This document shows, one piece after another, positions 1 through 64,000 of a stretch of 64,000 nt of DNA. The translations under genes and the position numbers were made by a program. The notes beneath the pieces were generated by a model, which was not told the origin of the DNA, searched no databases, and saw only the letters and a list, made by a program, of their open reading frames with translations. The DNA lies in the NCBI GenBank assembly GCA_964057225.1, contig OZ059898.1:7564001-7628000 (forward strand). The letters run 5' to 3'. Source of the stretch: Auanema rhodensis (lineage: Eukaryota; Animalia; Nematoda). Positions within the stretch are counted from its first letter, which is position 1. Each line of letters begins with the position of its first letter.

Positions 1-109
1 GATCAAAAAAAAGTTATTTTATTCACATGTAATATAATATTTTTTTCAGCTAAACAACCAAGAGTAATCTTATTAGTTGATTGGAAAAAAATTATTATTC
101 AATCAACTA

Positions 110-3100
110 ATGTGGGATGAGCTGAGTGATATAGTGGCCAGAACGCTCACTCGATTTCCATATTTATCGATATTATGTATGTTTAATTTTAAATCTTGCA
201 AGTAATTCCTCTTTCTTATGATCTAATATAAATCTAATTAAAACTATAAAAAAGTGGTAACTATACTAATCAACTTATAATTATATTAATTTAATGAATA
301 GTGGATCAAAAGCACTCGTAAAGACTATTAGCCAAAAAAAATCTATAAGCTTTTAAATCACTTTGAAGGATTCAAAAATCTGCTAATGGGTTTTTTAAAT
401 TAATTGACCAATTATGAGAAAGAAATAGAAAGTTTACCTGTCTTTTTTTGTTTTACAAATGATCAATCAATAGTATTTTCTATCATTTTTTATTTTTTGA
501 CGAGAAAAGTAAAAAAATCTTGAAATAAAAGAAAAAAATCTAGCAGGCACCTGTAATTGAAAATAAATTGGAAATAATGACGGCATAGATGACCGGTTCC
601 GACATCAGTAATAGGTTCCAAGGCCTGATTCACATTCAACATCATGTCTTGAAGGGGGACAAGCTTTGGATATATGCCAAATGAAGCTGTTCTCGTTCTT
701 TTTTCGATTGTAGTCTATCATCTTTTCTTTCCTTTAGGAAAATTGATTCATGATCAACACAAGAATAGTGATTTTTCTCTCGAATCAAGTACAAACCAAA
801 TGATGTCATTATTTTCTCGTTTTCTATTCAAACATTTGGTAGTAAAGCCTGGAATGGTTTCAACTTTAATATTTTAACATTGCTACATCAATCTATTTTG
901 GAATAATGAAAACGATTTCTCAATATTTGTGGAGAGTTTTTTCATATTTTCTTTTCTATTCATATGACGGTTTCATCTTAGTTATATTGGCAGAAATATT
1001 TCGAAATTTAATTCTATTAACTGGCATATTGTACTTTTTACTCGCCAAAGTATCAAAATGTACAATGAATGGTTGCCGTAACAAAGTAAAATAGCATTCA
1101 ATCGCTCAATGTGTTTTCTTTATGTAATCATAGATTTGTTTATAATTCTTTCAATAGTGCCATTGAGATATTTCGCTCATAAGACTAGAACGTTCTATTT
1201 GAATGGATAAGAAACAGTTCTTTGCTTCCATCTTTCTGTTTAAAAAAATGATTCGAATGTTCTAAATCAAACTGACTCACGTTAAGCTTATGTATACTAA
1301 TCATGCCTACACTTCTGACGAAAGAATATCCTGCAGTGATGGTTCACCGCAGGATAACTAGAGAACGACTGTATCGTTTGACGAGCAAAACAGCTCGTCA
1401 AACGAGTTTTACTTTTCTCTCGTTGGTCAGTCAGAAAACTACAAATAGACGTCGATATTCATAAATAGAAAAGAAAGAGAAAAGCGGGAGAGAAGAGGGG
1501 GTGGTATTGAAGTTGGAATGTATGTTCAAGCAAAGAATATATTTTTATAGGTTTAAACATGTTCTATTATGCGCTTAAGATAAAATAAAAATTATATTTT
1601 TGCCAGAAAAAATACTATTTTCATAATTAAATATAAAAATTAAATATTTTTCAAATTCATTTCTCATATAAAGCCTATAGTTGCTACTGTACATTCAAGT
1701 GTTCGTGTACCTGCAACCTGTAAGTCGGTTAATCTGTGATTATATTGTTAAACTATACAATATATGAGGATTTACTATCCGAATACAATAGGAAATACTA
1801 TAACTATTTGAAAATCTTGCTTTACTATACTACATATAGATAACTAAGGTTTTTTTCTTACAGTAAGCGTCATCATATGTATATTATGCTCTTCTGGCCT
1901 CTATAATGTTCATTTCGAACAGGACATTCGTCGTTCATTTTCACCGGAAAATTCTGAAGCTGGATAGTAAGTTTTTCAAAAAAAAAAGGAGAAAAGAAAC
2001 TAAAAAAATAAAATCGAGTAACTGACTAACCTATAGAACTTTTAGCTTAGATCAGACGAATTTGAAACAATCTATATTTAATATATATCTGATATATTCC
2101 ATTTTCTTCAAAAATTAATAAAAAATAATTTCAGTGAATCTAGAGCATTTCTTGATTTTCATAACTTAACTCAGTTTCCTCAACGAGCTTTTGTAGTTTT
2201 ACAAGCCAAAGATGGTGGTAATCTATTCAGAGATGATTATATAGATGAAGTTCTTAAATAATAAAAAATTGAAAATTTAAATAAATTCCTTTAGGTTATT
2301 CGATTTGATGAGGAAATGATGTTAATAATGAATGTAACTGATAGTAAAGGTCAATCTTCTTGTGATCCATTATGTAATCTTAATCGTCCATTTCATCTAC
2401 TATTGGTATGAATTTCAAATATTTCAAATATTTTTTTTTCAATTTTTAGGATCAAATGAAAAAAAATCAAACAGAAGATGATTATGTTGGTTTTCCTACT
2501 GCTCGAATACATAAGATGCCATTATACCTAGGAATGCACTTAGGATTAGTTAATGAAGGTAGTTATTTTCATTTTCATTTGAAATTTATTTATTAATATA
2601 TAGATATGGATACAAGAGGTCAAAAAACAATATCTGCTTCATTAGTTATCTTTTGGTATTTCTCTAGAGCTGATACACCTGAAAGAATACAGAATTATAG
2701 AGTTTGTTTACAAATATTTTACAATTATCAATAATTTTTTCCTAATTTCAGGATGTAACTTTACAATTTTTTGAATTGAGTATTAATGATTCATATTCAA
2801 ATCTAATTAACATCACCATTTTTGGAGATGAAATAGCAAATCATGAAATGGTTCGAGGAGCACTTGAGGTACACGAAGCCTAAGCTTTAAGACATTTGAA
2901 ATTGAGATTATAGGCAACTCTACTCATGTCAATTGGTTTCGTATTTTTATTTATTTTTGTTGTCATTGTTGTTTGGTCTCAAACATCAAATATACGGGTT
3001 GTACCATTCTTAGGTAATTTATTTATAATATTTTATTTTATTTTAAAATTTTATAAGAATATAATTTTATTTATTTCAGTTGTTGCTACTATCTTAACCC

Positions 3101-5510
3101 CTTTCCTTGCAACTATCTCAGCATTTGGATTATTGGCATGGCTTAATTTTCCAATTTATTCTATGCAATGTGTGACACCATTCTTAGTTCTTGGAATTGG
3201 TAAATTTATAAATATTTAATCATTATTGATTATTTTATAATTTTTAGGTGTTGATGATGCTTTTATTTTAATGCATCGATGGAGAGCTTTTCGTCATATT
3301 GCAAATGCTTCTGATCGTTTACGTTCTGTTATTATCGATGTTGGACCTTCAATCAGTATAACTTCTGTAACTAATATTGTAGCATTTGGTGTTGGATTTG
3401 CTACTCCTACCCCTCAGGTAATTGACCAGCAATGCTTTCTTAAATATAAAATTTTAAATTTTAGTTATCATTGTTTTGCTTATCAACATCATTAGCTTTA
3501 TTATTGGATTACTTATTCACTTACACTATTCTTGCTCCAGCCGTATTCTTGTGTCGTTCTAATGACTATGAAGCTGTAGCACAAAATCAGAAATCTGAGG
3601 ATTGTTCTTCAAATGATAATCCACATTTGGAAGAAAATGGACAAGAAATAGGCTGTGAAAATAATTTCTTCTCGAAAATTGTTGTTAAGGTTAATATTTT
3701 CTCTCCGAATTAGTTTATTTCAAATTAATTTTGTTCAGTACTCTCGTTTCCTATCAAGTTTTCTTGGACGAGCATCATGTAGTTTGTTGCTGTGTCTTCT
3801 CTATTTATTCTCTGTATTTGGAGTTCTAAATATGAGATCAACATTTGAACCAGCAAAAGCATTTCCAAGTGATTCACCTCTTGTAAGTGCACTTGTTGGT
3901 ATAAAGTAAGTATAAATAATTAATATAAAATCTAAATCAATATATTATATATTATATTTTAAGACCAGTATTTGATACATTTTATCCTGTTCATATATAT
4001 GTAAAAAATCCACCAGTAATAAGTGATTCACAAGAGGTTATATTTTATATTCATATATTCAATCTTTTTCTTTAATTTTCAGTATGAAAAATTCTATCAA
4101 ATGATTGATAGACTTGAAGCTATACCTGGGGCTCATCCAAGAAATTTGACTCAACTATTCTTAGTACCATATGAAGAATATGATCGAAGAGTAATATTTT
4201 ATAAATTTTTATTTTTAATTATTTAAAATATTTTTAGGTAACTTCATTATTAAATTCTTTATTTTTTATTCCTAATGATAAATATATACCTACATATCAC
4301 AATCTACCAGATTTTCTAAATGCTGTTGGTAATCCACCCAATATTCGAGTTTCACCACCTTCCAATGGATCTCGGTTAGTGATCATATTCAATATTTATG
4401 AATTTTCTTACGTTACTTAGAATATTATTTATGTTTCCTTTACAGTGAACCTGAACTTACATCATTCTCTTTCTCAATACTGGGTAAAGGTATGGCTGAA
4501 TGGGCAAATCGTGCTGAATTTGTTCATACCCTTCGTTATATTCTTAATCAATATCCACAATTCAATGCAAGCTTATTTGATACAGATGCTGCAGTTTTAG
4601 AGCTCATATTAACGGTTTTGTTATTCTTAATAATTATATTTCTATGATAAAACTTTTTAGGTTCGAACTGATCTGATTGGTTCTATTGCTGTAACAGTTG
4701 CTTGCATGGCTATTGTTTGCCTTCTATTTATAAGCAGTAAACGTGGTGTAGCTATAATAACATATGTTATAGCTTCTGTATGTTTTGGTTTGTTTTATTA
4801 TATTCTAAAACTTTAGTCTATAATATCATTTACAGTGCTTGTTGGATGTTTAGCTTGGTGGGGAGCTGATCTAGATCCAGTAACACAGGTCGATGTCTTA
4901 TTAGCTACAGGATTTAGGTTAGAGAATGATAGTTATTTCTAAGAAAAGTACTAAACATTGTTGTTTTAGTGTTGATTATACTGCACATGTAGCTTATAAA
5001 TTCTACAAAAGTCGTGGAGGATCAACTGAACGGATTGAGGCTAGTTTACGAGAAATGGCTCTACCAATGATACAAGTAAGTTGATTACAATCATATAACT
5101 TGACCAACTCTAGTTCTTTATGTTTCAAATACAAGTATTTTTATATAAAAAACAATACGAATGTACGTATCATGTTTCATATTCTAGGCTGGTTTATCCA
5201 CATTTATCTGTATGTTGCCATTGATCTTAGTACCTACATATGCTATAGTTGCTTTTGCGAAGACAATCTTTTTGGTTGTTGGAATAGGTACAGATTTTCA
5301 ATAAATTTGACAGTTTATATCTAAATTTCATCGTATTTAGGTCTCATTCACGGGTTATTTGTTCTTCCAGTACTATTGGGAGCTACAGTAGCTGATCCAA
5401 TGTTATCCAATGGAAATATTTCTAGCTTAAGGAAAAGCTCTTTGAGAATATCTCATGATACGGATGAAATTATGGTCAACAAGCGAGGTCTTCAGGAGAT
5501 AGTTGATTGA
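110..5510 (+). CDS. Patched-related (PTR) sterol-sensing-domain membrane protein, ~21 exons; possibly the ptr-11 orthologue
   Basis: TTTTCAG at 43-49, then ATG at 110 (MWDELSDIVARTLTRFPYLSIL). A 1.7-kb first intron is followed by HFEQDIRRSFSPENSEAG. SSD motifs VTPFLVLGIGVDDAFILMHRW, VGPSISITSVTNIVAFGVG and GFSVDYTAHVAY are present. All introns are GT-AG and keep the frame; TGA at 5508-5510. The ptr-11 guess rests only on recalled adjacency to bli-3 in C. elegans. Confidence 0.92.
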
Positions 5511-6768
5511 AAACTTGAAACAACTTACTATCACTAATTATAATATTAATATATAAATATACAAAGTCAATATCATAATTATGTCATAAATTTTAAAATA
5601 TTCTGCTGTATATATATTTTTCATTCATTATATATTATGAAATAACATACGTTTTTTATAAAAAATTATTTTTAGTTCATCTTATTCTGATGCTTTGATA
5701 CATTATGTTAGTATTATTCATAGATTCGTCATCAGAATCTTCATTGGATAAAGAGGGAAAGAAAACAAAAAAGCATATTGTATATAAGAGATAGATAGAT
5801 TGGCAAACGTTCAGCTAAAGCGGAACGAAACTGGTTTTTTCATCTGTAGGCAGCTCCGACGTCACATTGATGATGATGCTGACGACAACGATCTGTTTCC
5901 TAAGCACTAGCCAACAAGAAGGCAGAAGACGCTCTCTACTCATATAGGTTGTGGACAACGACGTTCATAATCTTCAACAAAGAGTCGCCGAAGATGGCAG
6001 CGATTGCCCAAGCTGATTTGAAGTTGAGACACCGAATGACATTGATTTAACCTGAGGACAGCAACACTTTTGAATATCAATAACAGCCTTATCTGATCTT
6101 GTGAAATAGGGGGAGGAGCTTTTACCTTCCATAAATCATTTTTCTTCTTCCTTTTTTAATGTTTTTTTTTCATTTCTCGATTTAGTTAGGGAAAATAGAA
6201 TTAGAAAAAGAACTAAATATAGGTAGATCTCTATAATTAATGTTTTATAACTTATTGATTTATTCAATCATCATATTTCTCTTGTGCTATCTCAATTATC
6301 TTTTAATCATTGATGACCATTTTCTTTATTATCTTTTCTCTCTTTCTCTCTTTATCTCTTTCTATCTTTCTCTCTCTCACTTTCTATTTTTTTCTTTATT
6401 TCTCTATATCTCTTTTAGTGGAACTCCCTTCTCTTCCTTCAATTCTATATTCTATATGTATATCATACATTACATTTGATATAACAACTTAAAAATGTTT
6501 CTAAACAGTCATCAACAAAGTTTCTTATACACATAATTCTTAAAATCGTTTAAATAGTGTAAATTTCAATAAAATTTTTTATTTTAAATAATTTGTATTG
6601 AATGTACATCTTAAGAACATTTATTTAGAATTTTTTTAAAATATTTTTTTCATTACAAAACTAGTTATAAGTAGCGTGTTTCTTTATATCTTTTTCTCAT
6701 CATATTTCTGGCTTCGTATGTCAATTTGCTGTATCTACTATGTGTAGTTATAGTTATATTATACATAT

Positions 6769-6774
<6 letters not shown>

Positions 6775-6830
<56 letters not shown>
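6775..6830. repeat. (TA)n microsatellite
   Basis: Uninterrupted TA run of ~55 nt. Confidence 0.95.
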
Positions 6831-6836
<6 letters not shown>

Positions 6837-9800
6837 TTAAATGTATATTTTATTTTAATTTTATCTTTTAATTATAATATTTAAATAATAAAAATATATT
6901 TTATAATATAAATTTTATTCTTTAAATTTTTCTATTCTCATGTATCATCCATCTTAACCCCATCAATTCTTTTCATTTTTAACATTTCTTCATCAAACCT
7001 TGACATTTTGATATGCTCTGAATGACCACAATGTCATATTAAGGCTTCTTGTTGTTTTTCATCGTATTTTCTTCACATTCCAATCATTTTTAGATTTCAT
7101 TATTATTAAAAATACAAATTTTATTATAATATTCATAATAAATAGAATAATAATATTTATCTTATTATCATCATTATTATTATTTTTATTTACTCTACAC
7201 CATCCTTGATATGGATAAAGTACCGGTTTGCTGGTCTGGATTTCTCTGTTCATTTGTGAATCAAAAGATTTTCCTCTGTCTTTTGCTTCACATATCATTC
7301 AAAATTCATTTTTACTATTTTTGTAATTTATTCTTAATTAATTTGTTTTTTATGTTTTAAAATAGAAAAATCATTTTATATATTATTTAAACTTTTTAAT
7401 TTATGTAATTTGTATTTCATTCTTAAATAAATAATAACAATAACAATTCTATATAATTTATATAATTTTTTAGAATTAAATATAGTTATCATAGTTATTT
7501 TTTCTTCAAAAACATTTATTTCACCACCATTAACTGACCTGATTGAACAAGTGTTAGTCATTCTCACATATCTGGCCTACTGATCTGTTGCCTTCTCTAT
7601 AAGTACATCTTGCTTTAATTCATAATAATATTAAACAAATATCATATCTTTCAAACAGTTTTTTTGCAGAAAACTTAAAATAAATTCAAAATATTTATTA
7701 TAATTTATATGAAAACATTTTATAATTCAATTATATAAGAAATATACATGTTATTTCTGTAATATATAGTTATCCTTTCAAGTTCATGTACATATATGTA
7801 TACTTCATTATATATAAAATCGTTTTATTTTCCAGATAACTAACTACAATCTTGTTTATAACTTTCTTTATTTCTTAATTATATCATATAATTACCTTAT
7901 TATATACGCATCTATTTCATTTATAAAATCTAGCAATTCAACATCTATACTAACGAAACTATAACAGTGTTCGTCTTTTTATAGTTAACGTCTTGCCGTG
8001 CTCCAGAATCGGTATCTCAAGATCATTGTCCAATATAGACGCTAACGAGATCGCTTAGAGGTTAATATGAAGGATTTATTTTCGAGTGCGACAACGTGAT
8101 GCGAATCCTCGTCAAAAAGTTGTCGCACCGGTTTCGTTCAATTCTGCGTATGTTCTTCTCCTTCTTCTTCGTGATCGTGGTTGTCTACGCCGTCTCGTAA
8201 GATACAGAAAGAGGAAGAAGAAGAAAGAAAAGACAGATTCAAAACCACAAGAAGATTGAATGATTCTTGGAGAGAGAGAGAGAGAGGAAGAAAGAAATGG
8301 ACAGCCACAGCAGTAGCAGCAGCTGAATAGACCAAAACGGTCACTTCTTTGCCTTATTTATCAATCGATTCTCACGTATCTTCACCCATCAAATATTTTC
8401 TATTCCCCTTTCCTCAATCCATTCAATTTCTATTCTCGTTTTTATTTTTTAAGATCTTCAGAATCACACGCACACGTTCTTCCTCTCTTCCTTTATCTCT
8501 CTCTGTCTTTTAAAATTATTTTATTTTCTCTTTAACACACTATTTATCTCATTTAAATTTTACGCGGCTATTCGCATAATTTATATTTTGAAATGGACCT
8601 ACACGTAAGATCATTCGTTTTCTCTAATATAACTTCAGAATAGTTAGCCACTATAAGGAGAACCCTAACTACAAGCTATCATGATCTTCTTCATCCCATT
8701 AAATTCATCATAATATCAAATAACTGACAACGACCACCACTCTCTTTATCTAACAAATCATTTTATCTTTTCAAGTAATATAATTTAAATTTGAAGAAAG
8801 TACAAAGAATGAAACTTCCTTTTCTCTTTACAAATCTAAGAATTATGCCAATACATCATCGAGTAATTAAAAGTTTGTTCGGCTTTGTTGCTCTTATCAT
8901 GTCCTTCCCTAATTCAAATTGTGGAAAATTAAGGACGAATTCCTTATAAATACGTCAATGTCATTCAGACTACAGTTTTATGATCTCTTTTTTTTGTCTT
9001 TTTTTTGAACAAGTTTGTTATCCAATTCGTTTTTTAAGAGTTCATCTTTATTCAATTGTCTTATCGATCATTTATTCTATAAGAAATATTTCATAAATCA
9101 TAACTATGTATTATCTTGAAATAATTTCTCAGCATTATTCTTGTTTACATTGAAATAATCATATTGCTGTTTTTCAATTTTACTATTTGAGTCATTCATA
9201 CCATCATTTTCTCTTTGTCAGCTGAATATTGCTGGAAAAGAAATAAACGTTTTAAATAGGAAAATAATTTATTTTTTCTTGTCAGCTGCTGATTAGACAT
9301 TATTTAATCATACATATTTGAAAAAAAACCTTATATAAATCGTTTTACTTGTTTTCTTTCATCATTTAACACACTTTACGATGTTGTTCTATAACCTCGT
9401 TGCGTTTTTTTTGTTTAAATTAATTTTTTAAAATCATTTTGAACTGCGTTGTTCTTTTGTAACTAACTGATAAAAATTATTTATTTTCATTTTGAGAAAG
9501 GTGTCAAAACGGTTGTGCTTTTCGCCATGTTTGGAGAAAGATTCAATAGATTGCTCAAAACGGTTGCGGGTTTTGATATTTGCCGTCAACAAACATTTTG
9601 ACCATCATCTTAGCTTTTGTGTGAGCATCTTTCTCATTTTCATCAAAACGAACACCTTCAGGTTAAATAGATTCTTTCGAGCAATTCTCTTATCTTATAA
9701 CAACTTTTGTGCATTTTTTTCATTTTAGTGTATAACTAACTTAATAGAATATCTTTAAAGAATTGTTTCTCACTATTATTTTTCTTCAAACTTAACCAAA

Positions 9801-11636
9801 AACCAAATACCAATCAAGTAGTTAAAGTTTTTCAAAGAGTTTTTGTCAAAAAAAAGTTTTATTTAACTCGGTTTTTACAATTTGAAACATATAGTTTTTG
9901 ATTTCTCATGTCTACAAAAATATACAAACAATACAACTTTCTTCAATTAGATAAAACAACAAAAAATTAATTTTAAGACTGAAATCTTATTTAATTTTAA
10001 AAGAAAAATATTGTTGTATTGATACAATCGATGGTCAACATGAATAAGATCGTTAGCTCAGTAAACAGAAAATAATCCAAAGACGACTGTTGATGACTGT
10101 GAAAAACCTGACCTCTGAGATCAAGATGAACTTCATCGTTGTCTTCTTTATTCACACCGGTTATAATCCTAAATATTTCTTTGTGAACCTCTTCTTCGTC
10201 TTCTTTTTCTTTTTCATCTTATTTAGATAATTTGAGTCTACTTTTTCAATTTATTAATCTATATATTTCTAATATTCTGAATAATATAAATAAAAGAAGT
10301 TTGTCTATACTGGAATCGTATCTATAGGTTCTTTTTTATTTTTATTATATCTTCTAGTACTATAGCATAGTTATGTATACAATCATGTAAAAAAACCTCT
10401 ATTCAGTACTGTTCATCAATATGATTATATTTGCTAAGAACACAATTGAATTACTTGTATCTAAGACTCTTTCCTGTATATTCACTATCCTTTCTCATTT
10501 CCCTTTCTTCCTCTCTTTACTGTCATCTCTTGATTTTTCCTCGCCTGTTCCAACAGCATCTCATCCTGTAAAACCTTTTCTTCTCTTCATCATCAACATC
10601 ATCATCATGTTTTATCTCTATATTCTTCCTATCTCTTATCATTGCTACTCATTTATGTATATAGTTGTTCTGATAAAACATTTGTATTTCTTCGCAAAGG
10701 ACTGTCTACTGTGCACAAAGAGTCTAGTTGTTAAACAAATTTCCACCTACTCGTACCTCAGCTTATCATCATTTTCTAATTTCTCTCTTTCTCTCGCTAC
10801 ATATGCTCTCATGTCTTAGCGTACTTTATCCGCCTGTTTAACTCTCTCTTACTTAACAGTGTTGCTACTTGAAGTATCATGGCTTGCGATCTTACCGACG
10901 TTTGAAATAACAACTACCTTCTATAAATTCATAGAATACAACAAATTCTGATTCTATTTGACTGTCACCCGCCAACTCACCTTTTCATTTTCCTTTTTCT
11001 CCAAGTCGTTACACAAACTTTCAGTTTGCAATTGTATCCTTTTTCTCAATGTATATTTATTCGTTTAATTTGGAAAATTTAATCTTGTATCACCCCGTAC
11101 CTCAAGTTCTATGGAGCAGTTGTATAAGTATAAAGATCATTGTCTTTCCTAAATTTTTCTTAGTTATTGTTTAGATTGCATACTTCTTTAATACCTCTAA
11201 GCTGAAAAGTCGTTATCAGAACTCTGCCCATCCCAGTTGATTCTACCAATAAATACCGGCAACTTTATCAACTTTTTCCATCCCACGTATTTGAAAAAAC
11301 TCAACAATACTGTCATAATATTTCCCATTTCTCTGAAATATTTTTTTTACTCATTCAGATAATGTATTATTAAGATCTTTAAGACCTTGAATGAAATTAT
11401 GTCTATGTAGATAACAGGTTGTTTACCTTATTCGGACACTTCTGTCATCCGCCGTGCCTTCATTTAACTTCATTGACTTAGATGTTGTCTCAAAATCATT
11501 CTCGTTCATTGTCTTCTATATAATTTCTTGCGATTATTGATTTTTTATTTTCTACTTTTATTGATCAAAATTTGTTTTATATAATTTTTATGTTCTTTCA
11601 TATAGTTATTACAGGGCTTAACCTATAGCCGAGGCG

Positions 11637-14600
11637 ATGGGTCGGCTTACCCGTCAGCCGTCTATCACTATTCTCATAATATGCTTATTCTTTATAACAA
11701 TAATATCAGGTATGTATTTTTATTATTTTTATTTTAATAATACACATTGAATTATATTTGTTAAATTCTCTTATATTTCATTTCATTTTTAACTCAAGAT
11801 GTTGAAATAGCTTAGTTTGCTTATTCATCATCTTTTAAAATCATCTTATGTTCAATGTCTGATTTTCTATTTTCACAGTATTTTCTGTTATCTTTTAAAA
11901 TTGTCTTTTGCACTCGCGCACTTCTTTTTTTGTTACAAATTAAAAGTATTTTATTTACTTTTCAAGATAATTTATTAGAAAAGATTTCATTATTTTGTTT
12001 TCTTTTCAGCCTCATTAAGAACACAAGAATTCCAACGGTATGATGGATGGTTTAATAATCTAGCAAATCCTAATTGGGGAACAGCAGGTATTATCTATAC
12101 GAATTGGAAAATTTAAAAAGTATATTCATATAGGTGCTCGGTTACATCGTGATGCTCCATCACATTATCAAGATGGTGTATACATGATGAATATGTCTCT
12201 TCCATCTGCTCGCGCAATCTCTAATCTTGTTTTTAAAGGTATAAAACATATTTTTATATATTAAGCATAAAGTTAATAAATAATGTTAATTTAGGACCAG
12301 CTGGAATACCAAATAAACGTAATATGACAACCATGTTAGCGTTTTTCAGTAAGTTACATAATTTAAATTATACAATATAATTAATTATGTAATTCTTTAG
12401 GTCAAGTTGTTGCCTATGAAATAATGGCATCAACTCAAATTAATTGTCCTTTAGAAATTCTTAAGATTCCAGTACCTAAATGTGATCCGGTAAGCGAATC
12501 ATAACTCTTTGTATACTTTCTAAAATATTTCGTTTGAAGGTCTTTGATAGTGAATGCGAAGCTAAAACTCAAATTCCATTTACAAGAGCTAAATATGATA
12601 AACAAACTGGACATGGCTTCAATTCTCCTCGTGAACAAGTAAGTTTTCTTTTTTCATTTTTTAAAATTATTTTTGCAATAGGTGAATGATCGTACATCAT
12701 GGATTGATGCATCATTTGTGTACAGTACACAAGAACCATGGGTTGCTATTCAAAGATCTTTCAAGAATGGCCGTTTGCACGAAGGAAATATGACAGGGTA
12801 AGCTGTTTCTAAATTGTTTTTCTCATTTTCTAATATTTGTACTTCTTCAGATATCCTCCGTTCAATAATCCTCATGTGCCATTAAATAATCCCCCACCTC
12901 CACAAATTCATCGTCTTATGAATCCTGATCGACTTTTCAGTAAGTAATTCAAATATTCACAAACATTTCAAATAATATTATGCGAACTAATTTCCAATTT
13001 GTTTATAGTTTTGGGTGATCCACGTGTCAATGAAAATCCTGGATTACTTGCTTTTGGTCTTGTTCTATATCGTTGGCACAATAGTCAAGCTGATAGGTTT
13101 GTAATTAACAAGAATTTTCGTATTTCAGTCGAAAAAATATTTTTTATCATCAATTCTTTTCAGAATTCAAACTGCTCATCCGGATTGGACTGATGAAGAA
13201 GTTTTTCAAGCAGCTCGTCGTTTTGTGATTGCTGCTTTACAGGTTGGAATATGCTTAAAATTTTCACCGAAATTACCAAATTTTACTATATATTGATAGT
13301 TTTAATAATATTTTTTTATTCAGAAAATCGTATTGTATGACTTCGTGCCAGCCCTTCTCGGTGATCCAAAGATTATTCCACCGTACGACAAGTATATGCC
13401 TCATGTTCCACCTGGCATATCTCATGCTTTTGCTGCTGCAGCCTTTCGTTTTCCACATTCTATTGTAAGTTTTCATTGAATATTCATTGGATTTACTAAA
13501 TGATTTAATTCGATTAGGTGCCTCCCGCAATGCTTCTACGTAAACGCGGAGAGAAGTGTGAATTCCGTAGTGAAGTTGGCGGATTTCCAGCCTTGCGTCT
13601 TTGTCAAAACTGGTATTTCACTTTTAAACTAATATTCTTCAACTTTTCTTTATATGATTATACCAAAATAGCTATTAACTATATATTATTTAGGTGGAAT
13701 GCTCAAGATATTGTTCGTGAATATACTGTAGATGAAATTATTCTTGGTATGGCCAGTCAGATATGTGAAGCTGATGATAACATTGTTGTTGAAGATTTAC
13801 GAGGTATAATTGTTTATTATAATTATAATATTTATGTTTAACATTTTAGATTTTATATTTGGTCCAATGCATTTTACGCGTCTTGATGTTGTTAGTTCAT
13901 CTATAATGCGTGGTCGTGATAATGGAATTCCACCATACAATACTCTTAGACGTACTTTTGGTTTACCACCAAAAAAATGGAAAACAATTAACCCAGTATT
14001 CTATGAAAAGAACAAAAAGGTTTATTGATTAAATATATTTATATATTATTTATAATAATATAATCTTATTTAGATGGTTGATGAATTAGCTAGACTATAT
14101 GGAAATGATATTAATAGCTTAGATGCTTATGTGGGTGGCATGTTGGAAGGAAGTGACAATGGCCCAGGAGAACTGTTTAAAGCTATTATACGTGATCAGT
14201 TTTTACGTTTACGTGATTCTGACAGGTAATTCTTATAAAATATCTTGAATTATTTTAATATTTCACGTGAAATGTATGTTATTACGTGAAAACGTCAATT
14301 TTACTAATTTAAGTTCACGTAGATAGCGGTTGTTCTTGTATTTAATTTTAATTCTATACTGATTATAACATGAGGAGTAATGTGTTTGTTTCAGATTTTG
14401 GTTTGAAAATCGTCTTAATGGACTGTTTTCTGATGAAGAGATTGAACAAATTCGTAATGTTACTTTACGTGATATTATTAAAGATACAACTGAAATATCT
14501 GAAAATATGTTGCAAAAGGATGTTCGTTTTAATTGATTTTTGTTTATTTTTCAGTTGAATGTTTAGGTATTCTTCTGGAAAGATGGTGATCCATGTCCCC

Positions 14601-17600
14601 AGCCTTATCAAGTAAATACAACTGGTATGTTTATCACTTCACATTATTCTTTCATTATTTATACATATATTTTAGGTCTTGAACCATGCATCCCATTTAT
14701 GAGATTTGATCATTTTACTGGTAATGAAGTAACTTATATATTTACTTTGATTGGATTAGCATGTGTTCCTTTAAGTAAGTGAAAATAGTAATTTATTTCA
14801 TTTTATATTCGTGTAATTAAGTTTGTCTTGGAATCGGTTATCTACTTGTACAAAGGCGTGCTCATATGGGTTGGCATAGTTCATGTGATCAATTGTCTAT
14901 TACAGCCATTGAGGATGAATCATCTACAGACAATTATTCTGTTAAAGGTTTAGATTTAATTAATTATTTACTTATTTATTATTATATATTAGCTTTTGAA
15001 TGGTTACAAGAAGAATTTGTTCGACAAGTCATCGTAGAGATTGATTCTGAGTGCCTGATCGTTCGTAAGCCTCGTGGAGGTCTTTTGCGTAAAATCAAAT
15101 TTCCAGAGAATGCTACAGTAATAGTAATAATCAAAGATATAATTAATAATTTATTTATTTATAGGTTCGAATTACGCATAGTGAGCCAAACTCGTCTACG
15201 ATGTTTGGTCCATATTGCTTGATTACAGTACCTAAAACTCATGATTTGGTATGTTTCATATATTTATTTTCTATTATTTTTAATTACTATGTCTTAAAAT
15301 GTTTTTTTAAAAAATTGATAAAAATTTGTTTTAGGTTATTCGTCTGCCTTCTGAACGACATCTACCTGGATTCTTGTTAGCTGTTACAGACAGCATTAAG
15401 AAACAATCAGGAGAACTTGAAATTCGACAAGAAAACAATCAAGCTTTGCTAGCCCTAGCAGAAACAAAGGTATTAATTATTCTATTATATCTTATAATTT
15501 TGAAAAAAAAACAGGAACGTCGTCAACTTCGATTAGATAACTTTTTCCGTGAAGCTTATGCTCGAGCTTTTAATCAACCTGAGCTGCGCGATTCTTCTCT
15601 TAATCTAAGCGATTCGGAAGATATTCTACAAGAAACTATCACTAAGTTTGTGTTTTAAAAACAAACTAAGTTTTATGAAATCAATTACAGGCACGAACTC
15701 GCTCAAGCTATGGGAATGAAAGAAGATGACTTGTTTATCCGTCGTATGTTTGCTGTAACAGCCCGAACTGAAGGAGAAGAATTATCATTTGCCGAGTTTT
15801 TGGATGTTCTCAAGAATTTTTCTGCTGGTAATATCTATATATATACTATATAGTATAATATAATTAATAACTGATTAATATTTAGGATCGATAAGAGAAA
15901 AATATAAGTTATTATTTGCTATGTGTGATTTGGATGGATCTGGTACAGTAAATCGTCATGAATTCGCCGATTTCATCAAATCGTTAAATTCCGTAGCTGG
16001 AGTTCATCTCAGTGAAGAACAACAGAATTTATTAATTGAAAATTTGCTATATCGTTCTGGAGTTCATCCAGCTAAAGAATTCATCACTTTCGAAGACTTT
16101 GAAACCATTTTCGCACAAGTGCACGATCATCGTCCATTCGGTGTTGATCTTCGTGGAGCAAAATTAAAAGTTAACTTAGAAGAGTAAGTTAAATATATAA
16201 CTATTATATATTTATGTTTAATTGTGTCTTGCAGAACTGCTTCTCTTAATTCATTTGCTGTTCCTCCAGCTGAAGTTACTGCTATACCATTGAGTATTCT
16301 AGCCAGATTTGCTGCTTTTGTTGAAACATATAGGTATTTATTAAACTATATAACTATTTAATTTATAATTTATATAGACAACATATTGCTATTTTGTTTG
16401 TATTCGTTGCTGTTAACATAATGATCTTCATGGAACGATTTTGGCGTATGCTTTAGTATTTGAAACTATTTTGATGATAATAATATTCAGATTATCGATA
16501 TGAAACAGAACACAGAGATTTACGAAGAGTTATGGGTGTTGGTATTGCTATAACACGTGGAGCTGCCGGTTTGAAAACGATTATTCGGTTAATTATATAA
16601 AATTGAATTTTCAGGAGCTTTATCTTTCTGTATGGCGTTGATTCTTTTAACTGTCTGTCGTAATGTCATTACAATAGTACGTGAATGGCCTATTGGTGAA
16701 TTTATTCCATTTGATGCTGCTATTGCTTTCCATAAGGTATAATATAATTTATATTTTATTAATTATTATATTGAACTATAAATAATTTTTTATAACAAAG
16801 TATAAAATATATTTTCTATAGATTGTTGCCATATTCGCTGCATTCTGGGCAATTCTTCACACTGTTGGTCATTGTGTCAACTTTTACCATGTTGCAACTC
16901 AAAGTCAAGAAGGATTACAATGTCTCTTCCAGGAAGCTGTCTTTGGGTATTTTCCCTTTTAGTTTTCGAATTTTATAATTTTCATTTTAGATCAAACTTT
17001 TTACCCTCTATAAGTTATTGGTTCTATGGTACAATTACTGGTTTAACTGGAATTTGTCTTGTTAGCGTGATGTCTATCATCTATGTCTTCGCTTTACCCT
17101 GCTTTGTACGACGAGCATATCATGCTTTCAGGTATTGTATTTGTGAAGAAAGCATCTAATTAGCATTATATTCTTACACGTGAATGCTTTATCACGTGTT
17201 CAAAAGTCATTTTTGGTTGAATAACCTGATGTTTGGTTGCTTTCGTTAAAACAAAAAGGTGTTTGTAATCTGTGATTCATGTTTTTATAATTCAGGTTGA
17301 CACATTTGCTCAATATCGCTTTCTATGCACTAACTATTCTCCATGGACTTCCTAAACTATTAGATGTAAGTGAATCTTAATACTCACATACTGTTTTATA
17401 AATATAACTATATAACCATATATTTTATATTTTAGTCTCCAAAGTTCCTCTTCTATGTTATCGGTCCAATAATCGTATTTGTTATTGATAGAATTATTGG
17501 AATGCGTCAGGAATACAAAAAACTTGAAATATTGAATGCATCATTATTACCTTCAGGTTTTCTTTATTTATATATATTTTCTTTTCAAATATATGTTTAG

Positions 17601-18653
17601 ATATCATTTATATTCAATTTAAACGACCAGCTTCATTCGATTTCAAATCTGGTCAATGGGTTCGTATATCATCACCAGCTTTCAGTTGTAACTTCAATGA
17701 GAAACACGCCTTCAGTCTTGCGTGTGCGCCTCAGGTACCGACTTTAGAGCTGTACATAAAGGTAAGAAAATTAAGAATCTTTTAATCAATTTACAATCTA
17801 ATTCTTAGGCTGTTGGTCCATGGACATGGAAATTACGAAGTGAAATTATTAGATGTCAAGCAACGGGATCTCCATATCCTCTTGTTCACCTGAATGGGCC
17901 ATATGGTGATGGTAATCAGGTTAGTATAAACAGTATAGTATACATATTTACATATACTTATTGAATTATAATTTATTTTAACAATTCATTTCTAGGAATG
18001 GAAGAATTATGAAGTAGCCATACTAATTGGTGGTGGCATTGGTGTTACACCATATGCTTCTACTTTAACAGATCTTGTACTTAAAACAAGATCTGGACAT
18101 CATCACAGTGTCAAATGCAAAAAAGTTTATTTCTTATGGATTTGTCCCACACATAAAAACTATGAATGGTTTGTGGATGTACTGAAGCATGTAGAAGATG
18201 ATGATGCAAACAGTGAGCATCCCTTGTTAGAAACACATATCTTCGTAACACAATTCTTCCACAAATTTGATCTTCGTACCACTATGCTGGTAAGTATTAT
18301 TTATAAGTTTTTAATAAATATTCATTCTCATATACTTTAATCATTTTTAGTATATATGTGAAAAACATTTCCGGGGTGATCATCATGGAATGTCAATGTT
18401 TACTGGTCTTAGAGCTCATAATCATTTTGGTCGACCGAACTTTAATGTGTTTTTGAAGTTTATTCAAAATCGTCATAACGAGGTACAGTATATAAATTTG
18501 ATATAGGAAACCATATTTTAATTTTAGGTCAGCGATATTGGAGTATTTAGTTGTGGTCCATCAGCTATTAATGATCAGATTAGTGCTGCTTGTGCACGAG
18601 CTAATCGTGCTCGTGACGCTCCATCCTTTGTACATCGTTTCGAAACATTTTAG
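11637..18653 (+). CDS. bli-3: Dual oxidase (peroxidase-like domain, EF-hands, NOX transmembrane/FAD/NADPH domains), more than 30 introns
   Basis: Signal-peptide exon MGRLTRQPSITILIICLFFITIIS, then EFQRYDGWFNNLANPNWG, FFSQVVAYEIM, LGDPRVNENPGLL, AAFRFPHS, MRGRDNGIPPYN, FKSGQWVRI, GGGIGVTPYAS, GVFSCGP and HRFETF*. TAG at 18651-18653. Confidence 0.97.
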
Positions 18654-19610
18654 TTAGTTTATATAAATATATATCTAATTGAATAGTATTATAATTGTGT
18701 CATTGAATACGGTTCTTCTGTTTTTTCTTTTCTCTCTTACTTACTTTCTTACTGTCTATCTATTTGTATTATTCATATTTATAATAATCTTTTAAAGAAT
18801 ATTAGTACCTCTCACATTTTAAGTCATTTTGTACAGTATTTTTTCTGTATTTCTAGAAATTAATTATCAATATATGAAATATTTTATTAATTATTGCCGA
18901 AGCTCTTCTCCTTCTCTATCGCTTTAGTCAGATAATCTTTCTATATAAAGGTATATATATATATATAATATACCGTCTTAACTATAACTATTATAACCAT
19001 AAATTATTTTATTATAGCCAAGTAGAAGATGAGCTTGAACATAACACATTTGGGTATTCTTTACATTCTCTTTTTCTCTTTTTCTTCTTTTCTTTTTTCA
19101 TTATTTCACTCATCTCTTTTTATACTTTTTTTTTTCGTTTTAACAAAAAAATAATGTATAAAATACTTATTAGATCAGATGCAATAAATCTATTCAAATA
19201 TAATGATTTGAAATGGAAATAGAATAGAAAGTGAAAAATAATTTTCGTGGCAACTTGTTCAAAAATCCTTTTTTTTGTATTGAAAACGAAGTATTATTGT
19301 TAAAGTTTTTGAAAAGAAAGAAGAAACTGTTTACAATGAAATGATAACTTATAAACATTGTATAAAGATCACTGGTCATATTCATATATATTACAAACTA
19401 TGATTTGTCATAATCCGGAAAAGTCTTCACATATATTAAGAATCTGAAAGTTCCGTTTCTCAAAATAACCTCATTTGCTTTTGTGGCGTCTAAATATAGA
19501 ACATGCAAAGTATGACACAGCAATACAAGAACCTCAAGCTATTTTAGGTATTAGTAATAATATCTTTTAGCTTTCTTTTTACATTTTTTCAATATCCTCA
19601 TGTGCACGTA

Positions 19611-19613
<3 letters not shown>

Positions 19614-19665
<52 letters not shown>
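19614..19665. repeat. (TA)n microsatellite
   Basis: Uninterrupted TA run of ~50 nt. Confidence 0.95.
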
Positions 19666-19667
<2 letters not shown>

Positions 19668-20340
19668 AATAGTAATAAAACTTTTGAAACTAATACTATA
19701 AATAATTTAATTCTGAAAAAAAATAGATGATTAGATATGGAGAAGAAATATTTTTTAATTGATTCTTTGAAAAATTATTTTAATGCCCGAAAATTCAAAA
19801 TAAAAAAAAGAAGATTTAACAATAACATTTTATGCGATCTAACACAACCCAGATGATAGTACACACATTTAGACATGATGAAGAGATTTATTTATACGAG
19901 AAAAAAAGGAATAATTAAAGAGAATTAGAGTTTAATAATATTTATCATAGTTAAATCATAAATAGAGTTGAATTAACTAATAAAATAATTATTCATATCA
20001 AATTGAATTAATACATTAATACAAATTTTGCAATTTTTAAAAGTTTAGAGAGAATGAGTGGCTGAGCTGGGCGTGTAGTAGATCAACTCCGATTCGTACA
20101 GGTCTTCACTAGTTGAGATCGTTTTGCATGGTTATGATCGAATGATGTAAATTATTCGATAATGAGATGAAAATGTTCAGAAATTATTATAAATTATCTA
20201 AATCTGTAGGTGCTCTTACTGTTGTTGTTTTTTTTTTGGAAAAGAAAAGTTTTAGAAAACTGAAAATGTATGTGAGCACCTGCAACGAACGTTGATAAGA
20301 ATAGGTTTATATTTTGAAATATAAAAATTAGATAAAGAAA

Positions 20341-20408
20341 GAGAGAGAGAGAGAAAGAGAGAGAGAGAAGAAGAGAGAGACAGAGAGAGCGAAAGAGAGA
20401 GAGAGAGA
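20341..20408. repeat. Imperfect (GA)n/(CT)n tract in the ins-17 3' region
   Basis: gagagagaga... with a few interruptions. Confidence 0.85.
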
Positions 20409-20482
20409 ACAAAGAACAGCACTTTGCCTGTTCGTCATTTCTTGAATGATAGTATATATATGCATATATACGTAGATCATCA

Positions 20483-20931
20483 CTAGTTGAAGGGATTGCA
20501 TAATGGGAAAATCTCCTGGAATGTACATCCAACAGAGCAGCATTCTGTCATTACACGTAGTCGATCGGATCTGCGACTGCGAGGATTCACAAATTGTTCC
20601 CACGGTTGTTCATAATCAGAAGCTTCCGTTTCAATATCAACGCTGCGTCGACGTCGACGCATAGGGCAGATGAGATTGTATGCATCAAGGAACGATTGTC
20701 CTCCTAAAAATAAACGATTGTTGCTCTGATTATTCAAGTAGTTCCAAGTATTTGGAGTGAAAAAAACAGAAAAGTCCTACCAGGCGGACACAGCTTCATT
20801 GCTCCTGGCTTAGTTCTTGTAGGTCGAACTTCTTTTGTGGATACTGTACTCGCTGGACTTCTGGAGAAAATACTGAAGGCTGCTACTGAAGACAACACGA
20901 AGATCAACAAGAAAGTTGCCCGTCCAATCAT
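20483..20931 (-). CDS. ins-17: Insulin-like peptide INS-17 orthologue (2 exons, intron ~20704-20780)
   Basis: Signal peptide MIGRATFLLIFVLSSVAA; B chain MKLCPPG|GQSFLDAYNLICPMRRRRR; A chain ECCSVGCTFQEIFPLCNPFN. This matches recalled C. elegans INS-17 (LKLCPPGGASFLDAFNLICPMRRRRR...CCETGCEFTDIFAICNPFG). An acceptor-like TTATAG lies just upstream of the ATG. Confidence 0.93.
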
Positions 20932-23900
20932 ACCTATAACATGCAATATTCATTATGAGATACAATAGAAGAAAACACTAAGAGTTAAAAGAGCAAGAAA
21001 CAAAAAATTCAAACAAATGAATACGTAAAAAGGTTAATTTTTAAAAAAATATATATTGAAAATAAGTGAAAAAGTATTTTAATATAATCTTTATATTCTT
21101 TTTCGTTGATGTATAATTTTATAAATTATAATCTATTTGGTTTTCTGATAATAAAATGAAACAAGTTAGCATGCCGACCAAATTCCCTTTTTAAAGTAAT
21201 TATTTCAATCAAATGTCAACGTTATTTTCAGATACTTCTGGAATATTTTATAACAATGAGCAAAAATGTCTTATATAACTTCTCTTTTTCGTTAATTTTG
21301 AAATGTTTCATCGAAATGAGATGAGACAGACGCAAGCATGTGTGAAGATTTGCTTCATTTAAATTGCATAATTCGTTAAATGGTATGATCTATCTATTTA
21401 TTAGAATATTTAATATGTGAAAGAATAAATTCTTCTTAGAAAAATTAAACTAAGAAATTATGAACAAAATATTCGGAAAAAAATGTTTTTTATTTGCTGA
21501 GAAATGAAATAGAATACATTGCAAAACATATTATAGAAGTTCAGACTGAAATTCAGAGGATAAACGCTTGGGATTACATAGGTTCTAATGTGGCTGTTAT
21601 GCAAAAAACTCAAAGTTTGAAAAGAAAAAAAGCTGTGTAATTGTAAAAATGAAGATGCTTTATATTAGTTTCTTACCGTAGTCCAAAATGGAAAAAGATG
21701 AAGAAAAAGTTACATAAATAGCAATGCAATGCTCAAATTTCTAAAAATGGTTCAATGTATTAGATTGAGAATGAAGCCTAGTTTGATAAAAATTGATTAC
21801 CATAAGAATTTTAGAAGAAATATTAGAAGAGAGATTATTAGAAATGTGTGAAAATGATGGTAAAGGAAGTATTTATATTAAAAAACAATAAAGTGCTTAA
21901 CTAAGAAACATGATAAATGTAAAATATAAAATTTGAAGAATTCTGCAAAAAATTGAAAAATTTGAAAAGAAATTGTTTAGAAAATAATATTTGTGATTAT
22001 TTAGAATTTATATTCAAACTAACTTGTTTTGACTTTAAAAAGAAATATAAAAAGGATTTAGCTGAGACTAGGTGACATTTTTTTTCATGTTCTTAAGGAA
22101 AAAAATTGTAAACATAGTACAAACTTGAGGGATGAAGCTCAATAATTTATAATTCGCATTAGACTTTTCGAAAACTAATCGGAATATTTTTAATATAAAA
22201 AAAATCTTTTTTTTTAATTATTTTTCTAATATCTGGAAAAGTTCTAGTTGACAAGACTAAAAAGAGGAATAATATAATGAAAATACACTATTAGACAATG
22301 AAAAGCATGAGATTACATTACATTACTATTGATAATAATCGTTCATCTATTTATTGAAATTAAAAAAAAGGGAAATTAATATCAAGACATTGTAGATTCT
22401 TGGATCTACAAGAGAGAATAGTTATGTTGTGAAATGAAACTAGACTTATAACCGAATTGATCTAAGTAACCTCTATGACAACAACACTTAAGTAACTTGA
22501 TTGGAGTCATGAGTGTATTAGAGAAAATGAAATGTAGTAAAGTGATCTGAAAATAAAAAGAGCAAAACTTAAAGAAATGTAAGGAATATAAAGAGAGAAG
22601 AAGGAGGATTCTCAATGAAGGGAGGGATCGCAGATCGTCCAATGATGTCATGTATTCTCTATTTGCAGAACAAGACGAGAACGATAAGGGAAAAAGCACG
22701 ATTGCAAGATAATTTGAACGATAGCCATAAGATAGGCTAAGAAGATGTCGTCCATTTTTACAATTGGCAACATATCTTAAGATTTAGAAGTCCAGTTCTA
22801 AAGAATAGACAGCTAATTGAGCAGAAATGGGTAAATAGAGGACGGCGACATCATGCTTCCTTTTGCTCACATATCGTTTAATCTTCTTTTTTTTCTCCAA
22901 ATAACTTTGTAAATGATAAGAGGGAGGATAATTAAGTTTAAAGCATAAAGTCAGTTTAAAGTTGTTGAAACATTGATCATTGATTGTAATTCTATATGGA
23001 GGTACGTCAAAGAAGGGTGAAACTGCTCTACCACAACTACGAGAGATATGGCCTGCAACTACAAGACAATAGATCTGAAAAAACAAACCAAAAGTTGAAC
23101 TAGAATATGCTTAAAGCATTCTATAGTATGCCCGAAACTTCCACTCTTGAATGACTTCTATTTTCTATATATATTTGAAATGGAGTAATAGTTTATCGAA
23201 CAATTGTTTTTATGCTTATGTTAGAAATAAGATTTTCAAAAAATTCACGAGAATTAAGAAACTATCCGAATTAATAAAATGATATCTTAACTTTACTATG
23301 ATATTGACGTCATCTAATATATCGATGTTGTTGTAGGCGTCTTTACGTCGACCATGCTCTAATGGACGACAGCGACGTCATGTAGGCAAAGCAATTTCAA
23401 CAGAATAGTTAACGACAACGTTACTGAGTAAGCACAGCTTCACTTTACATTGCTGCGTACAATGACATCACACTACTGAAGTTTGAAACTGAGGTAACAG
23501 CCTAAGCTTGAAAAGAAGAATGTGCATATTCTTGAAACTGAATCCAAACAATATATAAGAACATGAAAATAGGTTATTTACATCTTAAAAGCTTGGAAAA
23601 AATCATAGAATTTTGCTTAAAATGAATCACGTTCAAACATCATCTTGAATAGTTAAAATGTAACTAGGTTTATAGAATTTTTGATAAAGAAAAAAACTTT
23701 AAAAATAAAATGATGAATATCATAATAGTCAATAACAAATTTGAAAACATTACATGTTTCTTTGTACCGTAGTTACGTGTTAAAAAGAAATTATGACGTA
23801 AATTAACTATATAACTATATATATACATTTATATATATATATATATATAATATGTGTATAGCATAAGCTATATATGAATGTATATATGTGATTTCACAAA

Positions 23901-25130
23901 TTTGAACATTTTTTTTGATATATCAATGCCTTTTATGATTTTTATTAGATTACTAGATGTTCAACTTGTCATATAACTATAATGAAATCTCTGACAAATT
24001 TGATAAAAATTTGAAAAAAGCTCGAATATGAGGATATTTGACTTTTTAATACAAAAATTCTTGAAGAAGAAGATGCTAAACGAGATATAGATATGCATGT
24101 ATATTGCCCTTTCATACTCGGATGAGCAATATTACTACCAAATATGAGGGCAACCAGTAGATTTTCATTATTGTGTAGATATGTATGGATTAATCATCCT
24201 TCTTTCTTTTTTTTTTCATTATGTTTAATATTATTGGAAGACATATAAAGATATAAGAAATAAGGAAGCCAAATCATATGATATCACTAAACAGAACATT
24301 TGCTTTCATGATTACTGTTAAACAAGCCAAAGGATGTTTGATTTTAGATCAAATCAAAAGTGAATACGAAATGAACAGAAAATTTGGTAGAAAAGCCAAA
24401 TTGGAGGAAACCGTCTGGGGGAAAAGTGCAGCTGAATTGCCGGGATAAGAAGGAAGAAGACGTTGTTGAGCATATTGAATACAATGGGAAAGGCGATGGA
24501 AGAATAGTGAGATGAAAGCTGAACATAGAGAGAATGATATATAGGGGGGGGGGAGGAAAAGAGAGAGATTGAGAAAGCTAGGGAGGGAAAATAAATTCAC
24601 TTCCTTCAGATGTGCTCGATGCCCATCCTCTTCATTCTTTAATTTCATATGAAACTGGAGAAAGTTTAAAGGAAATAAGGCATATATAAGAAGTATTGTA
24701 TTCAGTGGTATACTAGAAGTTTTTTGGTATGATAAAGCTAAAATTATAAAAATATAAATACGAAATAAGATAAATTTTGAAGAAATATGGAATATTATGA
24801 TGATTTTTTGATTGATTAACAATACTTGAAATTTGTTTAGAACATCTGAAAAGATATATTTAAACATAAAATCAATATAAATAGTTAAATGTATATATAT
24901 ATATGTGTTTATAATTATGAAGAATACCATAGTTACATAAATATTATATTATTTATAAATATAATTATATTACGCTAAATTATAATTTTCTATTTAATTT
25001 TTTTTCTTCAAATTTACGAGAAAACAACTTGTTAGTTATAAATTTTGTCAATGATATACACTTCGAAACAAAAGAACTTGTATAAATACTTGATAATTCA
25101 TATAACAATTTTCTTTTATATAGTTAATTG

Positions 25131-28100
25131 ATGAAATATATTATCACAGCTTTCTATTGTATTCAATATAACTATCTACTTTTCTTTTTTTACAATATTC
25201 TTTCACATTTTCTCTCTTATACTCTCTTAATCTTTTTCTCTCTCTCTCTCTTCAATTCACAGGCCAAGAACATTGATGATCGTCAATGTGGGCCAGGTTC
25301 AAGGTCTTTTATCTCTTTCAAACATCTCAGACCTCTCTTCACATAGCTCGTTCAATCGATCGTTCATCCATAGCTTTGATTATGAATTGCTTGAATATTA
25401 TTTTAAAAACTATTCTGTTTGACTAAATATTTGTGTTTCTGTTAATTCTCTTATCTTAACAAAAATCTAATTTAGATAATATGCGTGAACATCTGTTATT
25501 TCGTTTTATAGCCATTTTTGGAATTTTATTTGAAGCACAGTAAGTTAGACTAAATAACTCTCTTATAATACATAATATTTTTATTTTAATTTTTGCTAAA
25601 TATTTGATCTCATTCTTTTCTCGGTCTATTACATTCACATACACATCCAGCTTCCTCTCCTATTAATCTAAATCACTCAGTTTGGCACGTGAAAATCAGA
25701 TCTGACATCATTGAAAAAGATCTCGAATAATTAAAAAAGATTTTCTTAGAAACTAAAATAGTTGGTCTACTAGATTACAAATGAAATAGATATACGTATA
25801 TGTAGATATCTATACATATCTACTTATATAATACAAAAAAGATAATAATTTATATATTATTTAAGAAAATTCAAGAAAATTCAAGAAAATCACAGAAATT
25901 TAATGATTATTTCAGCTAATCATATTGATTTTTCACATTTCTTACAGATGTCACTGCCCTCACATGGCTAAGTTCAATCAAATGGAAAAAACAGGACCTC
26001 AACCTCCTGGAGCACTTCCTGACGGTGATAAGGTAATCAATAATGAAAAAGACTTTGACCTTTTTTAAATTTATAATATTTATAAAATATTTGAAGGGTT
26101 GGGATTGGGATGAAACCAGAGCACCTGGAAGCGTTCCAGAAGATCATTATATACAAACTACATTTATTCATCGTAGTAATACAGGTACAAAAATGATTAT
26201 TTCAAATTAAAAATAATAAAAATATTTAGAAAGTGATAAGATATATGCTAGAAATGTTATGAAAATAGTTAAAGAGGTTCAAGAACGATTGAAACGAGAA
26301 GCAAGAGTAACAATAGACAATGAAAATGTAAGTTAAAAAAGCTAAAATGAGTAATTTATTTATTTTCTTCATAAAAATATGAAAAGCAAGGGAAAGGCCA
26401 CTTTATAGTTTATTTTATTATGCTGTCCAATATTGGATACTATTTTTGAAAGAAAATATTGAGAGCTCAAGAGAAAAGAGGGGAGGAACAGATCACAGAA
26501 AAATGGCTGTTTCTTCTTGAGAAAGTAAATTAAAATCAATGAAATGAAGATATAAAATATAAAAAAACGGAATTAGCAGGTTATAATTCGATAAAAAAAT
26601 TTTCAAAGCCTCCTTTTTATCGTTTTTTTCACTGAATTATATAGAAATAGGGAAATCTACTGTCAAAGTTATGTTGGGTTTTCCTATTTTTTTTTTTTTG
26701 GAAATAAAATAAAAGCTTCATCATATGAACTAACTAAAAATATCTATTTAATAGATACAAACAATATTTTTAAATAAAAAAGAATAGAATAAACGAATTG
26801 TTACCGTATAAAGGAAATTTTTATTTATGTTAATTACCGGATTTCACGTCTACACATCTTTTCCTATACTGCTTCAATGAAAAAAAATTAGGAAAAGAAT
26901 GAAAATTAAAAGTTTGATCTATACTTTCAAGTTCTAAAGAGATTAACTTTGACAATAAAAAAATAAATTTTCAGATTGAATGTAATGTTGGGGATGAGAG
27001 TTACAGATGTGCTGATTATCCAGGACAACGATCATATCATTTCTTGATTGTTGAAGATTCGTAAGCAATTATTTAAATTTATTAAGTTTTACTGTTTTTT
27101 AATAATATTTTACATAAACAAACTATAACACAGATTTATAGAGCTAAAGGAGCAGCTGTTTATAGCATAGATAAAAAATATAATGAGAAGGAACTGGGGT
27201 CAATTGAAATGGCTTTATTGGAGTAAGTTTCATTTGAATTTTTTTCTTAAATTTAAATTATATGCTAGAATAATATTATAAAACTTACATGCTTCATAAA
27301 CAACTTTTAGTTTGAGAATAAAGAAAAAATTCTATTTTTAAACTATAGAATTTTTATTTATATACTTTCATTAAGTTGAAGAACTACTTACCGTAGAAAG
27401 TTTCCTGAAATAGCGTGATGGAGTATGACAACCGGAATCTTTATATAAATCAGCATGATCGTTAAGATACAGAAATTGAATAAGCATTAAGCTCCTTTCA
27501 ATTGTTTGAATATCCTTTTACTTTAGAAAATACAAAATATTAAGGTTTTTCTTAATTTAAATAATCATTTGAAGCTTAATCTAGTTTTAACCTAAATTGA
27601 ACTAAAGCATGGCTATGTACGACACAAGAATGTCAACTGATGACTTCCGTCCAACGTCATCTGTACAAAGAAAGACTTCTGAAGTCTGCAATTTCCGAAG
27701 ACAATTTGAACCAATTAACACGCAATCTTTATTCTGCTTAGAAATTAACTACTGTTGCATTTCTTTCATTAGAAAATAATTTTTAAGATAAAAGGGAAAA
27801 TTTTCATTGGATTTTCAGATAAAACAAAAAGTTTTTAAGCGAATTTTCATAATTGCAGTGCATTCTCGAGACATTCACCAACTCCACTGACAGTATTTGC
27901 ATCGAAAGCAGCTGATCCTCATGTTGGTTTTGTTCGAGAACTTTCTGCAAAAGAAATTTCGGCTATGGGCAAGCCATCGACACCCGAACAGCTTTCAAAG
28001 TTCAGTCCTTTAGAGTTTAAATTGGTTGAGCCTACATTATTAGAATTACGGTAGAGTTGTTATATAATTTTTTAAATCTATCTGCTATATTATAGTCATG

Positions 28101-29982
28101 GAGAAGGTCTTGATACAGTTGCTCATAAACTTACAGAATTTTCAAACCAAAAAGAATTTGATATCGCTTTGAAGGAGCATAAACATGTATTTGTCCTATT
28201 TTGGACGAACGGTATCATCTCTATTCATCTTTAAATATTATTATAATATTTTTTTAGTATTTTCTCTCAGTCTTCATCAATATAACCTTTGGGCTCGTAC
28301 TTCAAATCTTTTTAATCATCGTACAGTTAATCATTCATTACTATAATCATTATTTTTTTAGCATCTGTATTACTTGCTCATGTAAGATGTCATATCAATT
28401 CAGATTTTTGTGAAGGTCTAAAAACTGCTGATTTCAATACAATTGTGGCATATGAGTAAGTAACTGATAAGTTCAAACATTTAATTTATTGTTTTTGTTC
28501 TTTTGACTTTTTGACTGAATTCATCAACATGATTAAGAATGAAATTAATTTTTATTAAATGTTAATGTATACGGACATGAACTTTGAAGTTTTTTTGTGC
28601 AAAACATTGAACTTAGCACAAATCTTCTAATTTTGATTGAAAGGTTGAAATAATTTTATTATTTTCATTACAGAGATGGAGTGAATGTTGGAACAACACA
28701 ACATCTATCAGATGTGAAATATTATCAAAGATGGATCCAATTGTGAGTTATTTTCAAGAATCGTCAATACCAACAATGTTTAGAGTAATAACAAGTCCGT
28801 TCATTGAATTGCAGTCGGAAGATCAATTAAAATCGGCCAAGAAAGGTAACAATATAATAATATTGAGCAAACTCTAGATTTTCAATTTATAAATTTAGGT
28901 CAACTTGAAGGAATTGATGACATATTTTCGATTACTATTGGTGTATTTTCTGATAAGACCAGTACAGAATTTTCCCATTTTAAAATTGCCGCTGAAAAAT
29001 TAAGAGGACGTTATCCACTAGCATTCATTGTCAAGCAAGGGTATTTAACTACCATTTTTTCCTTTTTTGATATTTATCATCAATATCTTAGAGCTCAACC
29101 ATCTTTGTCTTCATATCGTTTGAATGAAAAGAAAAAGCGAGTTGATTACGATGGCAGTTTCGACCCAGCTTCTCTAATTACGTTCATCTCAAACTCTCAA
29201 CTACCTTCAATTGTAAAAAAATATATAAGAACGATAAACTTTTCTTTGTTCAGGTGGATATAACCTCAGGATTCACTACAGATGCTTTATTCCGTCAGAA
29301 TAGAATTATAATATGCCTTCTATCTTCTAAAAACTTCGATAGAGCCGAATACGAAAAATTGGCGGCTAGAGACGAATTGCGCAAATCATACAGCTTCACT
29401 AGGATAACAAGGTTGTTTCATAGTTTTGGTGCACTCCTTAACTTTTCACCAAATTTCAGGGAAGGAGGGACAGCTGTTGATGATACCATTGATAGACTTT
29501 TTATTGAGAATGGAGAAAAACCAACAGTAATCTTGTTTGATAAGGTATGCCACTATCCTAGTCTTCATATTAATTTTGTTACAGGATAGAGTCTTCTTCC
29601 TAACACTTACTAGCGAGACAACATCTGAAAACATCCTCACGTGGGCGCAGCAGACCCATCAGAAGGAACCTGAACGTAGTTATGCAAATATAACATTCAA
29701 AAAAGGAACTAATTTCAGTTGAACTATCTCTTAAGGACGTCCACCCCTTACGCTTGCTTCAAGTTGGGCATGTTAATGATCTTTTCGGCAAACAAAACAC
29801 TGTTCTTCTACCCGACCACACATTATTCAAAGACATGGTAGGAAATACTTCGGACTTTATACTAGTAATATATACATAAACAGCCGCCCTCTCATCCATC
29901 TATTGACTTCCGCTCAGCTGGAACTGGAGGATGTCCATTTATGGCAGGTGGTGGTGGAGGAGCATCACATGATGAGTTATAA
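25131..29982 (+). CDS. ER-resident multi-thioredoxin-fold (PDI family / TXNDC16-like) protein, no CxxC seen, C-terminal HDEL; 5' exon uncertain
   Basis: Exons from 25928 to 29982 splice in frame: [71 protein letters not shown] and [21 protein letters not shown] at 29980-29982. A hydrophobic ORF from ATG 25131 can join through the phase-2 donor at ~25303. The start and the 27222-27859 join are the least certain parts. Confidence 0.75.
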
Positions 29983-30875
29983 AAACAATTGATTTCATAC
30001 TGGCTATATTGGCAAAGTAAAACGGGAATAATTTAATTATTCATTAAATATCTTTTGACACCAATTAAATAAAGAAAACCGCATATCTGTAACCACAATG
30101 AAGATCTCTTATAAAGAACAAAGAATTAGCATTTGCATACACATGGTAGATAAAGAATAGTTGGGAGATGACTAACAAAGAGATCACAGCCAACTTAAGC
30201 AACTACCACTACGAGTTCATGACAATACTACAGACTTATTACAATTGGAATCAATAGTCGGAGATCTCTCACATTAACACGGGACTAACGTCATTCACAT
30301 ATGATAAATCTTAAATAAATCGTGAGGATGAAGGTGAGTAAAAGACTGTTTACAATACAAAAATTTTACATCTATAAAAATAACCGGCTGTCTGACTAAC
30401 CTACTATATAAACCGAGTTGAACTCAATATAGCATTGTCATAAAACATACTGAAATAATGATACCTGAACAGCGAATACGAAGTATATTTCCTATGATAC
30501 ATTATACCCGAGAGAAAGGCACAAAACGGAAGTTTGTACGTAGAGAACACTGAAAAACGTTTATTTAAAAAATTGAGTAATAAACTCTGTTAGTACTCAT
30601 AGTATTGTAATTAAGAACTGTATACACGACTTCTACCAACTTAGATTCACGGAATAAAGTTATTTCATATAAATTCAAGTCACAAAGATAATTATTTTAA
30701 TATTAATCAAAGAAAAGAAATAACAATATTCCTTTGATTTCAAATGGTCAAGACGACTTCGTAGATTACAGTATACGAACTTCATATCCGAGCCTTACCG
30801 TTAGAACATCAATAAGACTCGGAATAGCAGAAAATTAATCTTAATAAAAACAAAAAAAAACTAACTGACCCCTAA

Positions 30876-33800
30876 TCATCCAATATACGCCCGTTGGAAA
30901 TCATTAGCACCAAAGCCGACATTGCATTTCGGACATTTACGTTGTCGTGTGTCATACCTAAGAAATTCAGTAAACCATCAAAAAAATATATTTGATCGAC
31001 TTACCTTGTTTTTATGCACTCAAGACAGAAAACATGGAAACATTTAGTTAAAATAGCGTCTTTACGATTTACTTTACAAGATGGACATGTGAGAATTTCC
31101 TGTAAAACTTAAAATAAATTTAGCAATACAAAAAAACACACTTTAAGCTCTTTGATTTCTTCTAATAGAACAGCATCCGCACTTCCAAGTTTTTCACTCT
31201 TCTGAGACATTTTTAACTTTTTCTTTAAAACAGCCTTTTCTTCTTCTAATCGTCTAGCTTTTTGCATATTAATTTCGTGCTGTTCTGCTTTAGATAGAAC
31301 AGCTTCTTGTAAAAATTTCAGTTGCTCTGTCAACTTTTCATTCGTAGTTGACGAACTGTCAGTTTTCATGGATAATTCCATAACTTGCTTACGTAGCGTT
31401 TCCAAAGTTTTGTTTAGTATTCTGCAATAAAGGAAGTCTTTACTACTCCGCAACGTAAGAAACATACGCATTTTCTTTCGTTTTCACAGCAATTGACTCT
31501 TTTGCTAAAAGAAGACTCTCCTTTACATGTAAATGTTCGCAATTTTGGGCCATCATTTGACGGTTAATATTATGTACTTGGGTTTCGAAAAGAACCTGAG
31601 TGAACAAAATCATGATTATTACAAAAACCAAAAACATACTTTCTCTTCTTTCAGTTTTTGCTGAACCTGAGTGCTCGATATTCGATCACCCATCATTTTC
31701 ATCTTTTCTTGTTCGAGGTACTGCTTTTGTTTCATTAGCGATCCGTTTTGTTCTTGCAATTCCTCTAGGGCCTTAATAGCAAAATACAAAAAGAACGCTT
31801 TTAAATGCCCTTACTTGACCAATAGACTCCAGCTCCTGATTTAAAGCTCCTTCAGCATTCAATAACTCGTTACGTTCTCTGGTTAGAGCCGTTATTTCCA
31901 AATCTTTAGCATTAATTTGTTTTTGATACTCCGCCTATAGATACGTGAAATAAATTTAGCATACAAAAAAATACTTGCCTCAAAGAATCGTAACTTGTCT
32001 TTCTTATCCATTTTCATAAGCTTGTTAATATGACGAGACAATTTTTCATTTTCAGCTCTAAAGCGGCGCTCACGAGAAAGAATCTTCAGAAAAAATATTA
32101 CTTAATACTCTGTTAAAAATATTACCTCGGCTTTCTCCCTAAGTTCCCCTTCAATGTGTTTGAAACCATCGATTAGAGCCTCCAACTCTTTTATTCTTTC
32201 TTTGGGGGATCTGAAACTAAACCACTTTAAAACAAGTTTATACAGTAGCAAATATTACCTATCCTCGTGATCTTTGCCATCACCACTTGGATCATCCGAT
32301 TCATCAATCTCGATAAGAATGCATTTAGAAATTCTTTGACGTTCAGTATCAAGCTCTTTTTGCAACTAAAATACCACAACAGAACGTGGAGAATGATACA
32401 TGAAATGCAACAAACCTTATTAATATGGTTATTAGCTTCCCGCAGTTTTTTAGATAGACGAGCACTTTCAGATTTAAGCTGAGCGTTTTGAGCTTTGGTA
32501 GAACCATATAAGAGTTTATAATCGTTCGCTCGATTGTCCTATGCAATAAGAGAATCAAACAGTGCAGAAAAAAACACTAACCTGGCCACTTGCATTCGCC
32601 AATGACTGTTCATACTCCATCTTTAGAATGTCATACTCCTTTCTAACCTGATTGTTATCGTTATTAATTTTTTCACTGGATGATATAACTTTGCGTAAAG
32701 CTAATTGTTCTTCCTTCTGAACGTCACAAATAAATGTTAAAAAATAATAATATAATACCTTCATGTCCTCCACTACTACAAACATTTCCTGTCTTATTAA
32801 CTCTCGTTCTTCTACAGCTGTTTCGTAGTCTTTTCTTTAAAATGTATAATTACATTATAATATTATACTATTAATAAATACCTGTAGCGCGTAACTTCAT
32901 CCACAGCCAAAGAGAAGAACTTCATCAGGTCTTCATATTCTTTGCTACTTCTACATTTTTCAACGGATAATTGTTTAGCCTAAAACAAAAAATAGATTTT
33001 TATTATGGTAACAATTAAAACCTCTATCTTAGCTAGTTCTAAATCTTGAACGTATTTAAGAATTCGTTCATTTAAATCCTTAATTTCGCCTAATCTAGCA
33101 GCTGCTAATTCTCTCTGTTGTTCTAATTCCACTCGGAGAGCATCCGCCTGAAGAATTGCATACATAAAAAATATTAAGAAAAAACTACATACTTCTTGGG
33201 AGTTTGGTTCACCAGTTGATAAACCATTCGTTACAACACCATTCTGTGGCTTACTTTCATGTGCAGCTGCAGCTATTAGTTTTTGTTGATCCTAAACATC
33301 ATAATTTAACAGAGAACATAATTAGAATCATTCTTACTTTTACCGTTGTGTACAGTCTATAGTCCAGCTTATTGACTTGTCTACGGGCTTTATCCAGTTC
33401 AAACTCTTTATCAGCTTTCTCTTGAATAAGTTCTTCGTTTCTAGTTTTTAACTGTTCAATGGTATCTTCAGCCTCCCGGGCCTAAATTATAGCAAAATGT
33501 ACAAAAAAAAGTTTTGATGAAAAATACTTTTAACTGAGCAGTTGACAGCATTTTTTGCATGCGATAACAGTCTTTGGTGAGACGCGAATTTTCATCACTT
33601 AGGGTTGAATTAAGATGAACTAGCTCGTTTAACCGATCGTCTCGTGAATCTGTGTTACTATCTAAAAATAAAAACATAAATCTGAATTAAACCAATAACA
33701 GACCATCTATATGCGATAGCATACGTTTACTAAGGGATTTATATTGTTCTGCGTTTTTACAAGCTATACTCATTATTTGATTTAGCAATTGAATACTTAA

Positions 33801-34517
33801 ATAGACAGAATAAAATTGAATGAAAGGACGAATTTAGTCACCTTGTTTGTACACGTTTATCATAAACAGCTTGCCGCTCCTGTTCATTCATCTGCACCAC
33901 ATCTTCAAGAAACTGAGCAGATGATTCTCCATGAACAGAGCTAGATTTTAAAAGTTCATTTACATCATGGGCATTTGAGCCCCTCATAACAATAAAACGC
34001 ATTTGCTCATCGAGCTAAAAAATAATGAGAAAAGAATAAAAATAAATTGGATTTATCAATGCTTACATTATTCCAATGACGATTAATAGTGCAACTGGTA
34101 TTTTCATCAGTAGTTTGGCGCTGCCGCAACCTCTCAATTTCTCTCTCCTTTTGGTCTAATACCTAAAACAAATTTTGTTAATGTTTCACGAAGAGGCAAC
34201 TACTACCTTATTTTTATAGCGGACAGTTTCAGATAACTTATATACTTGAACACGGGCAGCTTTATCGTCAATTTCGTTCTGAATACATTGAAAAATATAT
34301 AAAAAAATATTACAAATAAATATAAAAAAATATAGATAAGTAAATTATATAATATTATTTAATATAACAAACAAACCGTTGAATGAATTGAGAGGAGTCG
34401 CATTGATTCAAATTGAACAAGCCTTCTTTTTTTTGCTGCTACTTCCTCATAACCTGTTTGAGAATCATCAGGATCATCAGAGCCTTCGCTCTGATTAGGC
34501 GAAAGGCGTTTGGCCAT
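30876..34517 (-). CDS. rfp-1: BRE1/RNF20-family H2B E3 ubiquitin ligase
   Basis: Long coiled coil with a C-terminal RING ([50 protein letters not shown]). ATG at 34517, TGA at 30876-30878. One GC-AG intron (31935-31978). Confidence 0.95.
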
Positions 34518-34887
34518 GCCTTTCTTATCCCTTCGCTGAAAAGCGTTATATTCAAACTTGCAGCGTGCTTTGGGAAGAGCCTAAGGAAAAAGAATACATG
34601 GACATATATCTATGTGTATATATAAATTATTAGAGGATATAAAGAAGTTAAATTTGTTTTAATTTGAAAGTTAAATCTGAGATATACAGGCAAAAACATC
34701 ATTTTTCAGGAAAAAAATCTTTGAAAACAATCGGAAAACACAGCGGCCGCCGCTACGGCAGCCGCTCGCTCTAAATTATTCGAACAAGCGTTGCGGGACC
34801 ATTTACGTCACTGGACCTTCTAGGTCGAATTTGAATAAAAGTTTAATTTCAACACAAATTCCATCTTTCTTTTTGAGCATTTTTCAG
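34518..34887. promoter_or_regulatory. Putative bidirectional promoter between rfp-1 and the RRM gene, with a trans-splice acceptor at 34881-34887
   Basis: Head-to-head ATGs 380 nt apart. GC-rich island cagcggccgccgctacggcagccgctcgc at 34741-34769; TTTTCAG 10 nt before ATG 34898. Confidence 0.6.
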
Positions 34888-34897
34888 AAGTAGTACA

Positions 34898-36043
34898 ATG
34901 GAAAGAAGAGTGTTTGTAAGTGGTATTGGCTTTGATATTACAGAAAATGAACTTCGTTCATATTTTGAAAAGTACGGTCCGATGACTGAGTTTAAACTTC
35001 TACGTGATAGAAATGGTATTAAATTTTCAAATATTGTGAAAGAGCTGTCGTTTAGGAGATAGCAGGGGTCTTGCATTTGTTTCTTTTCAAAAGGAAATTT
35101 CACTTTATAAATGTGTCAATGAAGTATCTCATAGAATTGGAGAAAGATCTCTATCAATCAAAACATGTGATGAGCAGGTATGTAAATATGGTTTTTCCAA
35201 GAAACTATATATTGTACAGGTTACCGTTTCGGGTATACCTTCAAAGCGACTATATGTTTCTTTGTTAAATCTTCCGGATATATCAGAAGATATAATTAGA
35301 GGATGGTTTACCGATTGTGGCCAGGTGCACAGTGTTTCCTTCTCTCCGGTGAGCCAGAGTTAATAAAATTTAATAGTAACATATTCTAGGATGATCTTAA
35401 ATCATATTGTATTGTAACGTTCACCTCAGAAGAAGCTGTGGATCGTTCTTTAACTAAATTGTATACAATTAAGGGAAAGTAATTACTATTTGAATTAAAA
35501 GGAAATATTTTCTTGTTTGCTTTAAGACCATTATTTACGCGAAAAGCGATTCGACGAGAAGATGTAAAAAAGGCAGACCAGTGGGAAAAGGAAAGGGCAG
35601 CTCGAGAAGAAAAAGTTACACATTTTTTTTCTCCTGAATAATATTCAATAATTTTAGCTAAAAAGTAATCCTGGATATCAATATATGGCTGCTCGGCAGT
35701 TTCAAGACTCCAACTATTATTCTGCTATGCCGTCACTACTTGGAAGCAGTTCAACTGCTGCACAGCCCCAACTTGTTCAGCAAACGTATGATGCTCAGAC
35801 ATTTAATTCTTGTATGTTTACTGTTTTTTGTTTTTTTTTATGTAAAAAAAAATATTTTAAGATGATGAAAGTACTAAAAATAATATGTACAATGTCGTAC
35901 GAGACCAGGCTAATCATCAACGAGCATATCAGTACCAAGCATCTTCTTCATCCTCAGGTGAATGAGTGAGATAGTAGTTTATAAAAAATATTTTTTTAGG
36001 CTCTAATGTAGCTAAAGACTTGACTAAGTATGGATACTATTAA
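34898..36043 (+). CDS. Two-RRM RNA-binding protein (hnRNP A/Musashi-like layout) with a Q/S/Y-rich tail
   Basis: RNP2 VFVSGI and RNP1 RGLAFVSF; second RRM LYVSLL...YCIVTF. 8 exons with GT-AG introns; TAA at 36041-36043. Confidence 0.85.
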
Positions 36044-36202
36044 TTCACGGAACATCATGTTAAATGTCAGTAAATGTTTTTTTTTGAATACGGGTCGTTT
36101 ATTTGTAAAATATATTTATTCTTCATTAGTTGCTATCTTATAGTACAAGCCTATTTTATACTTATTTGACATATTACACTAACAGTTACCCATATTTTGT
36201 AG
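36044..36202 (+). promoter_or_regulatory. Operon-like intercistronic spacer (RRM gene to TRMT44) with an acceptor abutting the ATG
   Basis: Same strand, 159-nt U-rich gap, TTTTGTAG|ATG. Confidence 0.6.
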
Positions 36203-38502
36203 ATGGATTTGATTTCTTGGAGAACAGTTGCAGAAAACACTATTGAATATTCTGTAGGAATAGATCATTGCGCTTATTTTTCTAAGGTAATGAGTAATTA
36301 GCTCTATAAATTAATATGAAGGTTCAGTTAATATCTATATGGAAATCACAATGCCAATCGGTCAATCGTAGGCTTGCTTCTTCCGTTCTAGTTCTCAACA
36401 ATTCAGATGAGTACAATGACGTTATGAATATGGTGAACAAAGATCTTTTGAGATTATTATCAGGTAGTCTCTTTCAATATTCTGTGATTGTATTAGCTTA
36501 TAGAAAAACTAATTGATGTTGATATTCGAAAACTCATTCCACGAACCAATCTTTTCTCAGAAAGATGTTATGAAGTTTCCTTTGAGGATGTTGCAACTGA
36601 TGCGGGTGCGGGATCAAAATATATTAATATTAGAAGATATTATTCAGATAAGCTTGGTCATGTTTTTTATCCTGTTCAGATGGATCCTCTAGGATCTGAT
36701 TATCGGCATTCACATATCCCATACCCGTATAGAGTATCGATTACAGTTTTGTCCGAATCCAGGTATTCCATTTGTTTTTCACCACTTTTTAAATATTTAT
36801 TTGTAGCATGAGATTCAATTTATCAGTTCCTATAGATGCATCTGATACTTCGATGTACTGGTTAATTAATACTGCTTATCCTGCCTTGAAGAAATGGTTA
36901 GAAAAGCTTGATTTAACCAAAGAATCCACACCCTCGAATAGGTGACATCAATTGTTTTTTTTCTTTGGAAATTAAATGCTTTCAGACTTCTTTCAGCTGA
37001 AAGGTATTCTTTACGCTATAGAAAAATAAAGGAAGAGAAGGGACGTGGCATAGCAGAGGCATTGCTGATTTTTTTCAACATATATTTAAAAATATAGTTT
37101 TAAGAAGTGGACAGAAAAAACAGATCCGCATAAATTTGTGTACGAAGATTGTGGCATAGCTACTTATATATTAGTAGGTTTTTGTATTATACACATTTGA
37201 TAAGTGGTTTTTTTTAAAGGAGACCTGGGAGAGATTGGGGAAAAAACCTAAGATGTTTGCTGATCTAGGTTGTGGTAATGGTTTGTTAGTCCATCTTTTA
37301 AATGAGGAAGGAGCGCCGGGTATTGGCTTGGATGTTCGAAGTCGTAAAATATGGTCGTCTCTTTTTTCCAATGCTGACCTGAGGTTAATAGAAAACCAAA
37401 GTTGTTATCCTTACGTTTTGTAAATAGGACAGTCACCATTGATCCCACATTATCTGACACCGGTATACCAGATCATGTTGACTATTTGATAGGGAATCAC
37501 AGTGATGAGCTTACTCCTTGGATTCCAATAATGGCGGCTAAGTTTGTCATTAAATATATGTGTGTTTAATTTAATAAGTTTCAGAAAAAAGTGTGATTTC
37601 ATTCTTATTCCTTGTTGTCCTTTTGATTTTTATGGAAAATATAATCTTCGAACGGGGGATGTAGGAAGCAGGTTTTGTTTTAAACATTTTCTTACTGTGA
37701 AATAAATGTATATTCTAGTTATTCATCTTTTCTAAATTTTGTAGAAGATGTTTGCCGAAATCTAGGCTTTATAGTTGAAACGGATCGATTAAGTATTCCA
37801 AGCACAAAAAGAGTGAATATTTTGATACTACAAAAAATTTAATTATATTTTCACAATTCAGATATGCTATGTATGCACTGTTCCACCGGAAGGTCTACCT
37901 CATGATATTGATGATATTATTTCATGCTTAACAAAAGTTAAGGAAGGACAAACACGAAGCTCTTTTGTAAAAAGATGTGTACAAGAAGAGGTACAATTTT
38001 GAATTTATCTTTTTATTTTTTAAATGCTTTCATGGTTTAAGGTTCGTAACTGTTCTCATATTGACAGTGTTACGCGAACACATATCATAAAATTAGTGTT
38101 TGATTTGTTGCTAACATCTAGTGAGGAAAGAATTAAGTAAGTTTCGAACTAATACTGAACTTTAATTGAAATTTTAGCGGTTGGCGTTGTGGAGCTAAAC
38201 TACCACTAGGAGAAATCATCAAGAAGATAAGCCCAGAGCATAGAGCTCTTATGAAACAGCAAGATGGAGGTTTACAAACATTTTTAAAAAACCAATATCA
38301 AACATTCATGGTACCCTCTTATATCTGAAGTTCACTAACCATTAATACGTTTAAGGTAATAGGTGGAATAGTGATGATTCGTGATTGGAGAATTATAAAG
38401 AAATCTTTGCCAAACAAACTTCCAACGACTCCTTGTTGGATGCTATCTAACCATCCTGATGGTTGCCCTTATAAGAGTGAGTGCCGTTTCAAACACTCTT
38501 GA
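36203..38502 (+). CDS. tRNA (uracil-O(2')-)-methyltransferase TRMT44/Trm44
   Basis: WTEKTDPHKFVYEDCGIATY, FADLGCGNGLLVHLLNEEG, GLDVRSRKIW, LIGNHSDELTPWIP, LIPCCPFDF, DRLSIPSTKR and a C-terminal CW..HPDGCP..CRFKH. One GC-AG intron (37059-37104). Confidence 0.93.
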
Positions 38503-40519
38503 GTAAAAAATTTTTATTGTTATATTTTTTGTTTTGTTTTATTAAATCTATTTTTGATTTTCTTTTTTAATAATTGGCTTGCTATGCTGTACATATCTGA
38601 ATTATCTACCATTTGTTCTTTTCGACCGTCTTAAAAATTGAATCGAATGTTCTATTGTTATCTGTAAAAAAAAAGTAACTTGTGAGTTTTATTTTTCATA
38701 ACTGTATTTGATTACATCTGCCTTTTCTGGATAAACCTTCTTTTTTTTAATTTTCCAAGAAGGTTTTGTGAATTAAATTCTGATAGCGAATCTTAATGAC
38801 CTGTAGTTGACTAGGTGTATTGCTCCTAACTTTTTATTATAGAATTAATTTGATTAGATTTTTTCGTTTTCTCATCCGTTTACATCCTTTACCATACGAT
38901 GCGGCAGACGGTGATCAGAATGACATTTTCTCGATCTGTCAAAAACAATGAGTATCGCAAACACTCCGATACCTACACTTTTGTATAGTTTTTCTGAAAT
39001 TTAAGAAATTATAGATTGTTAATTTTAGATAAATTTTTATAATAATTTTAGAAAGCCCATTCCTTACAAATATTTTAAACAATTTAATATTCGAGTGATA
39101 ATTTGAGAATTTTATTTTATCAACTTGCAGTAAAAATTGTTCCTTATATTCAGATATGATATTATCATTAGCGTGATAGACATTGAATTTCAATGTAATA
39201 TGTATATTAAAATATTCAATTTATCTACGAAATTCGAATACAAAAATCTACTTCGTAACATAAACATTGTTGCAATCTATTATACTAGCACATTTAATAA
39301 TACTTTTAGTCCCTTAATTTTTAAGTTTGGGAATATGCGAAATGTAAACTGAAAATCTGCTCCATCTAGGCACACGTGCGTAGTGGCGATGCGTTGCGGT
39401 AAAAAAAATTGGAGCCTCTCAAACGCTTTGTATGTGGCTAGAGTATCTGGCTGCTGTATTGCTGTTGTTAACTGCTGTTCAGCTTCGCTCTAGTTCTCTC
39501 TCGATTTGCCTTATTATTTTCATTTCTCTAACATCTTTGCATACTCTAGCAATCTTCTTCACTCTCCGTTGGTCGACCGCCTCGCGCACTGCTAGATATA
39601 CTGAGGCTAGACACTGTTCTGCAGCCGGAGTAGCAGAGTATCGCTGAGCGTTGCGATGGGCGGTCCTCAGACTACCCGACAAACCCCCATCTGGTGGGGT
39701 CAGGACTACTACCCAACGCCGACTACTGGCTGAATAATTACTGGATTGACCATTCCAGGTTTGGCCACAGGCTTGCCACATATTCCATAAATCATTAAAA
39801 TATCTAAGATTCAAAAAATCGATTCTAACTTCCACGCGTCATAATTCAATTGAGTGTTTTCGTTCATATTAGTCATCAGACTAAAAATGTTTAGTGTTAA
39901 CATTTTCTAATTTATCCATTCTTTCAAACCTATTTCAAATACACAACTACTTTTTAAAATTCCTAACTATTTCAGCATATATTTTTTTATCAAGAAATAT
40001 CTTTGATTATTTTTCTAATAGCTGCTGCTATTCAAATTGGATATAGCAATATTGTTTTTTTCCATTTTATTTCTTCGTTATTTATTTTAAATATTACTAA
40101 TTATAATCTAAAGACTGGCAATGCAAGTTGTATTACACTTATTGCACAAACTGCCCCGCGCTTGATTTGATCTGAATTTGATATGCTATTCTGATAATCA
40201 ATATCGGGATTTACATTGATATAGATAGATATTTATTTGTATGTTTATTTCAAATCTGAATATATCTAGTAATGTTCAATTGGATGTGTTCCATCACCCC
40301 TAAGCGAGGTCTCTGTGCGAACACCATTGGAAATCCACCCGGCTCGATACTGCTTCTGCCTAGGATCAATAATGTCATTTTGCAATAGTCTGAATGCCCT
40401 TCTCAATCCTTTATGCTCTAACCATCTGATAGTTTTGTGTCTTATTCCGTTCCGTTCAGTAGTTCAATTCAATTTGTTATTATAATGTTTCAGAGATCTA
40501 ACGGGTAAGAAAGACGACC

Positions 40520-43500
40520 ATGGACGGCCCTGCTGAGTGCGGTGTTCAGGTGAATTATTTCATAAATTAATTCGAATTTTATAAATTATTTGACCAGTTC
40601 AGGTCTTCTGCCGTATTAGGCCTCTCAACAAAACAGAAGAGAAAAATGCAGACCGTTTCTTACCCAAATTTCCTTCTGAGGATTCTATTTCTCTTGGTGT
40701 AAGTTTTTTTTAATGTAAAATAGCTAACTATTGAACAAGATTTTATTATAAATATAATCGAAATTATATGACTATTGGCCAATCGATTCTCACCCATGAG
40801 GCAATTGGTTCAAAATTTGTATAGTGCTGACAACAGGTGTGTCATCAAGGACCACTATCGTCAATAGACTATTACGTTCCATCCGACTATTATCAAGCCG
40901 ATGAAGAGGATATCTGAAAAATAGTATTTCTATGACACAAAATAGTTTCTTTCTCAGAGTAGAGATGTAGTTGAATGAAGTCGGCGCGTATATGTATAAA
41001 TAGTTTGCATTAGGCAGTCAGCTTGTAGAGCAAATAATATGTGACAGCGAAGACGACAAAGCGCTTGTTATGTTTGGCTTATTCTTAGATTAAAAAGATC
41101 AAAATTGTTTGTTATTAAACTTTTACATAAAGGTTTGACAACGGTTCTTCATATGTTCCTCATATGTTCATTTTCAACGTACAAATTAAGTTTAGTTGTA
41201 AATTCCACATTGTTACGTTGTATATGACTATGAAACAAGGTCAAGTCAAGTAATTTCTTGGGAAAACGGGGTTAATAAATAAAGTTCCATATGTTTTGGA
41301 ATTTAAATGAGGATTTGAGGGAAACAAATGAAATGTTCATGCTTTAGGGAAAAGTCTTCGTGTTTGACAAAGTCTTCAAGCCAAATACTACGCAGGAGCA
41401 AGTGTATATGGTAATAATATAGTTTCACAGGAAATAAGATGAAAAATATTTCTTTTCCAGGGAGCTGCTTATCACATTGTTCAAGATGTGTTATCCGGAT
41501 ACAACGGTACTGTGTTTGCATATGGACAAACATCTTCTGGAAAAACCCACACAATGGAAGTGAGAATTTCAATTTGTATATAAATATTATTTTAAATTTA
41601 AGGGTGTCCTTGGAGATACCAACTTCCAAGGTATTATACCTCGAATAGTTTCTGATATTTTCAATCATATCTATTCCATGGATGGGGATTTACAGTTCCA
41701 TATTAAAGTATCCTATTTCGAAATCTATAACGAGAAAATTCGTGATTTGTTAGATCGTAAGTTTATTATATTATTTTTATATTATAACATGAACATTTAA
41801 TAAAATTTAGCTGAAAAGGTCAATCTCTCTATCCATGAAGACAAGAATCGTGTTCCATATGTTAAAGGAGCTACCGAACGTTTTGTGTCATCTCCTGAAG
41901 AGGTTTTCTTATCTATTGAAGAGGGAAAAAGCAATCGTCAAGTCGCCGTTACAAGTTTGTCAAATCAAATAATTGAACTCTACAATGTGTTATTTTTACA
42001 GATATGAACGAACATTCTTCAAGATCTCACTCTGTTTTCTTGATTACTGTCAACCAAGAGAATCTAGTAACTAAGAAGCAGTTGTCGGGAAAGCTTTACT
42101 TGGTCGATTTAGCGGGTTCCGAAAAGGTATAATTGCTAACAATTATATTATAAACTATTTTAACTACAGGTCAGTAAAACCGGAGCTCAAGGAACTGTGT
42201 TAGAAGAAGCCAAAAATATCAATAAGTCACTTACTGCTCTAGGTATTGTTATTTCCGCTTTGGCTGAAGGAACGGTAATAAAGAACTTCAATATATTTTA
42301 CTATATCTCAAATGCAGAAGTCTCATGTACCGTATCGTGATTCAAAATTAACAAGAATCTTACAAGAGTCTTTGGGAGGAAACTCTCGAACCACTGTAAT
42401 TATTTGTGCTTCACCTTCTCATTTTAACGAGGCTGAAACTAAGTCTACTCTGCTTTTCGGACAAAGGTGATTTTTTTATATATCATTTTACTTTATTGTC
42501 TAATTTTTAGAGCCAAGACGATCAAGAACGTTGTACAAGTTAACGAAGAGCTTACAGCTGAAGAATGGAAGAGAAGATATGAAAAAGAAAGAGATAAAGT
42601 AGAGCGTTGATTATGTAACTCTATACTGTCTTACTTACTTATTATAGGTTGGAAGACTTCAATCTCTTCTCAATTCTGCTCAAGTTGAACTTCAACGATG
42701 GAGAGCTGGAGAACGTGTGTCAGAGGCTGAATGGGTATCTATCACCGAAAGTGTTATTAACACTGGTTCTGAAAGTATTTTTATTTAATTTATAAAAATG
42801 TAACTATGACTTATTAAGATGCCTCCACTCCATCTATGGAGAGATCAATGATAGCTCCTGCTCCTCCTATGCTGGTCTCTTCTGCTGGCCCAATTACTGA
42901 TGCTGAAAAGAGAAGATATGAAGAAGAGAGAACAAAATTATATCAGCAACTTGATGAGAAAGATGACGAAATTCAGAGAATCAGTCAAGAACAAGAGGCT
43001 ATGCGCCAACAGGTAGTCCATCATTATTAGATTAACTTAAGTTTCGAGTATTAGGTTCTTCTTCTCGAAGAGGGAATGGAAACTCTTCGTCACAACGAGG
43101 AAATTATTCGTGAAGAATCTCTCCGTTATCAGAAGGAGATTGATGAGAAGCAAGCCGAGAGCAAGGAGGTATTTAATCTCTGAACTTTAACTGGAAGTTT
43201 TTGTTCAATTTTCAGATGATGAATGCCATCGAAGAAATCGCTGCTACTCTTGACCAACGCCAACTTGAATGTGAACAGCTCAAGCGTGAATTAGACTCAC
43301 TCCAGGAAGAGAATCAAACCTTGGACAGCCGCAGAAATGAAGCGGAAGCTCAGTTACAACAACACATAATGGAGACTGGACCCAAGATCAAACATTTCAA
43401 GGATGCTATTTATAATATCATCAAAGAATACAATGTTGCGGAAGTTTCGTCTCAAAATGATAGCCTTCCTGATCACGACCTCTTAAATACGCTTCGTATT

Positions 43501-44637
43501 GGAGTCTCGAAAATGTTCAGTGAATATTCCGCTGCTAAGGAGGTTAGTATATTTCTCAGAGATAGTGATCTAAGTTTAAAATTTTAGATGAATGCCGCTG
43601 AAGCTCAGCTCTCATCTGATAACATCAAGAACCAAGAAATTACTAACTTGGATGGGCCTGATGCTGCCAAGTATAAGCATCTCCTTGTTCGGGATACCGC
43701 CGGCAAAGAATTAAAGCCTCTCACTGACCGAGTCAACATGGAAATTGCCACTTTGAAGAACTTGAAGAAGGAATTCGTCAGAGTTATGCTTGCAAAGTGT
43801 CAGGTAGCAAATCGTTATTAAGATGATGTAAATAATTTAATGCATTTAAAGGCTAGCCCAGAAGAGGATGAATGTTTATCCGGACCAGCACAAAGACAAC
43901 GCGTCCAATTTTTGGAGAACAATCTCGATAAATTAACGAAGGTTCACAAGCAGGTTAGTTTGTTAATTACCTGAAATTTCAATACTGGTATTTTCCAGCT
44001 CGTCAGAGATAATGCTGATCTTCGGGTTGAGCTGCCAAAGATGGAATCCCGTCTTCGTGCTCGTGAAGAAAGAATTAAGCAATTAGAATCCGCTCTTCGT
44101 GAAACCAAGGAACGCGCTCAACATGAACGTAGGAAGTATCAACAAGAAGTTGAAAGAATTAAGGACGCTGTGCGTCAAAGAAATATGCGTCGCCAGAATG
44201 CTCCACAAATTGTAAAACCAATTCGTCCAGGACAAGTAAAAAACATAATTTTCTTTCTCATTATCAGTACAATTAAATTACAGAACTATAGTTCACCAGC
44301 TGTTGTTCCTGTTATCCGCCCTGCTAATGCCGGTCAAGGTGAGCTCATAAAAGGAGTTCAAGTATAGGGACTCGTGGTCGGTTCTTCTGAGTATTATGTA
44401 TCCGTGGAAGATCTTGAAAACTCAGAAGCCGGCCAATACAAATGTTACCCCAATACCATGAGTATTTCTCAATTTATAGCTGATATTTGAATCAAAACCT
44501 CGAATCTTTTTTTTAGATGCTCAAATCACATTCAGCAGAGATCCGTTTTTGGTCCAAAATATAAACAAACCCTAATGTTTCTACAAATAACATATTGGTG
44601 TGATTATCTAACGTTGTCTCTTTCAGCTGCCCAATAA
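40520..44637 (+). CDS. unc-116: Kinesin-1 heavy chain; last exon ambiguous (stop at 44367 unspliced, or at 44490, 44575 or 44637 via alternative acceptors)
   Basis: [81 protein letters not shown] and the tail QIVKPIRPG (IAK-like motif). Confidence 0.97.
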
Positions 44638-45485
44638 GGAGAGAAATCTTAAAATAGAGCTTCGTCAGAGCTGTTCCGCGGTTCCGTCGCCTTAAATTCT
44701 CTGTGGGCTATGTATTTCATCAAAACTGTCTTGTGTCTGTCACTACTTTTCTCGGAAGGTAGTCTTTTATCTCTGCTGCTGCTGTGATGTCTTATTTCCA
44801 TAAAATTGGCATCTCTTTTTTTTTGTCAGTTATGTTGCCTTCTATACGGTAGTCACGATTGTTTATTATGTATAATTTATTGTTTTCCAAATTGCTCTTG
44901 GTGGGTTCAACTCTTATCTTGTACAGTTAATCTTATTAGGCGTATTCAGCCCTCAATCTTCGGTTCGGATTGTGCTTTTACCTTGTCTTCTCCACTAATC
45001 GAGCTTCTTCACCTGGTTGTTCCTCTGGTTGCCAAACGCATCCTCTCTAACTAAATTGGTTGTGTGTGTATGCGACTAACATTACCAAATCTAGTTCTAA
45101 CGATAGTCTTTTCAGCTATGTGCATGTGATTTTATCTCTTTTCTCGATAATGGCATAACTTTTCCTTTTAAACTATTATTATTATTATAATAAATCTGCT
45201 TTTCAAATAATATGTAAGAATAACACTGAAGATTGCATGAAATTTATTGAGTGAATGAACGAAATATCAATGAACCCCCAACCAGCAACACGAACACGTA
45301 CCCTAGAAAATTCAGTGACATTGCAATTAAATTATTCAATTATATTTGATGGATTTCAGTTGATCTGGTAATTGTAAATATATATTAGTAATATCTTTTA
45401 TTCGAATAGAGGGTCATTCAATCCCAATCGTATCATATTCATTTTATCGTCTTGTATACTTGTTTCTTAGATATTCTAGACTAAA

Positions 45486-45683
45486 ATGGTTGCTTGGAGA
45501 ACTGCCGGAATTAACTATGTTCGCTTCTCTCAAATTGCTGCTGAGATCACCAAGAATTGTATCAAAGTTAGTAAATATTTTCAAACCAAATATTGTTTTA
45601 TTGTTTAGAATGATACAAAGAAAGCTCCAGCTACCTTGAAGACAGTTGTTTGGGAAAACGGCAAACCCAAGCCCAAAAATTGA
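45486..45683 (+). CDS. Mitochondrial F1 ATP synthase subunit epsilon (51 aa, 2 exons; missed by the ORF track)
   Basis: MVAWRTAGINYVRFSQIAAEITKNCIK|NDTKKAPATLKTVVWENGKPKPKN*. The WR.AG.NY..FS.IAA and WENGK signatures are present. Intron 45567-45608. Confidence 0.93.
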
Positions 45684-46358
45684 TGCCTTGGTAAAATCTC
45701 TAGAAAAATGTTAAGCTGATATTAGTGAAAGTTTTAATAAAGCTCTAGTCATAATTCACTTCTGTAACAAAAAAAATGTTTGAAACAACTTTATCACGTC
45801 AGAACGGCGAAATAAACATGTTAGAAGATAATGCCATTATTTGAATGAAATGTGCATATATAAAATCGGAGCTATCTAGTCACAAGTGCAGAATAAAACC
45901 AAAACTAGTGCAAAAAGCGGGATAAAATATGCTCAAAACTACTATAAACGGGGATGAGTTCAAAAGGATTGCAAAATAAGTCGAGAAATGTTACCAAAAC
46001 AATCAGTAATCTCTGGTAACACTTAACACCTTAATATGTTATTTGTTACACCCCTAAAATCAAATCATCTTCAATACTGCAAAAAAAATGAAAAAAAAAT
46101 ATATAGTTTGGACCCGCTCCCTCTACACGCTTTGCCACACCAGGAGGTTGGCTAAGATATCTATACTCTAGCCCGAAGACCTGCTCATTTAGTACAAAAG
46201 CGAATTTAGCAACAGATCTCAAAAACCGAAAAGTGCGTGAAAGCAAAAAAAATACGCAGACCACCACTGCTTATACCGATTAAATGGACAATACAAGTCA
46301 GAAGAAAATGCTACAACACTATGAGGGGACAAGAAGACATGATGAGAAAAACAGATTT

Positions 46359-46470
46359 AGAGAGAAAGAGGAGAGAAAGAGGAGAGAAGAGGAGAAGAGG
46401 AGAAGAGGAGAAGAGAGGATAGAAGAGGAGAGGAGAGGAGAGAAAGAGGATAGGAGAGGAGAGAGAAAAA
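46359..46470. repeat. Polypurine (GA/GGA) tract, read as polypyrimidine in the ifet-1 3' region
   Basis: ~110 nt almost entirely A/G. Confidence 0.85.
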
Positions 46471-46926
46471 GACAAGTGAGAGAAGGGGAAAACATCCAAT
46501 CAAATATGGCTAACATCAGTATTAACGTTGAAGATGCCAACATAAGTTACAACATCGCTCATAGAGGAAATCATCGATAAAGACAAGAATGAAACCATAT
46601 CCAGCCAGTGAATAAGATAGTGCTGAGAATGGGTAACCACCAGCAATTAGGTGGGATGGAATAATGAAATTTAAATGCCCGTGGCATATTGTCAGAAAAA
46701 TGACAGCAAAGGAAAGCCAGAACAATAACTATCAAACTAACTTGGGACCATATCCCAGTTTAACTCGTAGCAACATAAAATACACAGTAATCTATGCTAA
46801 GATAATATTAAGTTCAATTCTCATGTCGCCTTAATAAAATAAAAAATAAAACTAAGCTAAGTCAAGCGAAAGAAGTTCAAAGCAGAAGAAATGTAACTAT
46901 TACGAACTTCGAGGTACTCCATGTGC

Positions 46927-49900
46927 TTACTTGGTTTCTGTTAGCTGACGTTCAAGCTCTTCCAAACTAATAGGGCGAGCATTGGTTGGAATTCCATGAG
47001 GATTATTTACCTAAATAACATATCCTATTCTATTCATGTTCTTTTACTTACACTTTGCGAGTTATGGGAAGAAGATCGATGAGCTTGACTATCTGAAGAA
47101 CCCGTGAAATGAGCTGCTTGAACACCAGCAGCAGCTAGAATTTTCTCCAGTGGAGTCTGAATAGGACCAACCTAAAAGTCAAGAATTTGTTCTTTTTCCA
47201 AACAAGTATATACCTGAGAAAGTTCACTTTGCATAGTACCTTGTCCATTAGTTTGACCAGCACGAGGCATTGTAAATTGTCCTTGACGATCAATCTGATG
47301 ACCAATTGGAGGCTAAACTAACTATAAACAGTTATAAGACAGTTTAAATTACCTGAGATGGTTGCATATTAGATTGATTCATTTGCATTAATTTTAAAGC
47401 CTGCTGATTCTGAAGCAACAGTCGCAATTGCTGGTGTTTAGCAAGCTGAGCTTGCATTTGAAGACTAGCTTGTTGGTTGGAGCTAGGATTGCGCCAAGCT
47501 GCCATAGGTAATCCAGCTGAAAAACATTAGTATCTAATTAAATTTTCAATTAAATTTACTCTGCATCGCACTCATAAGAGTATTATATTGCTGTTGCATT
47601 TGGAGCTTCTTAAGCGCCTCTGATTGTGTGCGATCAGGATTTTCTAAATATAGGATTTAAACATTTAAACATTTTTTTTTACTATTCCTGACCTTCCCCT
47701 TCTCTATCTTTTCTTTCTTCGACAGTAGATGTACTGGTTTTATTCATTTGTCTCTGAACAGAAGAAGGAATCAAACGAGCAGCAGGAGCCGTACGTGGAG
47801 CCTAAAAATTATTATGGTTCTAAAACTATTTGCCCTAAATCTGAACCTTTTGTTGTTGCTGTTGCTGTTGCTGTTGTTGTTGTTGTTGCTGTTGTTGTTG
47901 TTGTTGCTGTTGCTGTTGCTGTTGTTGTTGCTGTTGCTGTTGTTGCTGTTGATGATGATGAACTATAGCAGCCATAGCGTGACGTTGTTGATTAACAAAG
48001 CTGGCAATTACATTAGCACGAATACGTTCGGCTAAATTTAAAATTTTGTTGTTGAAAATTAAATGTTCATTACCTAAATGAGGATGAGGAATTCCATCAC
48101 CTCCGTTAGCAACTGATTGAGCAATGGCCTGCTGCAGTTGGGCATTATATGCTTGTTGAAGCTGGGCTTGAACTACAGGATCTAAACAAAGAACATTAAT
48201 GTTAATTGCTAACTTTAAGACGTACGAGCAATATTGGGAAGTACTGATAAGCCTGGATGAAAACCAGCGAAGGGGACGTTTCCTGGTAAAACCGGTGGTG
48301 GGCTTCCACCACTAACATTCTCTTCTTGTACGCGCTGCTTCGCCATATTTTGTAATTTACTTAACAATTGCGCTTGTTGAGCTGGATCTTGTAACGGATT
48401 GCCCTTATGCGGCTATAAATATTTAACAGATGATCAAAATTCTTTTAAAAGCCAAACCCCTTCCGTATTTCTATCAATCCTAATATCCCTTTCAAGATCT
48501 TCCAACCTCATTCCATGAGCTGGATAACCCTGTGGAAGCTGAATAATAAAAATTAATCTATACTTCAAAGTAACATACCATAGATGTAGGTGTTTGTCCT
48601 CCAGAAGATGGCGTTTTTCTGAATATTTTTCCCATAATAGAAGAAGCATCCTCAGCACCATGTCTCTGATGAGATTGATGCGAAGTTTGGTTATGTCCGC
48701 TTCGTGAATCAGAAACAATGCCTTAAAAGTTAAAATCTTTAAAAGCTAAAAAGAAACAAAACCAACCATACTCTGAACTTCTTTGGAAAAATTTACTTAA
48801 ACGACTTCCAGAAGGAATTCCTGTTTGAGAAGACACGGCCTGAACATCAAGCAGAGACATATATAGTCTAGAATATATTATCGACTTACATTATCAAGTA
48901 AAGGCACGTCAGGAGTAGCATCTAGCCCTAGAATAGCAGCAAATTCAGCATCAGTAGTAGGAAGTTTAGTAGGAAGCTGGGACCCTAAACGCAAAAAAAA
49001 AATTTGTGCTATACGAACCACAATACCGGCTTCACTGGGGGTTTCACGAGAAGAAGGACGAGAGTTTTGCTTAGCCTCTCGCTTTTCCTTTCTATCAACA
49101 TCTCCTTTGTCTTTCTGCTTGCCACCCTTCTTCTCTTAAAAAAAGGGTTGCTAATGCAGTAAATATTAAAATTACGTACTTTTACTGGGTTCTTCGAAAC
49201 CACGAAGTTCGATCATATCGTCCATTGTGGTAGCTCCGTCAGCCCACTCAGGAACACGCTCTCCACGATCATCATTTCTTTAAAAATTATTGTGCACTGC
49301 CAAAATACAAGTTAACAAAACCTATAATTTCTGGCAGGAATAAATTTCCCAGTACTGGAAAATGATCCGCCTTGTTTCTCTTTTCCATCCACCGTTTTCC
49401 ATCCGCCACCTGAGCGGTTACTTCTCTCGCTCCCGTTCTTTTGCTGAATAGGTTGGTGTAACTCATAGGATAAGATTTTTCATACGAATGGTAATTTAAA
49501 ATCATTGCTTTTACTATTGGAACTGTACTTTTCACCAAATCCCCCAGCACCACTACGCCATTTGCTTGTACCACTTGAACCTAGTCTGCAAAAAGAAAGT
49601 GGGAAATAAAGACTAAACTAAATAACTACCTGTCTCTATTTTCACGATCATTGCGACTATCAACTGTGCTCCAGCCTTCTTCTTTGGAACTTCCTTCAAC
49701 GATAGAAATTACACTAGCAACACGCAATAATTATACCATCTTTTTCTCTTTTATCTTCAGAAGGTGGTGCTCTACAACCACCGGAAAATCCGCGTCGTTG
49801 AGGAGAAAGGCCTGCATTATCCTCTCCTTCGCGAAGTTCCTATATGAATTAAGTAAAACGTCCTTAATATACATAAAGAGTACCTGTAATTTTTTCATAG

Positions 49901-50200
49901 GAGCTTTATTTTTAATTCCTTCAATTTCCCACTGATACTCCAACCATTTAAAAGGAGAAAATTTGCCATCTTCCCTAAAATAATGAACAAAGTTAAAGAG
50001 AAACAGCTAAAACTGTACCCATCAAAGTCAGTGGAGAGATAATCAGGACGATCAACGCTTAGAGGATATTTGCTCATACGTAACATTTCTTCTCTGTTAT
50101 ATCTGAATATCTCTCCTGTTGCTCTTGGAACAAATTTTTGACCAAGAAGATTTGATACCATTGGATGTACACCACTTTCATCTTCTGATTGGCTTGACAT
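46927..50200 (-). CDS. ifet-1: eIF4E transporter (4E-T) orthologue
   Basis: N-terminal eIF4E-binding-type motif RYNREEMLRM, ERVPEWADG, MRLEDLE and a Q-rich C-terminus ending ISLEELERQLTETK*. It is adjacent to rps-1, as recalled for C. elegans cosmid F56F3. Confidence 0.85.
47850..47951 (-). repeat. Coding CAA/CAG repeat encoding ~34 glutamines in IFET-1
   Basis: HHH followed by an uninterrupted Q run in the spliced frame. Confidence 0.9.
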
Positions 50201-50899
50201 ATTTACAAGAAACTACAAAATGATAAATAAATTCTCAAAAACAATATTAATTAAAACACATCAAAAATTATAAAACAAAAAATTTTATAAGTAATTTTAC
50301 AGGAAGATAATCACGCTATGATAGCCTGGTATTAAAATAAGTTTGAAAGTAAGATAACACCAACTAATGCTTCTAAAGAAAGCTTAGGAAATCAATAACA
50401 TTGATTCTAAAAAATAAAAAATAATAATCTATACAGAATATTCATCATCTTAAATTATCAAAATTATTGTTAAAAATTCCTCATGAAGTATCGCGCGCCA
50501 TTGAATTACTACGGTATATATCCTCGCTGCGGCGTGTTCTGGGGTGTATGCCTTACACCTCGAGAAATTGTCTCTATATGAGCAATATTTTAGGCCAATC
50601 CCTGTTTTCTCTATATCTTTGAGCTTTTTGTTTTTTATTGAACTGTTTCATGTTAATGATAAATACACTGAAATCATCTAAGAGTGTTAGTGTTGAGTTA
50701 TTTCTTTGGATGATCATGTTTCCCGTTTTTTATATGTAATTTTGTCCATTTCACTGCTGGCTACTTATTACTTTAAAATTTTTGAGGTGGTTATTATATT
50801 ACCTTTGCTGTATTTTTCCTATTTGTTTCGTTTTTAATATAATTTTTTAACGGTTTATTCGTTATAGTTTACATTTCAGCTTGGCAATACCGCTAAAAG

Positions 50900-51761
50900 A
50901 TGGCGGTCGGAAAAAATAACAACAAAATGGGAAAGAAGGGAGGTAAGAAGAAGGCTGTCGATCCCTTCTCCCGTAAGGAGTGGTATGATATCAAGGCTCC
51001 TTCCATGTTCGCCAATCGTCAAGTCGGAAAGACTTTGATCAACAGAACCCAAGGAACCAAGATTGCTTCCGAAGGACTCAAGGGACGTGTCTATGAAGCC
51101 TCTCTTGGAGACCTCAACGACTCTGAGGCTGACTTCAGAAAGTTCAAGCTTGTCTGTGAGGAAGTTCAAGGAAAGAACGTTCTTACCAACTTCCATGCTA
51201 TGTCCATGACTCACGATAAGCTCTGCTCTATCGTCAAGAAGTGGCACGTAAGTCGTTTTTTTAAAAACAAAAATTGAAACTGTTTTTTAGACTCTCATCC
51301 ATGCCAACACTGCCGTTAAGACCACCGACGGATATCTCCTTCGTCTTTTCTGTATTGGATTCACCCACAAGACTGCCAACCATGTCAGAAAGACTTGCTA
51401 CACCAAGGGATCTAAGGTCCGCGCCATCCGCGCTCGCATGGTCGAGCTTATGCAAAAGGAGGTTGGTTGAAATCTAATATTTTGAAAAATATTTTTTAAA
51501 TTTCAGGTCTCCGGTTGCGACCTTAAGGAGGTTGTCTCAAAGTTGATCCCAGATTCCATCGGAAAGGATATCGAGAAGGCCTGCAGCATTCTCTATCCCC
51601 TTCAAGACGTGTACATTCGCAAGGTCAAGATCCTCAAGAAGCCACGTTACGACATCGGACGACTCATGGATCTCCATGCTGACTCCGGAGCCGTTGGAAC
51701 TGATGGAAAGAAGATCGACAGACCAGACGACTATGAGCCTCCAGTCCAACAGGATGTTTAA
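50900..51761 (+). CDS. rps-1: 40S ribosomal protein eS1 (S3a), 3 exons
   Basis: [34 protein letters not shown]...[17 protein letters not shown]...[14 protein letters not shown]. Strong C-ending codon bias; TTTCAG acceptor at 50873-50878. Confidence 0.98.
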
Positions 51762-51830
51762 ATTGTTTTGTTATTTCGCTTTGCGATAAATGTTATCAAT
51801 TCAATGTTAAAAACTTTATTCAGTACATTT

Positions 51831-53181
51831 TCAACGAGCACGGTTTCCTTTCGTAATGGTTACTAGAGCATCTCTATACGCTCCTTTACATTCTTCTTTG
51901 ATAAGCTGAAAGTATTTATTTTGAATGGAAATATTTTGAGCTAATTTTACTTCAATAAGACTTTTCTTATAGAAAACATGGTACAATTCCCCTATTTGTG
52001 CAAGGTCTATCTCTGAACGTCCAACCAGAACTCTGATCAAATCCTTATCTCTTGTTCCCAATCCCTATAAATGAATTTGATCTCCTATTATTCAGAGTGA
52101 CAGATTACCTTCGTAGCTTGATAGATCTGATGCGCAAAATATCTGGGTTTTCCATGCGAAACCAGTAATAGCGCCTATACACTTATGTAATAGTTCTATG
52201 AAGTTACCAGTTTACCTGTAACACGTTTCTCATGTCTCCACTGAATTCTTTTTCTATTATCTTTTCAAGCTGATGGCCGGACATTCTTTCAAATTCAGAG
52301 GCTATGTGACGAATGTGATGTGAGTTCGCAGTGCAAAGAATTTTAAACTAAATTTTCACTTTAATCGAAATTTATTTGTTTATTTTGCTCACCGCATCAA
52401 ACTTATCAATTCCATTTTTTTTGTCGCAGGAGCGTAATATATTTTGAGCGTCCTGAAGAAAACTGCGGTTATTTGATAATTTTTTTTCTGACCTCCTGAG
52501 CTCTATATGATACTGTATGATCTGTTTCATCTCTTCTTCCCTGAATTAGAATCTGTAGTATGCGGCGAAAATCTCCTGAAGTGTCCGACGATACAGCTTC
52601 TTCTAGAGTTTTACCATATGTAGTGAAATAGCAGTTCCTATGAAAGGAATTATTATTTTCCAACAATTATTTTTCGATTTTGCTCACCGGATTGATTCTA
52701 TTTCTTCATTTGTGCGGGAAACCAAAATCTCGATTAAAACTTTTTCGTTTGTTCCCAAACCCTGCCTAACAGTATATTCTAAGATTTTTTGTTTGTCTTA
52801 CCTTAACAGCTCTATGCAATTCCAAAGTATCAAATTTTGTCGGCGTTTGAACAAGAGCTACTACAAAGTCTTTTACAATGATGAATAATAAAAGTGCTTG
52901 AACTAACTGATCACATCTTCTAGTTCACCACTCAAAGTTTTCTTCAGTTCTTCTTCCAGGTCTTTACCGTAACGAACTTTATAAGGTGTACGAATCGGAA
53001 GAAAAATGATAAAACTGCGAAATTATGTTTTAATGATTACCATTTGTCTTTGAGAGTTACAAATATGGACCAAGATATCCACAACTCTTTGCTTTTCCTT
53101 GTTTCTCATAGCTCTCTCAAGGGTTTCGGATGCAGATTCGTCGTCAAAACTGGTAGCAACATGAATGGTTCCAAAAGTCAT
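51831..53181 (-). CDS. nex-3: Annexin, most similar to recalled NEX-3
   Basis: QRQM|IRTPYKVRYGKDLEEELKKTLSGELED, GLGTNEKVLIEILVSRTNEEI, LEEAVSSDTSGDFRRIL and GMGTRDKDLIRVLVGRSEIDL. The first intron appears to end in CG (see findings). Confidence 0.85.
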
Positions 53182-55660
53182 GATAAAGCTGAAAAATTTT
53201 TGAGACTCAAAATAAAAATATATTTAGTGAGGGAGATGGTTTTTCACAAAAGAGCTATGATAACGACGGAAATAGGTAAAGAGGTGTGACTGAAAGGGGA
53301 AGGACTTGACGACAAGATTTTTTTGTGTTATATTTGTATGCCAAACGGTGTCTCATGATTCAGCAGAAAGGCAAACATACTATAAACCGGCAAACAATAG
53401 CAAAACGTTTCGAAAGCAGCTATGCCCAAACTTAAGCTTCAAAAGAGTATTAAGTTTATATACAAAAGTTTGAAATACTGCTGCTACTATTCTCCAAAGT
53501 TTTTGGTAGAACAGACGTGACCGATAGTAAGGCATATAATCGTGAAAAAAAAGAACAAGCGGAATGTGAAATATTTTCAGAAAAAAACGCTTGTGATGAT
53601 TCATCTGAAGTTGTGTTCTCGGATATAATATGTACTTTTAGGTTGTATACGCAATGAACATAAAAACATCTCGTTAATTACCAAATATTTAAGTAAAATT
53701 GTTATTGAACTAAAATAATAAATAATTGCATTACAGGTTATACATAACGGAGTGTACGCGTGAAATCGAGAAAATATAATTATTTTTCCTTTAAAAAAGG
53801 AGACGACCATACAACGCTTAAATGAATAAAAGACAAGTTTTGCCATTGAACCATGACGTTAAAAGAACTTCCATACAATAGTTTCAAAATTTCAATTTGT
53901 CCGAAAGTTAGTCATTTCTGTTGCTCCTTTTATATATTGAATATTAGAAGGTGAACTATGAAAGAAACAACTTTATGATGCATCAACAGGTATGAATAGT
54001 AGTTGGATGTGTGGCATGGAAGGAAACCAAGCAAATATCAAAACCGACCGATTCACAGGAGAGGACCTGAAAACGAGCGAATGGTCGAGTGAAAACTGGA
54101 GTGGATGTGAGGCATATAGAGGAAAATAGTCAGTAATTAAATAGTTTTATGCCCTGCGACAACAGTTGCTAACTGTAGGTATAGTACGAATCTACAAAAT
54201 TGCTGCAACACCTTATTTAGTACTAAAATTTTATTAATAATTTACAACACACCAAGAACAGCAGAATATCTGTACAATATTAATCATTCAACTCAAAATT
54301 TTATAGACTGTGTTGCCAGATTGTGCTTTTCAATTGCGGTCAAAATGTCTTGTTACGTTAACAATAAACTTTAAATAAATTCTAATGCTTTTTAATTGTA
54401 AAGAAATGAACAAAAAGTATTAGGAAAACATTTCATACGCATCTGAAAACATCTGTTTAATATTTCTGTAGCAGACTTCTATAAACCGTCTAACTAAAGA
54501 AGGATCGTAAAAGTTATGTTACAGTTATCAAACACGATTTTTTAATATATTTGTCCATAGAAAAATTGCATCTCCTTCTCAAAAAAAAAAGAAAAAATTT
54601 CATGATAATATGATTATTTGAAACATCAAAATGGATACTTCCTTTTTTTTCTTTTTCGATTTCATAAAGTCAGCTTATTCTTAATATTTCTTCATAGTTT
54701 TGCAAACGAAAACAATATATTCTACATTTGAGGCATTAGTTTTTTTTTAACTTTTATTTTTTTAACTCTTTTTTTAAATTTCATTTTTTTCACTCTAGAA
54801 TTAATAATTTTAAAATAAAAGGTTATCAACTATTTTTTATTAGTCAATTGTTTAAAATTCGTTTTTCTTAATATATTTGCAGTTTCTTCTTTATTAACAT
54901 TGCTTTTATTAGTTATTTTGTTTTAAGCATTTCCATTTCTTTTAATCCTATTTTAGACATTTTTTAAGAATTCTTTTTTTTTTGTCAAATTAATAGATTT
55001 TAACATTTAAATAAAGTGGTGATGACATATAACCCATTTCATATGGGCAAGAAAGGAAAACCCTCGCGCATGCTTTGCGTCAACAATCTGATTAGATGAA
55101 TCGAGAAAGTGGAAAGGAGCGTGCAAAATTGTGATGGTGTAGGGAAGCAGAGTTTTGAGTGAAAAGGCTGAAAGCTGCTCAAATTTAGACGAGAAAAACG
55201 CTTTATATGTGATATTTCTGGTTATAGAAAAAATGTCATGAGTTGTTTTAATCTCACTCCAATCAATTCAAAATTATTGTCATTTCAACTGTTATGATAA
55301 TGAAACATCAGATCTACAGGAGACCTAGTTATTACGGAAAAGTCTAAACTGTTTGATATAGCTGCAAGGTTTTCATTTAGAACAAATGTATAATGTATTT
55401 GTGCCCTCCTACCTCCTTATCGATTTAAATTTCCCGCGCTACTAATGCACAAATCAGTAATGCTGTCCTCTTATGTCTGGATTTCCAATTGATTGTCTTT
55501 AATATTAGAAGGTGTCCGTTAAAAGCTAATGAAAAAAATACTTAAGGTCTTAGGAAGAGTTTTTCCAAGTAAAACATTAATTCGATCATTTTTATCAAGA
55601 ATTAGGCGGTCAGTTATTCACTATTATAATGACGCCAATTTTAATAACAAAGGTTCAGAA

Positions 55661-58600
55661 ATGGGCAGAAGAAAAACGAAATTTCGTATTAAAAGGATGG
55701 TGACAGAGCGGCGATTACCCCGGCCGACTCAGGTATCGGTTAGTGATTTTTTATCAGTTTGGCGAGGGCTAAAATTATGATGATTGCTGTGATTGAACTT
55801 CCTTTTTTATATGTTATCCAGCAAACAAGCTCTTCGCTGCCGTATCAAATTCTTCCACTTTTAATTTAGTGATAGTTTTTTTTTCATTTCCCGCTTTCTT
55901 TCGTATGATCGATATTGTGTTCCCCTTTTCGGGGAAAATCCATAATCGATTGCTTTTTCTTTTCATAATTAGCTTTTCTATCATGCTTTTTCTATTTCTT
56001 CTTTTGTTTTTTTTCGATTTTATATGTTAATCAAAAAAAGGTGAACTTAATTTGTTCATATATATTTCGTTTTAGGTCCCGGACAAACAGGCACCTGAGA
56101 CTACTACGGAGGACGTAACGAATAGTTCAACTTCAGGATTTATTGGAAAGGCGAAAATTATAAGAAATACCGACGGAACAGTGGGAATGGCGATGACGGA
56201 TCCGAAAATGGCACCTACTCCTAAGAAGAAAAACGCTAAGAAGATTAATGTTGCACAACTCGCTGAACAGTATGCAACTGAACCACCTCCACCAGAAATA
56301 AATCCCAACTACATCCCTCCACCACCCGAGCCTTCAAGTTTATCGCCAGAGGCTTTACGAGCTCAAATTGACCTGATGCTTTCGAAGATGGATGAAGTTG
56401 TTGGTACTTTAATGGCTAGTTACGGTCCAGTAATCGATCCAAATTTGCCACTTTTTGATCAACATTCACATTTTATTCAAATGCGTCAAAATATGATGGT
56501 TCGGCCTTCTTTTGTTCCATCTCCGAGTTTTTATCAGCAAGCACGAAGAGCAAGAAAAGTATTTCTTCCTAATGAGAGCATTTCCGAAGTCGCACAAAGA
56601 CGTTTTATTGCAAGTTATCCTTGTCAATTTCCGTCTGATCCTCTTCAAAGAAAACAATTTATTTTCCATCGGATGTCAACCGTTGTTCTTCTGAAAGATC
56701 TCGAAAAATCAGTACGAGCTTGGTATTCATTGGAATATAGACTATCTGATAAGCGCATTATGTCGTGGACAAATATGCTGGATGTTAGAACTGACCTGGC
56801 AATGCTGTTAGAAAAAGTTATGCTTATTCAACATATAAGTAGGGTTCGGCAATACTTGAGTGAGAGAAAAGCTGAAGTAGAGGTTTATTGAAACTTCGCA
56901 ATATCCATAAATTTATTTTGTTTTAAGCTGTTCGCTTATTGTCGTAATGTTCGAGTTGAAATTGCTGGTGGTGAACAAGTAGGACCGCCTCAGGCTCCAT
57001 TATATCCTGTAGGTTGTTGTATAATAACCATTCCGTAGTCTTGATTTCAGAGAAAACCTATTCTACCTAAAATTGTAAGAGATCTTCATTATCCATCCAA
57101 TGAGGTTTGTATATAAGTTTACTTAGTTTATTATAATAATATAGTTAAAGCCTGATATTGATAAACCTCTAACTTCTGAGGAGAGAGAATTAGCCCTAAA
57201 TTACAGAGTTAAATTTGTTTTTCTTTTCCGTAATATGGCTAGTCAGAATTCAACTAATGTGGTAAACATTAAAAGTAAAAACTCATCGATTGTGTTTTGA
57301 TTTTAGAATTTTTGGGTTTTCGTTGAAGATACCATAGATCAGGTTTTAGCCACCGCTGGTGTTTCTTCCCTACATAAGCCAGCGAAGTCAAACTATGTTC
57401 CACGAGCTTTCTTTGTAAGGTTTATGTTTACTTTCCAGGTATTTTATCAACTTGTTTAGGTGAAAACGTTAGAAATAGTTTTGAGAGTACAAGCTTTGGT
57501 TGAAGCGTCATTTATGGTTAGTTTTTTGCATATGGAGTGAGTTGAATACTAATTTCAGATGAATAGTCGTTGTCTTGCTGTTGATGTTGCGAAAGAAGAC
57601 ATCATGAAGGTAGATTGTAACTTGTTATTTATGTAATGGTATATAATTTTGTAGTTTTCAACATATCTCTTTGATCTTACTGGGGGCGATACAAGTTTTC
57701 CCGTTGTGGTGCCACCTCAGACTTTTGATCCTCCAGTCTTTGCGTTGCATCAAAATGCTCCTTATCTATTTGAACAGGAAGATCCTATCCCCACTTTACC
57801 CGCAGAAGATTTTCTTAAAGTACTTTTTATTTTAATTTGTTGTTGTATAAGTGATTTTTAGCATCCAACCGAGGCTGGCTCTAGTAGCGAAGAAAGTCAA
57901 TCTGTGCTTACCCTTGCCTCATCCGCTGCTTCTGCTACCGGAGCAGCAGCTACAGCTGCGGGATTAGCTACTGCATGTTCACCTCAGCCACAAGGATCTT
58001 TTGTTATCAATCAATTTGAAAATGGAATCCCCCCAATGCCTGTAAATACTGTTATTGTAGTTCAAGAAGTAAGAAAGAATGTTAGGTGTTCCTTCCTTAA
58101 TTGATTTACAGAACAAATCTATCCCTTATGGAAGAATGTATACAGCTGAAGAGCATATTCATTACATGGATATACATGAATATGCTGCTTATTTACAAGA
58201 ACGCCAGCGATTGGGCTTACCTATGCACTGGGAGGCAATATCTGAATATTTTTTTAAAATTTTGTCATTATATTTTTTAGATTGATCTGAAAGTCTTATT
58301 CGATGGGCTTTCATTGCACACTCTACAACGACAGATGGAGAAATACAATCTACAGATAGAAAATATAGGACAAGTACAGCGGCTATATCACTTACAACAA
58401 GTAAGTTTATTAATCTAATGTTCCGATATTATTTTTATCTCAGATTCAGCAAATGCAAATGCAGTACATGCCCCAGAGCCCATATTCCTCGGTGCAGGTA
58501 GCATAATCTAAGATTTTTCTTTATTTTTGCTTTCCTCTATGATTCAATCGTCTAAAAGCTATTTTTTATGCTTTATAAAAAGAAGCTCACAATTCGCATT

Positions 58601-59102
58601 GTGAGTATTAAATATATTAAGCTAAGTTGGTGAAATCAATTTAGGCTAGTGTTGAACATGTATCTATCCTCACTCCTGCTTCCTAAAAAGAGCTTAAGGA
58701 TGTCTGTTAGTCGTCCATCTATATCATGTTTTGGTAAGACGAACAGTTTCTTATATTTTGATTTATTTTATTATTCTGAAATTATTTGGAATCTTAAAAT
58801 TTTACGTTTTAGATCTCTGAGACAACCAGATAACCCTGGGTACGTATTTATTGTTTTCCAGTCCAATTCTGCACCATTGAAAATATATAATCATTAAATT
58901 TCTGACTGTCCATATTATAAACCAACCCATATTGTAGTCTCGCAAACAGGTATTTTATAATTTTACAGAAACAAACTCAAATATTATTCTAGGATTTGAA
59001 CTATAAGATAGATTTTGTTGAATGCACCCCTGAATAATATTTCTGATATTTCCCTTTTTACAGGTTCCTTATGTTGTTAAAGCTCCCAAGCACTTCCAGT
59101 AG
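55661..59102 (+). CDS. Uncharacterised (orphan) protein, Pro-rich and Q-rich, ~13 exons; terminal exon uncertain (58813-58833 or 59064-59102)
   Basis: A continuous spliced frame runs from MGRRKTKFRIKR through the long 56076-56882 exon and many short exons bounded by canonical sites (one GC-AG). No family recognised. Confidence 0.75.
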
Positions 59103-59436
59103 CATCATTCCTTTTCTCACTTACTGCTTGTATTTTTATAATCCGTTTATTTAGTCTAATTAGATCTGCAAACACAGTATTCCTATCGTAGTTTACCGTT
59201 GACCAAACTGGTTAAAAATGAATAGTTTATTCCAAAGTTTAATAAAATGCTTATTGAAAATTTTCTATTTCTCACTGAAATCCTTATTAATCTATTTTAT
59301 TCTTCAATCTCAATTTCCTATCGTTATATTGTTAAATTTGTTTTTTTTTCACCTAATGATAAAAAAATTCATTACGCTATTCTAACTAAAATAATAAAAC
59401 ATAGTACACAGTACCAAATCAGAATTTTTCATTACA

Positions 59437-61302
59437 TTACTTTGGCCCAAGCATGTTTTCGGGACGAACCCATTGGTTGAACTGTTCTTCAGTGAGAACT
59501 CCGAGCTTAATGGCTTCTTCCTTGAGAGTTGTTCCATTTTTGTGGGCTGTTTTAGCGATCTTAGCAGCATTGTCATATCCAATGTGGGGATTAAGAGCAG
59601 TAACAAGCATAAGGGATTCCCTCATGATCTAAAAAAAATTCTTGAAACATTATATTTAGAATATTAACCTTAGCAATATTATCTTTGTTAGCTTCAATAC
59701 CATCAACACAATGCTCGGAAAAGGATACAGCAGAATCGGCAAGAAGTCTGGTTGATTGAAGAACGTTTCTTACAATCAGTGGCTTGAATACATTGAGTTC
59801 AAAGTGTCCATTTGAAGCTCCAACAGAAACAGCAACTTGGTTACCCATCACTTGAGCAGAAACCATGGTGATAGCTTCACATTGGGTAGGATTTACTTTT
59901 CCAGGCATGATTGAGCTTCCAGGCTCGTTTTCTGGAAGAGAAAGCTCTCCCAATCCACATCTAGGTCCCGATCCAAGGAACCTGATATCATTTCCGATTT
60001 TCATGAAAGAACAAGCAACAACATTGAGAGCACCATGAACCTAAGGTTGAACTAAAACATTAAATAATATTATACTTATTGTTACCTCGGCGAGAGCATC
60101 ATGAGCAGCAAGGGCTTCAAACTTGTTGGGAGCAGTCACAAATGGTAATCCAGTAATATCTGATACTTTCCTAAAATTTGGTTTTGAAATATTTTTAATT
60201 CTCGAAACTCACTTGGCAACTTTCTCAGCAAAACCAACGCGAGTGTTCAATCCTGTTCCAACAGCAGTACCTCCAGCTGCCAATTCATAAAGACGTGGAA
60301 GAGTTGCTTCAACACGAGCAATTCCATTATCAACCTGGGTAACGTAGGCTGAAAACTCCTGTCCAAGGGTGAGAGGGACAGCATCTTGTGTGTGAGTTCT
60401 TCCAATCTTAATGATGTCCTTGAACTCTTCTGCTTTTTTGTGGAGAGAAGAACGTAACTGCTTAAGAGCAGGGAGAAGTCGAGAGTTAACCTGTATTAGT
60501 AATACTTATATTAAGCTTAACCAGTATTGTATACTTCACGAGCGACCGCGATGTGCATGGCAGTAGGGAAAGTATCATTGGAAGATTGACTCATGTTAAC
60601 ATGGTCGTTAGGATGAACAGGTGACTTTGATCCTAATTCTCCTCCAAGAATCTCGATGGCTCTGCAATACAAAACGGTTCAACTTAAAATTAAGAACAAG
60701 CAATACCTGTTGGAGATGACTTCATTCACATTCATATTTGATTGAGTTCCAGATCCAGTTTGCCAAGTGACAAGAGGAAAATGATCGTCAAGCTTACCAG
60801 CAACAACCTCATCTATAGAAACGGTAGAGAGTATTTGAAGTTAAATAACATACCAGCCGCTTGAGAAATTGCTTCCGCAATTTTCTTGTCAAGACCGAAC
60901 TCAGTGTTAACCTTAAGAAACTAATTTAAACCGAATAATCAACTCAAAATACCAAAGCAGCAGACTTCTTCAAAATGCCAAAAGCGTGAATTACAGGAAG
61001 CGGCATGCGTTCTTCCAACCCACCAATCTTGAAGTTGATGGAAGATCTAAATTTAATATAATTTATGAGATAGCAACATATGACAGGAAAATCTACCTTT
61101 TAGTTTGAGCTCCATAGTACTTATCAGCTGGCACTTCCAATTCTCCAAATGTATCCCTCTCAATACGAACCTAATGAATAATATCACAAAAAATACTGTA
61201 CAACACAAAACTCACTTTAGACATGTTAACGGCACAACGAGCAAACCCTCTTGTAGCGACAGCAGGAGAACCTTTAGCTAAAACAGAGCAGACTGACAGC
61301 AT
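59437..61302 (-). CDS. fum-1: Fumarate hydratase (class II), mitochondrial precursor
   Basis: [70 protein letters not shown] and the signature [11 protein letters not shown]. Ser/Arg-rich presequence. Confidence 0.98.
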
Positions 61303-61538
61303 TCCCTACGAGAGAGAAAGATGTAAACAAAACGACAAACGAGAAAATTCTTATGATAGTGAAAGTAATAGTGTAAATTGGTAAAAAAATATGGCATCAG
61401 AATAAACTGATCGCATTAAAAGATGAAAGGAAAATAAACATAATATCTACATTGTAATTTGTACAAAATATAATATATTAGTATAAGCAATCACATCTAG
61501 GAATGTTAGATAATTAATATTTACAATAGCGAAAAAAA
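61303..61538 (-). promoter_or_regulatory. Operon-like intercistronic spacer (rogdi to fum-1)
   Basis: Same strand, 236-nt gap, pyrimidine tract plus CGTAG acceptor 3 nt before the fum-1 ATG. Confidence 0.55.
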
Positions 61539-62685
61539 CTATAAAATTCTTCTCTTACACATTTCCAAGTCACCAATAAGCGTTTGAATTACCGACATAG
61601 CAACGTTTAGTTGTTTGATAACATCGTCTAAGTAAGGTAGTTCACACTCAGCAAGAGATATAGACAATCCCTGGTTCGCATTTTGCTTTGGAACAATTTG
61701 ATAGGACGCGCACACCTTTAAAGAACAATGATAAATTAGCCGTATCAATTCATTAAAAATCCCAAAAAAAATCCATACCAAACGACAGCTAGAAATATAA
61801 AAAGATAACAGTTGGTCTTGTGGCAAAGGCGGAGCAAATCGCCTTGTCGGTGGAAAATGGCACAATTCCAGAAGAGACCTCAAAATCCTTCATTATTCCA
61901 ATTAGCACAACTATCAAACCTTTTTCTCGGTAATAATATCGCTGATCGAGCCGAACTGATCTCATTTTTAATTACCTTAGCAGCTGTTAATATTAAATCA
62001 CCAGAATCAAAACCAAAAGCCTAAGTGGATAATTTAAAAAGAGATTGACAATGTACTCACACATCATTATCAAGTTGATTTAAGCGTTTCATCACATCAC
62101 ATAAAATAAATGTCGCTCGAACAATATGATTAGCCAGATCCTTCAAAAATTCATCGCAACTACCTATCTATCGACTACTGAATACCTGTAGTTGCTGAAG
62201 TTTCCACTGAACATCAGGTTGAGCCACACCTCGATATGTCCCTCCCGGGCATTTCGGATGTTTTATAACAACTTCAGCTTGAATAACATTATCACCCAGA
62301 AGAGATACAATTGCCTATTTTATTTCTTCGTTAAGAAATTGTATTACTCCATACCTTAATGTTGTCCCCGCCATGTTTGCCAGCCAATGCATGTTTCTCG
62401 GAGTTTGGGTGTGTTATCGGCACATTAAGCTGTACGTCGCATTTATTGCCCAGATGAAGCTTAAGACAGCATTCTCGTAGAGTAGAGAGAATCTGAGGAA
62501 CAAAATAAAAAAGGGTAAACTTTTCAATTCAATAATCCTAACAGTTTTGAAGGAATCCAAAGATCGTGTTTTTTGCTGCCAAATGTATTCCTTTTTTGCC
62601 GAAATGTCAGCACGAGAGAGAGTAGTTTCTGTAAGACCAGAGCACACCTTCACGCAAAACCCAATAAAAATTACAAACCTTCCAT
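61539..62685 (-). CDS. Rogdi homologue (Rabconnectin/RAVE-associated)
   Basis: KAIVSLLGDNVIQAEV, DVQWKLQQLQD, FAPPLPQDQLLSFYISSCRLV and ECELPYLDDVIKQL. The first coding exon is only ATGGAAG. It lies upstream of fum-1, as recalled for C. elegans H14A12. Confidence 0.85.
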
Positions 62686-62946
62686 TTTTATCATGGAGGA
62701 AAATTCTAAATAGCGTTAGACATTTTTCTGAAACAGGCAACAAGATAGAACCGCCCTGGAAAATATTGGCTAAAATCCAATATGCAATGTGTCTCACAGC
62801 GAATATCCAACCTTTAATATGATAATTTCGCTTCCTTTAAAATGCATGTTTATGTATAGTGAGATTGAAAGTATTAATGATTTCGATTATATTAATTAGC
62901 ATATTTATATGTTTTTTATTTATAGGGTGGTTAGATTTTTTTTATC

Positions 62947-64000
62947 ATGAGGTTCTGGTTATGGGTATGTATTTTGCTTGCAAGCTCAGCGCTAGTTTGT
63001 AGTGCTGACGCCGAGTTTGAAGACAACGAGTTTGCTGAATTTGAGGTAAAAGTTATTTGCTTGTTTAGTTTACAGTATATATTGTAGGATGAGGAAATTG
63101 AAATTGAACAGCCTGCAGTTCATGTCAAAGAAGAGATAAAAACAACTGAAAAGATTGAGGTTGATTGTTATGGCATACAAATTTGGCAATGCTTAACTTT
63201 ATTTAGAAAGGAAAAGAAGAAGATGACTTTGATGACGACTACGGTGTGGTTGAGGAAGAAGAAACCTCTAAGGAAGAAGAACAGGAAACTAAAGTTGAGC
63301 CACTAAAGTTTGCTGATGTAAGAATGTTAAATTAATTCTTTATCTGAAATCTTGGTTTTTAGGTTCCCGCTCATTTTCGTTCTAACTGGGCCTCTTATCA
63401 AGTAGAGGCTGTTATTCTTGCTGTCATAGTAATTTTCCTTATTAATTACGTTATTGGTATTTCCGTTTTTTAAATCTGCCTTTTCGAAGATTATATTTTC
63501 AGGAGGATCTCAAAACTGTAGCATTGCCAACACATGGTTCGAAAACAACCGTGCTCTTCTCGAAGAGCAATTTGCTTTAGTAAGTTGAAAAGAAAACTGA
63601 AATTTCTAGTTTATGTATTCAGGTTGGTGATGATGGTCTTGGTGAAAATCCCGTTGGAGGACATATGATCAAGGAGACTGATTTCTCTTTCCTAATTTGG
63701 TGCTCTGGAAGAGTTGGTGTTAATTCGCTGGCTATTCAGGTATGTTGTTAAAAATTTTTGAGTCAAAATTTATTCTTCAAAAATGTGTTCAGATTCGTAC
63801 CAAAAAAAGACAGGATCTCCTTTCTCGTGTCCTTCACTTATTTACTCCTCAAACTGATCGTCTTACTTTGAAGGTTTTTAAACTACATTTCAAATCTAAG
63901 TTAGACAGCTTGATTTAGTTTGAATTGGATAACGGTGAATTGGATCCATTTGTTCTCTGCGTTGGACAGAAAAAATCGGCTACCAGACAGTTTAAAGAAA
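62947..64000 (+). CDS. ccdc-47: CCDC47/PAT-complex subunit, 5' part (runs off the window)
   Basis: Signal peptide, acidic EDNEFAEFE, LKFADVPAHFRSNWASYQVE, a TM helix, LLEEQFALVGDDG, WCSGRVG and KKRQDLL. Confidence 0.93.

What the first reader, a model, noticed from the sequence alone, without database searches (positions are those of the whole stretch)
44339..44637. Structured element right after the kinesin-1 stop codon: candidate UAG readthrough signal and/or alternative C-terminus switch
Seen: the unspliced frame ends GVQV-TAG (44365-67), followed by GGACTCG and a 16-bp stem with one 2-nt bulge (TGGTCGG-tt-CTTCTGAGT 44375-44392 pairing with ACTCAGAAG-CCGGCCA 44420-44435). A competing 9-bp helix ACTCGTGGT/ACCATGAGT (44370/44455) also exists. 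The frame stays open 40 codons past the stop ([43 protein letters not shown] 44488-90). A strong donor G|GTGAG at 44339 has three in-frame acceptors (44480 ADI*, 44517 DAQITFS...*, 44627 AAQ*). Known: UAG-G, a ~7-8 nt spacer and a stable structure is the MuLV-type readthrough layout. Inference: this region could make several kinesin-1 tails; [10 protein letters not shown] resembles an acidic LIR motif, reminiscent of the GABARAP-binding KIF5A tail.
Basis: partly seen in the sequence, partly recalled or inferred. Interest (0 to 1): 0.8.

Follow-up and report, generated by a model that had tools for sequence, protein, structure and literature searches.

The report
Conserved leaky-stop signal in kinesin-1 intron
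Inside the last intron of a nematode kinesin-1 gene lies a conserved in-frame UAG stop followed by a covarying RNA hairpin and a conserved hidden protein tail, which looks like a programmed stop-codon readthrough switch, although the main mRNA simply splices the whole region out.

Summary

The whole region lies inside a 288-nt GT..AG intron (44339-44626). The main mRNA contig of all four RNA runs (one study) removes it, giving ...RPANAGQ-AAQ*. Only one run has a 165-nt contig inside the intron.

Relatives change the picture.
- Seven related kinesin-1 loci keep the hidden tail end M-x-ISQ-x-x-A-[DE]-[ILV]*.
- Three Caenorhabditis-like species reach it by an uninterrupted unspliced frame, with no stop and no hairpin.
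- The window and four other species, from two protein subgroups, all have the same layout: G|GTGAG donor, 9-12 sense codons, in-frame UAG-G, and a hairpin 6-8 nt later.
- Six of 11 stem pairs show compensatory changes.
- The post-UAG frame is under purifying selection (pS 0.77, pN 0.23).

Best reading (about 0.55): an intron-retaining mRNA plus structure-stimulated UAG readthrough adds a conserved alternative C-terminus. Main rival: UAG| acts as an alternative 3' splice site.

I found nothing on this in the literature or in earlier scan notes.

The parts
44284..44338 (+). Penultimate coding exon of the kinesin-1 (unc-116-like) gene: [18 protein letters not shown] plus the first base of the next codon
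   Evidence: The spliced RNA contigs of runs X1-X4 place exon borders here. The frame was read.
44339..44626 (+). Last intron, 288 nt, GT..AG. It is removed in the dominant mRNA. The four introns upstream are 45-48 nt.
   Evidence: The joint 44338|44627 is in the main contig of all 4 runs.
44338..44364 (+). Nine in-frame sense codons (GELIKGVQV) between the donor and the UAG when the intron is not spliced
   Evidence: The relatives have 9-12 codons here, always in frame (27, 27, 30, 36, 36 nt).
44365..44367 (+). In-frame UAG followed by G, conserved at the same place in L002, L011, L012 and L022
   Evidence: and alignment A3.
44368..44374 (+). 7-nt spacer GGACUCG (relatives: GGAUUC(GC), GGAGACGC, GAAAUCG)
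44375..44435 (+). Stem-loop. The basal stem UGGUCGG/CCGGCCA is shared with relatives. The upper 9-bp stem CUUCUGAGU/ACUCAGAAG and the 27-nt loop are specific to this species.
   Evidence: Folds. Pairing probability about 1.0. Covariation. RNAalifold finds the same helix.
44368..44490 (+). Post-UAG open frame of 40 codons ([10 protein letters not shown]...[10 protein letters not shown]) plus the TGA stop
   Evidence: The homologous frames in L011 and L012 have pS 0.77 and pN 0.23.
44458..44487 (+). Conserved C-terminal decapeptide [10 protein letters not shown] (relatives: M[STHI]ISQ[LH][IV]A[DE][IL])
   Evidence: Alignment A4 has M, I, S, Q and A invariant in 7 species.
44412..44576 (.). Intronic stretch covered by a separate 165-nt RNA contig in run X1 only (depth 26.5 against 170.7 for the main contig)
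   Evidence: table 8. It crosses the 44480 and 44517 acceptors unspliced. UAUAAA lies at 44560-65.
44627..44637 (+). Coding part of the last exon: (G)CT GCC CAA TAA, giving AAQ* and the true stop of the main isoform
44638..45207 (+). 3' UTR of the main isoform. AAUAAA lies at 45189-94 and the X3 contig ends at 45207.

Best explanation
The last intron of this nematode kinesin-1 gene doubles as an alternative coding 3' end.

1. Most transcripts splice it out and end ...RPANAGQAAQ*.
2. A minority that keep the intron, or end inside it, are read on as ...[12 protein letters not shown] up to the in-frame UAG at 44365.
3. The UAG-G context, together with a stable stem-loop beginning 7 nt downstream at the entrance of the ribosome's mRNA channel, lets a fraction of ribosomes insert an amino acid instead of terminating.
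4. Those ribosomes continue for 40 codons and give the motor a different tail that ends in the conserved peptide [10 protein letters not shown].

Shown: the sequence layout, its conservation with compensatory changes in five species, purifying selection on the post-stop frame, and removal of the region from the main mRNA.

Inferred: that an intron-retaining mRNA is translated, that the UAG is actually read through, and that the hairpin stimulates it.
For: 1. The same architecture occurs in the window and in L002, L011, L012 and L022: G|GTGAG donor, 9-12 sense codons, in-frame UAG-G, a 6-8 nt spacer and a hairpin.
2. These five fall into two protein subgroups (..DNADLRVE.. and ..EMADLRME..), so the arrangement is old.
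3. Covariation in the helix: 87% of cells are paired and 6 of 11 pairs changed on both sides. The covariation score is 0.545 against 0.274 in shuffles (0 of 500 reach it) and 0.03-0.15 when the partners are slid.
4. L002 carries matching 3-nt insertions in both arms.
5. RNAalifold finds this helix as the only consensus structure.
6. Hairpin z-scores are -2.1 to -3.9 in all five species, and the 5' arm has pairing probability about 1.0 within 250-nt contexts.
7. The 3' arm encodes different residues in different species (TDH, ADH, DDQ, SDNH, AGQ) yet keeps pairing. The constraint is therefore on the RNA.
8. The post-UAG frame is coding. Between L011 and L012, both 52 codons, pS is 0.77 and pN 0.23, with differences by codon position 15/10/28. 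The other frames show pS about equal to pN and contain stops, and the alignment collapses after the ORF stop.
9. A TCG/AGT serine switch lies upstream of any internal AUG (my reading of the sequences).
10. The tail end M-x-ISQ-x-x-A-x-x* is kept in 7 species.
11. Three Caenorhabditis-like loci (L001, L003, L009) reach the same tail through an uninterrupted unspliced frame. They lack both the UAG and any hairpin (z -1.0, +0.3, +0.3). Stop and structure thus occur together or not at all.
12. The UAG is in frame with the upstream exon in 5 of 5 species, although the spacing varies (27, 27, 30, 36, 36 nt).
13. The layout matches known stimulators: the MuLV UAG-GGA with an 8-nt spacer, and the 8-9 nt spacer plus stem with a variable loop in alphaviruses and Drosophila kelch and headcase (PMC3159437; Feng 1992, PMC241386, as cited there).
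Against: - In all four RNA runs (a single study) the dominant contig splices the region out.
- The only sign of intronic RNA is one 165-nt contig in one run. It covers neither the UAG nor the 5' arm, and it could be pre-mRNA.
- No reads, footprints or peptides across the UAG could be examined.
- Only five sequences, from about three independent lineages, carry the covariation. The structure was derived from those same sequences.
- The window's own post-UAG peptide is poorly conserved apart from its last ten residues.
- Alternative splicing is a far commoner route to alternative tails than readthrough.
Confidence: 0.55

Rival explanations
1. UAG| is an alternative 3' splice site (..UAUAG|GGA). 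A phase-0 donor, the one right after KPIRPGQ (44235|44236 in the window), would join to 44368. That skips the small VYSP-type exon and gives ...KPIRPGQ-GLVVG...ISQFIADI* without any recoding. The hairpin just inside the alternative exon would tune use of this weak acceptor.
For: - The join is in frame in all five species by construction.
- A real donor sits after KPIRPGQ in the window, L002 and L022.
- This species does use weak acceptors such as uuuaaag|G.
- YAG|G is conserved.
- Alternative splicing is the commoner mechanism.
Against: - L011 and L012 have no intron after KPIRPGQ, only a poor cryptic CAG|GTCTAC.
- The acceptor lacks the nematode UUUUCAG tract in every species.
- This reading does not explain why the UAG stays in frame with the retained upstream exon in 5 of 5 species despite length changes of 3 and 9 nt.
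- It does not explain why the stem sits at the readthrough-typical 6-8 nt.
- It does not explain why Caenorhabditis-like species, which use plain retention, lost stop and stem together.
- No such joint appears in the RNA contigs, although contigs drop rare forms.
Confidence: 0.17
2. The region is just an intron. Its conserved pieces would serve RNA-level roles such as splicing control or intron-retention-coupled regulation of kinesin-1 level. The downstream frame would no longer be translated in this species and would be a decaying relic of the Caenorhabditis-type retained tail.
For: - The dominant mRNA removes it.
- The window's post-UAG peptide is divergent except at its end.
- L010 and L013 relatives have lost the intron and the tail altogether.
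- The hairpin alone is only moderately unusual.
Against: - There is a clear coding signature after the UAG in L011 and L012.
- The frame is open and the terminal decapeptide is kept in the window, with synonymous differences from relatives.
- A relic would not keep the UAG, the +4 G and a covarying stem in five species.
Confidence: 0.13
3. The UAG is recoded by A-to-I editing to UIG (Trp), as at the hepatitis delta amber/W site. Alternatively, the downstream frame is translated on its own from an internal start in an intron-derived transcript.
For: - UAG is the preferred ADAR triplet (established knowledge).
- A Met ten residues from the end is invariant.
- The X1 contig begins inside the intron.
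Against: - The A of the UAG is not held in a conserved duplex: its pairing probability is 0.17, 0.91, 0.04, 0.23 and 0.63, with different partners.
- The helix lies wholly downstream of the UAG.
- Coding selection in L011 and L012 extends upstream of any AUG, so a free-standing small ORF does not explain it.
Confidence: 0.05

Closest known systems
Drosophila kelch and headcase readthrough, and alphavirus nsP3/nsP4 UGA readthrough, each with a 3' stem-loop (Firth et al. 2011, PMC3159437)
   Same: - An in-frame stop is conserved across species.
- An 8-9 nt spacer is followed by a 10-14 bp stem, often with a small bulge.
- The basal stem is conserved while the loop varies greatly in length.
- Compensatory substitutions occur, and a coding signature continues past the stop.
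   Different: - Those stops are UGA (headcase UAA) and sit at the end of the normal mRNA's ORF.
- Here the stop is UAG-G inside a sequence that the main mRNA removes as an intron.
- No experimental readthrough has been measured here.
Murine leukemia virus gag-pol UAG readthrough (type III, UAG-G plus pseudoknot; Feng et al. 1992, PMC241386; Wills et al. 1991, 1994, as cited in PMC3159437)
   Same: A UAG followed by GGA, a spacer of about 8 nt, and then a G+C-rich stem.
   Different: - MuLV needs a compact pseudoknot with specific loop-2 and spacer bases. I did not test for a pseudoknot here, and the conserved element is a plain hairpin.
- This is a cellular gene, not a virus.
Alternative C-termini by retention of the last intron, as the Caenorhabditis-like orthologues L001, L003 and L009 appear to do
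   Same: The donor position (..N/Q G|GTG..) is the same, and the hidden tail ends the same way, in ISQLIAEI*.
   Different: In those species the retained frame has no stop and no hairpin. In the window and four other species the frame is gated by the UAG.
Kinesin-1 heavy chain (UNC-116 / KHC / KIF5)
   Same: - The motor-domain exons match Pfam PF00225.
- The tail carries the [10 protein letters not shown] (IAK-type) motif.
- Relatives are named kinesin heavy chain by their sources.
   Different: The ISQ[LF]IA[DE][IL] tail was found only in these rhabditid loci. No paper in the searched library contains ISQLIAEI-type strings or links unc-116 to readthrough.

Membership tests
Programmed stop-codon readthrough with a 3' stimulatory RNA structure | In-frame stop conserved across species with an open frame continuing behind it | tested here: met
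   UAG at the homologous place in the window, L002, L011, L012 and L022. Where the contig reaches, 28-52 open codons follow.
Programmed stop-codon readthrough with a 3' stimulatory RNA structure | Protein-coding selection on the extension | tested here: met
   L011 against L012: pS 0.77, pN 0.23, most differences at the third codon position, and the other frames contain stops. For the window itself, only the last 10 residues are conserved.
Programmed stop-codon readthrough with a 3' stimulatory RNA structure | Leaky stop context (UAG-G, type III) | tested here: met
   G at +4 in 5 of 5 species. GGA follows the stop in 4 of 5 and GAA in L022.
Programmed stop-codon readthrough with a 3' stimulatory RNA structure | Stable structure starting about 8 nt after the stop, conserved with compensatory changes | tested here: met
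   Spacer of 6-8 nt. Six of 11 pairs changed on both sides and 0 of 500 shuffles reach the score. RNAalifold agrees. z is -2.1 to -3.9.
Programmed stop-codon readthrough with a 3' stimulatory RNA structure | An mRNA exists in which the stop lies in the translated frame | tested here: inconclusive
   The main contig of 4 runs splices the region out. Only a 165-nt intronic contig, in 1 run, was seen, and it does not reach the UAG.
Programmed stop-codon readthrough with a 3' stimulatory RNA structure | Readthrough product shown (footprints, peptide or reporter) | not testable with these tools
   No ribosome profiling, proteomics or bench assay was available.
MuLV-type (gammaretroviral) readthrough signal | Compact H-type pseudoknot after the 8-nt spacer | not tested
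   Only nested structure was analysed. A stretch just 3' of the stem (ACAAUGAGGAU) is identical between L011 and L012 despite saturated synonymous sites. That could hint at further structure.
Alternative C-terminus by last-intron retention | Unspliced frame open from the donor to a conserved end | tested here: met
   Met for L001, L003 and L009. In the window the frame is interrupted by the UAG.
Amber/W A-to-I editing site | The edited UAG lies within a conserved RNA duplex | tested here: not met
   Pairing probability of the A is 0.04-0.91, with different partners in each species.
LIR (Atg8/GABARAP-interacting) motif in the tail | An acidic-flanked [WFY]xx[LIV] core conserved among orthologues | tested here: not met
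   [10 protein letters not shown] aligns to unrelated or gapped sequence in the six other tails.
Kinesin-1 heavy chain | N-terminal kinesin motor domain plus a coiled-coil tail with the IAK-type motif | tested here: met
   PF00225 on two exons, E 5e-14 and 7e-19. [10 protein letters not shown] at 44206-35.

The most novel reading that the evidence does not exclude
Rhabditid nematodes carry an ancient, structure-driven UAG readthrough switch in kinesin-1. It acts only on an intron-retaining mRNA, so splicing and recoding together set how much motor receives a conserved ...ISQLIA[DE][IL] tail. The Caenorhabditis lineage later turned the stop into a sense codon and lost the hairpin with it, which amounts to a natural 'mutant and loss of stimulator' experiment.
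Probability: 0.5. Interest if true: 0.8.

Novelty: new member of a known kind. Interest (0 to 1): 0.68.

Why it matters
Proven cases of programmed readthrough in animal cellular genes are few. Cases with a covarying 3' stem-loop are fewer still, and for nematodes the one review I opened mentions only a single predicted case (PMC4973966).

This candidate has three attractions:
- It sits in kinesin-1, a central and well-studied transport motor.
- It points to a conserved alternative tail peptide that I could not find in the searched literature. Such a peptide could change cargo binding or autoinhibition.
- It comes with a natural control: sister lineages that lack both the stop and the hairpin.

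It also shows that a 'stop codon plus hairpin' inside an annotated intron can still be a coding feature. The test is cheap: reporters with stem and compensatory mutants, plus tagging the tail.

Tried and rejected
- Rfam on 44200-44800 at E up to 10 gave only chance hits (E 5-9), so no known RNA family, snoRNA or miRNA explains the long intron.
- A micro-intron from G|GTGAG to UAG| is rejected. It would be 29-38 nt, too short for nematode splicing by my knowledge, and it shifts the frame (length is 2 mod 3 in all species).
- An in-frame alternative acceptor downstream of the UAG (window 44411, 44426, 44429, 44480) is rejected as a general mechanism. None is conserved in position across species, and each would remove codons that are under selection.
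It has no RNA support, and the X1 contig runs through it unspliced.
- The LIR motif and the competing helix are not conserved.
- The search for more relatives ran dry. The metagenome scan gave only non-rhabditid kinesins. The profile search of 1.84 billion representatives with the tail found only the two Caenorhabditis-like ORFs already known.
- Full-length annotated UNC-116 isoforms could not be reached, because the length window of the word search excludes them for exon-sized queries.
- The literature searches for unc-116 with readthrough, ISQLIAEI-type strings, and R05D3.7 isoform names found nothing relevant.
- Contigs L003-L008 carry upstream introns and so look genomic (or unspliced). 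They say nothing about retention in that species.

Full report
**1. What is in the window**

The gene on the + strand is a kinesin-1 heavy chain. Two exons match the Pfam kinesin motor domain, with E 5e-14 and 7e-19. The tail carries [10 protein letters not shown], and relatives are named kinesin heavy chain by their sources.

- Donor G|GTGAG at 44338|44339.
- Unspliced frame GELIKGVQV, then TAG at 44365-67.
- Spacer GGACTCG.
- A stem of 7 bp, a 2-nt bulge and 9 bp (44375-92 with 44420-35).
- 40 further open codons ending [10 protein letters not shown], then TGA at 44488-90.

The hairpin folds at -23.8 kcal/mol. Its z-score is -3.7 on the tailored 67 nt, -2.4 on 76 nt and -1.55 on 106 nt. The whole intron is unremarkable, with z -0.63. 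A stem of at least 7 bp starting 6-8 nt after a TAG is found at 7.3% of all TAGs in the window. Rfam finds nothing here.

**2. What the RNA shows**

Four runs of one study hold the locus as spliced contigs, so they are RNA.

In all four, the main contig joins 44338 to 44627. The whole finding therefore lies in a 288-nt GT..AG intron (44339-44626), while the four introns upstream are 45-48 nt. The main protein ends ...RPANAGQ-AAQ* with stop TAA at 44635-37. The 3' UTR runs to about 45207, 13 nt after AAUAAA.

One run (X1) has an extra 165-nt contig at 44412-44576, with depth 26.5 against 170.7 for the main contig. It stops 11 nt after a UAUAAA and does not reach the UAG.

Contigs drop rare forms and cannot measure levels. 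This shows that splicing dominates, but not that it is constitutive. Raw reads were not available, and the single calls allowed for each reads tool are spent.

**3. Relatives**

A word search with the unspliced ORF found genomic ORF fragments from other nematodes. Their contigs were fetched.

*Caenorhabditis-like loci (L003-L008, L001, L009).* These have the canonical end ..N|A*. The donor is AAC G|GTGTG and the last exon gives A plus a stop. Their unspliced frame runs on without any stop to GVF...M[ST]ISQLIAEI*, over 24-29 codons whose length differs by whole codons. An annotated Caenorhabditis sp. 36 protein uses the spliced end (P0012).

*GC-richer loci (L002, L011, L012, L022).* These share the window's arrangement exactly:
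- a G|GTGAG donor;
- 9-12 in-frame sense codons;
- an in-frame TAG followed by G;
- a hairpin 6-8 nt later;
- where the contig reaches, an open frame of 28-52 codons ending M.ISQ[LH][IV]AD[IL]*.

*Distribution.* The five UAG carriers belong to two protein subgroups. One (..DNADLRVE..) includes the window, L011, L012 and the Caenorhabditis-like loci. The other (..EMADLRME..) includes L002, L022 and L010. The arrangement therefore predates their split. The Caenorhabditis-like lineage has neither stop nor hairpin. L010 and L013 have lost the last intron and the tail altogether; L010 also shares the window's downstream gene.

**4. Is the hairpin selected?**

- On alignment A3, the 11-bp helix has 87% of cells paired.
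- Six pairs changed on both sides.
- The covariation score is 0.545, against 0.274 in shuffles (0 of 500 reach it) and 0.03-0.15 for slid partners.
- L002 has a 3-nt insertion in each arm, and the two insertions pair with each other.
- L022 changes G-C to U-A.
- The window keeps the basal stem and adds its own 9-bp upper stem and a larger loop.
- RNAalifold returns this helix as the only consensus structure between the donor and the end of the stem.
- In 250-nt contexts the 5' arm pairs with probability about 1.0 in every species.
- Hairpin z-scores are -2.1 to -3.9 in the five UAG species. They are -1.0, +0.3 and +0.3 for the stop-less Caenorhabditis-like segments.
- The 3' arm encodes different residues in different species, so protein constraint does not explain the pairing.

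Caveat: there are only five sequences, from roughly three independent lineages, and the structure was derived from those same sequences.

**5. Is the frame past the stop coding?**

L011 and L012 both have 52 codons after the UAG. Between them pS is 0.77 (saturated) and pN is 0.23. Differences by codon position are 15, 10 and 28. The other two frames show pS about equal to pN and contain 3-7 stops. The alignment collapses right after the ORF stop.

A TCG/AGT serine switch and the shared DHNED lie upstream of any internal AUG (my reading of the sequences). Translation must therefore enter at or near the UAG.

In seven species the last ten residues keep M, I, S, Q and A invariant. The window differs from relatives there partly by synonymous changes (CAA/CAG, GCT/GCC).

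**6. How translation gets past the UAG**

*(a) Intron retention plus readthrough.* This fits everything:
- the UAG is in frame with the upstream exon in 5 of 5 species, although the spacing is 27, 27, 30, 36 and 36 nt;
- the context is UAG-G;
- the stem sits where known stimulators sit: an 8-nt spacer in MuLV, and 8-9 nt in alphaviruses and Drosophila kelch, with a conserved basal stem and a variable loop (PMC3159437);
- lineages that need no readthrough lack the stem.

*(b) UAG| as an alternative acceptor, joined to the phase-0 donor after KPIRPGQ.* This is coherent for the window, L002 and L022. L011 and L012 have only a poor cryptic donor there. The acceptor lacks the UUUUCAG tract everywhere. 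The in-frame spacing and the position of the stem would then be coincidences.

*(c) In-frame acceptors further downstream.* None is conserved in position.

*(d) A 29-38 nt micro-intron.* It is too short and shifts the frame.

*(e) Amber/W-type editing.* The UAG is not in a conserved duplex.

*(f) Free-standing translation of a small ORF.* This does not explain selection upstream of the AUGs.

I put (a) at about 0.55 and (b) at about 0.17. A non-translated relic or a purely RNA-level role in this species gets about 0.13, and editing or internal initiation about 0.05. About 0.1 is left unassigned.

**7. Comparison with what is known, and novelty**

The element works like the stem-loop-stimulated readthrough signals of kelch, headcase and the alphaviruses. 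Its first six bases (UAG GGA) and its spacer are the same as in MuLV. I did not test for the pseudoknot that defines the MuLV class, so I do not file the element there.

It differs from all of these in lying within a sequence that the main mRNA removes as an intron. Two regulated steps would therefore be needed.

Nothing on this turned up:
- No relevant paper links unc-116 with readthrough; the single hit concerns Girdin in sensory neurons and was not opened.
- No paper contains the tail motif.
- No paper names R05D3.7 isoforms.
- A profile of the tail found no further relatives among 1.84 billion representatives.
- Earlier scan notes for this genome mention two other readthrough candidates elsewhere. 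I did not test them and they did not affect this reading. None concerns this locus or its relatives.

Verdict: this is a new, well-supported candidate member of a known kind, and it awaits direct evidence.

Noticed in passing
window 45189-45207 and 45486-45608: The kinesin 3' UTR ends about 13 nt after AAUAAA, where the X3 contig ends at 45207. The main contigs of X1, X2 and X4 run on past 45300 towards the next + strand gene (MVAWRTAGINYVRFSQ..., which looks like a mitochondrial ATP synthase epsilon-type protein), about 280 nt downstream. This may be a co-transcribed operon pair. The same neighbour follows the kinesin gene in L010.
   Followed up: partly
L010:681-800 and L013:759-870: A related species has no last intron and no ISQ tail. 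After the intron that follows KPIRPGQ, the gene ends VYSPSVAPANMQL*. This is a natural loss of the whole alternative 3' end.
   Followed up: partly
L020:319-700 (same sample as L010): A second, fast-evolving kinesin-1 tail copy (..[38 protein letters not shown]) ends soon after IYSTTHIVPTKIRL*. It may be a divergent paralogue in that species.
   Followed up: no
L011:2610-2625 and L012:1623-1638: The 11 nt just 3' of the stem (ACAAUGAGGAU) are identical between L011 and L012, although synonymous sites are otherwise saturated. There may be further RNA structure (a pseudoknot partner) or a protein-binding site. A second predicted hairpin follows in both.
   Followed up: no
window 44236-44283: The 48-nt intron after KPIRPGQ is a multiple of three and free of stops. 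A plain ORF scan therefore fuses three coding pieces into one 108-codon ORF (44041-44367). Prokaryote-style gene callers make the same fusion in public contigs.
   Followed up: yes
window 44560-44576: UAUAAA, a common nematode poly(A) signal variant by my knowledge, lies 11 nt before the end of the X1 intronic contig. This could be an intronic poly(A) site for the alternative isoform. No poly(A) tail was visible in the contig.
   Followed up: partly
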